Of a stretch of DNA of 64,000 nucleotides, positions 1-64,000 are shown in pieces. The translations under genes and the position numbers were made by a program. The DNA is taken from contig JAFZXK010000022.1 in the NCBI GenBank assembly GCA_017616785.1, positions 58,516 through 122,515 on the forward strand. The letters are read 5' to 3'. The stretch is from Alphaproteobacteria bacterium. GTDB taxonomy: Bacteria; Pseudomonadota; Alphaproteobacteria; Rs-D84. How positions within the stretch are numbered: position 1 is the stretch's first letter; each line of letters opens with the position of its first letter. Below the pieces are notes generated by a model. It did not search any database and had not been told where the DNA came from. It saw only the letters and a program-made list of their open reading frames with translations.

Positions 1-414
1 GTTGTAACCGGTGGTGGTGTTATAACCGTGGATAGTGATGGCGTGGTCCATGTTGTGAACGATATAACCCCGGGCCAAGATACAATGATTGTTTCCGGCA
101 ATTCGGAAATTTCGGTCGATTTGTCGGCGGATGCGGAACCGTCGGTCGCATTACAAGACCAGGTTCGTTCTTGGGTCGTGGCAAATGGTCAGACACTGCG
201 TGAAGTGTTGCAATCGTGGTGCGACAAAGAAGGTTGGGATTTGGTTTGGACAACTTCGCGTGAATATCCGATAGAGGCAAGTGCCGTGTTCAAAGGTCGC
301 TTTGTTGATGTTGCGTCCGCGGTGGTGCGTAACTTTGGTCGCGCAATACCGGTGCCATATGCCAAGTTTTACAAGGGGAATCGTGTTTTGGTAATATCCA
401 CAACCGAAGATTAA
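1..414 (+). CDS. TcpQ/PilL-like pilus assembly protein, C-terminal part (frame open to window edge; true start probably upstream)
   Basis: No stop in frame 1 from nt 1. WVVANGQTLREVLQSWCDKEGWDLVW...AVFKGRF resembles the TcpQ/PilL domain as remembered. Lies 24 nt upstream of a secretin gene, as in tcpQ-tcpC and pilL-pilN pairs. Confidence 0.5.
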   Translation, partial: VVTGGGVITVDSDGVVHVVNDITPGQDTMIVSGNSEISVDLSADAEPSVALQDQVRSWVVANGQTLREVLQSWCDKEGWDLVWTTSREYPIEASAVFKGRFVDVASAVVRNFGRAIPVPYAKFYKGNRVLVISTTED

Positions 415-438
415 ATATAAATTGTAGGGAGATACACA

Positions 439-2064
439 ATGTTAAAGGCGTTTAAATTTTTTGTTGCACTTTTGATTTTTGTCGTCGTGGCGGGTTGCGC
501 AATGCAAAATTCGGCAAAGGTCGCATCGACCGTGGACAAGGATTTTGTAAATGTTTACGACGCCTTTGAAATGGCGAAAAATCCGCGCGCCAAGGTTACA
601 AGTGGCGATACCGTTTCCATGTCCGAAGGGGTATGGCTTGGCGGAAAATCAACATTGGTGGAACATAAGAACGATTTGCCGAAACAGTTTGAAACCGATA
701 CGGGTGTTACAATTTTGCTGAACGAACCCGTAACGTTACAGGTCTTGGCGAACAATATAAATTCTATTACGCGTATCCCGGTAAAGATTGATAGTCAGAT
801 TGCGTCTGATAAGTTGAAAAGAACGATGAATGTTGCGTATACCGGAAAATTGTCGGGCTTGCTGTCCCAGGTTGCGACCGATTTAGATTTGCTTTGGTAT
901 TACGACAAGACCGCGATTGTTTTCTATGAAACGGAAACCAAGACATTTACATTGTATGCATTGGGGACCGATGTGTCGTATCAATCTTCGGTTCAAACGG
1001 ATGACGGAAATCAGGTTTACTTGGAAACAACATTAAAAGAATGGGACGAAGTTGAAAGTACAATATCATCTATTATTGGCAAAGCGGAAAACGCGAACTT
1101 TACCGTATCGCGCAGTTTGGGAACGATAACCGTTACCGCGCCGCCGTCGGTGCTGTCGCGTGTTGGTGATTATATCGCGCGGCAAAATAGACGCCTGTCG
1201 CAATTGGTTACGATTGATGTAAAGGTGTTGCAAGTTTCGATTTCGAATGATTCCGCGTTCGGGTTGAATTTGGCGGCGGCGATAAATTCGGCAACGGGCC
1301 TTAACATTGTCGCAAATCCAAAGAATAATCTTGCGGTCCCAGAGGCCAGTGCGATAAACATTGCGGTTTTGTCTAATGAATTGTCGGGTATGACGGGCGC
1401 AACGCATTTGGAAAATGGTTCGACCGTTTCGGGTGCATATACCAATGACCAAATAAATAATGGTTCACTTGCCGGAATCGCGGGCAGTACGGCATTGATT
1501 CAGGCACTTGCAAAGCAGGGTAAAGTGTCGTTGGTTACCAATGTTGGTGTAACGACCCGTAATAACCGTGTTGCGCCGGTGAATAATACCAAGAGTACCG
1601 GTTATATTAAACGATTCGAATCGCGTAACTTTACAACCGTTGAATCAAGTACCGTTGACCAAGACAGTTTGGAAACCGGATTTTCAATGCAGTTGTTACC
1701 GAACATTTTGGAAAATGGGAAAATCTTGCTCTTGTTCCGTATGTCTGTTCGCGAATTGTTAAAGATGTCAAGCCAAACGATTGGTGAGGTTACATTGCAA
1801 TTGCCAGAGGTTGAAGAACGCAGTTTTATGCAAGAAGTTATTATGGAATCTGGGCAGATGTTGGTTGTGTCCGGCTTTGAAAAACAGGCGAACAATGACA
1901 CGCGTTATGGTTTGGGTGACCCGGACTTTATGCTGCTGTCGGGGTCGCGTGAAACCGCATCAACGCGTGATGTGTTGGTTGTGATTTTGACACCGCAAGT
2001 TTTGGTTAGCCCGATGGATGCGGAACGCACGATACAGCAACACTGGGGTGCACCATTGAATTAA
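439..2064 (+). CDS. Secretin-family outer-membrane lipoprotein (PilN/TcpC-like, type IVb pilus type)
   Basis: Lipobox VVAGC with Cys20. C-terminal secretin-like block LVVSGFEKQANNDTRYGLGD...RDVLVVILTPQVL. RBS AGGGAG upstream. Confidence 0.6.
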   Translation: MLKAFKFFVALLIFVVVAGCAMQNSAKVASTVDKDFVNVYDAFEMAKNPRAKVTSGDTVSMSEGVWLGGKSTLVEHKNDLPKQFETDTGVTILLNEPVTLQVLANNINSITRIPVKIDSQIASDKLKRTMNVAYTGKLSGLLSQVATDLDLLWYYDKTAIVFYETETKTFTLYALGTDVSYQSSVQTDDGNQVYLETTLKEWDEVESTISSIIGKAENANFTVSRSLGTITVTAPPSVLSRVGDYIARQNRRLSQLVTIDVKVLQVSISNDSAFGLNLAAAINSATGLNIVANPKNNLAVPEASAINIAVLSNELSGMTGATHLENGSTVSGAYTNDQINNGSLAGIAGSTALIQALAKQGKVSLVTNVGVTTRNNRVAPVNNTKSTGYIKRFESRNFTTVESSTVDQDSLETGFSMQLLPNILENGKILLLFRMSVRELLKMSSQTIGEVTLQLPEVEERSFMQEVIMESGQMLVVSGFEKQANNDTRYGLGDPDFMLLSGSRETASTRDVLVVILTPQVLVSPMDAERTIQQHWGAPLN

Positions 2065-2118
2065 AAGTAAACAGACCACCGATTGGGGGTCTTTTCATAT
2101 GATTAAAGGAGAGTGTAA

Positions 2119-3270
2119 ATGAAAAAAGTATGCCTTTTGGCTTTGTTTGTCACATTTGGTGCATGGGCGATTGGTAATAATGTGATTTCTAAGTTGGCAC
2201 CCTATGCGGATTATTCTTGGTTGAAAAACGAAGAATTATCATTTTCAGAAAAAGAACAAGAGTTAGATATAAGGTCTATGGATTGTACGAATAAAGATTT
2301 ATCAAAATATACAGCGGAACAAATATCTTTTGACAATGGAACAGTGTTTCCGAAGAATGCTTCAAAATTACCTGCTGATTTTAATGCAAATGCTATAATG
2401 GAAAAACATAAAAACCCTGGTTTAAACTTGCATAAATTACACGAACAAGGAATTGATGGAAGTGGTGTATCTATGGCTATTATAGACCAACCACTATCAC
2501 CACATAATGAATACAATGACAATCTGGCTCATTATGAAGAGTTTTTAGTTTATAAAGGACAATCCGGTTCAATGCATGGGGCCGCTGTTTCTTCAATAGC
2601 GGTTGGGAAAACTGTAGGTGTTGCACCAAAAGCAAAGTTATATTATTTTGCTGCTGATATCACAGATGGACAATTTCAAAATGATGAAATAAAACGAAAA
2701 ATATCTAAATATTATGCGGCTGCGTTGGATAAGATTGTGGAAATAAATGAAACATTACCAGATAATGAAAAGATTGTTGCTGTATCTGTATCTGCATCCC
2801 CGGCTTTATCTCGTGACCCGGAAATATGGGAAAAAGCACTAGAAAAAGCGAAACAAGCAGGAATTTTTGTGACAACAACACATATTGAAAAAGAATACGG
2901 ATTTCGTGATAATGGTGTTTACAGATTTGTTTCGCAAGAACCTGATGATTTTGAATCTTATAGACAGACAAATTGGCAAATTGGTTATGATATGCCTGTT
3001 GATATTCAAAAAAATACATTATGTTTCCCGATGGACCACAGAACGACTGCGGCGCCAAATGGTATTAACGATTATGTTCATTATGCAAATGGTGGTTTTT
3101 CTTGGATGAAACCGTTTGAGGCGAGTGTATATGTATTAGCAAAACAAGTAAAACGAGATATTACACCAGAAGAGTTTTTCAAAGTCGGTTTAGAAACAGG
3201 GGATTACAGTGAAAAAGCAAAATGTGTTATTGTGAATCCTGTTGCATTGATTGATTATCTTCGTAAATAG
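2119..3270 (+). CDS. Secreted subtilisin-like (S8) serine peptidase
   Basis: Signal peptide. Asp box GSGVSMAIIDQ, His box GSMHGAAVSSIAVG, candidate Ser box GGFSWMKP. A/T-ending codon usage differs from neighbours. Confidence 0.55.
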   Translation: MKKVCLLALFVTFGAWAIGNNVISKLAPYADYSWLKNEELSFSEKEQELDIRSMDCTNKDLSKYTAEQISFDNGTVFPKNASKLPADFNANAIMEKHKNPGLNLHKLHEQGIDGSGVSMAIIDQPLSPHNEYNDNLAHYEEFLVYKGQSGSMHGAAVSSIAVGKTVGVAPKAKLYYFAADITDGQFQNDEIKRKISKYYAAALDKIVEINETLPDNEKIVAVSVSASPALSRDPEIWEKALEKAKQAGIFVTTTHIEKEYGFRDNGVYRFVSQEPDDFESYRQTNWQIGYDMPVDIQKNTLCFPMDHRTTAAPNGINDYVHYANGGFSWMKPFEASVYVLAKQVKRDITPEEFFKVGLETGDYSEKAKCVIVNPVALIDYLRK

Positions 3271-3322
3271 TTTAACGGTTTTTATTGCGAACAAACGGCG
3301 TGCAGAATTGCACGCCTGAAAC

Positions 3323-3368
3323 TACCCCGTCTGGCTTCGCCATCCACCCCTTCACACGGTGAAGGGGA
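3323..3368. repeat. Solo C-type hairpin module (TACCCCG-hairpin-CCCCTTCACACGGTGAAGGGGA)
   Basis: Same architecture as the C modules at 26.8, 30.5, 38, 41.6 and 42.3 kb. Abuts the rpsT stop codon. Confidence 0.6.
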
Positions 3369-3629
3369 CTATGACAGTTTTGCGGCGGCACGTGTAAGGC
3401 GTGAAACCTTGCGCGATGCGCGTTTTTTAGGCATTGTTTTGCCCGCGGCCTTCATCATTTTGCTTTCGGCACTGCGCACCGCGGCGACCGCGGCGGCTTT
3501 GTCCCCGGCGGCAATCGCCGCGACGGCCTTTTTATTTTCGGTTTTAACGGCACTGCGGCGCGCGGTATTTACCGCGTTTTTCTTTGCAGTAACCAGGACT
3601 CTTTTTTTAGATGATTTGTGGTTTGCCAC
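3369..3629 (-). CDS. rpsT: 30S ribosomal protein S20
   Basis: MANHKSSKKRVLVTAKKNAVN..., an 86-aa basic Ala/Lys-rich protein typical of S20. Confidence 0.9.
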   Translation of the reverse strand: MANHKSSKKRVLVTAKKNAVNTARRSAVKTENKKAVAAIAAGDKAAAVAAVRSAESKMMKAAGKTMPKKRASRKVSRLTRAAAKLS

Positions 3630-3705
3630 TTTATTTTCCTTTTATTTATTTCGGTTTTCTGGTATATTTTATAGAAAACAAAGATAAAATCAAGGAAAAA
3701 TAACA

Positions 3706-4293
3706 ATGTTATATATTATTGGAATTTTGGTCGCCTATGCATTGGGCAGTATTCCGTGTGGATTGGTCCTGTCGCGGATTTTTGGGTATGGCGATTTGCG
3801 CAAGATTGGCAGTGGTAACACCGGTGCCACAAATGCGTTGCGGGCGGGCGGGTTGCGCCTTGCCATCTTGGTTTGGATATTTGATATGGCCAAAGCGGTG
3901 GCGGCGGTTTTAATTGGAAATTGGATTGGCGGCGCGGCGTTTGGTGCGTGGTGCGGGTTTGCCGCTATGGTTGGGCATTGTTTTCCGGTATGGCTTCGTT
4001 TCCATGGGGGCAAGGGGGTTTCGTGCCTGTTTGGAATTTTGATTGCGGTCAATCCGATATTGTTTGTGATTTGCGGAATTGAATGGTTGATTGTCGCGTT
4101 GGGGTTCGGCTATTCATCGTTGGGCGCGGTGGTTGTATTTTGCCTTGCGCCGGTGTTGGGGTTTGCGATTTCGTCGGGTGTTGGATTGGCGTTTTTGGCG
4201 ATGGGGTTGCTCTGTTTATATCGGCATTTGGAAAATATTGGGCGCCTGGTCGGTGGAACAGAATCAAAAATTGTTTGGCGTTGGAAGAAATAA
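3706..4293 (+). CDS. plsY: Glycerol-3-phosphate acyltransferase PlsY
   Basis: GSIPCGLVLSRIFG...GSGNTGATNALRAGG motif; multi-TM protein of 195 aa. Confidence 0.9.
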   Translation: MLYIIGILVAYALGSIPCGLVLSRIFGYGDLRKIGSGNTGATNALRAGGLRLAILVWIFDMAKAVAAVLIGNWIGGAAFGAWCGFAAMVGHCFPVWLRFHGGKGVSCLFGILIAVNPILFVICGIEWLIVALGFGYSSLGAVVVFCLAPVLGFAISSGVGLAFLAMGLLCLYRHLENIGRLVGGTESKIVWRWKK

Positions 4294-4325
4294 AACTATT
4301 TGCGCTTTATTTTTGACCGTTTTTG

Positions 4326-4334
4326 TGGTATAAT
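4326..4334 (+). promoter_or_regulatory. Extended -10 element TGgTATAAT
   Basis: TTTTGTGGTATAAT lies 31 nt upstream of the ATG at 4365. A near-identical TTTTGTGGTAAAAT precedes the 8095 gene. Confidence 0.45.
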
Positions 4335-4364
4335 ACCCTATAGTAAAAGAGGGAGATTTTGCAA

Positions 4365-5207
4365 ATGAAGAATTTGTTCATTGTGTCGCTTTTGGCGTTG
4401 CCGACACTGGCAATGGCGGATTTGCGCGATCCGCGTGTGGGTGCAACCAGTATGGTGGCAAGTCGTCTTGCCCCCGCGCAGGGGCGTGCGATTGTCGCAA
4501 GCAAAAATCAGATTACTATGCCAGATGTTTCGATTAGTACCGACCGTTCGCCGAGTATCAAGGATGACGATATAAAACCTTCTTTCCCACCGGCGGACGC
4601 GGAAAAGGACAATCGCGATGCCGAACGTGCCGCGTGTTTGAACAATAATATCGGAATCGGAAATACTTTTGTTTGGGCGTCGAAGTATAGCAACACGAAC
4701 AGTTATGCATCAATGCAGGAAGATGTCGAAAATCCTGAAAATAATGTGTGCTTTGTAAAGGTCGATTTGAAGTCGGCGGATGGGCGCGTGGATATGTCTG
4801 GGTTCCCAAGCAAATATTTTCAATGGGGATATAATATAAACTGTGGTTCGTGGGTCGACGAAGAATTATTGCAACAACGCATTTTGGATGCGAAAAAGAC
4901 CGGGCGGACTTTGGCGACCGTTGGTGGTGCGGTTGGTGGTGCCGCGGTTGGTGTAGGTGCGATGGAACTGTTTGGAAATAAACTTATTGGCGGTAAAGTC
5001 GAAGGACAGAAGAATAAAAAGTTATCCCAGACGCAATTGCTCCGGTCGCAGTTGCTGACGCTTAAAGATAAGAAAGATTCGCGGTATGAATCTTTTATGA
5101 CCGAATTGCGCAATTTCAAAAAGGTGTGCGACGAATATAAATCGAAAACCAATAGTACGTATAGCAAGTGCGATGAATTTGACTATGACCAATTGCTTGC
5201 AATATAG
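4365..5207 (+). CDS. Secreted/anchored hypothetical protein with glycine-zipper hydrophobic segment
   Basis: Signal peptide MKNLFIVSLLALPTLAMA; RBS GAGGGAG. LATVGGAVGGAAVGVGAM segment followed by a K-rich coiled region. No family recognised. Confidence 0.6.
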   Translation: MKNLFIVSLLALPTLAMADLRDPRVGATSMVASRLAPAQGRAIVASKNQITMPDVSISTDRSPSIKDDDIKPSFPPADAEKDNRDAERAACLNNNIGIGNTFVWASKYSNTNSYASMQEDVENPENNVCFVKVDLKSADGRVDMSGFPSKYFQWGYNINCGSWVDEELLQQRILDAKKTGRTLATVGGAVGGAAVGVGAMELFGNKLIGGKVEGQKNKKLSQTQLLRSQLLTLKDKKDSRYESFMTELRNFKKVCDEYKSKTNSTYSKCDEFDYDQLLAI

Positions 5208-5294
5208 CGTTGCGTGTCATATATACGTGTCATATATAAATGTATAAAACATCCAATCGGGTGTTTTTTCTTTTGATTTGTGACAAAATGTTTT

Positions 5295-5300
5295 TATAGT
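5295..5300 (+). promoter_or_regulatory. Candidate -10 TATAGT (with -35 TTGATT at 5273-5278, 16-nt spacer) for dprA
   Basis: The hexamers are seen directly. The -10 ends 7 nt before the dprA ATG, so the transcript may be leaderless. Confidence 0.35.
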
Positions 5301-5307
5301 ATGGGCA

Positions 5308-6321
5308 ATGGAAAACTTATTCGAACATCTTTTAATTCTGCGGTCGCCGGGAATCGGGCCGGTGGCGTATGAAAAATTATTGCGCCGATTCGGGTCGGTG
5401 GGGGCGGTCGTTGAATCTTTGAATCCGTCGGATGATTTGCGCGATTCGGTTATGCGCGAAATTGATGCGGCGGTGCGTATGGATATAAAGTTCGTCTTTG
5501 ACACGGATGAATATTATCCGGTGGGATTGCGGCGTGTAAAAAATCATCCGCCAATTTTGACGGTGCGCGGAAATGTGGAAACTTTGCGGCGCGAATCGGT
5601 TGCGATGGTTGGAACGCGGCATGCGACCGCAACAGGGATGGAATTTGTTGCGAATATGGCGACGGCGTTTGCGGAGAATAATATATGTGTAACATCCGGT
5701 ATGGCAATTGGAACCGATTCGGCCGCGCATATTGGGGCGCTGCGTGCGGTTGGGAATATGAATACTGTGGCGGTGTTGGCCGGTGGGGTCGATTATATTT
5801 GGCCACTTGAAAATGAATCGTTGTATTACGAGATTTTGGAACGTGGTGCGGTGATAAGTGATATGCCAATTGGATTTGTCCCAAAGGGAACAAATTTTGT
5901 GCAGCGAAATAGGATTATTGCCGGAATTGGTGAAAAACTTATATTGTCAGAGGCCGATTTGAAATCTGGCAGTATGAAAACCGCGGAATTTGCACTTGAA
6001 TATGGGCGAACAGTTTATGCGGTGCCGTCCCATCCGGCGGATTCACGGGCCACCGGGCCAAATTCACTGATTCGGTCGGGACACGCAATTTTATGCCAAG
6101 GGGTATCAGATTTCTTTGGCGATGATAAGGCAGAGGAAAAAAATATCAAAAAACCCGAATCGGAAAATGCGATTTTGGATAAAATTGGAACCGTTCCGCT
6201 ATCGGAATCTGTATTGGCAGAAATTGTCGGAAAAAGTATTTCGGAAATTAAACGAGGGTTGGTAATTTTGGAATTGCAAGGTCTGATTGAAAAACAAGAT
6301 AATGGCTATGTTCGGTTATAA
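5308..6321 (+). CDS. dprA: DNA-processing protein DprA (Smf)
   Basis: GTRHATATGMEFVANMATAFAENNICVTSGMAIGTDSAAH Rossmann-like DprA core; 337 aa. Confidence 0.85.
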   Translation: MENLFEHLLILRSPGIGPVAYEKLLRRFGSVGAVVESLNPSDDLRDSVMREIDAAVRMDIKFVFDTDEYYPVGLRRVKNHPPILTVRGNVETLRRESVAMVGTRHATATGMEFVANMATAFAENNICVTSGMAIGTDSAAHIGALRAVGNMNTVAVLAGGVDYIWPLENESLYYEILERGAVISDMPIGFVPKGTNFVQRNRIIAGIGEKLILSEADLKSGSMKTAEFALEYGRTVYAVPSHPADSRATGPNSLIRSGHAILCQGVSDFFGDDKAEEKNIKKPESENAILDKIGTVPLSESVLAEIVGKSISEIKRGLVILELQGLIEKQDNGYVRL

Positions 6322-6636
6322 GAAATGTTGTGTCTATACAGTGTATATACAAAGCGCGGAAAACAGGCAAAAAAACGAATCGTGTCAAAAAATAAATTTG
6401 AAAAAATTTGGTAAGATTTGGTTGCAAACAGAAATCAATCTTATACATTATCAGCCATAGAAAGGTTGGTTTAGGTTTTTAGTTAACAGCATAGAGAGAG
6501 TGAGTGTAGGTAACATAAGGAAACGTTGAATTCAAATTGGTTGATGGAATTTGACGTTTTTATGCGGGTGGCTTTTGCATACTTCGCGCGGGACTTTGCA
6601 GGAAACTCTTTTGAAAGGAAGGAAAGGAGAAACGGC

Positions 6637-7911
6637 ATGCAGGTGGCAATCTTGGACAAACAGGTTTCTTTGGATGCAATAAAAAATGATATTGCGACCA
6701 AAATGGATGCGGCCTGTTTTACTGCTTGGATTGCGCCACTTAGTATAACTGTGTCGGATTCTGAATTGGTGTTTAATGCGCCTAATCAATTTACTGCGGA
6801 TTTTGTTGGTGCGACATATTCAAATATATTAAATGCGGTTGCGGACGCATATGGTTTAACTGTGCGCATTTCGGTTAAATCGATTGCACCGCGCATGGTT
6901 AAAACCGCAAATGATAATAATTCACAGACATATACCGCGCCGGCCGTTGCAAAAGATGCCGGCGATTTTGATTCATTTGTTTCATCCGAAGAAAATTCGT
7001 TTGTTGTGTCGGCATGTAAAAAAATGGCGGCGGGGACGGCAACGTTTTCACCGCTGTTTATTTACGGGCCGGCGGGTTGTGGCAAAAGTTTACTTGCGCG
7101 GTGCATAAATTCGGCGGCGCATGGAAAGACGGTTATGATGTCTGGGGCACAGTTTGTTTCTGAATTTGCGCGCGCGTTGCATGACCGGACAATTTTTGCG
7201 TTCAAAGATTATTGTCGTAATTGTGATACATTTATTTTGGATGATGTTCAGGTTTTATCCGGCAAGCGTGCGACATGTGACGAATTCTTGCAATTGGTTG
7301 TTGACCTGCGTAATGCCGGAAAAAATATCGTTTTGGTTGCGGATGCGGCGCCAAGTAATTTGACCGGGTTTGACCATCGTGCACAATCACTTTTGGCGTC
7401 GGGTTTGGTTGCGGATGTTGCGGCGCCAACGCGCGCGGTGCGGTGTAAAATGTTTGAACGTGCCGGGGTGGGTGCAACGGTCGCAAATATGATTGCGGGT
7501 CGCATTTTGTCGGACGGTCATGTGATTGCGGGCGTGCTGAATAAAATAAACGCTTATCGTGAAATTATGGGTCAATCGATTGATGAAAATGTTGCGGAAA
7601 GGTTGCTTGCCGATACACTTAAAAAATCGCGTTCGCCAATTGCAATTGTGAAATCGATGTGTGAAAAGTTGGGCGTGTCGTATGACGCGGTTTGCGGAAC
7701 GGGTCGTGCGCGTGCGTTGGTTTTGGCGCGGCAAATGATGATGGTCGTGCTTAAAAACGCAACGGGGTTATCACTTGCGGAAATCGGGCAATACGTCGGC
7801 GGTCGCGACCATGCAACGGTTATGTACGGAATTGATAGAATCGAAAAGTTGAAATTAAATGATTTGGTTTTGTCCGCGCAACTTACACAAATGATTGATG
7901 AGTATAAGTAA
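6637..7911 (+). CDS. dnaA: Chromosomal replication initiator DnaA
   Basis: AAA+ Walker A GPAGCGKSLL and C-terminal DNA-binding helix block LSLAEIGQYVGGRDHATVMYGIDRIEK. ATG at 6637 with RBS GGAAAGGAG chosen over the ORF-track start 6526. Confidence 0.93.
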   Translation: MQVAILDKQVSLDAIKNDIATKMDAACFTAWIAPLSITVSDSELVFNAPNQFTADFVGATYSNILNAVADAYGLTVRISVKSIAPRMVKTANDNNSQTYTAPAVAKDAGDFDSFVSSEENSFVVSACKKMAAGTATFSPLFIYGPAGCGKSLLARCINSAAHGKTVMMSGAQFVSEFARALHDRTIFAFKDYCRNCDTFILDDVQVLSGKRATCDEFLQLVVDLRNAGKNIVLVADAAPSNLTGFDHRAQSLLASGLVADVAAPTRAVRCKMFERAGVGATVANMIAGRILSDGHVIAGVLNKINAYREIMGQSIDENVAERLLADTLKKSRSPIAIVKSMCEKLGVSYDAVCGTGRARALVLARQMMMVVLKNATGLSLAEIGQYVGGRDHATVMYGIDRIEKLKLNDLVLSAQLTQMIDEYK

Positions 7912-7921
7912 TTTTGAATGG

Positions 7922-8020
7922 GCGACACCCCGCCCGCTTTCGCTAGCTATCACCCACAAATTTTTTCAAATTTTGTGGGGCCTGATGCTACAGCGAGGCA
8001 CCCCTCTAGCCAGAGGGGAA
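7922..8020. repeat. A-type half element (GCGACACCCCG...CACCCCTCTAGCCAGAGGGGAA) with extra internal hairpin
   Basis: Same termini as the copies at 19904, 26150, 39645, 45271 and 53246. The internal CCCACAAA..TTTGTGGG hairpin is an insertion. Confidence 0.7.
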
Positions 8021-8061
8021 TTAGGGGATTAAAATAATCATTTTGTCTTTCGGGATTTTTG

Positions 8062-8070
8062 TGGTAAAAT
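8062..8070 (+). promoter_or_regulatory. Extended -10 element TGgTAAAAT
   Basis: TTTTGTGGTAAAAT lies 25 nt upstream of the ATG at 8095. Confidence 0.4.
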
Positions 8071-8094
8071 ATAGGGAAAATAGGAGCGAGAGAT

Positions 8095-9147
8095 ATGAAA
8101 AAACTTCTTGTGTTTTTTATGGTTTTATTTGGAATAAGTTTGGGCGCGATGGCAACGCCAAAGGATTATAAGGCGGCTGATGGTTTTATTTGTGCCAAGG
8201 TTGATAGTGAGGTAAAATCTGACGGGACTCCAGTAAATGCGTTGAAAGGGCAAAATGCAAAGATTCAGTTGTTTTTTGATACAGGTAGTAAAACCAGTAT
8301 AGGTTTGCATGATGGTTGCGAAGCGTTGTATAAAGAGATATATGCCGATGTGCAGAAAGTAGCGGATGATATAGAGGAGTTGGTTTATGTTGGTTCCGCA
8401 GATCAACAAAATAGAAGTGGAAACTCTGATCTTAATCGTGATTTGGCGAAACGTCGCGCAAATTATGCGTATAAAGTGCTTGGTGGCGGAATTGGTTGGA
8501 GAATACATGTCGCTGGTGATGAAGATGCCAAAACGTATTCACCGACGGTTGATAATCAGGTTTTTCGTTCAGTGAGTGTTTATGTTATTTGGCGGTTGGC
8601 ACAGTGTCCGGAAAAGTTTGTTGAAAAATTGTCTGCGTATGAAAAAGAATTGACGGATGCGTTGAGTAAATATCCAAAGGACAAAAATAAAATAGAAAAT
8701 GCACTTGCGGGTGTTAAGAAAGCAAAGGAACTTTGTGCACCGGGTAAGACATTGACGGCGGGTGAAGTTGAACAATTGTTGGATGAAGTATATGGAATGT
8801 TAATAATTGCCGGTGATGTTGTAACATCCGTTCAGGTTATAAATACAGAAATTGGCATCGATGTTTCATACCAAGAAAATTCGATTGATTTGCAATATTC
8901 AAAACTTGATAGTTTACGGCGTGGGCTTGGCCTTTCGGTTTGGCGGGATGAAGAGGGCAAGTTTAATACTGCGCGTTTGATTTCCGATTCGGTTGCTGGT
9001 GTTGTGTTGGGAACGGTTGGCGGAATTGTTACAAGTAAATTAGTAAAGAAAAATCAATTGAAAAAAGGTTTCGAAGATTTGTATTGCGCCATCGGTGGTC
9101 AGACGGTCGCAGAATACGGTGACGATTTTACGGTTGGATTAAGATAA
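8095..9147 (+). CDS. Secreted OmpA-like-domain protein with C-terminal glycine-zipper segment
   Basis: Signal peptide. IQLFFDTGS...VYVGSADQQNRSGNSDLNRDLAKRRANYAYKVL...FRSVSVYV resembles an OmpA_C peptidoglycan-binding domain. VAGVVLGTVGGIV hydrophobic segment near the C-terminus. Confidence 0.5.
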   Translation: MKKLLVFFMVLFGISLGAMATPKDYKAADGFICAKVDSEVKSDGTPVNALKGQNAKIQLFFDTGSKTSIGLHDGCEALYKEIYADVQKVADDIEELVYVGSADQQNRSGNSDLNRDLAKRRANYAYKVLGGGIGWRIHVAGDEDAKTYSPTVDNQVFRSVSVYVIWRLAQCPEKFVEKLSAYEKELTDALSKYPKDKNKIENALAGVKKAKELCAPGKTLTAGEVEQLLDEVYGMLIIAGDVVTSVQVINTEIGIDVSYQENSIDLQYSKLDSLRRGLGLSVWRDEEGKFNTARLISDSVAGVVLGTVGGIVTSKLVKKNQLKKGFEDLYCAIGGQTVAEYGDDFTVGLR

Positions 9148-9154
9148 AAAAAAT

Positions 9155-9179
9155 GGTCGCATTTGCGACCGTTTTTTTT
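9155..9179. terminator. Bidirectional intrinsic terminator
   Basis: GGTCGC-ATTT-GCGACC hairpin flanked by an A8 run upstream and a T8 run downstream, between convergent genes. Confidence 0.75.
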
Positions 9180-9591
9180 ATTTAGAATTCCTTACCTTTT
9201 GCATCCATGTGTTCCGCAATTTTAACTGTTGCTGTAAATCTGCGTATGTGGCGGCGTTCATGTCAGAGTCCAGTTTTTCAGAACATGTGCAAATGCGGCC
9301 AGTTGGATACAACCATGCCACCGGTCTTTCATTTTCGCTGTCCCAATATTCAAGAACCATATTTGCAAATTTTTTATCTTTTACCACATTGGAAAGTTCC
9401 GAATAATGTGCAACCAGACCGTTTATTCCGCGTCCAGGGAACATGTGAAAAGTTGGTTGTTTTGATGAATTGCTTACATCCACAATCGGTAACATATCGC
9501 CGGCAAGTTTGAAATGAAACAGAGTTTGTGGCGTTACGAGTTCCATATTTATGGAATATTCTTTTCTAAAAATTTGCCCGGCTTCGGCCAT
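9178..9591 (-). CDS. Hypothetical protein (137 aa)
   Basis: ATG at 9591 preceded by RBS AGGGGG. No family recognised. Confidence 0.5.
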   Translation of the reverse strand: MAEAGQIFRKEYSINMELVTPQTLFHFKLAGDMLPIVDVSNSSKQPTFHMFPGRGINGLVAHYSELSNVVKDKKFANMVLEYWDSENERPVAWLYPTGRICTCSEKLDSDMNAATYADLQQQLKLRNTWMQKVRNSK

Positions 9592-9661
9592 GTTTATCCC
9601 CCTTTGGTTTTTATTCGCAAACGTGTGAAAGTATAATGCAAAAAAATCCGGTGTCAACAGG

Positions 9662-11641
9662 TTACACAAATAAATCTTTTACAAATTGGGCGTGTTCGGT
9701 TATAAAGCGGAAACGAAATTCCGGTTTTTTGCCCATAAGTTCCGAAACAATCGTGCGGGTTTTTTCCGTGTCTTCGGCGCCTTCGTCCGTGCGCGGGGGC
9801 AAATCAACCCGAACAAGACGGCGCGTTTTCGGCGACATTGTTGTTTCCTTTAACTGGTTCGGCATCATTTCGCCAAGTCCCTTGAATCGTGATATTTCGA
9901 CCTTTTTATTTTTGTACTTGCCGGATGTCAATTTTTCAAGTTCTTCGTCAGAATCAATATAGAACGATTCGGTTCCGCATGTGAATTTATAAAGCGGCGG
10001 GCAAGATAAATACAAATGCCCCCCGTATATCAATTGTGGCATAAATTGATAGAAAAAGGTCATCAGCAATGATGCAATATGACTTCCGTCGACATCGGCA
10101 TCGGTCATGATGATTATTTTTTCATAACGCAGTTTTGAATCGTCCCAATTCTTTGCGGTGCCGGCGCCGATGATATCGATTAAATCGTTAAGTTCGCGGT
10201 TGTTGCCGAATTTTTCGTCCGAATTTGATACGACATTTAACACCTTGCCGCGCAGGGGCATAATTGCCTGGGTCGCGCGGTCGCGTGCCTGTTTTGCGGT
10301 GCCGCCGGCGGATTCCCCCTCTACAATAAACAATTCTGTTCCGGCGACGCCATGTTTGGAGCAATCGGCAAGTTTCGCCGGCATGCGAATTCGTTTGGTT
10401 GGGGTTTTGCGTGCAACCTCTTTGACCTGTTTCACGCGGATGCGCGCGTTGGCAAGGTTTATGACAAATTCCAGCAACGCGTTTGCCGTTTTTGGGTCGG
10501 ACGCCAAAAACATTTCCCACGGGTCGCGCAACGCGTTTTCAGTATATTTTGCAATTTCAGGGTTCGAAAGTTTTTCCTTGGTCTGACCCAAAAATTGTGG
10601 CGTTTTATAGAACACAGATACAATTGCCGCGACCGAATCGAACACATCTTCGCCGATTATGTTTGCGGCCGATTTATTATTTACCTTTTCCCCGTACGCC
10701 TTTATCCCGCGGGTTATCGCAGATTTGAAACCGGTTTCATGTGTGCCACCGTCAATTGTCGCAATTGTGTTACAATAAGACGCAAAAAATCCATCATCCG
10801 AGGCGGCGCCGTTTTCATCGGTTAAAAAGGTTAGCGCCCATTCCACGCGACCGGAATCGTCCGGAAAGTCAATCGCACCGGAAAAAAGTTTCGGTAAAAT
10901 TTTCGGTTTGTCGCGTGTCTTTTCATCCAAGAAATCCGCAACACCGTTCGGATAGTAAAACGTTGTGTCCGCTGGAATTTCCATATCGGCGGTTAGCAGT
11001 TCGGGCGCACAGTGCCAATCGATTTTAACGCCACGCGAAAGAAACGCCTTGGCCCGTGCCATACGATATATTTTAATAGGTTTGAATACCGCTGCCGCGC
11101 CAAAAATTTCGTCATCAATCGTAAAGCGGATACATGTACCATGCGCCTTGGACTGGTTGCCACGTGTCATTTTTGTTGTTGGTTTGCCCCGCGAAAACGA
11201 CTGATGCCATTCGTAACCGTCGCGGTAAATTGTTACAATCATTTCGGACGAAAGGGCGTTGACAACCGCACTGCCCACGCCGTGCAGACCGCCACTGGTC
11301 TTATAAACATTATTATTGAATTTACCCCCAGAATGCAGGGTGGTAAGAATAACCTCTAATGCCGATTTACCGGGATATTTCGGGTGTTCATCGACCGGAA
11401 TTCCGCGGCCGTCATCAGTAATTTCAATCGTTTTTGAATCTATCAAGCGCACAGTAATTTTCTTGGCAAAACCGGCGACCGCTTCGTCAATCGAATTGTC
11501 CATAATTTCAATCGGCAAATGGTGCCACGCCTTTTCATCCGTGCCACCGATATACATTCCGGGCCGCAAGCGGACCGGTTCCAGGCCCTCTAGTACCTGG
11601 ATATCTGATGCGTCATAAGAGTGCAAATTCTGTTCTGCCAT
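9662..11641 (-). CDS. parE: DNA topoisomerase IV subunit B
   Basis: GHKL ATPase and TOPRIM motifs. The N-terminus RPGMYIGGTDEKAWHHL...MDNSIDEAVAG and the ~660-aa length fit ParE rather than the ~800-aa proteobacterial GyrB. Confidence 0.8.
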   Translation of the reverse strand: MAEQNLHSYDASDIQVLEGLEPVRLRPGMYIGGTDEKAWHHLPIEIMDNSIDEAVAGFAKKITVRLIDSKTIEITDDGRGIPVDEHPKYPGKSALEVILTTLHSGGKFNNNVYKTSGGLHGVGSAVVNALSSEMIVTIYRDGYEWHQSFSRGKPTTKMTRGNQSKAHGTCIRFTIDDEIFGAAAVFKPIKIYRMARAKAFLSRGVKIDWHCAPELLTADMEIPADTTFYYPNGVADFLDEKTRDKPKILPKLFSGAIDFPDDSGRVEWALTFLTDENGAASDDGFFASYCNTIATIDGGTHETGFKSAITRGIKAYGEKVNNKSAANIIGEDVFDSVAAIVSVFYKTPQFLGQTKEKLSNPEIAKYTENALRDPWEMFLASDPKTANALLEFVINLANARIRVKQVKEVARKTPTKRIRMPAKLADCSKHGVAGTELFIVEGESAGGTAKQARDRATQAIMPLRGKVLNVVSNSDEKFGNNRELNDLIDIIGAGTAKNWDDSKLRYEKIIIMTDADVDGSHIASLLMTFFYQFMPQLIYGGHLYLSCPPLYKFTCGTESFYIDSDEELEKLTSGKYKNKKVEISRFKGLGEMMPNQLKETTMSPKTRRLVRVDLPPRTDEGAEDTEKTRTIVSELMGKKPEFRFRFITEHAQFVKDLFV

Positions 11642-11758
11642 ATCCTTATTATTATAACATAATTTCGCCGGGCGCAAGCCCATAATAAGAATTTTAGGGG
11701 CTTGATTTTGTTAAAAGGTGGACTATATTTTGTGTAAATAAAAGTACGGACCGTAAAA

Positions 11759-12886
11759 ATGAATAAAAATCCTTATGAAGTTTTGGGTGTCGCGCGCGAT
11801 GCGTCGGATGCCGATATTAAAAAGGCATATCATAAATTGGTGCTGAAATACCACCCTGATAAAAATCCGGGGGATAAATCGGCCGAGGAAAAATTCAAAG
11901 AAGTCAATAATGCGTTTGATATACTGCGCGACCCGCAAAAGCGTGCCGCGTATGACCGCTTTGGTGATGCGGCGTTCGCGGGCGGAAATGGTGCGTCGGC
12001 GGGCATGGGTGGAAATCCGTTCGGTAATGGTGCGTTTCACTTTGATATGGGTGGTGGCGCGGGTATGGAAGATATCTTGCGCGAAGCGATGCGCGGATTT
12101 GGTTTCGGTGGCTTTGACGCCGGTGGACGTGGCGGTCAAAGCGCACAGAGTCGCGGACGTGATTTGTTGGACGAGGTTGTAATTAGTTTGCGTGACGCGT
12201 ATTTCGGAAAAACGCATACTGTGAAATTTGCAAGTAATGTAAAATGTGAAAAGTGTAATGGGTATGGAACGGCGGATGGCAAGCCGGCACCGACCTGTCC
12301 ACGGTGTCATGGAACGGGATATGTAAACATGCAACGCGGTTTTTTTGCAATGCAAACGCCATGCCCGGAATGTAATGGGTTGGGACATAAAATCGATAAA
12401 AAATGTTCTGAATGCGATGGCACGGGTGCGGTTCATAAAAATCGAACAATTGATGTAAAAATTCCGGCGGGAATCGAAGACGGCGCGCGCCTGCGCCTGA
12501 GCGGCCAGGGTGAGGCTGGTTCAAATGGTGGCCCGGCGGGCGATTTCTATTTGGATGTGCGTGTAAAGCCGGATGCGCGGTTTGAACGTGATGGTGCAAA
12601 TCTGATAATGCATGTTGATTTGCCGTTTACGACATTGGCGTTGGGCGATGAAATTGAAATTGAAACAATTGATGATAAAAAATTGTCGGTAAAGGTTCCG
12701 GCGGGAACACAGGTTGGTGAAAAACTGCGTGTGCGGGGACATGGTATGCCAACGGGCCGCGGTTCGTCTTTTGGTGATTTGTATATTAGTATTGGTGTTG
12801 TGATTCCAACAAAACTTACCGAAAAGCAAAAGAAAATTTTGACTGAATTTGCCGAAACAAAAGGCGCAAAGAAAGGTTGGTTCTAA
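11759..12886 (+). CDS. dnaJ: Chaperone DnaJ
   Basis: J domain with HPD (KYHPDKNPG), G/F-rich linker and four CxxCxGxG zinc motifs. Confidence 0.95.
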
Positions 12887-12892
12887 AAACGC

Positions 12893-12954
12893 CTATACGC
12901 CGGATTCCGGCGTATAGATAAAAAACGGGCGCCGAAAAATCGGCGCCGTTTTTT
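12893..12954. terminator. Two hairpins between convergent dnaJ and pgsA
   Basis: 11-bp stem CTATACGCCGG/CCGGCGTATAG (12893-12917), then GGCGCCG-AAAAAT-CGGCGCC followed by a T run (12928-12954). Confidence 0.7.
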
Positions 12955-12964
12955 GCACAGTTTT

Positions 12965-13564
12965 TTACTTTATCTTTTTTAACTTTTGGACAAAGTCGCG
13001 GGTGTATGAAACCGCCGACCAAATACTTGCCGCCAATGCAAACCATAACGCAAATATCCCGATGTTTGGCAATGCATAAATTGCGTAAACCAATGCCGTG
13101 CCGTCCGATGCGCCGGTTACCGACGCGCCCAATGCGAACAGTGCCAAAAATGCGGTTATTGAAATCATTTGCATTGCGGTTTTAATCTTGCCCATTGAAA
13201 AACGTGCGTGTGGAACCGGCATAGGAATTTTCTGTGTGCCCAAAAATTCGCGCAGGCCACTGATATATAATTCGCGCGCAATCATTATGATAATTGGAAT
13301 TACCGTGAACCAAATTGGCATCATAATACACAATAATACAAATGTGTTCACGACTAATAATTTATCGCCGATGTGGTCCATAACGCCGCCAAGTTTCGTA
13401 CATACATCATATTTCCGGGCAAGGTATCCATCAAAAAAATCCGTTAGTGCCGCGATTAAGAATAATATAAGTGTTGTTATATACATTCCGGACATCAATG
13501 TTCCAATAATTGCGAATGATGCAAAAATTCGAAAGCCCGATAAAAAGTTTACGAAAAATTTCAT
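12965..13564 (-). CDS. pgsA: CDP-diacylglycerol--glycerol-3-phosphate 3-phosphatidyltransferase
   Basis: CDP-alcohol phosphatidyltransferase motif DFFDGYLARK...GGVMDHIGDKLL. Confidence 0.85.
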   Translation of the reverse strand: MKFFVNFLSGFRIFASFAIIGTLMSGMYITTLILFLIAALTDFFDGYLARKYDVCTKLGGVMDHIGDKLLVVNTFVLLCIMMPIWFTVIPIIIMIARELYISGLREFLGTQKIPMPVPHARFSMGKIKTAMQMISITAFLALFALGASVTGASDGTALVYAIYALPNIGIFALWFALAASIWSAVSYTRDFVQKLKKIK

Positions 13565-13606
13565 TTTATTCTCCCTTGGTTTTTTCGTGTTTTATTATAA
13601 CATATC

Positions 13607-15025
13607 TTAATGGAAATGTTCGTATATTTTTTTTGCCGCCGAATCGCCAAGGCCTGGAACGCGTTTTAATGTCTGTATATCCGCGTCCATAATTGCGCGA
13701 ACCGAACCAAAGTGATGAAGTAATAATTTTTTTCGCGCCGGCCCAATTCCATCAATTTCATCAAGACATGAACCCGTCATTGTCTTGGCACGTGTGGTGC
13801 GGTGATATGTTATCACAAACCGGTGCGCTTCGTCACGAACGCGTCGAAGAAGCAAAAATAATTTTGAATCCTTGGCCATGTCGCGATATTCGGTGCCGTC
13901 CGGCATTATAAAATGTTCGTCACCGTTGCGGACCGCGCCTTTGGTTACGCCAAGTACGGGAATATTTGGTGCGGTTTTATGCGCGATGTTCCATTGCGCG
14001 CGACCACCATCAACAATGATTAAATCAATTTCGGGGCTGTTTTGTACGGCGCGTTCGACAAATTCCGCCATCATTGCAATGTCGTTTCCGGCGCGTGCGC
14101 GGTCGCGTAATTTGAAATGTCGGTAGCCGGATTTTATAAATCCATCGTGTCCAAATGTTATCATTGCGCCAACCGGATTTGTTCCAAACAAATGTGAATT
14201 ATCAAATACACCGGCATAGGTTATTTTTTTCCCAATCCATTTTTCCATTTCATTTATTGTTGTGTTCCAATCGTTTTCTTTAATTTCGCTATACGCCGGA
14301 TACGTGCGTATACCGTGAATTGATGTTTTTGTCATCGCGGCAATTTTATCACGCAAAATTGCGGCATTTTCAAAGTCCATTGTCACCGAACATCTTTTCA
14401 TTTGTTCGGATAATTCGTTTATGATTGGTTCACTGTCGCCGGTTAAAATTCGGCGTGCAAGTTTTACATTTTCGTCGTAATCTGGAACATCTTGGACGCA
14501 TGGTGCGCTGCATCGGCCGATTTGATAAAGCAGGCATGGACGTGCGCGATTTTTCATAAATGTATCGGTACATGTGCGCAGGCGACATACCTTTTGAATC
14601 ATTTTTATTGTTTCGTTTAACGCGTGAACCGACGGATATGGACCGTATACATCGCGTCGCTGGGAAATTTTTCCACGGAATTTTAACAGACGCGGATATT
14701 TATGATTGGTCAATGCCAACATAGGATACATTTTCCCATCGGTCAGCATGATGTTATATTTCGGCTTTTCCGTTTTGATAATTTTTTCTTCGAGTATAAG
14801 TGCATCTGATTCCGTAGGTGTGATTTCCCATTCAACGCGTGCGACCATTGTGCGCATAACTTGCTTATGCATTTCAAGTTTCGAAATATCCACATATTGA
14901 TGCAATCGATTCGATAAATTTTTTGCTTTGCCAACATAAAGCAAGTTCCCATCCGCGTCATACATGCGGTAAATGCCGGGTGAGCCCGGTGCGTTTTCAA
15001 TTAAATCACAGAATTGAATCTTCAT
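13607..15025 (-). CDS. uvrC: Excinuclease ABC subunit C (short form, ~472 aa)
   Basis: GIY-YIG (GIYRMYDADGNLLYVGKAKNL), UVR-like helix (FENAAILRDKIAAM), endonuclease block and C-terminal (HhH)2 LDEIDGIGPARKK...VPGLG. Confidence 0.85.
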   Translation of the reverse strand: MKIQFCDLIENAPGSPGIYRMYDADGNLLYVGKAKNLSNRLHQYVDISKLEMHKQVMRTMVARVEWEITPTESDALILEEKIIKTEKPKYNIMLTDGKMYPMLALTNHKYPRLLKFRGKISQRRDVYGPYPSVHALNETIKMIQKVCRLRTCTDTFMKNRARPCLLYQIGRCSAPCVQDVPDYDENVKLARRILTGDSEPIINELSEQMKRCSVTMDFENAAILRDKIAAMTKTSIHGIRTYPAYSEIKENDWNTTINEMEKWIGKKITYAGVFDNSHLFGTNPVGAMITFGHDGFIKSGYRHFKLRDRARAGNDIAMMAEFVERAVQNSPEIDLIIVDGGRAQWNIAHKTAPNIPVLGVTKGAVRNGDEHFIMPDGTEYRDMAKDSKLFLLLRRVRDEAHRFVITYHRTTRAKTMTGSCLDEIDGIGPARKKLLLHHFGSVRAIMDADIQTLKRVPGLGDSAAKKIYEHFH

Positions 15026-15076
15026 ATTTTTTATGATAAAATAAAAGAAATTAAATAGCAAATAAAGGATTAAAAA

Positions 15077-15541
15077 ATGAAAATGGAATCTGGACGTTCA
15101 ATGATAGAAATGCTTGGTGTGCTTGCCATTATGGGTGTGTTGACCGTTGGTGCAATCGGTCTTATATCGACGGCGATGCGGACGCAAAAGCGCAACACGG
15201 TGAACGAAGAAGTGCTGCAAATGGTAACCGGGGTGCGGCAATTGCTTGGCGAATATGACGATTTTTCGCACATAGATAACACGACTATATTCGGTGCAAT
15301 TGGAATGTCGGCGAAAAATCCGTATGGTGGAACATATGAATTGGCTGTTGACCCGGCAAACAGTCGGCAATTTATTGTAACGATAAATGGGCTTTCACAG
15401 GGCGATTGCGAATATTTTATAACCAAGGCGTGGTCTGATTCGGTTGGGTATTTGGCGTCTGATGGCAAGCAGAGCGGTGCAAGCGGAAATTGTCGTTTAG
15501 AAGACGGTAAAAATGTTATCAAAATAACTTATGGCGAATAG
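15077..15541 (+). CDS. Type IV pilin-like protein (prepilin leader MKMESG / RSMIEMLGVLAIMGVL)
   Basis: Short leader ending in Gly, Glu at +5, hydrophobic N-terminal helix and a C-terminal Cys pair (GDCEYF...GASGNC) like a pilin D-region. RBS AAGGA. Confidence 0.65.
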   Translation: MKMESGRSMIEMLGVLAIMGVLTVGAIGLISTAMRTQKRNTVNEEVLQMVTGVRQLLGEYDDFSHIDNTTIFGAIGMSAKNPYGGTYELAVDPANSRQFIVTINGLSQGDCEYFITKAWSDSVGYLASDGKQSGASGNCRLEDGKNVIKITYGE

Positions 15542-16511
15542 TTGTATGGCGGATTCCGTAACTGTTTCGGCGGTCGAAGATGGAACAAGGATTCTGCGGT
15601 GGTTTGGTCGAAACTTTCCATCTATGCCGCATCGCGAATTTTATCGACTTTGTCGTGGTGGGCAAATACGTGTGAATTCATCGCGCTGTCGCGGAACAGA
15701 AGTGTTGCATGCGGGTGATGTCATACGCATTCCACCAACAATTCGTGAATTTGCCGAAGTGCCCAAAAAGACGGAATCAGGCGAACAATTTTCTTTATCA
15801 GATTTGGAAAAATTGCGGCATACGATAATCTATAACGATGACGATATTGTTGTTTTTAACAAGCCCGCAGGCCTTGCAGTGCAGGGTGGAAGCGGCATAA
15901 GAAAATCAATTGATAAAATGGCGGCCGCGCTTTTCCCGTACTATAAAATTTCGCTTGTTCATCGTTTGGATAGGGAAACAAGTGGTTTGTTGGTCGTTGC
16001 AAAAAATCAAAAGGCGGCGCAGGTTTTATCGCGGGCTTTTCAAAGTAAAACCGCAAAAAAAGAATATGTCGCGTTGCTAAACGGTGATGTGAAAAATTCG
16101 CGTGGCGTCATAGATGATTATTTGTTAAAGGGGCGCGTGTTCGATTCGCCGGAACGGGAAAACGGAACGGGCGCGCGTCCGGCGCATGCGATTACGGAAT
16201 ATCGTGTTTTGTCCCGCGTGCCGGGTGCGCTTTCTTGGGTTGCTTTTTCGCCAAGGACGGGGCGTACGCATCAATTGCGTTTACATAGTGCGTATGTGTT
16301 AAATGCGCCGATTGTTGGTGATGATTTATATGGCCGTAATAAGAAAATTGCCGACGGATTGAAATCTATGTTTGCCACAAACAATTTGTTTTTGTTTGCG
16401 TATAAACTTACATTTCAACATCCATCGACGGGGTGTATGGTAACTTTTCGTGCGCCGGTGCCGGATTTTATGGCGGCGGTGATGAAGTTGTTGGAATTTG
16501 AATTACCATAA
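15531..16511 (+). CDS. RluA-family (RluC/RluD-like) rRNA pseudouridine synthase
   Basis: S4-like N-terminus and catalytic HRLDRETSGLLVVAK motif. The start is ambiguous (15531 or 15546) and overlaps the pilin gene end. Confidence 0.8.
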   Translation: MANSCMADSVTVSAVEDGTRILRWFGRNFPSMPHREFYRLCRGGQIRVNSSRCRGTEVLHAGDVIRIPPTIREFAEVPKKTESGEQFSLSDLEKLRHTIIYNDDDIVVFNKPAGLAVQGGSGIRKSIDKMAAALFPYYKISLVHRLDRETSGLLVVAKNQKAAQVLSRAFQSKTAKKEYVALLNGDVKNSRGVIDDYLLKGRVFDSPERENGTGARPAHAITEYRVLSRVPGALSWVAFSPRTGRTHQLRLHSAYVLNAPIVGDDLYGRNKKIADGLKSMFATNNLFLFAYKLTFQHPSTGCMVTFRAPVPDFMAAVMKLLEFELP

Positions 16512-16527
16512 GGGCAAGATTAAAAAT

Positions 16528-18621
16528 ATGACAAAGAGAAAAAGAAAATTTTTTGTATTCGCACGCGCAATATTTTTATTCTTTGCGGTGTTGGTTGTCG
16601 CGATTGTTGCCGCGCTGTCAAAGATGGATATGAATGTTTTGCGGAAAAATTTACTTGATGTGTTGCGTGCGTCAACGGGGTTGCAAATTGAAATTATGGG
16701 TGATGTTTCGTGGAAACTTTCGTTGCGGCCGCGTGTAACGATGCGTCAAGTTACCGTTCCAAATGCGGCCGGTGCGAAACATAAAAATTTATTAGAGGCC
16801 GAAACAATAGAAGTTAGTTTGGATTTAATTTCTTTGTTTTCAAGCCGACCAACAATTCAACGTGTTCGTGTAAATGATGCGAAAGTATATATTGATAAAA
16901 ATGCCAAAGGCGAATTGATTTTGCCGGATATAAAAAATGATGATGAATTGACCTATACGGAGGAATCCGGCGTAGAGGAAGAAAAAGAGATTCCAGAATA
17001 TCCGTTTGTTGACCCGGGTCTTGGTGGATTAAATGTGAACGGATTGGATGTGAATATTGGTGGTGAAAAATATAATGTCCCGGGTATAAATATACGTTAT
17101 GTGACCGGGCCCGATACGCGTGAATATCGCGGTTGGATAAAGTTAGATGAATCTAATTTGGTACCATTTATTATTTCACTTGATAAATATAATGCAGAAC
17201 GAAAAGTGTATCCGGTTCAATTTGCGTTTTCGTCCGATGGCGATGCGTTGACGGCAAATGTTGCATTGGAGGGAACAAGCAAGATACCGATAGATTTTGT
17301 GGTCAAAGGCGATATACCCGATATTCGGCCGATTGGAAAATTGCTGAACCTGGATTTCCCGAATATGCCCGCAATACAGGTAAATATATCGGGTGGATTA
17401 GATCGACAAAAGTTCACTTTGCATAAATCTTCGGTTTCGGTTCGTGGCAGTGATATACAGTTGTCCGGTTCGATAGATTGGGGCAAAAAAAAGCCGGATA
17501 TAAATGTAAATTTGTCATCAAAGAAAATAGTTCTAAAAGAATTGTTCCCGGAACTTTATGGTGGTGTGCGTCCAACAAATCGTGAACTAAATGTGTTTCA
17601 TGATATGCCGCTGTTTGGAAAGTATCTGTATGACAATCGATTGTCGATAAATGTTGATTTGGGAAAGTTTGTTGTTTATCGCAATTTGTCACTTGATAAT
17701 TTCAAAGTGAAATTTACTTCGCGTGATGGCGTGTTGCGTGCGGATGCGAATACAAAGTTTGCGGCCGGTGATATTAGGGCCGCGATAGATGGAACGGTTG
17801 ATGCGGATGGTCATTTGTACTTGCAAATGGGTGGCATAGGCAAGGGCATTACCGTTGGTCAAATATTAAAGCAAGTAAATGTGAATAATTTTATATCTGA
17901 TTTACCACTTGATTTTGAAACACATGTTCGTGCCGATGGATTTGATATGTCGGGTATAATGCGGACTATAACCGGACCGGTGCGTGTTTATTCTGTGGGC
18001 AAAGGGTATGCGCATTCTGAATTGGTTTCGTATATGTATGGTTCTGATTTCCTTACCACTTTGCGGCACAGTATCCAAGATATGTTCACATCTGATAAAA
18101 AATATAACCAAATGACGATAAGTGGCGCAGTTGCGAATTTGAAATTGCGTGATGGTGTGGCGGAAATAAAAAATGGTGTGGCGATTGAAACAAATGCGAT
18201 AAATATTCGTCTTGGTGGCGATTTGAATTTAGGTGAAGAAACATTGAACCTTTCACTTACGACTGTGCCAGTGCGCGGAATAAAGTTGTCGATAACCGGC
18301 AGTGTTGTGAACACCATAACCATAACCGGAAATTTGGCCGAACCAGATATTCAAATAAGTGGCGCGGCCGTCGCGGGCAAGGCACTTTCGGCGACGGGAA
18401 TCGGACTTTTGCTTGCGCCGCTTACGGGTGGTATTGGTTTGGTCGCGGGTGCGGGTGTTGGATTGCTGGCCGGGGATTTGCTTGAAAATTGGTTGGCGGA
18501 TGACCATCCGTGCGAAACCGCACTTGAAAAGGGTGCGCCATCACGCAGGCACGACCCTGAATGGATGAACGAATCGGCCGAAGATTTGGCGAATAGTGTT
18601 TTGAATAAATCGGTCAAATAA
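16528..18621 (+). CDS. AsmA-family envelope protein
   Basis: N-terminal TM anchor followed by a long beta-rich periplasmic region of ~700 aa. Call rests on general architecture only. Confidence 0.5.
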   Translation: MTKRKRKFFVFARAIFLFFAVLVVAIVAALSKMDMNVLRKNLLDVLRASTGLQIEIMGDVSWKLSLRPRVTMRQVTVPNAAGAKHKNLLEAETIEVSLDLISLFSSRPTIQRVRVNDAKVYIDKNAKGELILPDIKNDDELTYTEESGVEEEKEIPEYPFVDPGLGGLNVNGLDVNIGGEKYNVPGINIRYVTGPDTREYRGWIKLDESNLVPFIISLDKYNAERKVYPVQFAFSSDGDALTANVALEGTSKIPIDFVVKGDIPDIRPIGKLLNLDFPNMPAIQVNISGGLDRQKFTLHKSSVSVRGSDIQLSGSIDWGKKKPDINVNLSSKKIVLKELFPELYGGVRPTNRELNVFHDMPLFGKYLYDNRLSINVDLGKFVVYRNLSLDNFKVKFTSRDGVLRADANTKFAAGDIRAAIDGTVDADGHLYLQMGGIGKGITVGQILKQVNVNNFISDLPLDFETHVRADGFDMSGIMRTITGPVRVYSVGKGYAHSELVSYMYGSDFLTTLRHSIQDMFTSDKKYNQMTISGAVANLKLRDGVAEIKNGVAIETNAINIRLGGDLNLGEETLNLSLTTVPVRGIKLSITGSVVNTITITGNLAEPDIQISGAAVAGKALSATGIGLLLAPLTGGIGLVAGAGVGLLAGDLLENWLADDHPCETALEKGAPSRRHDPEWMNESAEDLANSVLNKSVK

Positions 18622-18733
18622 GTATTTTTGTCAAATGGCCCGCTCGCTTCTTTTGGTCTTGCACCGAATCGGCATTTTTTGATACAATTACCCCCAGGAA
18701 TGTAGAAACAGGAATAACAAACAGGAGTGTGAA

Positions 18734-19852
18734 ATGGAATTTTCTGTGTTTCGTCAGGTTTTAATTCGTGCACTGGGACACATGCAATCGATTGTTGAAA
18801 AGCGCGCGACTTTGCCGATTTTGATGAATGTAAAGTTGGATGTTTCGGATGATTTGGTGTTGTCTGCGACAAATGTTGATTTGGAATTGATTGAACATGT
18901 TGCGGCCGATGTAACATTGGGTGGCAAAATAACTGTGCCGGTTCAGATGTTATATGATATCGTGCGTAAATTGCCGGACGATGCCGAAATTTCGTTCAAG
19001 CAATCGGGTGATTCATTGGTGGTGTCCAGTGGTCGCGCGGTGTTTCATTTGCCGACTTTGCCGGCGGAAAATTTCCCGGCCATGGCGGGCAGTAATTTAA
19101 CAACCAAGTTTCAAATGACAACGGGTGATTTGGCACACCTTATTAATCAAACAAAATTCGCAATTCCAACCGATGATGTGCGTTATCATTTGGGCGGTAT
19201 TTATTTCCATATTGCAAATGACGACGGTTCGAACAAATTGACCGCGGTCGCGACGGATGCTCAGCGTATGGCACTTTGCGCGATGCCGGCGCCGGCGGGT
19301 TCGGCGGAAATGCCGTCTGTGATATTGCCGCGGCGCGTGATTGGAGAATTGTCAAAGTTATTAGAAGACGCGACCGTTGACGATGTTAATGTTGAATTGT
19401 CTGATACCAAGGCGCGCTTTACGATTGGTGCGGCGATTTTGACAAGTAAACTTGTCGATGCGCAATATCCGAACTATCGCGTCGTTATTCCAAAGGGTAA
19501 TGATAAAATCGCGATTATGGACAGAAAGCAATTCCTTAATGCGGTTGACTTGGTTTCGGTGGCAAGTGTTGATAAAACCAAGTCCGTTCAGTTGACTTTT
19601 TCAATGAATAAATTGGTTGTGAACGCGTCAAGTCCGGATGCCGGAACCGCGACCCAGGAATTGGATGTCGAATATAATGGCGATGCATCATTTACGGTTA
19701 CGTTTAATGTAAAGTTCCTTATGGATGTCGCCGGTCAGGTCGAAGGTGAAAAATTTCAGATGGAAATGCAGGACCCACTTTCGCCGACGATTATACAATC
19801 AACCAACAAAGATACCGATGCACTGTTCATCCTTATGCCAATGCGGATGTAA
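18734..19852 (+). CDS. dnaN: DNA polymerase III beta sliding clamp
   Basis: 372 aa; N-terminus MEFSVFRQVLIRALGHMQSIVEKRATLPIL and C-terminus LFILMPMRM are typical of DnaN. Confidence 0.93.
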   Translation: MEFSVFRQVLIRALGHMQSIVEKRATLPILMNVKLDVSDDLVLSATNVDLELIEHVAADVTLGGKITVPVQMLYDIVRKLPDDAEISFKQSGDSLVVSSGRAVFHLPTLPAENFPAMAGSNLTTKFQMTTGDLAHLINQTKFAIPTDDVRYHLGGIYFHIANDDGSNKLTAVATDAQRMALCAMPAPAGSAEMPSVILPRRVIGELSKLLEDATVDDVNVELSDTKARFTIGAAILTSKLVDAQYPNYRVVIPKGNDKIAIMDRKQFLNAVDLVSVASVDKTKSVQLTFSMNKLVVNASSPDAGTATQELDVEYNGDASFTVTFNVKFLMDVAGQVEGEKFQMEMQDPLSPTIIQSTNKDTDALFILMPMRM

Positions 19853-19880
19853 GATAGTGTAAGTGATTAGTTGTAGGTGT

Positions 19881-19903
19881 GGGCGCGAAAGCGCCCGTTT
19901 TTT
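19881..19903 (+). terminator. Intrinsic terminator after dnaN
   Basis: GGGCGCGAAAGCGCCC hairpin followed by G-T6. Confidence 0.8.
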
Positions 19904-20020
19904 GCGACACCCCGCCCTGCGGGCACCCCTCTAGCCAGAGGGGAATTTTTTTATGTTCTGTTGCGGGCCAAAATTCCCCTCTGGCTAGAGGGGTGGCGGG
20001 TGGAACCCGCCGGGGTGTCG
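19904..20020. repeat. Full-length A-type MITE-like palindromic element (117 bp)
   Basis: Left arm GCGACACCCCGCCCTGCGGGCACCCCTCTAGCCAGAGGGGAA, centre GTTCTGTTGCGG, right arm the inverted copy ending CCGGGGTGTCG. Confidence 0.8.
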
Positions 20021-20034
20021 ATAAAACTTTTATC

Positions 20035-20063
20035 TTGCACAGAGTATGTTTTTATGATACAAT
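20035..20063 (+). promoter_or_regulatory. Sigma70-type promoter of cassette 1 (-35 TTGCAC, 17 nt, TGa-TACAAT)
   Basis: The hexamers are seen directly. An almost identical promoter sits at 53383-53411 upstream of the twin cassette. Confidence 0.65.
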
Positions 20064-20250
20064 ACTTATGCTGGTGGGAATTCCATTGGCGGGGTGTAAC
20101 GACCCTTAGATTCCGAGTGTCCGTGGGGACAAAAAACACCTCCAACCCAAGGTGGTTGGAGGGCGGTGAATATATCGAATAAACCCACTATTTTTCTCGG
20201 AACATAGTCGTTAACCTCCAACCACATGAAAGCAATTTCGGTGGTTTTTT
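20064..20250 (+). ncRNA. Conserved structured 5' leader of cassette 1 (candidate cis-regulatory RNA)
   Basis: Hairpins 20118-20131 and 20139-20162, the box GAATATATCGAATAA (20168-20182), a second CCTCCAACC copy at 20215 and a weak hairpin with T6 at 20220-20250. A homologous arrangement occurs at 53412-53618. Confidence 0.4.
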
Positions 20251-20418
20251 AGTTAGTGGTTAGTGTTAGTGCAAGTGGTTAGTGGGGGAAAATAATTGTC
20301 ATTGCGGCCCCCGAGCCGCAATAGGGAAGGCATGAAAGCCCTATGGCGGACCAAGCCCGCCATGACAAAAAAGAAATAATTGTCATTCTGAACTTGTTTC
20401 AGAACCGCCATGACAAAA
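20251..20418. repeat. TAGTG-rich spacer plus two TTGTCAT...ATGACAA mini-palindromic elements
   Basis: TTAGTGGTTAGTGTTAGTGCAAGTGGTTAGTG followed by two units, each starting AATAATTGTCATT and ending CGCCATGACAAAAA. Absent from the homologous leader at 53.4 kb. Confidence 0.6.
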
Positions 20419-20431
20419 AGTTTGGGAAAAA

Positions 20432-20749
20432 ATGAAGCGATATCTTTTATTATTTTTAATCCTTTTTATTCCGCAAATTGTGCATGCGGATGATGTTGGT
20501 GTTGCCGATACCGATGATATGCAACGCGCGATGCAGATTTCAAAATTGAAACGTGAAATATCCGAACTTGAAATTCAATTATCGGAATGCCAAAGAAAAA
20601 ATAAAAATTGGAAAACGGCGACCTGGATAGGTGCGGCGGGAACGGTGGCGACCGGCGCCGCGGCAATAGTGCAGGGCGTGAAACTAAATAACCTTAAAAA
20701 AGAAAAATCAAATAACAAACCAACCGGGGGGACAAAAGATGAAAAGTAA
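20432..20749 (+). CDS. Cassette protein A1: signal peptide, coiled coil, glycine-zipper segment, K-rich tail
   Basis: Very similar to the 53619-53933 product over its whole length. Signal peptide MKRYLLLFLILFIPQIVHA. 11-nt overlap with the next gene. Confidence 0.7.
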   Translation: MKRYLLLFLILFIPQIVHADDVGVADTDDMQRAMQISKLKREISELEIQLSECQRKNKNWKTATWIGAAGTVATGAAAIVQGVKLNNLKKEKSNNKPTGGTKDEK

Positions 20750-21167
20750 AATAATACTTTTGGTTGGAATGTTTGCATGCGTTTCCGCGTACGGTGAAAC
20801 GGACTATATTGATATGCAAATACATGAATTAGAACAACGTCGCGATGAATTAAAGAAGCAAATTGCGGAGTGTGAACAAAACACGCGCGGTTACAAAATT
20901 GCGGGCATTGCAACACTTGGGGCGACCGGTGTCGGTGTGGTTGGAAATATCGCACTGCATAATGAAATCAAAAAAATTGAACAATCAAAAAACGGTGGTG
21001 GGTACAGTGGGCGTGGTTCGGTCAGTAATACTGTAACTGAAGATACATGCGCATCTGACCCGATTTGTTCGTGGGAACGGCAGTGTGAAATGACGAACTA
21101 TAAAGTAAAAAATTGTGATCATGATACAGATTGTTGTGCCGCGGACGGTTGCCCATGCGAAAAGTAA
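20739..21167 (+). CDS. Cassette protein B1: A-like N-terminal part plus unique Cys-rich tail
   Basis: The first ~93 aa are near-identical to B2 (53923-54309). The last 39 aa contain 8 Cys and are unrelated to the B2 tail. Confidence 0.7.
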   Translation: MKSKIILLVGMFACVSAYGETDYIDMQIHELEQRRDELKKQIAECEQNTRGYKIAGIATLGATGVGVVGNIALHNEIKKIEQSKNGGGYSGRGSVSNTVTEDTCASDPICSWERQCEMTNYKVKNCDHDTDCCAADGCPCEK

Positions 21168-21206
21168 AGTGTTTCTATAAAAACAACAAAACCAAAAGGA
21201 GAAAAA

Positions 21207-21833
21207 ATGAAAAAAACTTTGTTGTCAGTTGTCGCCGGTTTGGCGGTTATAGGGAGTTCGTTTGCTGTTCCAAGTTTGGACAGACAACGTGAAGATTGTG
21301 AGGAAAACCCGAATTTTGTGTGGGTGGAGATGACCAAAACTTGTGTTCCTGTAAATCCGTGTAATTCAGATAATATGGAAATAAAACGTGCTTATTGTGA
21401 TGAGGTAACTTTTGCCGACATTAGTCTTAGTTATATACCTGCGTTGATGGTTATTTCAGCAAAAGAGTATGTAAGAGTTGGATTTGGTGGTGTTGATATG
21501 AAATCAGATTGGGTTTCTGAACCGAATTACATAGGTTTTTCTGATACCAACTTGGGTTCGTATATGGTTTACAAATTTGCCGATGCTAATCTTAGTAGAT
21601 CTTCTGCAACTGAATATTTAAAAGCGTATTGCAGAGCATTTGGTGGTAACGGTGAAAAATATTATAACGATAAAGGTTTTGCGGCGATTGATTGTGAAAA
21701 TCCTGTGGTTCCATATGAAGTTTTAAAAGAACTGACGATATTGGGGACGGATAAGAAGTCAGAAAATATTGTTACATTCTATTTTAGATCAAAGATGGAT
21801 TGTTATTCATATGATGATTGTATGAAAGAATAA
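21207..21833 (+). CDS. Cassette protein C1: secreted protein with Cys-rich N-terminal motif
   Basis: Signal peptide MKKTLLSVVAGLAV identical to C2. Conserved C..NP..VWVE.T..C.P.NPC.SD...I..AYC block; the remainder is strongly diverged from C2. Confidence 0.7.
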   Translation: MKKTLLSVVAGLAVIGSSFAVPSLDRQREDCEENPNFVWVEMTKTCVPVNPCNSDNMEIKRAYCDEVTFADISLSYIPALMVISAKEYVRVGFGGVDMKSDWVSEPNYIGFSDTNLGSYMVYKFADANLSRSSATEYLKAYCRAFGGNGEKYYNDKGFAAIDCENPVVPYEVLKELTILGTDKKSENIVTFYFRSKMDCYSYDDCMKE

Positions 21834-21856
21834 ATGTTATCCGTGCGTTGTTTTTA

Positions 21857-21879
21857 CCCCACCTAATCGGGTGGGGTTT
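21857..21879 (+). terminator. Terminator hairpin CCCCACC-TAATCG-GGTGGGG plus TTT
   Basis: A near-identical hairpin ends the twin cassette at 54990-55009. Confidence 0.65.
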
Positions 21880-21891
21880 GATTATGTGATT

Positions 21892-21920
21892 GAAACAAAA
21901 CCGGGCGCGAATGCGCCCGG
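21892..21920 (-). terminator. Intrinsic terminator for the 21949-23451 gene
   Basis: CCGGGCGCGAATGCGCCCGG hairpin followed on the minus strand by TTTTGTTT. A TAGTG-rich spacer lies between the stop codon and the hairpin. Confidence 0.7.
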
Positions 21921-21948
21921 TACTAATCACTAACACTTATCACTAAAA

Positions 21949-23451
21949 CTACGGGCAGGTGGCAAGTTGGTCCAAAACATTTTTCACATCGTCGTTGATT
22001 GCAACGGTTACTTCGCGTTGCAGGCCGTCGATGTATGTCCAATAAAATGGTGAACTTTCAAATTCCGGACTTGCGTTCCACAAATCTACAAACGGTGCAA
22101 GCATTGCATTAAACCACTGACGCCCGCGGCACAGGCAACCATTACGCACGTCCGCGATTGTCATTGCGGTTGCGGTGCCGGAATATTTTTCGTCTATTTC
22201 CGCGTCCGACATCATTAGGCAACGGCCACCAATGTTATAGAAATTCGCATCGTCCGCCAAGAATTTATAAATCAATTCGTTTGACGCGCCCGCTTGTTTT
22301 AATGAATACTTCATGCCTTCGGTGCAACATGCCGACGCCGAACGCATAAGCATTTTATACCGGTCCAGCAGCGGTGCCGCCGCCACAGAATTCGCATCTA
22401 AATTTCCGGTTTGGTTAAATGTGAACAAAATTTCCGTCATGTTTATGCCGCGAATTTTTGGACTGCGTGGTGAAACAGTTTCGCGAATAATTGGTTTACG
22501 ACGCCAAATGTTACATTCTGTTTCGGTATCAAATGGACAACCATCATCAATGCCAATGACACCGGCGCCGAATGCGGTTTGAACTGGAATCGTTAAATCT
22601 TGGGCCGTATAGCGTTCATCGCAAGGCGTTTTGAATGTTGTCGTCATTGTGATGTCTGGGTCGCGGTCGCAAGTTTTAATGTCCGGTGTGGTTATTTCCT
22701 GTTTATTGCCAAGTAATTCTTCGATGCGCGCGTTGGTCGCGGCGGCTTCGGCCATTGTTTGGGCGTACAGGTCCACCAATTCCGTATCGTTCGAATCACG
22801 GATATAAAGTTCCGGCAAACGCATCAACATCCAATCGCGAAAATCCTTGGTCCGGTAATCAGAAATCGAATCGTCCCAAATCGGAACGCCGTTGCGCCAA
22901 TCCACAGTTTTCACATACGATTCGGGTTTATAGTTTCCATCTGTGCCGTCCCAAACCGGTGGCAAATTGTCGGCCTGAACCGGTTTTATAGAAAACAGTT
23001 TCACATTGCGCATCGGAACCAGATTCGACGAAGAATAATCCGCCGCCGCGCGGCCAGTTTTTGCCGTGCGGCCATTGGTCGTGCCACGTGAACCAACCGT
23101 TGCCGTTACAGGGGCGTGATTTATCTGAACACTTTGTTGACCGCCCTGGTTATTCGCAATAATTCTGTTGCCGGGGGTGTGACTGATTTCCACAGATTGA
23201 TAATCTTGGCCATACTGTTCCGCGGTGTCGACCGTTTCAGATTGCTGGGATACCGATATGTCGGTGTAACCGGAATCCGGATAATCAATGTAAACGGATG
23301 TTTGTTCATCACGATAAACTTCGGTCCCGGCGGTGTCCGCGATGGGGTCATATGATATTGTCGCATCGTCCCATTCACTGTCCGATGCAAATGCGCCGCC
23401 CGCGCCAACCGCGCACAACAGCGATGATAAAATAAATATTCTTGTTTTCAT
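21949..23451 (-). CDS. Large secreted Cys-rich hypothetical protein (500 aa)
   Basis: Signal peptide MKTRIFILSSLLCAVGAGGAFA and many Cys in the C-terminal half. No family recognised. Confidence 0.6.
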   Translation of the reverse strand: MKTRIFILSSLLCAVGAGGAFASDSEWDDATISYDPIADTAGTEVYRDEQTSVYIDYPDSGYTDISVSQQSETVDTAEQYGQDYQSVEISHTPGNRIIANNQGGQQSVQINHAPVTATVGSRGTTNGRTAKTGRAAADYSSSNLVPMRNVKLFSIKPVQADNLPPVWDGTDGNYKPESYVKTVDWRNGVPIWDDSISDYRTKDFRDWMLMRLPELYIRDSNDTELVDLYAQTMAEAAATNARIEELLGNKQEITTPDIKTCDRDPDITMTTTFKTPCDERYTAQDLTIPVQTAFGAGVIGIDDGCPFDTETECNIWRRKPIIRETVSPRSPKIRGINMTEILFTFNQTGNLDANSVAAAPLLDRYKMLMRSASACCTEGMKYSLKQAGASNELIYKFLADDANFYNIGGRCLMMSDAEIDEKYSGTATAMTIADVRNGCLCRGRQWFNAMLAPFVDLWNASPEFESSPFYWTYIDGLQREVTVAINDDVKNVLDQLATCP

Positions 23452-23537
23452 GTTTTGAATTATATCATAAATTACACCTGAAAAAAAGATGAAAGTATAA
23501 TTCTTGGTTGATATTTTTTCTGTTTTATTTTAGTTTT

Positions 23538-24347
23538 ATGTTGAAAGGATTTTTTTCGTTGGGAAAGGTTTTGAAATTTTGTTCTGTTTTGTGTTTTTTT
23601 CCGACGGTTGCGGGGGCGTATCCGACAGGGACACAGTTTGGTGTCGGGGTGTCTGCGACCACGGGTATGAACGCCTTTACGGGGTATGTGAACAAAGATG
23701 CCGAATCTTTTTGGGGCAAACGTTTTGGGTATAGAATTGATTTCGCCGGGACGAAAATTGTGCGCTCTGGGATTAATTCGGCGGCTAATCATATAATCGG
23801 CGATCGCGATGTGGAAGTCGGCGATTCCCTCAGTGTTAAGGAGTTTGAGATAGAGGCAAAACATTTCGGCGGTATGGTGGATTTTTACCCGTTTGGGAAT
23901 ACTTGGTTTTTGGGTGCATGGCGCATAAGTGGTGGGTACTATGGTGGGCAATTTGACGCGACGGCGCGTGTTGTTGGCGGCGATGAAAAGGGTGAATTTT
24001 GCCTGGGGCGCAATAGATATAAATATATGGACGGACCGAATCAGGCAAGTGCGACCGCAAATTGGAAATATGATGGGCCGTATGTTGGAACGGGTTTTGA
24101 TTTGGGCGTCTTTGCCGGATTCAAAATTTATTTTGATGCGGGTGTTGTCTTTACGCGCAAGGTTGCAAAGTTAAGTTTGGACGTGCCATCGGATGACCTG
24201 TATAAATGGAACGGTGCGGATTGGGCTTTGGTTGACCCGGACGAATTGGCGGCCGATGTCGAAGATACGCGGCATGACGCACAAAGTGAATTGGATAAAG
24301 TAAAATACTTTCCGATTGTAAAGTTGGGGTTGATGTATCGTTTCTAA
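23538..24347 (+). CDS. Outer-membrane beta-barrel protein (candidate)
   Basis: Signal peptide, alternating-hydrophobicity strands and C-terminal KLGLMYRF ending in Phe. Start uncertain (ORF-track TTG at 23508 or ATG at 23538). Confidence 0.55.
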   Translation: MLKGFFSLGKVLKFCSVLCFFPTVAGAYPTGTQFGVGVSATTGMNAFTGYVNKDAESFWGKRFGYRIDFAGTKIVRSGINSAANHIIGDRDVEVGDSLSVKEFEIEAKHFGGMVDFYPFGNTWFLGAWRISGGYYGGQFDATARVVGGDEKGEFCLGRNRYKYMDGPNQASATANWKYDGPYVGTGFDLGVFAGFKIYFDAGVVFTRKVAKLSLDVPSDDLYKWNGADWALVDPDELAADVEDTRHDAQSELDKVKYFPIVKLGLMYRF

Positions 24348-24417
24348 TCAAAAAACTTGCGTTTTATATATAATGTCTGTAAAATTCTTTGCGTTAAATT
24401 AAACAAAGAGGTTAAAA

Positions 24418-24987
24418 ATGGCATCTGTGACAGCAAATGATATGCGGGTCGGTTGGGTTATTTCGCACAACGGGCGGCGTTATACGGTAACATCTATTAC
24501 CAAAGTAAAACCGGGCAAGGGTGGTGCGTTTGTTCAGGCGGACCTGCGCGATATTGATACGGGAAACAAGGGCGGCGATCGTTGGCGTGCCGAAGACAAG
24601 GTTGAAAAACTTATGGTCGAAGATGTGGAATGCCAATATTTGTATTCTGATGGAACAGATGCGTATTTCATGAACCTTAATGATTATGAACAATTTACGA
24701 TGCCGCTTGATGCGCTTGGGGAACAGGTTAAATTCCTTGCGCCGGAAATGACGGTGAAAACAAATTTTGTCGAAGGTCAACCGGTGTCTATGTCTTTGCC
24801 GAAAACCGTCATCGCGACCGTCGAAGAAACTGAACCGGCGTTAAAGGGCCAAACCGCAACCGGCAGTGGTGGCAAACCGGCAATTTTGGATAACGGTGTT
24901 CGTGTTCAGGTTCCTGTGTTCATTGAACAGGGCGAAAAGATAGTTGTGAATACTGAAACACTTGAATATGTCGAACGGGCGAAATAA
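24418..24987 (+). CDS. efp: Elongation factor P
   Basis: 189 aa; ...KVKPGKGGAFVQADLRDIDTGNK... is typical of EF-P. Confidence 0.93.
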   Translation: MASVTANDMRVGWVISHNGRRYTVTSITKVKPGKGGAFVQADLRDIDTGNKGGDRWRAEDKVEKLMVEDVECQYLYSDGTDAYFMNLNDYEQFTMPLDALGEQVKFLAPEMTVKTNFVEGQPVSMSLPKTVIATVEETEPALKGQTATGSGGKPAILDNGVRVQVPVFIEQGEKIVVNTETLEYVERAK

Positions 24988-24998
24988 ATTATAACAAC

Positions 24999-25068
24999 AC
25001 ATCTGCGGGTTTTAACAATGGCTCATGTAGGTTGACTACACTTCGCCGTTGTTAAAACCCGCATCTGT
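24999..25068. terminator. Long imperfect hairpin (~24-bp stem) between convergent efp and fba
   Basis: ACATCTGCGGGTTTTAACAATGGC pairs with GCCGTTGTTAAAACCCGCATCTGT. The 22-nt loop contains a second TGTAG/CTACA stem. Confidence 0.55.
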
Positions 25069-25112
25069 ATTATTCTAATTTATTTCGGTGAATGGGTAAT
25101 TTGACACTTCCA

Positions 25113-26060
25113 CTAATGCAATCTATTTGCGGAATTCATAATATTGGTGATTTCATCTATGGCGTTTTCATAAACCGCACTGGTCCCCAGCCCCAGGTAT
25201 TCGCGTGGGTTGAACCCGCATGGATTTTCGGACATTTCCAATCGCACACCCGCCGTGAACGCAAGGCGCGAATCGCTGTCCACATTGATTTTACAAATTC
25301 CCATCAAAACGGCCTGACGTAATTGGTCGGTTGGAATTCCGCGTGCCGCAGATATGTCGCCGCCGTTCTGATTTATGGTTTTGACAAGTATTTCTGGGAT
25401 GCTGGACGCGCCATGCAAAACAAGTGGAAATCTTGGTAATATGTGTGCGATTTCGCCCAGGATATCAAATCGTAACTGTTCCGAATCGGACCGGCGTTTG
25501 TATGCGCCATGCGAAGTTCCGATTGCGATGGCAAGTGAATCTATGTTTGTTTGTGCAACGAATTCATATACATCGTTTGGGTCGGTGAAAACTTTTCGTG
25601 ATGATGTTGTGTTTTCGTCTTCGTGTCCATCGATTGCGCCAAGTTCGGCCTCTACGGCGACACCGCGGGTGTGTGCGTATTTTGCGACGCGGGCGGAAAG
25701 CGCGATGTTTTCGCGAAAGGATAGGGCACTTGCGTCAATCATGACACTTGAAAATCCAATGTCGATTGCATGGGTGCACGATTCAAACGAATGTCCGTGG
25801 TCCAAGTGCAGTGCGATTTGTTCATTTGGTGATAACCGCAGGCCGGCAATCATGGACATCAGCATATCATCGCCCATATACTGTAACGCCGATTCGGAAA
25901 CCGCCAATATAACCGGCGAATTTGTTTCGCGTGCCGCCGATGTGACCGCGATAAGTGTTTCCATATTATAGAAATTGAATGCGCCGATGGCATATCTATG
26001 CGCAATGGCATCGGCGAACATATCGCGTGTATTCACAAGACCGAATTTTTCGTAAAGCAT
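25113..26060 (-). CDS. fba: Class II fructose-bisphosphate aldolase family protein
   Basis: AIGAFNFYNMETL..., ILAVSESA and HLDHGHSF motifs. ATG at 26060 chosen. Confidence 0.85.
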   Translation of the reverse strand: MLYEKFGLVNTRDMFADAIAHRYAIGAFNFYNMETLIAVTSAARETNSPVILAVSESALQYMGDDMLMSMIAGLRLSPNEQIALHLDHGHSFESCTHAIDIGFSSVMIDASALSFRENIALSARVAKYAHTRGVAVEAELGAIDGHEDENTTSSRKVFTDPNDVYEFVAQTNIDSLAIAIGTSHGAYKRRSDSEQLRFDILGEIAHILPRFPLVLHGASSIPEILVKTINQNGGDISAARGIPTDQLRQAVLMGICKINVDSDSRLAFTAGVRLEMSENPCGFNPREYLGLGTSAVYENAIDEITNIMNSANRLH

Positions 26061-26115
26061 AAAATTTCCCTCAGATGCACGATAGAGCATATTTATTTTT
26101 GGTGCAATATGTTTT

Positions 26116-26248
26116 TTAGTGATTAGTGCTAGTGTAAGTGGTTAGGGGGGCGACACCCCGCCCGCTTTCGCTGCGCTACAGCGAGGCCACCCCTCTAGCC
26201 AGAGGGGAACTTGCCCCCACTTACACTGTCCACTAACACTTGCACTAA
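26116..26248. repeat. A-type half element (26150-26209) nested between inverted TAGTG-rich arms
   Basis: TTAGTGATTAGTGCTAGTGTAAGTGGTTAG ... CCACTTACACTGTCCACTAACACTTGCACTAA flank GCGACACCCCG...CCAGAGGGGAA. Confidence 0.7.
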
Positions 26249-26342
26249 TTATAAACAAAATCGTTGACATGGCGGTCATTTATGCGACAATACAGTCGAA
26301 CGAATCGGGGGCCGGAGAGGTTTAACAAACAAAGGAAAAAAA

Positions 26343-26744
26343 ATGCAGAAAATTTTGTCTTTTATGATTGTCGCCGGCGTGATTACTGGTTGTTCTTACT
26401 ATGATTATTACAAGGGCGGCGTGCGCTATGTTCAGCGCGGTGATAATTGCGTGTATTATTCGGAAGAATCTTCGGAAGAACAATTCTCGGACAAGGTTGA
26501 AGAATTTGATGACGAAAACCGCATCGTTTACAAAAATACACGTTGCGAAGATTTGTTTACTCGTGATAATGCGGGTCGTATGGACCGTAACAGCCGTCAT
26601 GTCTTGGTTCCGGCGACGGTTGCAAATCGTAAACTAAAACCGGTCGCGGCGCCAAAGCCGGTTGCGGTGGAAAAACCCTGCTGTGATTGCAAGGCGGAAT
26701 TGGTTCCGGTTTCGCGTCAATTCTATGCCTTGACGGACAAATAA
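26343..26744 (+). CDS. Hypothetical lipoprotein
   Basis: Lipobox VITGC; 133 aa; AACAAACAAAGGA leader. Confidence 0.6.
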   Translation: MQKILSFMIVAGVITGCSYYDYYKGGVRYVQRGDNCVYYSEESSEEQFSDKVEEFDDENRIVYKNTRCEDLFTRDNAGRMDRNSRHVLVPATVANRKLKPVAAPKPVAVEKPCCDCKAELVPVSRQFYALTDK

Positions 26745-26806
26745 GATTTTGTTTGTTGTTGGTTGTAACGCCGTCCACACGGGCGGTGTTTTTTGTGTTG
26801 GTGGGT

Positions 26807-26908
26807 CCCCTTCTTTTCAAGAAGGGGTGCCGGGTGGAACCCGGTGGGGTAGTTTTTTACCCATACCCCGGTGCCGTTCGGCACCACCCCTTTCCGCAGG
26901 AAAGGGGA
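26807..26908. repeat. B+C composite nested-hairpin element (102 bp)
   Basis: CCCCTTCTTTTCAAGAAGGGG, hairpin, GGGGTAG, spacer, CCCATACCCCG, hairpin, CCCCTTTCCGCAGGAAAGGGG. Confidence 0.8.
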
Positions 26909-26977
26909 TTACGCCCCATTTTTCATTTGAAACATGGTTTGTTTTGTGATAGAATTGTGGAGAAAAGGAGATTTAAG

Positions 26978-27322
26978 ATGAAAAAGATTTCAAAGTATTT
27001 TTTGATTGCGACAACATTTATTATGGCGAATTTACCGGCATTTGCAGTGGAAAATCAAGGCGCATGCAAATTGATTGAGAGTTTGCGCCCGGTGATTCAA
27101 ACGTTGCGGACACTTGCGTTTATTGGTGCGGCGTTTGTTTTGATGGATTGGGCATGGGGTTGGATTAAGGATGGGAAGGTGGAGAAAGACAAGTTAAAGG
27201 ACCAAGGAATTGGGATGTTTGTTGGTTTCTTTGTTTTATTTGGTGTCGGTATGATTTTACAATTTGTTGGGTCCAGTGCCGGACAGGATTATTTTGGTTG
27301 TGTTGTAACCGCGTTGAAATAA
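26978..27322 (+). CDS. TrbC/VirB2-like type IV secretion pilin (candidate)
   Basis: 114 aa with a signal peptide ending AFA and two hydrophobic helices separated by a charged loop (WIKDGKVEKDKLKDQG). Architecture is like VirB2; no other T4SS genes in the window. Confidence 0.4.
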   Translation: MKKISKYFLIATTFIMANLPAFAVENQGACKLIESLRPVIQTLRTLAFIGAAFVLMDWAWGWIKDGKVEKDKLKDQGIGMFVGFFVLFGVGMILQFVGSSAGQDYFGCVVTALK

Positions 27323-27341
27323 AAACCACAAATAAAATTCA

Positions 27342-27365
27342 ACGGCGCGGTTCGCGCCGTTTTTT
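27342..27365. terminator. Terminator hairpin ACGGCGCG-GTT-CGCGCCGT plus T5
   Basis: Lies between the convergent 26978 and 27368 genes. Confidence 0.75.
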
Positions 27366-27367
27366 CT

Positions 27368-28282
27368 TTATCTGACTTTTTCATAAATATATTTATTCAC
27401 AAATGTCTGTTCGCGTTTTTTGCGGTCGGCAATAACACCGTCAACCGAAGTTGTGCAGATATTTAATTCCGGGGCATCGTTTTCCTTGATAAATGGTTGG
27501 CGTGCCGCGGTCATTTCTTGTTGGGCGATTTGATAAAGGTTATCATATGTCTTTTTTGTTTGTGGCAAATTATCGAATTTTTCTACGATGTTTTTTAATG
27601 CGTTTGCAAATGCGGTAATCAGTTCGTCGTTCATATAATCTGCAAGTGGTTTGTTTTCAGAAATGTGATAATGGCGTTGTATATTTTTTATTGTTGTGTT
27701 TGGGAATAGCCATCCTGATAATTGTTTGTGAAAATCTGCAAAGTATTGTTGTTGCTTGGTTAAATGACCCAAAATTCCGTTCAGTTGTTTTTGATATTTT
27801 GAAACAGTGTCGCGTGTGGCGATGCGCGCAATTTGACGGGTATGTGCAAAAATTTGCCCAGGGTTTGGATTTGGTGTCAAAAAGTATTCTTGTTGGAATG
27901 TTGTATTATATTTTTTACCAATTTCTTTCATAATCGCCCATGCAGCATAGCGAGATATTTCCGCGTTCATGCTTTTGTCGGTAATTTCGATTACGTGCAT
28001 ATGATTATGCAAAAGTTCGAATTTTTGCGCGGGTAGCATATCGGTCGGGGCATATTTACGCAAAATATTTCCGATGGTGGAACTGCTTTGATATGTTTTG
28101 ATATCTAAATTTTTTATGGTGCCAAGGACAGTCGTCAACGACCAAAATTCGTGGGTGGTGGCGGTTATTTTTGTCCCTGGGATATCTGGCCATAAAGACA
28201 TTGCGATATAGTCACGTTTATTTTGACGCGCTGAATTTAGTGTTTCAAATATGTCTTGGTTTGGGATGATTGTGTTTTGCAT
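27368..28282 (-). CDS. DinD-like (DNA-damage-inducible protein D family) protein, low confidence
   Basis: Blocks AEISRYAAWAIMKEIG and DYMNDELITAFANALKNIVEKF parallel E. coli DinD LSRYACYLVVQNG and DHMGSTELAANLFRATQTEEKL as remembered. A/T-rich codon usage. Confidence 0.4.
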   Translation of the reverse strand: MQNTIIPNQDIFETLNSARQNKRDYIAMSLWPDIPGTKITATTHEFWSLTTVLGTIKNLDIKTYQSSSTIGNILRKYAPTDMLPAQKFELLHNHMHVIEITDKSMNAEISRYAAWAIMKEIGKKYNTTFQQEYFLTPNPNPGQIFAHTRQIARIATRDTVSKYQKQLNGILGHLTKQQQYFADFHKQLSGWLFPNTTIKNIQRHYHISENKPLADYMNDELITAFANALKNIVEKFDNLPQTKKTYDNLYQIAQQEMTAARQPFIKENDAPELNICTTSVDGVIADRKKREQTFVNKYIYEKVR

Positions 28283-28299
28283 TTGTTTTTTTCCTTGGG

Positions 28300-28524
28300 T
28301 TAAGGTTTATCGTCTTCGTGTGCGATGGAAAATAATACGGACGAAATAAGTGATTGGTATGGAACATGCTGGGCGGCGGCAAGTTCTTTTAGGCGGTCCA
28401 AAACCGGACGTGGAATTCGCATATTTATAACCGCATCTGATTTATTAAATGCGCGATACGCCGCATATTCCCGCAGCAGGGATTCTATGTTCATAACGAA
28501 AAGTTGCTGCATAACATTTGGCAT
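28300..28524 (-). CDS. Ribbon-helix-helix antitoxin-like protein (BrnA/CopG-like)
   Basis: 74 aa. INMRIPRPVLDRLKELAAAQHVPYQSLISSVL matches the RHH/BrnA pattern (IRLP..L..lK..A...g..YQtLI). RBS GAGGGA. Confidence 0.5.
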   Translation of the reverse strand: MPNVMQQLFVMNIESLLREYAAYRAFNKSDAVINMRIPRPVLDRLKELAAAQHVPYQSLISSVLFSIAHEDDKP

Positions 28525-28539
28525 GGGTTTGTCCCTCTA

Positions 28540-28602
28540 TACAATGTTCAATACTTTTGTATCTACGGGTCACTATACCAATGTATTTACAATTGTCAAT
28601 AC
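28540..28602. promoter_or_regulatory. Operator-like repeats TACAATGTTCAATAC / TACAATTGTCAATAC with nested GTAT/ATAC inverted repeats
   Basis: Two 15-mers 48 bp apart. The second overlaps the -35 of the minus-strand promoter. AATACAAA..TTTGTATT inverted repeat at 28598-28623. Confidence 0.45.
28572..28599 (-). promoter_or_regulatory. Promoter of the RHH/DinD-like operon (-35 TTGACA, 16 nt, -10 TATAGT)
   Basis: The reverse complement of 28572-28602 reads GTATTGACAATTGTAAATACATTGGTATAGTG. Confidence 0.6.
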
Positions 28603-28680
28603 AAATGTCTGGGCCTTTGTATTTGCAGGCGTGTTGGCGGTTGTGGGGGCGGGTGTATTTTTTTTTTGCGTTTTGTCTGC

Positions 28681-28709
28681 TTGCACTTTTTTTATTTGTA
28701 ATCTAGAAT
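28681..28709 (+). promoter_or_regulatory. Candidate tolB promoter (-35 TTGCAC, 17 nt, -10 TAGAAT)
   Basis: The hexamers are seen directly, 35 nt upstream of the tolB ATG. Confidence 0.5.
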
Positions 28710-28743
28710 GCGGACGAAGGTAATTTCATCAAAGGAAGGAAAA

Positions 28744-30063
28744 ATGTTAAAACGAATTCTCTGTTTGGCGTTTGCCATATTATCATATATAAATATCGCG
28801 CATGCGGAACTAAAAGTTGATATCGTTGCGGGCGGAATGGAACCGACATCGATTGCGGTGCAGAAATTTGAACTTGCCGGTGGTGCGTCGTCGTCTGATG
28901 CGGCAACAATTCGCGAAGTGGTAGAGGCCGACCTTAAACGCACCGGATTTTTTCATATTGTAAATCACAATGCGTTTCCGGAATTTGTAAAGTTGGACCA
29001 AATGCCGTCGTTCAAATCTTGGGCGGCGATAAAGACGCAAATTTTGGTGACCGCGAAACTTAGCAAGGAAAAAGACAACAAATATAAACTTGAATTCTTT
29101 GTGTGGGATATCGCGTCCCAAGAACAAATAGAAGCGCAAAGTTTGGTCGCGTCTAAAAAGTCCGTGCGGCGTTTGGGGCATATTATGGCGGATGCGATTT
29201 ATGAACGCCTGACCGGTGAGGTCGGATATTTCGATACGCAAATTGTCTTTATCGCTGAAACGGGGCCGGTGGACAATCGGACCAAGCGTATGGCGATTAT
29301 GGACCAAGACGGTTATGGATTGCGCTATCTTTCGGATACGAAAACGTTTGTTATGTCGCCGCATTTTTCGCCCAATATGCAATCGGTGGTATTTTTATCG
29401 TATTATAATGATGACCCGATGGTCTGGATTTTGGATTTGAACACCGGGGCGCAAAGGCGGCTTGGGAAATTTGGGGGGATGAATTTTGCGCCGCGCTTTT
29501 CGCCGGACGGGTCGCATGTGGCGTTGTCTTTGGTCAAAAACGGAATCACGCACATATATGAATATGATATAGAAAATAATTTGTTGCGCCAATTGACCGA
29601 CGGTAATTCGATAAATACCAGCCCCAGTTATTCACCTGATGGACGCAAGATTGCATTTAATTCTGACCGCAGTGGTTCACAGCAAATTCATGTGTTGGAC
29701 CTGAATACACTCGCCGAAGAACGCATCACATATGGGGCGGGGCGGTACGCGACGCCGGCGTGGTCGCCGGACGGGCAATTCATCGCCTTTACCAAGATGG
29801 CGGATGATACATTCTATGTCGGTGTGATGGACCCGCGTGGGAAAAATGAAAAGATTCTTGCCGGCGGTTGGTTTATGGAGGCACCATCATGGGCGCCTGG
29901 GTCGCGGCGATTGGTTTACTATGAAACCGAACGCACGGACAACGATATGGAACGCGTAAGCCATATTCGCAGTGTCGATATCACCGGGCAGAATTTGTAT
30001 GACATTGATTTGCCCGATGGTGTGAACGGTTTGGAACCAACTTGGTCGCCAAGGTTGCCGTAA
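28744..30063 (+). CDS. tolB: Tol-Pal system beta-propeller protein TolB
   Basis: Signal peptide and repeated SPDG propeller motifs (FSPDGSHVA, YSPDGRKIAF, WSPDGQFIAF). Confidence 0.9.
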   Translation: MLKRILCLAFAILSYINIAHAELKVDIVAGGMEPTSIAVQKFELAGGASSSDAATIREVVEADLKRTGFFHIVNHNAFPEFVKLDQMPSFKSWAAIKTQILVTAKLSKEKDNKYKLEFFVWDIASQEQIEAQSLVASKKSVRRLGHIMADAIYERLTGEVGYFDTQIVFIAETGPVDNRTKRMAIMDQDGYGLRYLSDTKTFVMSPHFSPNMQSVVFLSYYNDDPMVWILDLNTGAQRRLGKFGGMNFAPRFSPDGSHVALSLVKNGITHIYEYDIENNLLRQLTDGNSINTSPSYSPDGRKIAFNSDRSGSQQIHVLDLNTLAEERITYGAGRYATPAWSPDGQFIAFTKMADDTFYVGVMDPRGKNEKILAGGWFMEAPSWAPGSRRLVYYETERTDNDMERVSHIRSVDITGQNLYDIDLPDGVNGLEPTWSPRLP

Positions 30064-30473
30064 TGAATAGATTTTGTGTCGCCGTTTTGATGTGCGCTTG
30101 GTCGGTTGCGGCGTTTGCGGTGCCGGCGCGGGTAGGGCACATTTTGGACGGCGATACTTTTTCCGCGGCGGTTAGTTTGGATGCGGATACAACCGTTTCG
30201 GTGCGTGTTCGTTTGCGTAATGTTGATACCCCGGAAATGAACGGCGATTGTGAATACGAACGCGCGCGTGCGGTTGCGGCGCGCGACCGACTTGCCGAAA
30301 TTATTCCGGTGGGTTCAACGGTTGAACTTAGTAATGTCAAAGATGATAAATACCTTGGTCGAATCGATGCCAATGTGAAAAACGCGGCGGGCGATGATGT
30401 CGGTGAAGTTTTAATTCGTGAAAAATTCGGCCGCAAATATAACGGCGGCCGCCGCAAGCCATGGTGTAAATAG
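30063..30473 (+). CDS. Secreted staphylococcal-nuclease-like (thermonuclease family) protein
   Basis: GDTF...VRVRLRNVDTPE...YLGRI pattern of SNase. The start overlaps the tolB stop (TAATG). Confidence 0.65.
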   Translation: MNRFCVAVLMCAWSVAAFAVPARVGHILDGDTFSAAVSLDADTTVSVRVRLRNVDTPEMNGDCEYERARAVAARDRLAEIIPVGSTVELSNVKDDKYLGRIDANVKNAAGDDVGEVLIREKFGRKYNGGRRKPWCK

Positions 30474-30474
30474 T

Positions 30475-30574
30475 CCCCTTCTTTTCAAGAAGGGGGGAAC
30501 CGCGGGACGCGGTGGGGTAGTTCAACCCATACCCCGTCCGCGTTCGCGTCCACCCCTTTCCAACGGAAAGGGGA
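30475..30574. repeat. B+C composite nested-hairpin element (100 bp)
   Basis: Same module order as 26807-26908, with different inner hairpins. Confidence 0.8.
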
Positions 30575-30581
30575 TTTAAAA

Positions 30582-30606
30582 CGGGCGCAATTGCGCCCGG
30601 TTTGTT
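30582..30606. terminator. Bidirectional terminator CGGGCGCAATTGCGCCCG
   Basis: Perfect 18-nt palindrome with an A run upstream and a T-rich run downstream, between convergent genes. Confidence 0.75.
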
Positions 30607-30622
30607 TGGTATATACTGGTTT

Positions 30623-32266
30623 TTACTCTCCGCTATTTTTTGTAGCATATATATAATCCACTGTTGCCCTATACCGATACAGACCTATACCAGCAAAGTA
30701 ACTATCCCTTCTAAAACCGGATACTTGGCATTCATCTGCGCTGCGATCACCACAGGCGGCTGCATGGAATTCGTCTTCTGTATCATATTCGAATGATTCA
30801 AGATATTTTCTGAACACAATACTGCCATCAGGATTTGCAAAAACTTCTGGATCTTGGTACGCTTTGTATCCCGTATAAACTTTTTTTACTTTGACCCACC
30901 AAAAACCGGCTCCGTTATCATAAAAAGCACCCGGATCATCAGTTGGGTTGAATAGCCCGCAAACCAAGATTTCACCTGGGGACATTGTGTTCCAGCGATT
31001 ACATGTGTTTTGTACCCAGTTCCTAATCTTTTCCAATGATTGTTCAGTATTTGGTAAGGATGCACTGTAAATTAATATGTCATGTAACGGATTTTGCTGT
31101 ATTGTATTAAGTTGAAACATTGACATACTAATTAATGTTCCGTTTGGATCGGTCCAGGTCATTCTGTCACCACCTTCATTGACGGTTGGAATTTCGGCGG
31201 CGGTTAATCCTTCCCTTAACCTGCGTTCCATGGTTGCAAGATAACGTATGCCAAGGCCGTCGTCATAGCCCTCTGAAAAATCATAAACGTCGCACCAATC
31301 AGAGGGTGTTTCACCACAAACCGCGGTCTTTAATGCCGCAAGGGTATTATATTCATAGGTTCGTATACGGTTTCTATATATCACTTGACCGTTTTGATGT
31401 ATAATTTGTGGATATGCATCTTCTTCTGCCCAACCTTTAAAATGATTTACCACTATAAATGTGTAACCCGTTCCGAATTCGGGATCATTTATAACGACTC
31501 TAATCTGTCTAGCACCACATGCAAAACTTTCTTGTGGACTAACGTCCCAATTGTTACATTTGTTTCGTGCAAATGCTATAATTTTTTCCACGGATTGTTG
31601 GTTGCTTGGTAAAGAGACAAAGTAATATAATTCTGCAGTTACAGGGTACCAAGAAGGGCCCGCTGTGAGTTGCCAAATGGACTGATTTATCAAATTCCCG
31701 TTTGGATCGGTCCACGTCATTCTATCGCCATTGTCATCAAATGTAGGCAATTTTCTTTTGATTTCGTTTAGCAAATTGTCTATGTCCGTTTTGCTGTATG
31801 TTTCCGTTGATGTTGTGCCAAGGGCGGTAAGTTTTTCATCAATTTTTGCGTCGATGTTTGATTCAGTAAGGACTGTTGCTTGGGCCGATTCTGCGGCATC
31901 AAGTTTGCTTTGCAATTCTTCGATACGATTATTCAAAGAATTCAATTCATTGGTCGCCGCGGTGGTATCCTTTACTTTACCTGAATTCAAATTTTTGATT
32001 CCTTTTAGGAAGGATAAACGTGCATCGGTTGTTTCCGTCGCAATTGGTTCAGAAATGGATGCGGTTGTCGTTGGTGTCGCGTTTGATGTCGACATTGATG
32101 TTTTCATTGTTTGCGCACGCATTGTTCCCGCACGTGCCGTTGTTGCCGGTGCGGTTGCTGGCGTTGCGGTTGCGGCGCCACCAAGTTGTGGTGCGCGCAG
32201 TGACGCCGCACCAAACGCCGTCGTCGTTATAACTGCAAGTGTTGTTGCACATAAAACCTTTTTCAT
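30623..32266 (-). CDS. Secreted protein with N-terminal RxLGG/RAGxxR/RLS region, coiled coil and two ~170-aa Cys-containing repeats
   Basis: Signal peptide. Internal duplication (aa ~175-345 and ~360-535), each copy starting GDRMTWTDPNG. The N-terminus resembles that of the 36662 gene product. Confidence 0.7.
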   Translation of the reverse strand: MKKVLCATTLAVITTTAFGAASLRAPQLGGAATATPATAPATTARAGTMRAQTMKTSMSTSNATPTTTASISEPIATETTDARLSFLKGIKNLNSGKVKDTTAATNELNSLNNRIEELQSKLDAAESAQATVLTESNIDAKIDEKLTALGTTSTETYSKTDIDNLLNEIKRKLPTFDDNGDRMTWTDPNGNLINQSIWQLTAGPSWYPVTAELYYFVSLPSNQQSVEKIIAFARNKCNNWDVSPQESFACGARQIRVVINDPEFGTGYTFIVVNHFKGWAEEDAYPQIIHQNGQVIYRNRIRTYEYNTLAALKTAVCGETPSDWCDVYDFSEGYDDGLGIRYLATMERRLREGLTAAEIPTVNEGGDRMTWTDPNGTLISMSMFQLNTIQQNPLHDILIYSASLPNTEQSLEKIRNWVQNTCNRWNTMSPGEILVCGLFNPTDDPGAFYDNGAGFWWVKVKKVYTGYKAYQDPEVFANPDGSIVFRKYLESFEYDTEDEFHAAACGDRSADECQVSGFRRDSYFAGIGLYRYRATVDYIYATKNSGE

Positions 32267-32335
32267 CTCTCTTCCCTTTTTGTTTGTTGTTACATAAAAA
32301 ACTGTGGAATTCCCCCACTCCCATTCTTGGTCTGA

Positions 32336-32364
32336 ATTGTATCATATTTTTTCTTATGTTGCAA
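32336..32364 (-). promoter_or_regulatory. Promoter (-35 TTGCAA, 17 nt, TGa-TACAAT) for the 30623-32266 gene
   Basis: The reverse complement reads TTGCAACATAAGAAAAAATATGATACAAT. Confidence 0.6.
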
Positions 32365-32369
32365 ATTTT

Positions 32370-33077
32370 TTATGCGCTGTGGCGGTTGATTGCAGCGTGG
32401 ATTTCGTCCAGTGTTGCGGTGGATGGCAATATGTCTTCGAAATAGATTTTCGCGGTGCCGGGTGTCATTTTGCCACGCTTTGGCCAATAAAGTCCGGTGT
32501 CAATGCCGACCGGCGTAATTGGTAACTTTAATTGTTCGGCCAAAAACAACAGACCGCGTTTTAATGGTATGCGCTGGCCCGGTCGGACCCGTGTGCCTTC
32601 GGGAAAGATAATAAGTGTTTGGCCGTTCATTATGCGTGATGCGACCGTCGCAGAAAGTTTTTTCATGTTGGTTGCGCCACGCGTCCTGTCCACCGGTTGC
32701 AGTCCCATACGCCAAAATGACCAACCATAAATTGGCAACCAAAATAATTCGCGCTTTACAATAAAAAACGGATTTTGGATATTGGTTACAAGTATTGCAA
32801 CCTCCATTATCGACATGTGTTTTGATGCGATGATTGCCTTGCCATCGGTTCGGATGTTGTCGTTTGGTTGGACCGGAATTCCGTTTTCTTCGGTTGGTGG
32901 GTAAAAAATGTGATACTTTATTCCGCATATTACCCGTGCAAGCCACAATACGCCACGCGCATCCGCGACAATCGCGCGCAGTGTCATTTTTTGCGATGGT
33001 AATACGACCAATAATATCGGCGCCCATAAAACGAAATATATGCCAAGTATAATTTTGAAAATAATCGTTCTAAACAT
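32370..33077 (-). CDS. plsC: 1-acyl-sn-glycerol-3-phosphate acyltransferase
   Basis: Acyltransferase blocks KHMSIMEV (HX4D-like) and IFPEGTRV. Confidence 0.8.
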   Translation of the reverse strand: MFRTIIFKIILGIYFVLWAPILLVVLPSQKMTLRAIVADARGVLWLARVICGIKYHIFYPPTEENGIPVQPNDNIRTDGKAIIASKHMSIMEVAILVTNIQNPFFIVKRELFWLPIYGWSFWRMGLQPVDRTRGATNMKKLSATVASRIMNGQTLIIFPEGTRVRPGQRIPLKRGLLFLAEQLKLPITPVGIDTGLYWPKRGKMTPGTAKIYFEDILPSTATLDEIHAAINRHSA

Positions 33078-33088
33078 TTTTTACCTTT

Positions 33089-33616
33089 TCATTTATATGA
33101 TGATTCCGGGCCTTCCTTTATCCCGACCATTGTTACCAAAAATTTTACATATTCCACCAACCAACGTTCCAATCGGCGTGCGGGCTTCATTTCATGTAAT
33201 GTTACCGGGCATGCAACAATTTGTGTTTCCGGTAATTCCGATTTTACAAGAAAACTTGCGCGTTGAATGTGGTCTTCGGTTGTGATAATAACGATTCTAT
33301 CAAGACCGGATTTTTCGACGATTCCCTTTATGGCAAGTGCGTTTTGATATGTAGATTTCGATTCCGATTCGATTATTGCACGTTCGATGTTTTGGTATTG
33401 CGGATTAAGTCCCGCACCAATTATATATAAATCCGCATCGGGGTATTTATCAATTTGACGCATCGCAAATGGAACGCGACGAAAATCACCCGTAAGGACG
33501 AAAATACTGTCGTTATCCAGAATAAAATCGCAATCGTTTGGTGATGTCAATTTGAAAACGATTCCGCCAAGGACGAATATGCCAAGTAATAAAAATGACG
33601 GGCGTAAAAGTTTCAT
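33089..33616 (-). CDS. DUF218 (YdcF/ElyC/SanA-like) protein
   Basis: N-terminal anchor; IVIITTEDHIQRASFL resembles the DUF218 motif. 4-nt overlap with ftsX. Confidence 0.6.
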   Translation of the reverse strand: MKLLRPSFLLLGIFVLGGIVFKLTSPNDCDFILDNDSIFVLTGDFRRVPFAMRQIDKYPDADLYIIGAGLNPQYQNIERAIIESESKSTYQNALAIKGIVEKSGLDRIVIITTEDHIQRASFLVKSELPETQIVACPVTLHEMKPARRLERWLVEYVKFLVTMVGIKEGPESSYK

Positions 33617-34455
33617 GATTCACTGTTTAATATCTTTAATGTTGTTCGTTTTGTTACCATTATCGCAAACAGCACAATTACAAACGGAACAAGTAAAAGT
33701 GCAATCCACCCGGCACCCGATATTTCAAGCATCGCCATCAATCCAACGCGTGCAGAACGCGCAATGCCCAATATCGCAAATAATATTGGGGTTGCGACAA
33801 TAAAACCGATGCCGCATGCAACGGTGCAGATTCGGGCCACAATCATTTGCATTTGTTTTGTGACGAAACGGTCACTTGCGCCGACCTGGTTCAAAATTTC
33901 AAGTTCACGTCGATGCAAAATTGCCGTGTTGCGCGCGATAAATGATATGCATGTGCCGATTGTCACAATGATAAGACCAAGTAACAACACAAGCACCGTT
34001 ACCATTTTCCACCCCGCGGATATTGATGGCTTTAACGCGTCATAGTGTGGGATAAAGCGCGCGTTGTTGCCGATTAGATTTCCAACCGTGTTCATATCGG
34101 CTTTTGACTTGAATTTAATTTCGAACATAGTTGGCAAATATTTCTTCAAAACGCCGTTTCCGCCACCCAGCCATGGCTTCATCAGTTTTGACATTTCATC
34201 GTCATCAATTTGGCGCATGCCTTCGATTTTATCCTGGTTCGTTTCAAAGATTTTCTTTACAGAATCTATTTTTTCTGTATTTGTAACCTGAACCGTTGCG
34301 TGGACATCCCATTGACGATTCCAATTTATAATTCCGGTGCCAATCGCCAAAGACAACCCCAGTGACAGTACCGCCAAAAATGTCATTATGCCCATTATTG
34401 CCGTCATGAATACGGATTGACTTGCCATTAGTGAAAATACAATCGGTTTTTTCAT
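33613..34455 (-). CDS. ftsX: Cell-division permease-like protein FtsX
   Basis: Four TM segments with a large first periplasmic loop, immediately downstream of ftsE. Confidence 0.75.
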   Translation of the reverse strand: MKKPIVFSLMASQSVFMTAIMGIMTFLAVLSLGLSLAIGTGIINWNRQWDVHATVQVTNTEKIDSVKKIFETNQDKIEGMRQIDDDEMSKLMKPWLGGGNGVLKKYLPTMFEIKFKSKADMNTVGNLIGNNARFIPHYDALKPSISAGWKMVTVLVLLLGLIIVTIGTCISFIARNTAILHRRELEILNQVGASDRFVTKQMQMIVARICTVACGIGFIVATPILFAILGIARSARVGLMAMLEISGAGWIALLLVPFVIVLFAIMVTKRTTLKILNSES

Positions 34456-34457
34456 AC

Positions 34458-35246
34458 TTAGTTATTTCCAATTTTGTTAAATTGTTTTGATAATTCCGCA
34501 AAATATCCCGCGTCATGAATTTCGGGCGCCGCCTTTTTAGTTGTGGTATGTGCGCGCGCCGGTCCCATAAAGGTAAGTTTATGATTTTCGACATGCATAA
34601 TCGGAAATTTGTAAGTTTCCATTAATTTTGAATTATGTGTCGCAAGGATAATTGTTGTTCCAAACATTTTATTCATCTGAATAAAAAGTTCCATTAAACG
34701 CGATGCGTTTTCATCGTCAAGATTTCCCGTCGGTTCGTCCGCAAGCATTATTGACGGCTGTACAATAATGGCGCGTGCGACAGAAACGCGTTGCTGTTGG
34801 CCGCCACTTAAACTTTTTGGATTCGCATTTGCGTACTTGGCAAGGCCGACCCATTCCAATGTTTTCGTTACAAGTTTTTTTATTTTCCCTTCGTCCATGC
34901 CACGCACGCGCAGGGGCAGGGCAACATTATCAAACACAGATATATGCGACAGCAACGAATATTCTTGGAACACGATTGCCATTTTGTGGCGCATTTCGGT
35001 TATTTCATCACGCGACATAGAATTTGTTGGAGCGCCAAAAATCCTTATCGTTCCGCGACATGGTTTGTGTAAATGATATATCAACCGTAAAAGCGTTGTT
35101 TTGCCCGCGCCCGATGCGCCCGACAGAAAGTAAAAAGAGCCCGCACTAATGTTAAATGAAACATCAGTCAATATGTCCGGATCGTTGTCATAACGGGCAC
35201 CAACACCGGCAAAAGAAATGATAGTATTGTCTTCCATACTTTGCAT
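34458..35246 (-). CDS. ftsE: Cell-division ATP-binding protein FtsE
   Basis: Walker [10 protein letters not shown], signature LSGGQQQR, Walker [10 protein letters not shown]. Start uncertain (35246, 35237 or TTG at 35273). Confidence 0.85.
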
Positions 35247-35377
35247 GTTAGTAAAAAAAATTTTTTTGGTCAAGAAGGTTAAAACATAATAAAAAAATTA
35301 AAACTATATTTTTTGTCTTTTATAAAATTTTCAAATATGTTATAGTTTTGTGTGAAAGGTATATTAGGAGATTTCTT

Positions 35378-36412
35378 ATGAAACGTTTTTTTGGCGGATT
35401 TACGGCGTTTTTTGTCGGTCTGTATTGTGTTGGTGATGTCGCGTGTTATGGTGGCGCACCACGTGTTGCCGGCACGCCCCAGGTTGTTTCGAATACCTTT
35501 ACTTTGGGCGGTGGTTGTTCTTCGAATACTTGTTCGGGGTCGCGGTATGTGACCGGAACGCCGGTTTCTACGCGCTATAACGGCCAGGGTTATGTTCAGG
35601 CCGGATATGTTTCTCCACAAAATTATGGGCAAACGACGACGTATCAGCAGCAAAATTATAGGCAGCCAACAACTTACCAACGTGTGAATTATGCGGGGAC
35701 ACCACGTTACGCCGATGGTACGAACGGTAATACCCGAACGATGACATATCAGCAATCGCGTGATGGTGGACGCGGTGCCGTTTCCGGGTCATATACGTAT
35801 AACAAAAGCGGTTCTGGATATGTTGGTATGAATTTGGATGTAAATTTGCTGAATTGGACCAACAAGTATAAGGCGACACCCGAAGGGGCGGTGGTCAATA
35901 TGATGGCGGACCATGATGATTATAAATTCAAACCGCTGATTGGTGGGCATTTTGTTGCGGGCTATCGGTTTAATCCGGATTGGCGTGCCGATGCGGAATT
36001 TGGGTTCACATCGGAATACGAAGATTCTGATAATGGTATAACGTTTAAGATGTCGGTTCCATATGTGACTGCGAACATTTATCATGATTTTGTGAATGGA
36101 CTTTATCTTGGAATTGGTGGTGGTGCGGCGTTTCCGACGATTTCGATGGAATGGGAAAACTTTAGGGCGAACGATTCAAGTAAAACCGGGGTGGCGCCGA
36201 TGGGTGCGGCGATGCTTGGCTATTCGTATTATTTGTCCGAAAGTTTGATTTTCGATGTTCGTTATCGCTTTGCGGGATTGTTCGGTAACACAAAGATTAA
36301 GCGCCATACCGTTTTCCAGGCGCCACAGCATGCACCGTTGGAATCGCTTGAAACCAAGGTTGGTTTTATTATGGACAATTCGATTTCGATTGGACTTAAA
36401 TACGAATTTTAA
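35378..36412 (+). CDS. Outer-membrane beta-barrel protein (candidate)
   Basis: Signal peptide, Q/Y/T-rich linker and C-terminal SIGLKYEF ending in Phe. RBS TAGGAG. Confidence 0.55.
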   Translation: MKRFFGGFTAFFVGLYCVGDVACYGGAPRVAGTPQVVSNTFTLGGGCSSNTCSGSRYVTGTPVSTRYNGQGYVQAGYVSPQNYGQTTTYQQQNYRQPTTYQRVNYAGTPRYADGTNGNTRTMTYQQSRDGGRGAVSGSYTYNKSGSGYVGMNLDVNLLNWTNKYKATPEGAVVNMMADHDDYKFKPLIGGHFVAGYRFNPDWRADAEFGFTSEYEDSDNGITFKMSVPYVTANIYHDFVNGLYLGIGGGAAFPTISMEWENFRANDSSKTGVAPMGAAMLGYSYYLSESLIFDVRYRFAGLFGNTKIKRHTVFQAPQHAPLESLETKVGFIMDNSISIGLKYEF

Positions 36413-36468
36413 TACATCATTTTTTGACATCAAATGCCCATGATTTTTCGTGGGTGTTTTTTTGCCTG

Positions 36469-36560
36469 AAACGATTCGTTTTCCGCGGAAAATCGATTCG
36501 TTTTAGGAATAAAAAGCGAATCGCAAACTTTGACAAAAAAATGTGAAAATCGATTCGGTT
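36469..36560. promoter_or_regulatory. Cluster of four operator-like palindromes, consensus AAACGAWTCGTTT
   Basis: Sites at 36469-36481 (perfect), 36491-36503, 36514-36526 and 36548-36560, upstream of the 36662 gene promoter. Confidence 0.5.
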
Positions 36561-36614
36561 TATCACGCGCATCCCGCAAAATGCGCGGCACAGAAAAAAT
36601 TTGACAGACAAATT

Positions 36615-36642
36615 TTGTGAACGGTCAAACGCGTGATATAAT
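36615..36642 (+). promoter_or_regulatory. Candidate promoter (-35 TTGTGA, 16 nt, TGa-TATAAT)
   Basis: The hexamers are seen directly, 20 nt upstream of the ATG at 36662. Confidence 0.5.
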
Positions 36643-36661
36643 ATGTCATGAAGGAAGAGAG

Positions 36662-37954
36662 ATGAAGTTCGATTTACAAACATCTTTATTAGCATTGATT
36701 TTTGCGGTTGGGGCGTCGGATGCAATTGCGGCGCCGGCGGTTCGTTCTTTGGGCGGTTTTGTACCTGCGTCTGATGCGTCGTCGAATGTTACATCGGGAA
36801 CGTCTGGGGCTGGTTCGGTGGCTGTACCAAATGGGATGGCTTCGCGTGCGGGGTCATTGCGGTCGGCGCCAAGGGCAACTGTTTCAAGTATGCCAAAGCC
36901 GGCCGGTGATAGTACAGGTGCAACGGGTAGCAGTGTTTCGCGTGCGGCATCTACATCCGCGGCGCAACGTTTATCAATCGGTAGTTATATTGGTGCACCG
37001 AAACAGATTAGCACAAGTGGCACCAACACCGAAGAGATTACAAACATCAATAATGATATAAAAAATATCACAAACATAGTTGAAGGATTGGAAACGGATA
37101 TTTCCGGTAAGGTTGATAAAGAGCAAGGTATTGCTGCTGCGGGTCAAGGTTTGGTCGTTGATTCCACTGGTTTTGTTACGACGGCCGATATTGTGACCCC
37201 CGAAGAGTTAAATGTTGACCTTTCGACCAAGGTTGATAAAGACCAAGGAATTGTGAATAAAGGTAAAGCATTGCTTGTTGATGATGCGGGATACGTTATT
37301 CCGGGCGATGTTTTGAAACCGGGTGACATTGACCTTTCGACCAAGGTTGATAAATTGCAAGGTCGTGAATATAAAAACAAAGCGTTGGTTGTTGGTGCCG
37401 ATGGTATTGTGCGGCCGACTGGTGATTTTATGGCGGCGGGTGAGGTTGACCTTTCTGGCAAAGTTGACAAGTTACAGGGTGCAAATTACGAAGGTAAAAC
37501 AATGGTTGTTGACCAGTGGGGATATTTGCAACCGACGGGTGATTTTGTGGAAACCGATCAAGGCACCGAGAACGAAGGTAAAGCACTTCTTATCAATGCC
37601 CAGGGTAAAGTTGTCCCGGGTGACGTTGACTTTACGGGTTTGGAAACCAATATTTCCGGCAAGGTTGATAAGTTCCAAGGTCCGGATAATGTCGACAAGG
37701 TTTTGGTCGTGGATGAAGAAGGTTATGTCGCGGATGAAAAGTTAAGGAATGTCCATGTCGCGGACGATGCGGCATTGGAACGCAAAAAGATGGCGACAGA
37801 CATAACGGACACGCTTGATTGGGTAGATACGTGGAAGAATCAAGCCGAAGATTCAGAGACAGGGGATTATAAACTGGATCCGAATTCGCGTTATGTTATG
37901 GCTGTGGACGAGTTTGGCGAAAAGGCATGGTTCCGCGTCGTCGTGGACGAATAA
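36662..37954 (+). CDS. Secreted repeat protein (six ~33-40-aa D[LI]S[GT]KVDKxQG...LVVD..G.V repeats)
   Basis: Signal peptide. N-terminal RSLGG / RAGSLR / RLSIGSYI region shared with the 30623 gene product. Tandem repeats span nt 37097-37735. Confidence 0.7.
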   Translation: MKFDLQTSLLALIFAVGASDAIAAPAVRSLGGFVPASDASSNVTSGTSGAGSVAVPNGMASRAGSLRSAPRATVSSMPKPAGDSTGATGSSVSRAASTSAAQRLSIGSYIGAPKQISTSGTNTEEITNINNDIKNITNIVEGLETDISGKVDKEQGIAAAGQGLVVDSTGFVTTADIVTPEELNVDLSTKVDKDQGIVNKGKALLVDDAGYVIPGDVLKPGDIDLSTKVDKLQGREYKNKALVVGADGIVRPTGDFMAAGEVDLSGKVDKLQGANYEGKTMVVDQWGYLQPTGDFVETDQGTENEGKALLINAQGKVVPGDVDFTGLETNISGKVDKFQGPDNVDKVLVVDEEGYVADEKLRNVHVADDAALERKKMATDITDTLDWVDTWKNQAEDSETGDYKLDPNSRYVMAVDEFGEKAWFRVVVDE

Positions 37955-37957
37955 AGT

Positions 37958-38058
37958 TCCCCTTTCCGTGGGAAAGGGGTCCGGCGGGATCGCCGGGGGG
38001 TATGGGTAAAATTACCCCACCGCGTTCCGCGGTCCCCCCCTTCTTGGAAAGAAGGGGA
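37958..38058. repeat. C+B composite element, inverted orientation
   Basis: TCCCCTTTCCGTGGGAAAGGGG...GGGGGGTATGGG, then TACCCCACCGCGTTCCGCGGTCCCCCCCTTCTTGGAAAGAAGGGGA. Confidence 0.8.
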
Positions 38059-38076
38059 ACAAAAAAGAAAAGAGTT

Positions 38077-38115
38077 TCGAACAACAACGAACAAACAAAA
38101 AGGATGAAAAAGTAA
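38077..38115 (+). pseudogene. Vestigial gene start (AC-rich leader, RBS, ATG AAA AAG TAA)
   Basis: CGAACAACAACGAACAAACAAAAAGGATGAAAAAGTAA mimics the leader and start of the 38428 and 40067 genes but stops after 3 codons. Confidence 0.4.
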
Positions 38116-38159
38116 AGAAAACAGAGGGGAAATCAAGATTTTAGAATTGTCGGATGGCA

Positions 38160-38278
38160 TCCCCTTTCTGGGGAAAGGGGTGGCGCCGAACGGCGACGGG
38201 GTATGGGTTAGTTTCCCGTTGCTGGGGGGAATTACCCCACCGCGTTCCGCGGTCCCCCCCTTCTTGGGAAGAAGGGGA
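38160..38278. repeat. C+B composite element, second tandem copy
   Basis: Same module order and orientation as 37958-38058. Confidence 0.8.
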
Positions 38279-38427
38279 TGGGGGTGGCTTTGCCGACAAA
38301 CATAGCAGCTTTGGTAGTAAAAAGGGGCACAATAAACCTTTGAATACCACAGAAAGCGCACCAATCCAGGTGTTTTAGTTAACACCGGGCTGGGGCAGAA
38401 CAACAACAAACGAAAAAGAGGGAAAAA

Positions 38428-39471
38428 ATGAAACTTAAGATAAAGGGACTTGTATTTGTGGGCTTTGCCGCGGCGGTGTTCGCGCAGAGTGCATCAGCAG
38501 ATCCGGTGACTATTAGGTCAGGCGCGACTCAGGAGGACGATGAAAAGACGGTGACATCAAGATGGTATGTCGACGGCAAATTCGCTGGTACCACCGGGCA
38601 AGTTATCGCCCAAGGTCCTAACCGAGGTGATACGACGTATAAAGACGTTGGTAACGACAGTAGTTATGTTGATACCACTGTAGGTAATAATGTGTTGGTT
38701 ACCGGTAAAGCCGTTGCCGAAGCAATTAATGGTTTGGATGCCAGTTTGAATATTGATGGTGATGTAACAAAGCACACACAAAAGATTGCCGTATATGATT
38801 CAAATGATTCGAGTGTTATCACTGGTTGGAAGATAATCGTTCCGGATTCGGTGGTCGCCGAAAGTGCCTCGGACATTGCCGGAACCAATGACACTGGACC
38901 GGATTCCGGTGAAGGGTCCGATCTTACAACTGCCCAGGCCGTGTATGATTTTGTGACGGGATATGCGGGTGATACATATCAACCAAAAACGCACGTTGAT
39001 ACCGGCCAAACTAACGAAACTCTAAAGGTTGGTACTGGTGAAGGTCAGTGGAGTGTTATCCAGGCGTATGATGAAAATGCGACTGGTAATCAGGGTACTA
39101 CCGGGTATATCACAATTAGTCATTCTACTTCACGTGGGGTTTATGAAATTAACCTTGATGGTAACCAAATTGCTCGGCATGGTGTTACAGATGGTACGAA
39201 CACCAATGAAATTGTGACTAGTTCGAATAAGTTGCCAACTGCGAACGCCGTGTATGAATATGCGGTGAAACAGCACTGGGATTCCACTACACAGGCCAAT
39301 AAGACCCTTGTTACGGATTCGAATGGTGTTGTGACGGTCAGTACTGTTCCGACATTACCGGGATTTGGTGACCAAGATCCGTGCAAGGTTGCCGGAGTTC
39401 ATTGTGCGTTGGTCACAAATTACGATACTACTAACGGTATTTCGTTTGAATGGACCGTCATGGCGCAATAG
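38428..39471 (+). CDS. Surface/secreted protein, family member 1 (347 aa)
   Basis: The signal peptide MKLKIKGLVFVGFAAAVFAQSASA and the C-terminus C...CALV...FEWTVMAQ are shared with the 40067 gene. Repeated xPTxxAVYxY/FV and YQPK motifs. Confidence 0.75.
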   Translation: MKLKIKGLVFVGFAAAVFAQSASADPVTIRSGATQEDDEKTVTSRWYVDGKFAGTTGQVIAQGPNRGDTTYKDVGNDSSYVDTTVGNNVLVTGKAVAEAINGLDASLNIDGDVTKHTQKIAVYDSNDSSVITGWKIIVPDSVVAESASDIAGTNDTGPDSGEGSDLTTAQAVYDFVTGYAGDTYQPKTHVDTGQTNETLKVGTGEGQWSVIQAYDENATGNQGTTGYITISHSTSRGVYEINLDGNQIARHGVTDGTNTNEIVTSSNKLPTANAVYEYAVKQHWDSTTQANKTLVTDSNGVVTVSTVPTLPGFGDQDPCKVAGVHCALVTNYDTTNGISFEWTVMAQ

Positions 39472-39557
39472 TTACAGGTTAGTTAACAGAGTGGTATAGA
39501 AAAAACCATAGGAGTGAAAAAGAAAGAAAAAAGTTGTTTTACATTGTGTCCTTAATT

Positions 39558-39592
39558 GATGGTGGGCTTCCTCTCCCGCCATCATTTTTTTT
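39558..39592 (+). terminator. Intrinsic terminator
   Basis: GATGGTGGG / CCCGCCATC 9-bp stem followed by A-T8. Confidence 0.75.
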
Positions 39593-39594
39593 AA

Positions 39595-39807
39595 TCCCCT
39601 TCGCGGGCGAAGGGGGGGACCGCGGGACGCGGTGGGGTAGTGGTGGCGACACCCCGTCCGCTTCGCGTTCACCCCTCTAGCCAGAGGGGAATTTGCGACA
39701 CCCCGCCCTGCGGGCACCCCTCTAGCCAGAGGGGAATTTAGGCCGCAACAGAACGCAATAAAGTTCTCCTCTGGCCAGAGGAGTACGGCGAAGCCGGGAG
39801 GTGTCGC
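39595..39807. repeat. Composite repeat cluster: B module, A half, then a full A-type element
   Basis: B at 39595-39643, A at 39645-39693, and A plus centre plus inverted arm (CTCCTCTGGCCAGAGGAG...GGAGGTGTCGC) at 39694-39807. Confidence 0.8.
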
Positions 39808-39897
39808 AATCAGCAATGGCGGGGTGGTGCGTTTTCTTGTCATTGCGGGAGTCGGTAGAAAGGGGATAAAAAAATTTTCTTTTTCATAAAAAAACAC

Positions 39898-39927
39898 TTG
39901 TGGGCGATTCGCAGTTTATGTTATAAT
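39898..39927 (+). promoter_or_regulatory. Candidate promoter (-35 TTGTGG, 18 nt, TGt-TATAAT) with GCGATTCGC palindrome in the spacer
   Basis: The hexamers are seen directly. The GCGATTCGC core at 39904-39912 matches the operator-like sites at 36.5 kb. Confidence 0.5.
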
Positions 39928-40066
39928 AATTCCGTGAAGGACACAAAAGGACCCATGTTCAAAATCGGCGAAACCGGCGGAAAATGTGGGGAGAGATGCG
40001 TTATGAATTCATACCCAATTGGTATCTGTTCGTGCGCAAAACAACAACAAACAAAGAGGAAAAAAA

Positions 40067-41482
40067 ATGAAAGTACAAGTGAAAGGCCTGGTCTTTGTTG
40101 GATTCGCCGCGGCTGTTTTTGCGCAAAGCGCCATGGCAGAGGGGGAGAACAAGATCGTTACATCAAAACAATATGTTGATTCCAAGATAGTCGGTACGAG
40201 TAGCAATGCTACAACTATTGACTCTGAATCATCTGATACCGATGCACCATCTATGTTAAATGTATATAAATTCGTGACTGGTCAGGTTGGTTCTGTTGAA
40301 GTTATCGGTGATAATACTTATACTACAACTACTGTTGATACTACGGGTGCCGATGCAGGAAAATTCAAGGTAAAATTGAAACAAGACCCGGCAAGTGCGA
40401 GGGCGGCGTTGACTGGTGAACTTAATAGTACAACCCATCTTCTTGGAACTCTTGACACTACTGCAGGGCAGAAACTTGTTAGTGCCTCGGCGGTCAAAGA
40501 TTTACTCGATGCGGAAACAGCTACGAACACCACGACGATAAGTTCGACATCTGAAAATGACAAGGTGCCAACATCAAAGAATGTTTATGATTTCGTGACC
40601 AATACGGTTGGTAGTTATCAACCAAAGGCGCCAACGACCGATACCACAAGTTTGTATCTTGGACATAATGGTTCGGGTAATGTCGCAGAGTGGAACAAGT
40701 TAGAGGCGGTAACTACAAATGCCCAAGCATCGACAGATTATGTTACGTTGAAATGGAATTCGACCGACAGTGCGTATGACGTTAACCTTGATAGTGGACA
40801 TATTGCGGCGACGTCTGCGCTTACTGGTACAACGGCTACTAATGATACTGGCTTGGTCACCGCGGGCAGTATCCGTTCAACAATATTACAGGCGGGTGAT
40901 ACAGCCGGTGGAACGATTAATGCGACCACTGGTGCCGTTGATACAACTGTTCCAACAACCAGGAATGTGTATGAATTCGTGACGAATTATGCCCAAGATA
41001 ATTATCAACCGAAAATCCTTGATAGTGATGCGGGTAAGGTCATGATTGGTTATAATACACAAAGTGGTACAGCGGGTAATTACACATATTCGTCTAATTG
41101 GAGCGAGTTGGTTGGTGATTATACAGTTGATGGAAATAATCAGTATATTGGTGGTTACATTGAAGTCGCTCCGAACCCAGAGAATAGCCGCGCAGAGGTT
41201 AGGTTGTTAAATGTTGGCCATACTGCTAGTGCGATTAGTTCTGCTACATCTAGTGATGCCACAAATAATAAAGACAAAATCGCATCGGCATATGCGGTTC
41301 AGCAATATGTTACTGGGCTATTGGGTGGTTTGTCGATTCCGCAACCAAGTGCGGAATGTTCCGGTACAAATCTTGATAGCGATGATGATGGTGGTTGTGC
41401 TTTGGTTATGGCGTGGGACAGCACGGCTGGTACCAATGGTAGCGGTGCGGTTACCCTTAAATGGACCAAGATGGCACAATAA
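40067..41482 (+). CDS. Surface/secreted protein, family member 2 (471 aa)
   Basis: ATG at 40067 after RBS AGAGGA. The signal peptide MKVQVKGLVFVGFAAAVFAQSAMA, VPTSKNVYDFVT / VPTTRNVYEFVT / YQPK motifs and the C-terminal C...CALV...LKWTKMAQ are shared with the 38428 gene. Confidence 0.75.
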   Translation: MKVQVKGLVFVGFAAAVFAQSAMAEGENKIVTSKQYVDSKIVGTSSNATTIDSESSDTDAPSMLNVYKFVTGQVGSVEVIGDNTYTTTTVDTTGADAGKFKVKLKQDPASARAALTGELNSTTHLLGTLDTTAGQKLVSASAVKDLLDAETATNTTTISSTSENDKVPTSKNVYDFVTNTVGSYQPKAPTTDTTSLYLGHNGSGNVAEWNKLEAVTTNAQASTDYVTLKWNSTDSAYDVNLDSGHIAATSALTGTTATNDTGLVTAGSIRSTILQAGDTAGGTINATTGAVDTTVPTTRNVYEFVTNYAQDNYQPKILDSDAGKVMIGYNTQSGTAGNYTYSSNWSELVGDYTVDGNNQYIGGYIEVAPNPENSRAEVRLLNVGHTASAISSATSSDATNNKDKIASAYAVQQYVTGLLGGLSIPQPSAECSGTNLDSDDDGGCALVMAWDSTAGTNGSGAVTLKWTKMAQ

Positions 41483-41509
41483 GTCAGATTTGTTGTTGAA
41501 TTACGCAAG

Positions 41510-41540
41510 ACAATGGCGGGTCCCCCGCCATTGTTTTTTT
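41510..41540 (+). terminator. Intrinsic terminator
   Basis: ACAATGGCGG / CCGCCATTGT stem followed by T7. Confidence 0.8.
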
Positions 41541-41545
41541 GTAGA

Positions 41546-41826
41546 TCCCCTACTTCCTAAGAAGGGGTGGCGCCGAACGGCGACGGGGTAGTTTCGCCCA
41601 TACCCCGTCTGTAATGGACCCATACCCCACCGTTTTCAACGGTCCCCCCCTTTCCACAGGAAAGGGGAATGCCCATACCCCACCGTTTTCAACGGTCCCC
41701 CCCTTTCCACAGGAAAGGGGATTGCCCATACCCCCCGGCGGTTCCGCCGGACCCCTTTCCGGGGGAAAGGGGATTAATCCCCTTCGCGGGCGAAGGGGGG
41801 GACCGCGGGACGCGGTGGGGTAGTGG
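41546..41826. repeat. Repeat array: B module, partial C, three tandem C modules, B module
   Basis: C modules at 41619-41669, 41672-41722 and 41725-41773. B modules at 41546-41593 and 41778-41826. Confidence 0.8.
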
Positions 41827-41872
41827 TAAAAAACGATTGAAAAATATTTTTTGTCTTATATGATTTCGCCAA

Positions 41873-42256
41873 ATGAAATTACCACAAAACATTTCTTTGA
41901 AACAACGGGCGCGCGAATTGCGCAAAAATTCAACTTTGGCCGAAGTCCTGTTTTGGTGCGTTGTTAAAAATCGGCAATTTTTTGGCCTCGATTTCAACCG
42001 GCAAAAAATTATCGGTAATTACATAGTCGATTTTTATTGCCCGCAATTACACCTTGTTATTGAAATCGACGGTTCATCCCACGCAAACCGTCAAGATTAT
42101 GACAGGGCGCGCGATTGGTACTTGCGATCTTTGGGGTTGCATGTGTTGCGCGTGTATGATGCAGATGTCAAAGAAAATGTCAATGATGTTTTGCGCATGG
42201 TTGTGGGATATTGCAAAGAAATAATACGTGATGTTCCGTTACCGGATGGAATGTGA
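41873..42256 (+). CDS. DUF559 (Vsr-like restriction-endonuclease fold) domain protein
   Basis: RELRKNSTLAEVLFW...GNYIVDFYCPQLHLVIEIDGSSH...D..R..YL...G..VLR is typical of DUF559 as remembered. Candidate promoter TTGAAA-16-TATGAT upstream. Confidence 0.65.
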   Translation: MKLPQNISLKQRARELRKNSTLAEVLFWCVVKNRQFFGLDFNRQKIIGNYIVDFYCPQLHLVIEIDGSSHANRQDYDRARDWYLRSLGLHVLRVYDADVKENVNDVLRMVVGYCKEIIRDVPLPDGM

Positions 42257-42258
42257 AA

Positions 42259-42363
42259 CCCATACCCCGTCGCCGTTCGGCGCCACCCCTTTCCACAGGA
42301 AAAGGGGATTGCCCATACCCCCCGGCGGTTCCGCCGGACCCCTTTCCGGGGGAAAGGGGATTA
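42259..42363. repeat. Two tandem C modules; the last 60 nt are identical to 41717-41776
   Basis: GGGGATTGCCCATACCCCCCGGCGGTTCCGCCGGACCCCTTTCCGGGGGAAAGGGGATTA occurs on both sides of the DUF559 gene. Its end overlaps the clpB stop codon. Confidence 0.85.
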
Positions 42364-44418
42364 TTTCACCATCAAATCTTTTCCGTGGGTTGTGATATGG
42401 ACGGTGTTGCCTTCGGTAATTGCGTCCGAAAGTATAAGGTCCGCAATTTTATCTTCGACCATTGATGTTATCAATCTTTTCAATGGGCGCGCGCCGAACA
42501 CCGGATCATATCCATGTTCACCAAGCCACTTTATCGCCGTGTCCGACACATCCAAATCTATGCGGCGCGCCGCAAGCCGTGCACGCAATCCGCGCAATTG
42601 AATCTTTACGATGTCCGCCATCACGTCTTTGCCCAGTTGGTTAAAGAATATGATTTCATCAATCCGGTTGATGAATTCCGGTCGGAACTGTTTGCGAACC
42701 GCGTTCATGTCGGGCAGGTTACTGGTCATAATTATTATCGTGTTCGTAAAGTTCACAACATGGCCTTGGCCGTCCGTTAAACGTCCGTCGTCCAATATTT
42801 GCAAGAACACATTGAACACGTCCGGGTTCGCCTTTTCGATTTCGTCGAACAATAAAACTTGGTACGGGCGACGACGCACAGATTCCGTCAGCACGCCGCC
42901 TTGGTCATAGCCCACATATCCCGGGGGTGCGCCGATTAAACGCGCGACCGAATGCGGTTCCATATATTCACTCATGTCAATTCGCGTCATTGCGGTGTCG
43001 TCGTTAAACAGGTATTCCGCCAATGCCTTGGCGACCTCGGTCTTACCCACGCCGGTGGGGCCCAGGAACATGAAACTGCCCGACGGCCGGCGCGGGTCCG
43101 ACAGACCCGCACGCGAACGACGGATTGCACGCGACACGACCGAAAGCGCTTCGTCTTGGCCGACAACGCGTTTGCGCAATTCGTCTTCGATATTCAAGAG
43201 TTTCGATTGTTCTGCGACCGAAAGCCGTTCCGCCGGGACGCCGGTCCATTTGCTGACCACCGCCGCGATGTGTTCTGGTAAAACCGTTTTGTATTCGCGC
43301 GATTCGGTGTTCATCTTTTTGATTTTTTCTTCCAATTCAGGAATTTTCCCGTATTGCAGTGCGGATGCCTTTTCATAGTCGCCGTTGCGCATTGCGGATG
43401 CAACCTCGGCCTTGGCCGCGTCAAGTGCCGCCATCGCGTCCGAAAGCCCGCGCATTTTTTCCTGTTCCGCGCGCCACTTTGCCGTCATTTCTTCGGATTT
43501 TTTCGTCGTTTCCGCAATAAGTTTTTCAAGGTCGGCAAGGCGTTTTTTGGATTCTTCGTCTTTTTCTTTCTTTAACGCCTGTTGCTCTATTTTAAGTTGC
43601 ATTAAATGCCGGTCAACTTCGTCCAGTTCTTCGGGTTTCGACGCAACCTCTATACGGACACGCGCCGCCGCTTCGTCAATAAGGTCGATGGCCTTGTCCG
43701 GCAAAAACCGGTCCGTGATATAACGATTCGATAACCGCACCGCCGCAACAAGCGCACTGTCCGAAATGCGAACACCATGGTGGCCTTCGTATTTTTCTTT
43801 TAGTCCGCGCAGAATCGAAATCGTGTCGTCAACCGTCGGTTCGTCGATATAGACCGGTTGAAAACGCCGCGCAAGCGCCGGGTCTTTTTCAATGTATTGC
43901 CGGTATTCGTCGAGTGTCGTCGCGCCCAAGCAATGCAATTCGCCCCGCGCAAGCATTGGCTTTATCAGGTTTCCGGCGTCCATACTGCCTTCGCCTTTGC
44001 CCGCACCGACCAGTGTGTGCAATTCATCGATGAACAAAATTATGTCGCCGTTGGAATCTTTGACCGCCTTTAGTATCGCCTTGAACCGCGCTTCGAATTG
44101 GCCGCGGAACATCGCGCCCGCCATTAATGCGCCCATGTCGAGTGACAATAGTTTCTTGTTCTGTAAATTTTCCGGAATGTCGCGCGAAATGATGCGTTCC
44201 GCCAATCCTTCGACAATCGCCGTTTTACCAACGCCGGGATTACCAATCAAAACCGGGTTATTTTTCGTGCGGCGCGAAAGAACCTGAATCGTGCGGCGAA
44301 TTTCTTCGTCGCGGCCGATTACCGGGTCAAGTTTCCCGTCCGCCGCGAGTTTCGTAAAATCAGTCGTATATTTCGCAATCGCCTGGGCCGGGGTTTCTTG
44401 CATTTCTTCTGGATTCAT
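42361..44418 (-). CDS. clpB: ClpB-type AAA+ disaggregase lacking the N-terminal domain
   Basis: Two AAA+ modules ([15 protein letters not shown]; [15 protein letters not shown]) with a middle coiled coil. Begins at the equivalent of E. coli ClpB residue ~150. Confidence 0.88.
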
Positions 44419-44505
44419 TTATGACTCCTTTGTTTATTGTTGCCGTATATATAATTATCAGATGGCTTTTTTCAAGCATATCGGAATAAAAGCATAAAAG
44501 ATTAC

Positions 44506-44534
44506 TTGACTTTGCGCGTTTTTTGTTATACATT
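44506..44534 (+). promoter_or_regulatory. Candidate rpmB promoter (-35 TTGACT, 17 nt, -10 TACATT)
   Basis: The hexamers are seen directly. Confidence 0.45.
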
Positions 44535-44561
44535 ATGCCGACATTTATAAAGGATTTAGAT

Positions 44562-44933
44562 ATGCCACGTGTATGTAAAGTTACAGGTAAAAAAACAGAA
44601 GTCGGTATGAATGTTTCGCATTCTGAACGTCATACAAAGCGCACGTTCTTGCCGAATCTGCACGTTTTGAAGTTCCACAGTGATATACTTGGACGCGATT
44701 TTTCGTTGCGCCTTTCGGCGGCGGGTTTGCGGACACTCACGAAACATGGCGGGTTGGATGCCTATGTCATGGCAAAGCCGATTTCGCGCCTGACACCGGA
44801 AATGGCGGAAATTAAACGCGCGATTATCAAGAAAAATGGCGCACCGGCGAAACCTGCAAAAAAACCGGCGCACAAGGCGAACCGCAGCGCGCGTTTGGTA
44901 AAAAAGGTCGAATCGAAAAAGACCGCAAAATAA
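44562..44933 (+). CDS. rpmB: 50S ribosomal protein L28 with K/A-rich C-terminal extension
   Basis: MPRVCKVTGKKTEVGMNVSHSERHTKRTFLPNLH. ATG at 44562 after RBS AAAGGA. Confidence 0.9.
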   Translation: MPRVCKVTGKKTEVGMNVSHSERHTKRTFLPNLHVLKFHSDILGRDFSLRLSAAGLRTLTKHGGLDAYVMAKPISRLTPEMAEIKRAIIKKNGAPAKPAKKPAHKANRSARLVKKVESKKTAK

Positions 44934-44945
44934 TAAAAGTCGTCT

Positions 44946-45030
44946 GGCCCTGTGGTGGAATTGGTAGACGCGCTTGACTCAAAATCAAGTTCCGCAAGGA
45001 GTGTCGGTTCAAGTCCGACCAGGGCCACCA
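44946..45030 (+). tRNA. tRNA-Leu (anticodon CAA), CCA encoded
   Basis: 7-bp acceptor stem GGCCCTG/CAGGGCC, anticodon loop CTCAAAA, long variable arm and T arm GTCGG-TTCAAGT-CCGAC. Confidence 0.9.
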
Positions 45031-45040
45031 AATATAAAAA

Positions 45041-45065
45041 ACGCACCCGAAAGGGTGTGTTTTTT
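45041..45065 (+). terminator. Intrinsic terminator after tRNA-Leu
   Basis: ACGCACCC-GAAA-GGGTGTGT followed by T5. Confidence 0.75.
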
Positions 45066-45158
45066 ATATTTGCCGGTCGGACGGATTTTTACAAACGAAG
45101 TGCAGTAAAAATAAATTGCATTTATGCGATTTGCCGTCATTCCGGATTTAGTCCGGAA

Positions 45159-45174
45159 CCGACCAGGGCCACCA
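45159..45174 (+). repeat. Direct repeat of the tRNA-Leu 3' end (CCGACCAGGGCCACCA)
   Basis: 16/16 identity with 45015-45030, located 129 nt downstream of the tRNA. Looks like an att-site scar. Confidence 0.6.
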
Positions 45175-45270
45175 CCAAATTTTGTTAGCCTGCGCCAAAA
45201 GCGCAGGCTTAAAAAATTTGAGTGTCGCGACGGAACGAAGTGTAGACGGGCGAAATCTCGGAAAATATTA

Positions 45271-45390
45271 CGACACCCCGTCCGCTTCGCGGCCACCCCT
45301 CTAGCCAGAGGGGAACTTTGTTGCGTTCTGTTGCAGGAGAAAATTCTCCTCTGGCCAGAGGAGTACGGTGTGAAACACCGGGAGGTGTCG
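45271..45390. repeat. Full-length A-type MITE-like element (120 bp)
   Basis: CGACACCCCG...CCCCTCTAGCCAGAGGGGAA, centre GTTCTGTTGCAGG, then CTCCTCTGGCCAGAGGAG...GGAGGTGTCG. Confidence 0.85.
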
Positions 45391-45498
45391 CCACTCTTTC
45401 TGACAGATGGTGAACTTTTGTGTCGTGGTGGAGTGCGTTTTCTATTGTTCGGTATCGTGATTCTGTGATATAATTCTGTGGTAAAAAAAGGAGAAAAT

Positions 45499-45852
45499 AT
45501 GAAAAAATTACTTTTGTTGCCGGTTGTATTGTTATTGATATCTTGCGCGAACAATGAATCAAGATATCAAGAAACAGGTTTATTGTGTGAAGATGCGGAA
45601 CATAATTCCGGTGAAGCGCAGGTTACTTTGGATGTTGATGCGAACAAAGAAGTTGCCAATGTTGTAGTGAATGGCGAAAAAGTCGTGTTGAGTGCCCAGG
45701 AACAAGGTGAAAATTCTATTTCATATTATGGTACAAATGCCGCGGGCGAGCAGGTTAAATTGGATATAGTTTTTATAAATGATGGGAAAGATGTTCACTA
45801 TATGCTTGGTATAAATTCTGAAGAAAGCACATACGGGTGTTTCAAGAAATAG
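45499..45852 (+). CDS. Hypothetical lipoprotein (117 aa)
   Basis: Lipobox LLISC; RBS AAGGAG. Confidence 0.6.
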   Translation: MKKLLLLPVVLLLISCANNESRYQETGLLCEDAEHNSGEAQVTLDVDANKEVANVVVNGEKVVLSAQEQGENSISYYGTNAAGEQVKLDIVFINDGKDVHYMLGINSEESTYGCFKK

Positions 45853-45864
45853 TAAAGGAATATC

Positions 45865-46182
45865 ATGAAAAAATCTGTAAAAAAACAAAATGCGTCGAAT
45901 GTGTGGCGGTATATTGCTTTGTTGCCTGCGATTTGCGCAGTTTGGGTGGTTGTGTTTTTTGTTGGGGCATATATAGAAAGTTTTTTCTATACTCATGGAT
46001 TGTGGGTGCGTTCGGGAATGTTTTTTATAATTGTTGATTTCTTTATTTTGCCGGGTAGTGCCATTTTTTTCACAACAAGATGGATTGCGCCAAAATATAA
46101 AAATATAACAGCTATTATTGCGACAATTTTGTGCGTTTTGTGGGGAATATTATTGCTTTACGGTTTGGCACATCCATACTAG
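45865..46182 (+). CDS. Small 3-TM membrane protein (IAPKYK family, paralog of 57005-57289)
   Basis: Shares WIAPKYKN and overall topology with the 57005 product. Confidence 0.6.
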   Translation: MKKSVKKQNASNVWRYIALLPAICAVWVVVFFVGAYIESFFYTHGLWVRSGMFFIIVDFFILPGSAIFFTTRWIAPKYKNITAIIATILCVLWGILLLYGLAHPY

Positions 46183-46751
46183 ATTGCGAACATAAGGAAT
46201 ATTCCGATTCCGGCGAGGATAATTGCGCCGATGGTGAGTGGCCAAAAGAATTTTTTTACTATCGCGTTTGCGCGTTCTTGGAATCGCCAGAGCAGGTAGC
46301 CCACAATTGCAAATCGGCCCGTGCGCAATATTGCGGACAATCCCAAAAACAAAACCGCCGGAAAACCCATAAAGCCCGCGCATATTGCCATAAGTTTATA
46401 TGGAACCGGTGTTACCGCCGTCAAAAAGATTATTAAAACACCGTGGCGGATGAACAAACTTTGCGCAAGTTCGAATTTTTCCATGCTTGCAAAATTATTG
46501 ATAAGCCATACGCCCACCGAATCGAAAAGCCACGCGCCAATGCAATATGCAATAATGCCACCGACAATTGACCCCAGCGACGCCGCGAGCACGACCGGAA
46601 TCGCACGCTTTTTGCTTGCAATTATTGGTGGGGTCATAAAAACCTCTGGCGGAATAAACAGAAATATCGATTCGCATACCGTAAGGATGAATACAATCCA
46701 TGTATACGCTTTGCTTTCGGCACGCGATAGCAGGTATTCTGAAACTTTCAT
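46179..46751 (-). CDS. DedA/YqaA-family membrane protein
   Basis: Multi-TM protein of 190 aa with a FLTAVTPVPYKL-type motif. Confidence 0.6.
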   Translation of the reverse strand: MKVSEYLLSRAESKAYTWIVFILTVCESIFLFIPPEVFMTPPIIASKKRAIPVVLAASLGSIVGGIIAYCIGAWLFDSVGVWLINNFASMEKFELAQSLFIRHGVLIIFLTAVTPVPYKLMAICAGFMGFPAVLFLGLSAILRTGRFAIVGYLLWRFQERANAIVKKFFWPLTIGAIILAGIGIFLMFAI

Positions 46752-46837
46752 AATTTTGCCTTTTATAAAAAAATTTTTCTTGATTATAGTTGAATATCTT
46801 ATACCTTACAATACAATTATGGCAGTGAGTTCGTCAA

Positions 46838-47191
46838 ATGAGAAAAAAGCAAACAGATTCAAATCGTAATGAACGCATTGCGGCAAAAGTGCAAACTATT
46901 GTCGCGGAAATTTTGCGCAAAAATTATGCCGATGACCCCGTGATTTCCAAAGTGTCACTTGTTGGCGCCGAAGCGCACGGCGGTTTGCAGTTCGTGCGGT
47001 TGTTCTTTCATTGCCCGGTTGATGATATTGATGTGGCAAAGCGCGCGCTGGACATAGAAACGCGGACGATTCGTTTTCAGATGGGGCAACAAATTGACCA
47101 AAAATATGTGCCACAAATAAGATTCACATATGATGATACTTTGGAGCGTGCGGCAAGGATAGAGGAACTTTTGGAGAGTGTAGGCGAATAA
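46838..47191 (+). CDS. rbfA: Ribosome-binding factor A
   Basis: [18 protein letters not shown]... and typical length. Confidence 0.85.
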
Positions 47192-47193
47192 AT

Positions 47194-48981
47194 ATGAAGC
47201 AAGAAAACATACGAAATTTTTCAATTGTTGCACATATCGATCATGGAAAATCGACGCTGTCGGACCGGCTTATTGAAATGACGGGGGGATTGGAATCGCG
47301 CGAAATGAAGGCCCAGGTCTTGGATTCTATGGACATTGAACGCGAACGCGGAATTACGATAAAGGCGCAAACTGTGCGGTTGAACTATCGTGCGCGCGAT
47401 GGCCAAGTGTATCAGTTAAATTTGATGGATACGCCGGGGCATGTTGATTTTTCGTATGAAGTGTCGCGCAGTTTGGCCGCGTGCGAAGGTGCGCTGGTTT
47501 TGGTTGATGCGACCCAAGGCGTTCAGGCGCAGACACTGGCCAACGCGTATTTGGCGCTGGACAATGATTTGGAAATGTTGCCGGTTTTGAACAAGATTGA
47601 TTTGCCGTCCAGTGATGTTGATGCCGTACGTGCCCAGATTTCCGATGTTATCGGACTGGATGCGGCGGACGCGATTGCGGTTTCGGGTAAAACTGGGGCC
47701 GGGGTTGCGGAACTGTTGGAAGAAATTGTGCATAAATTACCGGCGCCACATGGTGATGAAAATGCGCCGACACGGGCGTTGTTGGTTGATTCTTGGTATG
47801 ATTCTTACCTTGGGGTTGTGGTGTTGGTGCGCGTGGTGGATGGGACTTTGCGTTTGGGGCAAAAGATAAAATTTATCGCGACCGGCGCGGAATATACGGT
47901 TGAAAAAATCGGTTACTTTACGCCGAAAATGGTAAATGTCGATTCGCTTTCCACCGGTGAAATTGGATTTATTATTACGGGGATGAAAACGATTCACGAT
48001 TGCAAGGTTGGCGATACAATTGCCGATGCGCGTGCGACCGTCGATGTGTTGCCGGGATTCAAACCGTCGGTACCGGTTGTGTTTTCTTCGTTCTTTCCGG
48101 TGGAATCCGATGATTATCCGACACTGCGCGAAAGTGCGGAAAAGTTGGCGTTGAATGATGCGTCGTTTGTGTTCACAACCGAAAAGTCATCGGCGTTGGG
48201 TTTTGGATTACGCTGTGGATTTTTGGGTTTGTTGCATATGGAAATCATTAGTGAAAGGTTGAATCGCGAATTTAACCTTAGTTTGATAAACACTGTGCCA
48301 AGTGTGCTGTATAAGGTTCATCTGCGTAATGGCGAAGTTTTGGACTTGGAAAATCCCGCCGATATGCCCGATATTACAAAGATTGAATATATCGAAGAAC
48401 CGTGGGTGCGGGCCACGATTATGATGCCTGATAAATACATGGGTGGAATAATGCAACTTTGTTCCGATAGGCGCGGTATTCAGGAAAATATATCATATGT
48501 CGGGAATCGTGCGGTGTTGACTTATCAATTGCCGTTGGCAGAGATTGTGTTCGATTTCTATGACCGTGTGAAATCGATTTCTTCGGGTTATGCGTCGTTT
48601 GATTATGTGGTTCAGGGATATCAGCAATCTGATTTGGTAAAGGTTTCGATTCTTGTTAACGAAGAAAATGTTGAACCGCTATCATTTATGTGCCACAGAA
48701 GTTCGGCGGAAAAACGGGGGCGGACGATTGTTGAAAAGTTAAAAGACCTTATTCCGCGACATCAATTCAAAATACCGCTTCAGGCGGCAATCGGTGGAAA
48801 AATTATCGCGCGTGAAACTATCGCGGCGTATCGCAAGGATGTTACGGCAAAATGCTATGGCGGCGATATCACGCGTAAAAGAAAACTTTTGGAGAAGCAG
48901 AAAGAGGGAAAAAAACGTATGCGGACATTTGGTAATGTCGAAATACCACAATCCGCATTTATAAATGCACTTAAAGTTTAA
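47194..48981 (+). CDS. lepA: Elongation factor 4 (LepA)
   Basis: [25 protein letters not shown] and C-terminal LepA domain; 595 aa. Confidence 0.95.
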
Positions 48982-48996
48982 CAAAAGGAAAGAGTT

Positions 48997-49233
48997 ATGT
49001 TGATTGATATGAAATATAAATTACTGGAGATAAAAGATGACATCGGTGATTTATGGGTAATGATGGGTTTTTGGCATAGTGCCTGCGTGGATGTTAGAAA
49101 AAAACGTAGCGCCGCAAGAATAGCAAAGGCACATTGTGGCACAGATTATGAAATGGCGATGAAAAGATTAGATATTGCGAAGTCATGGCGACGTTCATAT
49201 TTACGTAGCCTTTTGGGACTAAAAAAGAAATAG
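48997..49233 (+). CDS. Small basic protein S1 (tandem paralog family)
   Basis: 78 aa; AHCGTDY...RRSYLRSLLGLKKK C-terminus. RBS AAGGAAAGAG, 15 nt after lepA. A/T-rich. Confidence 0.55.
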   Translation: MLIDMKYKLLEIKDDIGDLWVMMGFWHSACVDVRKKRSAARIAKAHCGTDYEMAMKRLDIAKSWRRSYLRSLLGLKKK

Positions 49234-49282
49234 GATGTTAGAGAATGTATGAATCAATAATTCTAACAAAAAGGAAAAGAAA

Positions 49283-49690
49283 ATGGCTATGTTTGTAAGC
49301 AAGAATAAAGAATCTAAGTGGCAAGAATTTTTGCGGTTATGTGCGGATATTAAGGAAAAACGTCGTGATATAAGGGCGACACGTCAGAAGATAACCGTGT
49401 TCTGCCAGAAAATGGATTATAATACGGAACGTCCAACGGGATGTTTTGTACGTTATAATACCGTTGCCTTTCCTTGGTGGACAGAATCACATCCGGCCAA
49501 AGATGTAGAATTTGTTTCCGTGTGTCCAAAAATTGGGGAATATGGTCTTTGTCATGGTGATGATGATGAATGTCCAATGTTTGCTGATTATGTGCATTAT
49601 TGTTGGGCTATGTCTGATTTGGAGCACCTAAAAGAAATGCGTCGAGATTCTTTGCGTGATTTGTTCAGAATTCAAAGAAAAGGTCGGTAA
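49283..49690 (+). CDS. Small Cys-containing protein S2 (tandem paralog family)
   Basis: 135 aa; LCHGDDDECPMFADY...RRDSLRDLFRIQRKGR. Confidence 0.55.
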   Translation: MAMFVSKNKESKWQEFLRLCADIKEKRRDIRATRQKITVFCQKMDYNTERPTGCFVRYNTVAFPWWTESHPAKDVEFVSVCPKIGEYGLCHGDDDECPMFADYVHYCWAMSDLEHLKEMRRDSLRDLFRIQRKGR

Positions 49691-49691
49691 T

Positions 49692-50075
49692 ATGTTTGAA
49701 AATTTGAATCAATATTTTTTGATAACTATGCAAATTTGGGTACAACGTCGTTTTGTGCGCAATATACGAAACAAAAAACTTGATAAATTTGAAATGATAG
49801 CGGCGGTACCGGTAAATCGTGATAGAAAAGCGGTGATTGACCAGGAAAAAAGGTCGCATTGTGTAATCATAGATTTGTGTTATGGCAAACCTGATGATAT
49901 ATGTTCAAAATATAAGGAAATGGAACACTGTGGTGATTCTCGGTGTGTGTGCGCGGATGCAAATAAAGCATACATAATGCAAAAACAAAAATTTGCCAAC
50001 GCAGAGAAAGAATATAATAGATTGTTGGAATCCAGGCGCGTTATACGGCGCAAATTGTGGACGCGTAACAAATAA
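49692..50075 (+). CDS. Small Cys-containing protein S3 (tandem paralog family)
   Basis: 127 aa from the ATG one nt after the S2 stop; EHCGDSRCVCADANKAY...RRVIRRKLWTRNK. Confidence 0.55.
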   Translation: MFENLNQYFLITMQIWVQRRFVRNIRNKKLDKFEMIAAVPVNRDRKAVIDQEKRSHCVIIDLCYGKPDDICSKYKEMEHCGDSRCVCADANKAYIMQKQKFANAEKEYNRLLESRRVIRRKLWTRNK

Positions 50076-50094
50076 TAAATAAAAGGCACGAAAG

Positions 50095-50409
50095 ATGTTT
50101 GATAACACATTAGTAGAGTTGCGAAACGCTTGGCGTGATTTGCGTTTGGCACGTCAAAAATATAAGGACGTAAGGCGGTGGGAAAATGCATGTGTCGTTA
50201 GCATGACTGTTGCTGTACCAGACAATTTATGTGGTGGTTGCCATTTGGTTGAAAAGCGCGAACTGTGTTCGTTGTATAACTCTTTCCAGAAGTGTGAAAA
50301 CCAAAAATGTGAAGCGCACGATTGGAATAATGCGTATGTTGAATTGCAGGTTGCCAAACATGCGCGCAATGACGCGATTCGTAATTTGTTTTGTATAAAG
50401 AGAAGATAA
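50095..50409 (+). CDS. Small Cys-containing protein S4 (tandem paralog family)
   Basis: 104 aa; CGGC-x17-CENQKC, then AYVELQVAKHARNDAIRNLFCIKRR. Confidence 0.55.
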   Translation: MFDNTLVELRNAWRDLRLARQKYKDVRRWENACVVSMTVAVPDNLCGGCHLVEKRELCSLYNSFQKCENQKCEAHDWNNAYVELQVAKHARNDAIRNLFCIKRR

Positions 50410-50431
50410 TAAAGGAGCAAAAGGAGCGGAG

Positions 50432-51436
50432 ATGGCGCATCAATTCTTTTTTAATCCGTATATTTTGGATAACCTTAATGCGCCATCGCGGGGCTTTGAT
50501 GTTGTCCAAGATATTTCGGAACCGCGACTTCGTTTGTATATAACAAGTCGTGGCGTTAAAACATTCTTTGTGCGCAAGCGTATAAATGGTCGTGATCGTC
50601 GTATCCTTATTGGCAAATATCCAGACATGGATATTGAAGAAGCACGTAGCGCAGTTGCAAGTGTATTAGATGACGCATCAAAAAAAGTTTCGATAAAGCG
50701 CAAGAAAATTTCGTTTTCTGATTTCGTTCAACTTTATTTGAAAAATCGTGTGCATCGGTCCGTTGGGTCGTATGATAAATTGGTGCGTTCGATAAATATG
50801 CATCTAAGGCCATTGTTTGATAAAAATGTTTCGGATATAACCGTGGATGATATTCGTGAAACAATTGGTGGTATTCGGGGAACGGCGATTGCCGCGCGAA
50901 TGCAAGAACTGTTGCAAAGTATTTTTCGCTATGCGATGGAAACTGGGTATGTGTTATCGAATCCGGTTGCGGCTTTGCCACGGCAAAAACAGAATAGGCG
51001 CGTGCGACCGTTAAACAAATACGGCCTTAATCGATTGATTGAATCGATAAAGAATTATCCAGATGCCACGATGAGTGCGGCGTTTTTAATGCTGATTTAC
51101 GGGTTCGCGACAAAGAATCAGGTCTTTTCTATGCAGTGGGAAGATTTGGACTTTAATCGCGATATGTGGGGTGAACGGCCGCTTTCGGATAGGGCGGTTG
51201 TGTTGTTGCAAGATTTGCCCCAGGATGGATACTGGGTTTTCCCGGGACGTGGGCATGGGCATTTGACCGATCCGCGGGTTGCGTGGGAACGCGTTATTAC
51301 CGATGCCGAAATCCCGGATTTAACAATGGACGATGTTTATAAATTTATCTCGCGGCGGTTGAACTGGGCGGGGGACAAGGAAGATTTGCGCAATAATATG
51401 AACGAATTACTGGATGATTTGTTCGATATTGAATAA
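50432..51436 (+). CDS. Tyrosine-recombinase (P4-type integrase)-like protein, apparently catalytically degenerate
   Basis: N-terminus RLRLYITSRGVKTFFVRKRINGRDRRILIGKYPDMDIEEAR is typical of the integrase arm-binding domain. Expected TGxR, HxxR and C-terminal Tyr positions read GFATK, MDDVYK and absent in my manual alignment. Confidence 0.6.
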   Translation: MAHQFFFNPYILDNLNAPSRGFDVVQDISEPRLRLYITSRGVKTFFVRKRINGRDRRILIGKYPDMDIEEARSAVASVLDDASKKVSIKRKKISFSDFVQLYLKNRVHRSVGSYDKLVRSINMHLRPLFDKNVSDITVDDIRETIGGIRGTAIAARMQELLQSIFRYAMETGYVLSNPVAALPRQKQNRRVRPLNKYGLNRLIESIKNYPDATMSAAFLMLIYGFATKNQVFSMQWEDLDFNRDMWGERPLSDRAVVLLQDLPQDGYWVFPGRGHGHLTDPRVAWERVITDAEIPDLTMDDVYKFISRRLNWAGDKEDLRNNMNELLDDLFDIE

Positions 51437-51552
51437 TGGGCCGTTTTGTTAGGATTTGTTATAATTTCTTGACACAGGGGGCCGAAAGTGATAGTTTTAT
51501 GGCATATGTCGTTTTAGGTGACAAAAGGTTTAACAAAAATAAAGGATGAAAA

Positions 51553-51795
51553 ATGTCAACTTTTGAAAAAGTAAAAAAAATTGTCGCAGATAAATTGGGC
51601 GTGGATGAAGCCAAGGTTACCGAAGCCGCCGCGTTCGTGAACGATTTGGGTGCGGATTCTTTGGACGTTGTCGAATTCGTGATGGAGGTTGAAAAGGAAT
51701 TCGATATCACGATTCCTGATGAAGAAGCGGCAAAGTTGGTTACCGTTGGTGATGCGGTAAAGTATATTGATGCGCATGCCAAAAAGGCCGCATAG
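51553..51795 (+). CDS. acpP: Acyl carrier protein
   Basis: [20 protein letters not shown] phosphopantetheine-attachment motif. Confidence 0.95.
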
Positions 51796-51915
51796 AAAGT
51801 TTTGGTTCTGTGTTTTATCCGTCATGCAAATGCGTGGCGGATTTTTTTCTGTATTTTTTGCGGAAAACGTATTACTATTACGGCGTAATTTAACTTTATC
51901 AAAAGGAATTATGAT

Positions 51916-53166
51916 ATGAAAAGGGTTGTTATTACGGGTATGGGCATTGTGTCGCCGGTTGGTTGCGGTATTGAACATGCGTGGAAAAACATTGTGGCCG
52001 GGCGTTCCGGCGTTCGCAAGATTGAAGATTTCGATGCTTCTGAATTGGCGTGTCAAATTGCGGGCGTGCCGGTGCGTGGGAACGAACCTGGGATGTTTAA
52101 TCCGGACACTGTGGTTGAACCTCGCGACCAACGAAAGATGGATAAATGTATTTTATATGCGGTTGTTGCCGCGGACGAAGCGGTTCGCGACGCGGGCCTG
52201 GATACATATACCGGCGATAAAGACCGCGTCGGCGTTTCGATTGGCAGTGGTATCGGCGGTTTGAACACAATCTATGAAAATTGTATCGAATTGGCGAACA
52301 GTGGACCGCGCCACATCAGTCCGTTCTTTATCCCAAAGTGCATTATCAATATGGCGGCGGGTCATGTTTCGATTAAATACGGTTTGCGTGGCCCGAATGT
52401 TGCGATGGTGACGGCGTGCGCGACCGGTGCGCACAGTATCGGCGAAGGTGCGCGCCTTATTCAACATGGCGATGCGGACATTATGGTTTGTGGCGGGTCC
52501 GAAGGCGCGGTTGGTAAAATCGGTGTTGCGGGATTTTCGGCGATGAAGGCATTAAGTACGCGTAACGATGATCCGGAACATGCGTCGCGTCCGTGGGATA
52601 AAGACAGGGACGGCTTCGTTATGTCCGAAGGCGCGGGTGTTTTGGTTTTGGAAGAATATGAACATGCGGTCGCGCGTGGTGCAAAAATTTATGCCGAGGT
52701 CGCGGGTTACGGCCTGTCCGGGGACGCATATCATATAACTGCGCCGGCCGAAGGTGGCGAAGGTGGCGCGCGTGCTATGATGGCGGCGTTGAATGATGCG
52801 GGGTTAAAGCCGGCGGATGTTGACTATATCAATGCGCATGGAACGTCAACAGGTCTTGGCGATATTGGTGAATTGACGGCGGTAAAGAAATTGTTTGGTG
52901 ATACGGGTGCGTGTATGTCTTCGACCAAGTCCATGACCGGGCACTTACTGGGTGCCGCCGGCGCGGTAGAGGCGATATTCTGTACACTGGCCATTCGCGA
53001 TGGAATTGTGCCGCCGACAATCAATTTGGATAATCCGATTGATGAGGTTGGCGACTTTGATTTGGTGCCGAACAAGGCAAAGAAACGCAAGGTCGATGTC
53101 GCACTGTCCAATTCATTTGGCTTCGGCGGAACAAATGCATCATTGGTGTTAAAGAAAGTGAATTAG
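51916..53166 (+). CDS. fabF: 3-oxoacyl-ACP synthase II
   Basis: KAS II: active-site context ACATGAHSIG, HGTSTGLGD and GHLLGAAG. Confidence 0.93.
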   Translation: MKRVVITGMGIVSPVGCGIEHAWKNIVAGRSGVRKIEDFDASELACQIAGVPVRGNEPGMFNPDTVVEPRDQRKMDKCILYAVVAADEAVRDAGLDTYTGDKDRVGVSIGSGIGGLNTIYENCIELANSGPRHISPFFIPKCIINMAAGHVSIKYGLRGPNVAMVTACATGAHSIGEGARLIQHGDADIMVCGGSEGAVGKIGVAGFSAMKALSTRNDDPEHASRPWDKDRDGFVMSEGAGVLVLEEYEHAVARGAKIYAEVAGYGLSGDAYHITAPAEGGEGGARAMMAALNDAGLKPADVDYINAHGTSTGLGDIGELTAVKKLFGDTGACMSSTKSMTGHLLGAAGAVEAIFCTLAIRDGIVPPTINLDNPIDEVGDFDLVPNKAKKRKVDVALSNSFGFGGTNASLVLKKVN

Positions 53167-53220
53167 TGTAAGTGTTAGTCCCGCCTACGCCAATGGCTAC
53201 GGCGAGGCGGGGGTTAGTGA

Positions 53221-53245
53221 CGGGCGCGAACGCGCCCGTTTTTTT
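53221..53245 (+). terminator. Intrinsic terminator after fabF
   Basis: CGGGCGCGAACGCGCCCG followed by T7, preceded by a TAGTG-rich spacer. Confidence 0.8.
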
Positions 53246-53368
53246 GCGACACCCCGTCCGCTTTCGCTTCGCTACAGCGAGACACCCCTCTAGCCAGATG
53301 GGAACTTGATTCCAGAGTACGAAGTTCTCCTCTGGCCAGAGGAGTACGGCGAAGCCGGGAGGTGTCGC
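53246..53368. repeat. Full-length A-type MITE-like element (123 bp)
   Basis: GCGACACCCCGTCCGC...CCCCTCTAGCCAGATGGGAA ... CTCCTCTGGCCAGAGGAG...GGAGGTGTCGC. Confidence 0.85.
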
Positions 53369-53382
53369 ATAAAACTTTTATT

Positions 53383-53411
53383 TTGCACATAGTGTGATTT
53401 TATGATAAAAT
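53383..53411 (+). promoter_or_regulatory. Sigma70-type promoter of cassette 2 (-35 TTGCAC, 17 nt, TGa-TAAAAT)
   Basis: ATAAAACTTTTATTTTGCACATAGTGTGATTTTATGATAAAAT parallels 20021-20063. Confidence 0.65.
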
Positions 53412-53618
53412 GTGTATCGATATGGCGGGTTGCCATGTCTGGGCATAGAAACCCATTGAGAAGCGTCCTGATTTTTAGGGACGATAAAGAAAACCACCAA
53501 CCAGAGGGTTGGGGTGTTGCGAATATATTGAATAAGCAACGCAATTCTTCTCATTGTTTCTAAGCCCCAATCCACACAGTGGCGTCTGTCATCGTGTGAA
53601 CTTTGAATCGGGGAAAAA
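53412..53618 (+). ncRNA. Conserved structured 5' leader of cassette 2 (candidate cis-regulatory RNA)
   Basis: Hairpins 53464-53483 and 53497-53512 and the box GAATATATTGAATAA (53521-53535), in the same order as in cassette 1. Confidence 0.4.
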
Positions 53619-53933
53619 ATGAAGCGATATATTTTATTATTTTTAATTCTCTTTATTCCGCAAATTGTGTGGGCGGATGATGCCGGTGTTACGGATGCAG
53701 ATATGCAACGCGCAATGCAGATTTCAAAACTAAAACGCGAAATATCGGAATTGGAAATCCAGCTTGCCGAATGCAAAAGAAAAAATAAAAACTGGAAAAC
53801 GGCGACATGGATTGGTGCGGCGGGAACGGTTGCAACCGGAACCGCGGCGATAGTGCAGGGCGTGAAACTAAATAACCTGAAAAAAGAAAAAGCAAATAAC
53901 AAACCAACCGAAGGTGCAAAAGATGAAAAGTAA
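53619..53933 (+). CDS. Cassette protein A2
   Basis: Very similar to A1 over 104 aa. Confidence 0.7.
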   Translation: MKRYILLFLILFIPQIVWADDAGVTDADMQRAMQISKLKREISELEIQLAECKRKNKNWKTATWIGAAGTVATGTAAIVQGVKLNNLKKEKANNKPTEGAKDEK

Positions 53934-54309
53934 AATTCTTTTGTTGGTCGGAATGTTTGCGGCGTTTTCCGCGTATGGCGAAACGGATTATATTGATATG
54001 CAAATTCATGAATTGGAAGTGCGGCGCGATGAATTAAAAAAACAAATTGCGGAATGTGAACAAAACACGCGCGGTTACAAAATTGCGGGAATTGCGACGC
54101 TTGGTGCGACCGGTGTCGGTGTTGTTGGAAATATCGCACTGCATAACGAAATAAAAAAAATCGAACAGTCCAAATCGGGTGGTGGATATAGCGGTGCAGG
54201 AAGTGGTGGTATGAAAGTTGATACACTATCACAAGAACAACGTGATGAATCGTCGTGCAGAGAGTTTGAAAAACTTGGAATTGAATTGCCGGAAGAATGT
54301 AAAAAATAA
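53923..54309 (+). CDS. Cassette protein B2 (conserved N-terminal part, unrelated acidic tail)
   Basis: MKSKILLLVGMFAAFSAYGETDYIDMQIHELE... is near-identical to B1 up to GGGYSG and unrelated afterwards. ATG at 53923 preferred over GTG at 53914. Confidence 0.7.
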   Translation: MKSKILLLVGMFAAFSAYGETDYIDMQIHELEVRRDELKKQIAECEQNTRGYKIAGIATLGATGVGVVGNIALHNEIKKIEQSKSGGGYSGAGSGGMKVDTLSQEQRDESSCREFEKLGIELPEECKK

Positions 54310-54333
54310 AACAACAAACAAAAGGAGTAAAAA

Positions 54334-54966
54334 ATGAAAAAAACTTTGTTGTCCGTGGTGGCTGGTTTGGCCGTGGTAAGTGCCGCGAATGCGGGGATAA
54401 AAGAAACGTGTTTGGAACATCCCGATAAATTGGTATGGGTTGAAAAAACGCAACGGTGTATCCCGATAAATCCGTGTAAATCGGATGACGCAACGATACA
54501 AGATGCTTATTGCAATATAACTTTTGCAAAGGTGCAACTTGGTTCAATAGCACAAGGTCAAAAATTAGTAGAGGCGTATCTTGCTAATAATATGAATGTC
54601 AGCGGATCGTACGTAGGAAATCGGCACAGAGATACCAGTTTATTGGGGCAAGATTTTATACCATACGAACTAAACGATGGTGGTTATGTTGTGTTCGAGT
54701 TTGATGATTTGTCAGATATAACAAAATCGCAGATTGCAGATGGAGCTATGAAAGGTGCGTGTTATGTGTTTGGTGGCTCTTATTGGGGAAATGGTAGTTG
54801 TCACCTTGTGGATAGTGACGCGATTTGTGAAGACGTGGCAGAACTTGCGACATCTGTTAGCGATCAAGTTATGCATTGGTCGTTTGATGAGAAGGAACTC
54901 ACCCTATCGGATTCTAGTGATGAAATATTCACTGTAAAGAGATGTGTGATAAGTGTGGTAGAGTAA
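54334..54966 (+). CDS. Cassette protein C2
   Basis: Same signal peptide and Cys-rich N-terminal block as C1. The remainder aligns only weakly (GGYVVFEFDD...GACYVFGG vs GSYMVYKFAD...AYCRAFGG). Confidence 0.7.
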   Translation: MKKTLLSVVAGLAVVSAANAGIKETCLEHPDKLVWVEKTQRCIPINPCKSDDATIQDAYCNITFAKVQLGSIAQGQKLVEAYLANNMNVSGSYVGNRHRDTSLLGQDFIPYELNDGGYVVFEFDDLSDITKSQIADGAMKGACYVFGGSYWGNGSCHLVDSDAICEDVAELATSVSDQVMHWSFDEKELTLSDSSDEIFTVKRCVISVVE

Positions 54967-54989
54967 CGATATTAAATCTTAGAAATATT

Positions 54990-55009
54990 CCCCACCCAAT
55001 CGGGTGGGG
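54990..55009. terminator. Terminator hairpin CCCCACCC-AATC-GGGTGGGG
   Basis: Twin of 21857-21879, between convergent genes. Confidence 0.65.
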
Positions 55010-55013
55010 TTGT

Positions 55014-56672
55014 TTATTTCTCTTCGTCTTTGCCAAGGCCGATGGTTTTTTTAGCGCTGTCCAGTGTGCGAATAAGGGCGCGGCGGATTTTGCCGGATAT
55101 GGTCATTGGTAAACTGTCTACAAATTCAATTACGCGCGGATATTTGTATGCCGCGGTGCGGTTGCGAACATGGTCTTGCAACTGACGCACAAGGACATCC
55201 GTGCCTTGGAAATATTTGTTCAAAACGATTGTCGCCTTGACCGCCATACCGCGCGATGGGTCCGGAATGCCGGTGACAGCAACCTCCCTTACCGCGGGGT
55301 GTTCAAGCAGGACACTTTCAACCTCAAACGGACTTATGCGGTATCCCGATGATTTAATCAAATCATCATTGCGGCCGACGAACCAATAATATCCATCCGA
55401 ATCGCGATATGCGACATCGCCGGTGTGATAATATCCATCACGAAATGCCGCGGCGGTCAGTTTTTCGTTTTTGTGATATTTTTGGAACATTCCAACCGGG
55501 CGGCCGTTTGCAACCGATATGCAGATTTCACCAACCTTGCCATCCGCGACCGGGCGGCCGTCTTCGTCAATAAGTTTTATATCCCATCCGGCGGCGGGCA
55601 TACCCATACTGCCCGGTTTCGGTTTTATCCATTGATTAGTGAACAATTGAACGGTTGTTTCGGTTTGACCGAATCCTTCGTGCAATTCAATTCCCGTCAT
55701 GTCAAGAAAACGTTCATAAACCTCTGGATTTAATGCTTCGCCCGCGACATCGGCCTTTACCAATTTAGAAAGGTCATATTTTGATGCGTCCGCATGAATC
55801 AGCATTTTATAAACCGTTGGCGGCGCGCAGAAAGATGTTACACCGTTATCCGCCATCGCCGCCCAAAGGTCGTGCGCGTTGAAAATACCACTAACATCAA
55901 AAATGAACACAGTCGCGCCCGCAAGCCATTGACCGTACATTTTCCCCCATGAACATTTTGCCCAACCCGATTCGGAAAGTGTGAAATGAACATCGCCGTC
56001 GGTCAACCTTTGCCAAAACACCGCGGTGTTTATATGTCCCAATGGATAAGCGTAATTGTGTGCGACCATTTTTGGCATGTCGGTTGTGCCACTGGTAAAA
56101 TAAATTACCATTGTGTCGGTGTTTTCGTTTGGAACGCGTTCAAATGTGTCAGGCATAGTATTTATCGAATCGGCAATTTCATCGTTTGATATCAACATAA
56201 CATCCGAATCGCCAATCGCAGATTTTATTTCGGGAATAATGTGTCCATCGTCAAAGGCAATGATTGCTTTGCTTTCCGCCGTATCGATTCGGTATTTAAT
56301 ATCTTCGGCCTTTAACTGATTCGTTGACGGAATAGGGATAATGCCGGTTTTGTGCATTGCCATCATCAAAACCCAGTATTCCCAGCGGCGACGCAAGAAT
56401 AATAAAACAGTGTCGCCCTTTTTAAGTCCGCGCGAAACCAAATAATTCGCAACCGCGTTCGACATGCGTGACAGGTCGGAAAAAGTAAAAAACTTTTTAT
56501 CGCCCGAATCGTCAACCCAAATAATCGCCCGCTTTTCCGGCGTTTCGCGCGCGATGACATCGATAACATCGTATGCAAAGTTAAAGTTTTCCGGGACAAT
56601 TGGTGTTCCGTTTTGCAGATAATCTTCGTAATTTTCAAATTTTTCTTTGGTTAAAAAACGCGTCGCGAACAT
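55014..56672 (-). CDS. AMP-forming acyl-CoA synthetase (medium-chain/acetyl-CoA synthetase-like)
   Basis: AMP-binding motifs YFTSGTTDMPKMV and YHTGDVAYRDSDGYYWFVGRNDDLIK. ATG at 56672 after RBS GAGGAAAC. Confidence 0.8.
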   Translation of the reverse strand: MFATRFLTKEKFENYEDYLQNGTPIVPENFNFAYDVIDVIARETPEKRAIIWVDDSGDKKFFTFSDLSRMSNAVANYLVSRGLKKGDTVLLFLRRRWEYWVLMMAMHKTGIIPIPSTNQLKAEDIKYRIDTAESKAIIAFDDGHIIPEIKSAIGDSDVMLISNDEIADSINTMPDTFERVPNENTDTMVIYFTSGTTDMPKMVAHNYAYPLGHINTAVFWQRLTDGDVHFTLSESGWAKCSWGKMYGQWLAGATVFIFDVSGIFNAHDLWAAMADNGVTSFCAPPTVYKMLIHADASKYDLSKLVKADVAGEALNPEVYERFLDMTGIELHEGFGQTETTVQLFTNQWIKPKPGSMGMPAAGWDIKLIDEDGRPVADGKVGEICISVANGRPVGMFQKYHKNEKLTAAAFRDGYYHTGDVAYRDSDGYYWFVGRNDDLIKSSGYRISPFEVESVLLEHPAVREVAVTGIPDPSRGMAVKATIVLNKYFQGTDVLVRQLQDHVRNRTAAYKYPRVIEFVDSLPMTISGKIRRALIRTLDSAKKTIGLGKDEEK

Positions 56673-56767
56673 TGGTTTCCTCTTTTTATTTTTCTTGCCA
56701 ATAATGCTATATTCTGGGAAAAAAACAAGTATAAATGTGTCGCGCAAATAAAAAAATTAAAAAAAAG

Positions 56768-56795
56768 TTGCAAACGAAAATTTATGCTCTACAAT
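56768..56795 (+). promoter_or_regulatory. Promoter for tRNA-Pro (-35 TTGCAA, 16 nt, -10 TACAAT)
   Basis: The hexamers are seen directly, 47 nt upstream of the tRNA. Confidence 0.55.
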
Positions 56796-56841
56796 CGGCT
56801 TGTTCTTAAAAAAAGAACGTTTGTTTGTTGTTGTGTGTGTT

Positions 56842-56918
<77 letters not shown>

Positions 56919-57004
56919 TAAATTAAAATCGCGTCGTCCCCTCGGCGCGGTTTTTGTTTGTTGCGTTTGTTTTTTTATGGTAGAATGTTTATGTATTTGA
57001 TGAT

Positions 57005-57289
57005 ATGACAAAGGGTAATCAAAATATTATTCGTTGGGCTTTGTTAGTACCAGTGTTGGCGCTGGTTTGGTTTCTGGCGTGTTGTTTATCGTTTCTTTCA
57101 TTATTTTTTATGTATGGTTTTGGAAATGACGGAAATGATGTGTCGTTTTTCGTTATTCTGTTCGGTTTGTATATTGTTGCACCGTTTTTTGCTGCGTGGG
57201 GAATTGCGCCAAAATATAAAAAAACGGTGGGTATTTGTGCCGTGATTGTTATTGCATTTTTTCAATTTTTGGTTATTCATAGCATTTGA
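57005..57289 (+). CDS. Small 3-TM membrane protein (IAPKYK family, paralog of 45865-46182)
   Basis: WGIAPKYKK motif; begins 87 nt after tRNA-Pro. Confidence 0.6.
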   Translation: MTKGNQNIIRWALLVPVLALVWFLACCLSFLSLFFMYGFGNDGNDVSFFVILFGLYIVAPFFAAWGIAPKYKKTVGICAVIVIAFFQFLVIHSI

Positions 57290-57341
57290 AGTGTAATCAT
57301 TATTTGCAAAATTATTTTTATTTGTAATAATTCCCACTGTT

Positions 57342-58361
57342 ATGCGGCGGCGCAAAAAGAAAATCTTTACACGTTATATTTTTGGAATTGCGGGAATTAT
57401 GTTTGCCGTGATTTGTTATGCACTTTGCATTCGTTCGACTGTTCGCGAATCGGTTCAATTTAATATAAATTCTGGGGATACGGTTACGTCGGTCGCAAAA
57501 AGATTAGATTCTAAAAAAATCGTATTTTCAGATATGGCGTTTAAGTTCGCGATTCGCATTCGGGGTGGGCGTGTGCAAAGTGGTGAATATGAAATTCCGG
57601 CGGGTGCGTCGGCTTGGAAAATTGCGGGGATGTTTGCGCGCGGAAAAATTGCGACTGTGAAAATTGTTATTCCCGAAGGCCTTACCATTTTGCAAATCAA
57701 AGATTTGTTGCGTGGGTACAAGGCGCTTTCGGGTGATGTTGATTGTAACGATTGGCGCGTGGTTTGTGATATTGCGGATGGTGATATTTTCCCGGATACT
57801 TATTTTGTTGCGCGTGGGACATCGCGTTTGGCGGTGTTAGATTTGGCGCGTAAAAAAATGGAAGAAACCAAGAACAAATGGTTGCGCACGCGGCGAAATC
57901 CGCCGGCGCCGCTTACCGGATGGAATGATGTAATAACACTTGCGTCGATTGTGCAACGCGAAACGCCGCGCGCAAGTGAAATGAAAATTGTGGCCAGTGT
58001 GTATCTGAATCGGCTGCGGCGCGGTATGCGGCTTCAGGCCGACCCGACGGTTATTTACGCGCTAACCGATGGATACGGCGATATGAAAGGTGCGCCATTG
58101 TTGCGCGGGCATTTGAAAATAGATAGTCCGTATAACACATATCGCAATAATGGTTTGCCACCGACACCCATTGCAAATGTTGGGGCGCATGCGATTCGTG
58201 CGGTCTTGGAACCGGCGGATACCAAGTATCTTTATTTCGTAGCCGATGGTCGTGGTGGACATAAGTTTTCGACCGATTATGATACACACTTAAAGAATCA
58301 TGCTGACTGGCGCGAAATAAAAAAATTGAAGAATCCCGAACTCAACTTTGACAATCAGTAA
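57342..58361 (+). CDS. mltG: Endolytic murein transglycosylase MltG (YceG-like)
   Basis: N-terminal TM anchor. IASIVQRETPRASE, LQADPTVIYA and YNTYRNNGLPPTPIAN motifs. Confidence 0.88.
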   Translation: MRRRKKKIFTRYIFGIAGIMFAVICYALCIRSTVRESVQFNINSGDTVTSVAKRLDSKKIVFSDMAFKFAIRIRGGRVQSGEYEIPAGASAWKIAGMFARGKIATVKIVIPEGLTILQIKDLLRGYKALSGDVDCNDWRVVCDIADGDIFPDTYFVARGTSRLAVLDLARKKMEETKNKWLRTRRNPPAPLTGWNDVITLASIVQRETPRASEMKIVASVYLNRLRRGMRLQADPTVIYALTDGYGDMKGAPLLRGHLKIDSPYNTYRNNGLPPTPIANVGAHAIRAVLEPADTKYLYFVADGRGGHKFSTDYDTHLKNHADWREIKKLKNPELNFDNQ

Positions 58362-58601
58362 AGTTTTTTGCGAATCGTTTTTTGAAAAAATTTTTAATTA
58401 TCGCTAAAAAAGTTTTGAATTTGTGCGTGTTTGCGTGTGTGGTAAAAAATACAAACTTAAACCGGCCGGCATTATATCATATTTGGGGTCGATTATCAAA
58501 AATCTTTTTTCTTGAAAAAAATCTTATCCATGGGAAAATATGCTTAGCTAGATAAGGGAAATTTCTAGTTTCCAATTAACAAACAAAGGAAAGGAATGAA
58601 T

Positions 58602-59390
58602 ATGAAAAAAATTGCTTTGACTTCTTTATTAACTATTGCGATGGCGTCCGCCGCACACGCAAGTGTTAATGTTATGGACGGAAATCCGCTGTATATGCCG
58701 AAAGCTGGACATTTTTACAGTGAAACTTCGTTGGGGTCTAATACCAAGACAACCGAAAATTGGGCGTTGGGCGAAGATTTTGGTTATGGTATCACCGATC
58801 GGTTCGCAATCAATTTGGCGACATCTTTGGCCGAAGGTGAATCGTTTGATATATTTGGGTGGAATGGTTTGTCGCTGGGTGCGACATATCGCGTTTTGAA
58901 AGATGGGCATTGGCGCGCAGATTTGGTTGGGTCATATAATATTGATGGTTGGCTGTATGCGTATGATGAAAATGCCGATGATGGTTACTTTATGGAAAAG
59001 GAATTGTTGGATTACACATGGAAGGCGGGTATCCGTGGTGGTTACACAACCGCACGCTTTACCGTTGCCGGTCATGCGATATTTAGTTATGGTAACACGG
59101 AATCATTTAACTGGAACGAAGATGGTGAACATCGTGTCGCGTTCGGTTTGGATGGCCAATACGTGATTGATCGCAATTGGAATTTGGTTGCTGGTATCGA
59201 ATATTCCGGATCAATTGATAACGGTGTGAAAAACAGCGGTCGCTTGATTGGTGATTTCGGTGTGAACTATAACATCGATTCTACGCATTATGTCGGTGCG
59301 TATGTTGCCGGCGAAATGTCCCATAAAACCGGTGATTGGAAATGGCATGAAGGTATGGGATTCGGTGTGAAATTCGGTGTTGATTTCTAA
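58602..59390 (+). CDS. Outer-membrane beta-barrel protein, tandem paralog 1
   Basis: Signal peptide MKKIALTSLLTIAMASAAHA and C-terminus GFGVKFGVDF. Paralog of the next gene. Confidence 0.65.
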   Translation: MKKIALTSLLTIAMASAAHASVNVMDGNPLYMPKAGHFYSETSLGSNTKTTENWALGEDFGYGITDRFAINLATSLAEGESFDIFGWNGLSLGATYRVLKDGHWRADLVGSYNIDGWLYAYDENADDGYFMEKELLDYTWKAGIRGGYTTARFTVAGHAIFSYGNTESFNWNEDGEHRVAFGLDGQYVIDRNWNLVAGIEYSGSIDNGVKNSGRLIGDFGVNYNIDSTHYVGAYVAGEMSHKTGDWKWHEGMGFGVKFGVDF

Positions 59391-59558
59391 GGTAAAAAAT
59401 ATGGATACGCCCCAAACAAAATTCACGGGGCGTATTCATATGCTAAGAAAAAATTCATTTTTTTCTTGAAAGGGTGTTAGGTTTTAGGATAAAATACGTA
59501 CAACTAGATGGGAATAAATTTCTAGTTTCCAAATTAACAAACAAAGAAAGGAATAAAT

Positions 59559-60464
59559 ATGAAAAAAATTGCTTTGACTTCTTTATTGGCTGTTGCGATG
59601 GCGTCCGCCGCGCACGCAAGTGTAAATGTTATCGATGGTAATCCGTTGTATATGCCGACCAAAGGCCATTTTTACAGTGAAACAGCGCTTAGTTCAAATA
59701 CGAACAATGTCGACGAGTGGGCATTGGGTGAAAACTTTGGTTATGGTATTACAGACCGTTTGGCGGTTTCTGTGAATACTTCGGTTAGTGAAGCATACTG
59801 GTTCAAGGGTGTAAAGGGATACAATGAAGACCCAAGACAAGGTGAACCGTATAGTGGCAATGGAAATGCCTGGAATGAATTGGGTGCTGATATCACATGG
59901 CGCGTTATCAATGACAAGGCATGGAAATTGGATGTGATGGGCGGATTTGAAATGGACCCGATTTGGGGCGATCATATTCCGTTCTTGGATAAAGACGCAA
60001 CAATGTACAAATGGGCCGCGGGTGTTCGTGGTGGTTATGTAACCAATGATTGGACATTGTCCGCGCATGCGAATTTTATCTATATGAATACCGAAGCATT
60101 TAATTGGGGCGATGATGATGCAAAGTATATCAACAAATATGGCGAAGAAGGTGAATATTGGGCAAATCATATTTTGAATCTTGGTGTTGCCGGTCATTGG
60201 ACAATGAGTGATACATGGAGTGCGATTGCGTCCTTGGATTATTATAAGGTTTTGGATCGTTACAATGAAGCCGTTGTTGATTATGAATCTAACAAGGGTT
60301 ATTGGGATTTGACATTGGGTCTGAATATGAATATCGATCCGACAAAGTATGTTGGTGCATATGTGACCAAGACCATGATGCGTGGTGAAAACGGGTACCT
60401 TGATGTTAATGATTGGGCCGGTGAAGGTTATGGTTTTGGTCTTAAATTCGGTATCGATTTCTAA
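59559..60464 (+). CDS. Outer-membrane beta-barrel protein, tandem paralog 2
   Basis: Signal peptide MKKIALTSLLAVAMASAAHA and C-terminus GFGLKFGIDF. Confidence 0.65.
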   Translation: MKKIALTSLLAVAMASAAHASVNVIDGNPLYMPTKGHFYSETALSSNTNNVDEWALGENFGYGITDRLAVSVNTSVSEAYWFKGVKGYNEDPRQGEPYSGNGNAWNELGADITWRVINDKAWKLDVMGGFEMDPIWGDHIPFLDKDATMYKWAAGVRGGYVTNDWTLSAHANFIYMNTEAFNWGDDDAKYINKYGEEGEYWANHILNLGVAGHWTMSDTWSAIASLDYYKVLDRYNEAVVDYESNKGYWDLTLGLNMNIDPTKYVGAYVTKTMMRGENGYLDVNDWAGEGYGFGLKFGIDF

Positions 60465-60485
60465 TCATCTGAATAAACAAAAAAA

Positions 60486-60512
60486 CGCCACCCGATTGGG
60501 TGGTGTTTTTTT
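60486..60512 (+). terminator. Intrinsic terminator
   Basis: CGCCACCC-GATT-GGGTGGTG followed by T7. Confidence 0.8.
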
Positions 60513-60592
60513 GTTTAGTGTTAGTGTAAGTGTTTAGTGTAAGTGGTGTGTTTTTCAAATTTCACTATCCACTAACACTCGCACTAACACTT
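60513..60592. repeat. TAGTG-rich imperfect inverted repeat
   Basis: TTTAGTGTTAGTGTAAGTGTTTAGTGTAAGTGG ... CCACTAACACTCGCACTAACAC. Confidence 0.65.
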
Positions 60593-60606
60593 TTTGCTAA
60601 AATTCC

Positions 60607-60635
60607 TTGACAACCGGCAGGTTCGGGGTTATAGT
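60607..60635 (+). promoter_or_regulatory. Promoter of the rpsL operon (-35 TTGACA, 17 nt, -10 TATAGT)
   Basis: Consensus-like hexamers, ~150 nt upstream of rpsL. Confidence 0.65.
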
Positions 60636-60786
60636 ATTGACGCTTTCCGTGTAACAAAGGAAAGTGAAAATTACAGAAAAACGCCGTATTTTGGCAGATT
60701 TATAATTGCGGTTGCGCCGTTCAAAATAAGTCTGATGCGGGTTTTTGTGTAGAAAAAAGGTTAAAAAAATAACAAAGAGATTTTGA

Positions 60787-61158
60787 ATGCCAACTGTAAA
60801 TCAATTGATTCGGAAACCACGTAAGAAAGTCGTCGTGAAATCTACGGCGCCTGATATGTTGGAAAATCCACAAAAACGTGGTGTTTGCACTCGTGTTTAT
60901 ACGACAACACCAAAAAAACCTAATTCGGCGCAACGTAAGGTCGCCCGTGTTAAACTTGCCAACGGACGCGAAGTTACCGCGTATATCCCTGGCGAAGGTC
61001 ATAATTTACAGGAACACAGTGTCGTCATGATTCGTGGCGGCCGTGTAAAGGACTTGCCCGGTGTGAAATATCACATCATTCGTGGTGTCTTGGATACCAA
61101 GGGCGTGGAGAGCAGAAAGCAAGGTCGTTCTTTGTATGGTGCAAAGAAAGCAAAATAA
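60787..61158 (+). CDS. rpsL: 30S ribosomal protein S12
   Basis: [14 protein letters not shown]...[14 protein letters not shown]... Confidence 0.97.
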
Positions 61159-61226
61159 CAGTAACATGCGGGAAACCGTATGAGTAATCCGGGAATTCGG
61201 GTGAAGAAACAAAAAAGGACAAAAAT

Positions 61227-61700
61227 ATGTCAAGACGTAAAGCCGCAACAAAACGCGAAGTTTTGCCAGATTCTAAATATGGTGATGAAGTTGTTGCAAA
61301 GTTTATAAACTGTCTGATGTGGGATGGCAAGAAGGAAGTTGCCGAAAGCATAGTTTATGGTGCAATGGACGATTTGAAAAAAGTTGCGTCCGATGGTGAT
61401 GAATTAAAGGCGTTTCATGATGCATTGGATGCATTGAAACCGTCGGTCGAAGTTAAAAGTCGTCGTGTTGGTGGTGCAACGTATCAGGTTCCGGTCGAAG
61501 TGCGTGCCGATCGTCAACAAACTTTGTCGATTCGTTGGGCGATTCAATATGCGCGTAAACGTGGCGAGCGCGGTATGAGGGCGCGCGTGTTTGGCGAATT
61601 GCGTGATGCGTTGAACGGAACCGGTGGCGCATTCAAAAAGAAAATTGATACACACAAAATGGCAGAGGCGAATAAAGCGTTTGCGCATTTCCGTTGGTAA
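61227..61700 (+). CDS. rpsG: 30S ribosomal protein S7
   Basis: [20 protein letters not shown]...; 157 aa. Confidence 0.97.
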
Positions 61701-61721
61701 TATAAAAGAAAAGGAAAGAAA

Positions 61722-63803
61722 ATGTCTGTTGGTAAAACCGCACCATTACATATGTATAGAAACATCGGCATTATGGCACACATTGATGCTGGTAAGACGA
61801 CTACATCTGAACGTATTTTGTTCTATACCGGAAAAACATACAAAATCGGCGAAGTGCATGATGGCGCCGCGACTATGGATTGGATGGAACAAGAACAAGA
61901 ACGTGGCATTACGATTACTTCGGCGGCAACAACATGTTTTTGGCGTGACCATCGTATCAATTTGATTGATACACCGGGGCACGTTGACTTTACAATGGAA
62001 GTGGAACGTTCTTTGCGTGTTTTGGACGGCGCTGTTGCGGTTTTTGAATCTGTGTCTGGTGTGCAACCACAAACTGAAACTGTGTGGCGTCAGGCAGACC
62101 GTTATAATGTTCCGCGTATTTGCTTTATCAATAAGATGGACCGTGTTGGTGGAAATTTCTTCCGCTGTGTTGATATGATTCGCGAACGTTTGGGTGCAAA
62201 TCCGTTGGTGTTGAATTTCCCGATTGGTGCCGAAGCCGATTTCAAGGGTGTTGTTGATGTTCTTGAAATGAAAGGTTTGATTTGGGAAGATGAAACAGGT
62301 TCACATCCAATTACTATCGAAATCCCCGAAGAGTTAAAGGCCAAGGCCGAAGAGTTGCACAACAAATTGATTGAAGAGGTTGTGACACTTGATGACGCCA
62401 TTATGGAAGAATACATGGAAGGTAAAATTCCGGACCACGATACTTTGAAAAAGTTGTTGCGCAAGGGTGTTATTGCACAAAATTTTGTTCCGGTGCTTTG
62501 TGGAACGGCGTTTAAGAACAAAGGTGTTCAACCGTTGTTGGATGCGATTGTTGATTACTTGCCGTCACCGTTGGATGTTCCGGCAATTAAGGGAACCAAG
62601 ATGGACAAGGAAACCGTTGCCGAACGTCATCCGGATCCAAAAGAACCATTTAGTGCGCTGGCGTTCAAAGTTGCAAACGATCCGTTCGTTGGAAATTTGA
62701 TGTTTATTCGTATCTATTCGGGTAAATTGACATCGGGTTCGTACATCTATAATTCGAATCGTGATAAACGCGAACGTGTTGGTCGTATGTTGTTGATGCA
62801 TTCGAATCAACGTGAAGAAATCAAAGAGGCCAGTGCAGGGGATATTATCACATTGGTTGGTATGAAGGAAACGATTACCGGTGATACATTGTGCGATGAA
62901 AATAATCCGATTATTTTGGAAAACATCCATGTTCCGGAACCTGTTATTTCCATTGCCGTTGAACCAAAGACCAAGGCGGATATTGAAAAAATGTCGTTGG
63001 GCTTGCAGGCGTTGGCCAAAGAAGACCCGTCGTTCCGCGTTTCGGTTGATGAAGAATCCGGACAAACGATTTTGGCCGGTGTTGGTGAATTGCACCTTGA
63101 AATTTTGGTTGACCGTTTATTGCGCGAATTCAAGGTTGATGTAAATGTTGGTGAACCGCGTATTGCGTATCGTGAAACTTTCCGCAAACCGGTTACCGAA
63201 GAATATACACATAAGAAACAGTCCGGTGGTTCGGGTCAGTATGCCCAGGTTAAAATTGAATTTGAACCGTTGGAACCGGGCAAAGGTTACGAATTTGAAA
63301 ACAAAATTGTCGGTGGTGCGATTCCAAAAGAATACATCCCCGGGGTTGAAAAAGGATTGAAGATAGCACAACAGACCGGTGTTCTGATTGGCTATCCGAC
63401 TGTGGATTTCAAAGCGACATTGGTTGATGGTAAATATCACGAAGTCGATTCTAATGTGCTCTGCTTTGAAATTGCGGCACGTGCCTGTTTCCGCGAAGCA
63501 ATGAAAAAGGCCGCGCCGAAATTGTTGGAACCGATTATGAAACTTTCGGTTAATACGCCGGAAGAATATGTCGGTGACATCATCGGTGACTTGAACAGCC
63601 GTCGTGGACAAATCAATGGTATTGAAACCCAGTTTGGAAATCAGGTGATTTCTGCGTTCGTTCCACTGGCGAATTTGTTCGGCTATGTCAAGACACTGCG
63701 TTCTTTGTCCCAGGGGCGTGCAAATCCGTATATGGAATTGTCGCACTATGACGAAGTTCCGCAAAATGTCGCAGATGAGGTTATAAAAAAGCTGACAAAG
63801 TAA
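61722..63803 (+). CDS. fusA: Elongation factor G
   Basis: [28 protein letters not shown]; 693 aa. Confidence 0.97.
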
Positions 63804-63896
63804 AAAAAGTTTAGACATTTGATTTTTTTGATGTAGTATCAAATCTCGGATGTCATAAAAAAAACAATAAATTAACCAAAGCCCAAGGAGAAAACC

Positions 63897-64000
63897 ATGG
63901 CAAAAGAAAAGTATGTAAGAACAAAACCGCACGTCAATATTGGTACTATTGGCCACGTTGACCACGGTAAAACTACATTGACCGCCGCAATCGTGCACTA
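63897..64000 (+). CDS. tuf: Elongation factor Tu (5' part, truncated by window end)
   Basis: [33 protein letters not shown]; RBS AAGGAG. Confidence 0.95.

Follow-up and report, generated by a model that had tools for sequence, protein, structure and literature searches.

The gene that separates lepA from acpP in a Candidatus Enterousia-like alphaproteobacterium (order Rs-D84, genomes under 1 Mb) encodes, according to its sequence, a descendant of the P4/IntS-type tyrosine integrases (hereafter INT), in which none of the six catalytic residues survives and which hence, as judged from alignments, cannot cut or rejoin DNA. INT is vertically inherited, is present in every related genome sampled from Candidatus Enterousia, and belongs to a fixed unit composed of lepA, zero to five small genes, INT, acpP and fabF. 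Our proposal, to which we assign an even chance of being correct, is that the domesticated INT would bind DNA sequence-specifically, the acpP-fabF promoter being a possible target, and that the small proteins would be its optional partners. The stretch of DNA analyzed (64,000 nt, "the window") includes the following features of the unit:

47194..48981, + strand: lepA (EF4), upstream anchor of the conserved unit (open reading frame; Pfam domains of orthologues)
48997..49233, + strand: S1, 78 aa (open reading frame)
49283..49690, + strand: S2, 135 aa (open reading frame, profile membership)
49692..50075, + strand: S3, 127 aa counted from ATG (open reading frame, profile membership)
50095..50409, + strand: S4, 104 aa (open reading frame, profile membership)
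50432..51436, + strand: INT, 334 aa (open reading frame, domain matches, alignments, model)
51445-51452, + strand: direct repeat unit TTTGTTAG (spacer alignment)
51455-51462, + strand: direct repeat unit TTTGTTAT (spacer alignment)
51465-51472, + strand: degenerate third unit TTTCTTGA, overlapping TTGACA (spacer alignment)
51469-51474, + strand: conserved TTGACA, which the repeats abut
51489..51497, + strand: conserved TGATAGTTT (spacer alignment)
51553..51795, + strand: acpP, downstream anchor (open reading frame; Pfam domains of orthologues)
51817-51842: terminator-like hairpin 3' of acpP (terminator scan)
51916-53166: fabF, after the acpP hairpin

A preliminary description of this DNA had reported five A/T-rich genes following lepA without a terminator. 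The coordinates of the five reading frames proved correct, with 15 nt between the lepA stop codon and S1 and gaps of 1–49 nt between the genes of the block; orthologues of S3 likewise begin with MF. The G+C content of the block is 36–41%, against 42–49% in lepA, and no terminator-like site occurs from lepA to acpP, the first one being the hairpin downstream of acpP. lepA and the block are probably co-transcribed. As had also been noted, no tRNA flanks the block, those closest to it being at 44946 and 56842, and an Rfam scan returned two tRNAs and nothing else.

INT comprises an arm-binding domain (residues ~32–89), a core-binding domain (~95–182) and a degenerate catalytic-like region (~195–334). 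The P4-type N-terminus recognized earlier was borne out by Pfam matches to Arm-DNA-bind_3 (PF13356/DUF4102; 2.2e-8, score above the curated cut-off), Phage_int_M (4.1e-7) and Phage_int_SAM_3 (9.4e-5), and PHROGs contributed a match of residues 29–298 to the integrase family phrog_1 (6e-29). The Pfam scan gave no match of INT to PF00589, the family that the active HK620 IntS, run as a control against the same library, hits at 7e-40. Catalytic positions were read from alignments of INT to IntS-type integrases and to lambda Int, and these agree with the earlier manual reading that the catalytic residues are absent. The box I Arg is replaced by T227 (in two independent alignments), the Lys hairpin has disappeared in a 12-aa deletion beside W246, and a second 12-aa deletion has removed both His-III and the catalytic Tyr, so that no Tyr is left in the final 30 residues. 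The HxxR motif is lost as well, although its reading as MDDVYK has to be corrected: His-II corresponds to D301 and Arg-II to K304, a conservative Lys. T227, W246, D301, K304 and both deletions are invariant throughout the INT family. The AlphaFold2 model of INT (pLDDT 72.5, with region 231–278 poorly modelled) finds its best Foldseek matches in lambda Int (5.7e-6) and superimposes on the P4-like arm-binding domain structures 3jtz and 3rmp with TM 0.79. INT thus retains a recombinase fold with a core-binding domain.

A relative occurs in 267 GTDB species-representative genomes. Wherever both genes are present, as they are at 84 other loci, the order is lepA, zero to five small genes, INT, acpP; the slot, whose state in related genomes the preliminary description had suggested checking, is thus occupied at each of these loci, and the adjacency of INT and acpP is unbroken across the loci examined. 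The length of INT is constant (332–337 aa, the exception being a single gene call of 386 aa). Its dN/dS is ~0.07, compared with 0.035 for lepA, and amounts to 0.06 for the arm-binding, 0.15 for the core-binding and 0.06 for the dead catalytic domain; all three domains are under strong purifying selection. In the viral contigs of IMG/VR the family is absent save for one match of 22% identity. Since INT is found in every related genome sampled of a lineage that sheds most non-essential genes (the genomes measure 0.75–1.0 Mb; PMC12306168), its function is very probably important.

A word-based homology search with the small proteins yielded merely 4 and 9 relatives, and we therefore gathered their family by genomic context, as open reading frames in the gap between lepA and INT. 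Iterated profiles recruited S2 (E 1e-25), S3 (2e-13) and S4 (1e-15) and none of 650 shuffled decoys, and one family takes in 121 of the 130 unique gap reading frames; it has 236 representatives among 1.84 billion proteins. The earlier claim of four paralogues holds for S2 (subfamily B), S3 and S4 (both subfamily C), all three of which are full members; orthologues of S3 in loci L010–L013 score E ~1e-28 to 1e-30. It fails for S1, a truncated derivative that retains an N-terminal part, has two Cys, misses the central Cys knot and has in common with the family the C-terminal basic helix alone (phmmer 6.7e-6 against an S2-type protein; hhalign E 5e-5 over 30 columns). The orthologues of S1 are L013_1 (45% identity, dN/dS ~0.24 with dS saturated) and L025_1.

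The common plan of the family consists of an N-terminal helix, a four-Cys knot and a C-terminal basic helix; in S2 long helices are predicted at residues 2–43 and 100–134. The candidate ligand positions in S2 are C54, C81, C90 and C97. Across 108 family sequences with a mean column identity of 16%, no variation is seen at C54 or C97, while conservation reaches at least 90% at C81 and C90; S1 and some other short forms miss the four-Cys set. The family therefore possesses four conserved Cys predicted to act as metal ligands, and this pattern suggests that the small proteins probably bind zinc. All are basic (pI 8.5–9.9). The structure model of S2 is weak (pLDDT 61, Cys region unmodelled), and with it Foldseek retrieved generic antiparallel coiled coils alone, at E >0.8. 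Searches of S1–S4 against Pfam, PHROGs, NCBIfam and PADLOC returned only noise, the 108 family members showed no consistent match to Pfam, and the family profile hit no PDB sequence below E 0.2. The small proteins constitute a previously unnamed orphan family.

Between 0 and 5 copies of the small genes are found per locus, and wherever the context was examined all members lie immediately upstream of INT. Six loci with INT have none, which indicates that INT can do without the small proteins. With dN of ~0.5–0.7, against 0.05–0.08 for INT, their amino acids change about ten times faster, and their pairwise dN/dS values range from 0.15 to 0.67, all below 1. The variation in copy number represents the retention or loss of old paralogues; recent tandem amplification was considered and rejected, as all paralogue pairs within a genome are at most 38% identical.

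The spacer between INT and acpP is nearly invariant (80 unique spacers aligned, from 80 species), across species in which synonymous sites are near saturation. The repeat array begins 8 nt past the INT stop codon and has a period of 10 bp; exact copies of the proximal unit are present in 77 of the 80 spacers, and of the distal unit in 50. Within the window, a tandem pair in non-coding DNA is confined to this spacer. Two further matches to the repeat pattern, at 28087 and 57402, were discarded because both lie inside coding regions. Downstream, TGATAGTTT contains TAGTTT 17 nt after TTGACA and is probably, from its sequence and placement, the extended -10 element of the acpP-fabF promoter; it was missed by a generic promoter scan because TAGTTT agrees with TATAAT at three of six positions. 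We regard the repeats at 51445–51474 as candidate arm-type-like binding sites, by analogy with the arm-type sites of HK620, which are tandem direct repeats with an 11-bp period adjoining int. The arm-binding domain of INT and the repeats are both almost invariant. In some genomes an 18-mer of the repeats is also found in one other intergenic region; if INT binds the motif, INT would not be specific to acpP.

The suggestion that the block comprises a domesticated DNA-binding factor with zinc-binding partners stands as regards domestication, which fits the loss of catalysis throughout the family, the purifying selection, the fixed synteny and the four invariant or nearly invariant Cys of the small proteins; the binding of DNA and of zinc and the partnership are what we infer. 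In the mechanism that we propose, INT would be a non-catalytic sequence-specific DNA-binding or architectural protein, whose likeliest target would be the two or three TTTGTTAT repeats, phased at 10 bp, that adjoin the -35 element of acpP-fabF, since this layout matches that of tandem arm-type sites beside an integrase's own gene. INT may thereby adjust how strongly the operon for fatty-acid synthesis is transcribed. The small proteins would be modulators that are optional, probably bind zinc and could dock via their common C-terminal helix. A bolder version, which we consider unlikely, is that INT was exapted jointly with the arm-type sites belonging to it as a control of the acpP-fabF promoter and that the birth-and-death family of Cys4 helical hairpins supplies interchangeable co-factors; these would be analogous to directionality factors, yet unrelated to them. 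The repeats occupy the position in which an UP element or another operator would be expected, an observation that counts against the promoter model.

The alternative that fares best, possible though rather less than probable, accepts INT as a domesticated, non-catalytic DNA-binding or architectural protein and gives it a job unrelated to the acpP promoter, the repeats being either an UP element or an operator that some other factor recognizes. Nucleoid organisation, chromosome segregation, and replication or repair scaffolding are examples of such jobs. It draws on the same evidence of domestication (dead residues, selection, synteny), and it agrees with the location of the repeats at -40 to -57, typical of UP elements, with the occurrence of the motif in another spacer and with the operon-like run that INT forms with lepA, not with the lipid genes. 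Exact 8-mers at a 10-bp period directly past the INT stop codon, however, suit an arm-type layout better than a generic A/T-rich UP element, and the adjacency of INT and acpP is never broken in the loci examined.

We find it quite doubtful that the block serves in conflict or defence, with small proteins that would be caught up in an arms race against phages, mobile elements or a host. The rapid evolution of the small proteins, their 0–5 copies, the persistence of old divergent paralogues and the lower G+C content of the block would be in keeping with it, but an arms-race partner is not expected to be nearly invariant like INT, pairwise dN/dS of the small proteins stays below 1, the location inside a housekeeping operon is fixed, the block contains no nuclease or other effector domain, and none of its five proteins had a significant match in a PADLOC scan (the best was S3 against PD-T4-10_B, E 0.015). 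In this reading the dead integrase would bind the att or arm DNA of P4-like invaders and so act as a decoy or sensor.

Very improbable, too, is a role of the small proteins as basic Cys4 RNA-binding proteins in translation or ribosome biogenesis together with rbfA-lepA, with the adjacency to INT incidental. Their genes do follow lepA directly without a terminator, their pI is basic, and the spacing C-x8-C-x4/5-C weakly resembles CCCH fingers (PDB 2d9m, E 0.69; one member against zf-CCCH_DUS3L, 0.004); these similarities, however, are not significant, translation factors normally neither evolve this fast nor are lost to zero copies, and the members abut INT wherever examined, including a locus with rearranged rbfA.

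The other reading offered in the preliminary description, in which an integrated element is decaying and INT is left over much like a pseudogene, we reject as scarcely credible: the missing catalytic residues and the low G+C content would agree with it, but INT keeps a constant length (the 386-aa call apart), a relative occurs in 267 species representatives, and INT evolves at dN/dS ~0.07 (0.06 in the dead domain), occupies a fixed slot that lacks att sites, is not encoded on viral contigs (the single 22% match apart), and belongs to a lineage whose strongly reduced genomes do not accumulate pseudogenes (PMC12306168). The block has none of the marks of an integrative mobile element, i.e. att borders, a tRNA or other target, or a patchy distribution. 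The preliminary description saw no convincing att repeats; the sole repeats at the flanks belong to a palindromic element that is dispersed through the window, and are not att sites. A potential attL/attR pair around an 8-kb segment (~100-nt repeats at 45268–45368 and 53244–53349) was dismissed because it consists of copies of this element.

Comparison with known systems places INT closest to P4/IntS-type integrases (HK620 IntS, Yersinia HPI), with which it shares the order of arm-binding domain, core-binding domain and catalytic fold, ~26% identity over residues 33–273, and tandem direct repeats adjoining the gene. Unlike them, INT lacks the six catalytic residues, carries the two 12-aa deletions and, after a highly conserved N-terminus, MAHQFFFNPYILDNL, a 15-aa insertion, and resides in one chromosomal slot, vertically inherited, without att, mobile context or tRNA target. 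A functional precedent for the proposed mechanism is MrpR (YopR), the master repressor of SPbeta in Bacillus subtilis, which has a tyrosine-recombinase fold, has lost recombinase function and binds repeated sites sequence-specifically as a repressor (PMC10516654). INT likewise combines the recombinase fold with loss of catalytic residues; the likeness lies in fold and lost catalysis. MrpR is phage-encoded, lacks an arm-binding domain and keeps the Lys and Tyr, whereas INT is encoded in the chromosome of a cellular lineage and has retained the arm-binding domain but none of the catalytic residues.

Excisionases or recombination directionality factors (such as the TorI-like Xis of HK620) resemble S1–S4 in being small, basic, co-oriented and encoded just upstream of int. 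In place of the winged helix of Xis, however, the prediction for the small proteins is a pair of long helices and a Cys4 knot, and they occur in 0–5 divergent copies; a check for an Xis-like fold, proposed earlier, was negative (hhalign probability of 0.1% against HK620 Xis), and the small proteins exhibit neither a winged-helix/HTH fold nor similarity to such factors. An integron also juxtaposes a tyrosine-recombinase homologue with an array of small genes of variable number, but its definition includes an active IntI, an attI site and attC between cassettes. INT is dead and lies downstream of the array in the same orientation, the 1–49 nt gaps leave no room for attC, and the array genes belong to one family whose paralogues within a genome are old (at most 38% identity); integron-like cassettes were thus excluded.

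Bacteria offer few examples in which the recombinase of a mobile element has become a host protein, and MrpR, the one studied best, is still carried by a phage. Knowledge of the function of INT would reveal how host regulation can be built from a recombination module and would enlarge the very sparse biology of the uncultured Enterousia / Rs-D84 gut symbionts; a candidate DNA target, concrete and testable, lies beside a central lipid-synthesis operon. The locus also brings to light fast-evolving Cys4 proteins that form an orphan family, tied to INT where the context was examined; the lineage that carries INT inhabits the gut and rumen.

INT, the 334-aa homologue of P4/IntS-type integrases encoded between the four small genes S1–S4 and acpP, is very probably a domesticated integrase that is unable to catalyse recombination. 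The Pfam scan supports the P4-type N-terminus proposed in the preliminary description: INT scored above the curated cut-offs for both PF13356 (arm-binding domain, 2.2e-8) and PF22022 (central domain, 4.1e-7), while the catalytic domain PF00589 gave no match, as against 7e-40 for HK620 IntS with the same library. PHROG family 1 (integrase) was aligned to residues 29–298 (6e-29), and the nearest phage relatives are IntS/DUF4102-type integrases (~26% identity over residues 33–273), HK620 IntS among them. The reported loss of catalytic residues was borne out when the R-K-H-R-H/W-Y positions were read by aligning INT with HK620 IntS and the integrase of Erwinia phage Midgardsormr38: Arg-I corresponds to T227 (inside GFATK), the hairpin Lys to W246 (in a region 12 residues shorter), His-II to D301 and Arg-II to K304 (inside LTMDDVYKF), while His-III and the Tyr have been lost through a second 12-residue deletion. 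T227 also falls opposite lambda Int Arg212 in a separate profile alignment, and there is no Tyr in the last 30 residues. These dead states are invariant or nearly so throughout the INT family. The AlphaFold2 model (pLDDT 72.5; residues 231–278 poor) has lambda Int as its top Foldseek match (5.7e-6), and its N-terminal part resembles two structures of P4-like arm-binding domains, 3jtz and 3rmp (TM 0.79). Residues 1–31 (window 50432–50524), MAHQFFFNPYILDNL..P..GFDVVQD, are almost invariant across the family; the N-terminus carries an insertion of ~15 residues relative to IntS-type arm-binding domains, a lineage-specific addition.

ORF calling reproduced exactly the coordinates and sizes first described for the small genes and INT:

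47194–48981, lepA
48997–49233, S1 (78 aa), 15 nt past the lepA stop
49283–49690, S2 (135 aa)
49692–50075, S3 (127 aa)
50095–50409, S4 (104 aa)
50432–51436, INT (334 aa)
51445–51474, conserved core of the INT–acpP spacer, starting 8 nt past the INT stop codon
51489–51497, TGATAGTTT, conserved in the spacer alignment
51553–51795, acpP
51916–53166, fabF

Every gene from lepA to fabF is preceded by a purine-rich ribosome-binding site, and the G+C content of the small genes is 36–41%, versus 42–49% in lepA. As first noted, lepA is not followed by a terminator: no terminator-like hairpin was found between lepA and acpP, and the first lies 3' of acpP (51817–51842). Nor is there a flanking tRNA, the closest (44946 and 56842) being several kb away; an Rfam scan of the window detected nothing beyond the tRNAs. 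The stated lack of convincing att repeats also holds. Composite copies (~100 nt) of a palindromic intergenic element with the core CCTCTGGCCAGAGG bracket an 8-kb segment reaching from the tRNA-Leu side to just past the fabF terminator (45268–45368 and 53244–53349), but the core has 11 matches at 6 places in the window (0 expected), the others being about 8003, 19928–19991, 26192 and 39674–39781. We rejected these dispersed copies as att sites; the element looks like a REP/MITE-like repeat. Downstream of fabF, at 53619–54309, small ORFs of 104 and 131 aa overlap each other; in both, a hydrophobic, signal-like N-terminus precedes a coiled-coil-like body rich in Lys and Glu.

More than 1,000 database proteins match INT; the best 120 of them, all from uncultured Alphaproteobacteria, share 65–98% identity with it and are 332–337 aa long with one exception (386 aa). 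Scanning one genome per GTDB species revealed relatives in 267 species from rumen and gut, named Candidatus Enterousia or unclassified Alphaproteobacteria. Enterousia belongs to the order Rs-D84 and has genomes of 0.75–1.0 Mb without build-up of pseudogenes (PMC12306168). When synteny was compared, the lepA–acpP slot held INT in 84/84 other loci with both genes, always in the order lepA, a gap of 27–2292 nt, INT, 117–178 nt, acpP; the order recurs on metagenome contigs, including one with rbfA rearranged. In IMG/VR viral contigs the family is absent but for one 22%-identity match. Against close relatives dN/dS is ~0.07 for INT and 0.035 for lepA; by domain it is 0.06 for the arm-binding, 0.15 for the core-binding and 0.06 for the dead catalytic-like domain, and the last therefore still has a selection-protected role. 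INT thus has one fixed location in all the related genomes examined, and selection on it is strong. Simple decay of the block, initially offered as a decayed integrative element, is refuted by the constant length, the 267 species, the fixed order and the low dN/dS.

Across 80 species whose synonymous sites approach saturation, the INT–acpP spacers share a core that hardly varies, TTTGTTAT-nn-TTTGTTATAATT(T/C)CTTGACA, followed after 17 nt by TAGTTT with TGA before it. The exact proximal 8-mer occurs in 77/80 spacers and the exact distal one in 50/80, and the element is retained on more distant contigs. We propose that INT may serve as an architectural protein or as one that binds DNA sequence-specifically. 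Its best candidate target is this repeat pair or triplet, which abuts and partly overlaps the putative -35 of the acpP–fabF promoter; that INT works on the promoter from there is a tentative and rather doubtful suggestion. A rival reading is a role in DNA architecture unrelated to acpP. Within the non-coding DNA of the window the tandem pair is found here only; the same 18-mer recurs in one other spacer of some genomes.

P4/IntS-type integrases bind tandem direct arm-type repeats adjoining their own gene. In HK620 attP, annotated GGGTAAAAT repeats with an 11-bp period lie just upstream of int, and the INT element likewise consists of tandem repeats beside the gene; the lambda P' arm sites lie just past the 3' end of int. 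A functional precedent for the proposed role is MrpR of prophage SPbeta, a recombinase-fold protein that no longer catalyses recombination and represses via repeated sites (PMC10516654). We rate INT as belonging with the recombinase-fold proteins exapted for DNA binding. In the original suggestion of a domesticated recombinase serving as a DNA-binding factor, the loss of catalysis and the retention by selection stand, while DNA binding is what we infer.

In a more distant clade, the 18-mer TTTGTTATAATT(T/C)GTTAT occurs in a second conserved spacer (L004 11517–11534, minus strand; L067 1593–1610, plus strand; also L044, L045, L047, L051, L055, L060 and L084, all numbered loci of related genomes). 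The L004 copy adjoins a terminator-like hairpin and precedes, by ~200 nt, a 261-aa gene without Pfam match, relative to which it is inverted. Such recurrence suggests that the motif serves as an operator at more than one site. In L089 (5468–5506) an inverted repeat, TGTCAAG ... CTTGACA, brackets the two direct repeats, its right arm being the -35 hexamer; the bracket is also present in the spacers of L043, L063, L070 and L082, of the more distant clade, and the left arm is missing from the window's clade. The acpP 5' leader contains, between the putative -10 and the ribosome-binding site, a near-palindrome (consensus ATGACGGTCAT in the 80 spacers; ~51500–51530 and degenerate in the window), which might form a hairpin in the leader or serve as a second operator.

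The lepA–INT gap holds no small ORF in 6 loci, one in 47, two in 15, three in 12, four in 4 (window included) and five in 1. Iterated profile searches from S2 or S3 converged on one common set, 121/130 unique gap ORFs, and recruited 0/650 shuffled decoys; the final profile scores S2, S3 and S4 at 1e-25, 2e-13 and 1e-15. The homology of S2–S4 is thereby established. Besides an N-terminal helix, members have four Cys that are invariant or nearly so (C54, C81, C90 and C97 in S2; usually C-x(26-45)-C-x8-C-x4-C), a conserved N..Y, and a C-terminal helix with a hydrophobic-basic end motif. Among 1.84 billion representative proteins, searched exhaustively, there are 236 members, nearly all of 115–145 aa. 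In the same genomes mean column identity is 16%, versus 78% for INT, and dN is 0.5–0.7 versus 0.05–0.08; pairwise dN/dS values (0.15–0.57) are rough, because dS is near saturation. Clustering divides the small proteins into subfamilies, by which the window reads G78-B135-C127-C104; in its clade B is repeatedly followed by C and then by D, and A-type genes occur in a more distant clade. Within-genome paralogues are all at most 38% identical, and the arrays are therefore old paralogues kept or lost, not recent amplifications. This orphan Cys4 family is INT-linked, fast-evolving and dispensable.

No relatives were found in Pfam, PHROG, NCBIfam, PADLOC or PDB, and no similarity to excisionases. 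As to the Xis-like folds once considered, the S2 model (pLDDT 61; long helices 2–43 and 100–134, Cys region unmodelled) matched no fold significantly. As further rivals to INT acting at the promoter, the block might serve in conflict or defence, or the small proteins in a process related to translation. Literature searches found no published description of the INT/small-protein family, and matched proteins are named only "integrase family protein", "integrase arm-type DNA-binding domain-containing protein" or "hypothetical protein". INT is of interest as a chromosomal protein present in every related genome sampled with all catalytic residues gone, and for its tie to this undescribed family.

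S1 is a partial exception to the four paralogues originally described: it has two Cys and was not recruited by the family profile, but is related through the C-terminal helix. It matches S2-type proteins directly (6.7e-6), and when S1-like short forms are built into a profile, only that helix aligns with the family (hhalign E 5e-5, 30 columns); it is thus the sole module common to both. Through it the small proteins might modulate INT.

The last three Cys of S2–S4 (e.g. window 49523–49573), spaced C-x8-C-x4/6-C, weakly resemble CCCH zinc fingers, the sole recurring hint on the Cys knot; the resemblance is insignificant (PDB 2d9m, E 0.69; one family member against zf-CCCH_DUS3L, 0.004). Further Cys-less or fused forms exist, and some arrays contain longer genes (L013 5455–5988; L011 5455–5982; 260-aa and 369-aa ORFs in L024; 254 aa in L018; 219 aa in L081). 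At least L013_4 and L011_3, genes of the first two loci, combine a Cys4 module with a following Cys-less helical module bearing the same C-terminal motif, and so seem to be neighbouring paralogues fused together; the representative-protein search also returned members of 208–294 aa with two matched stretches.
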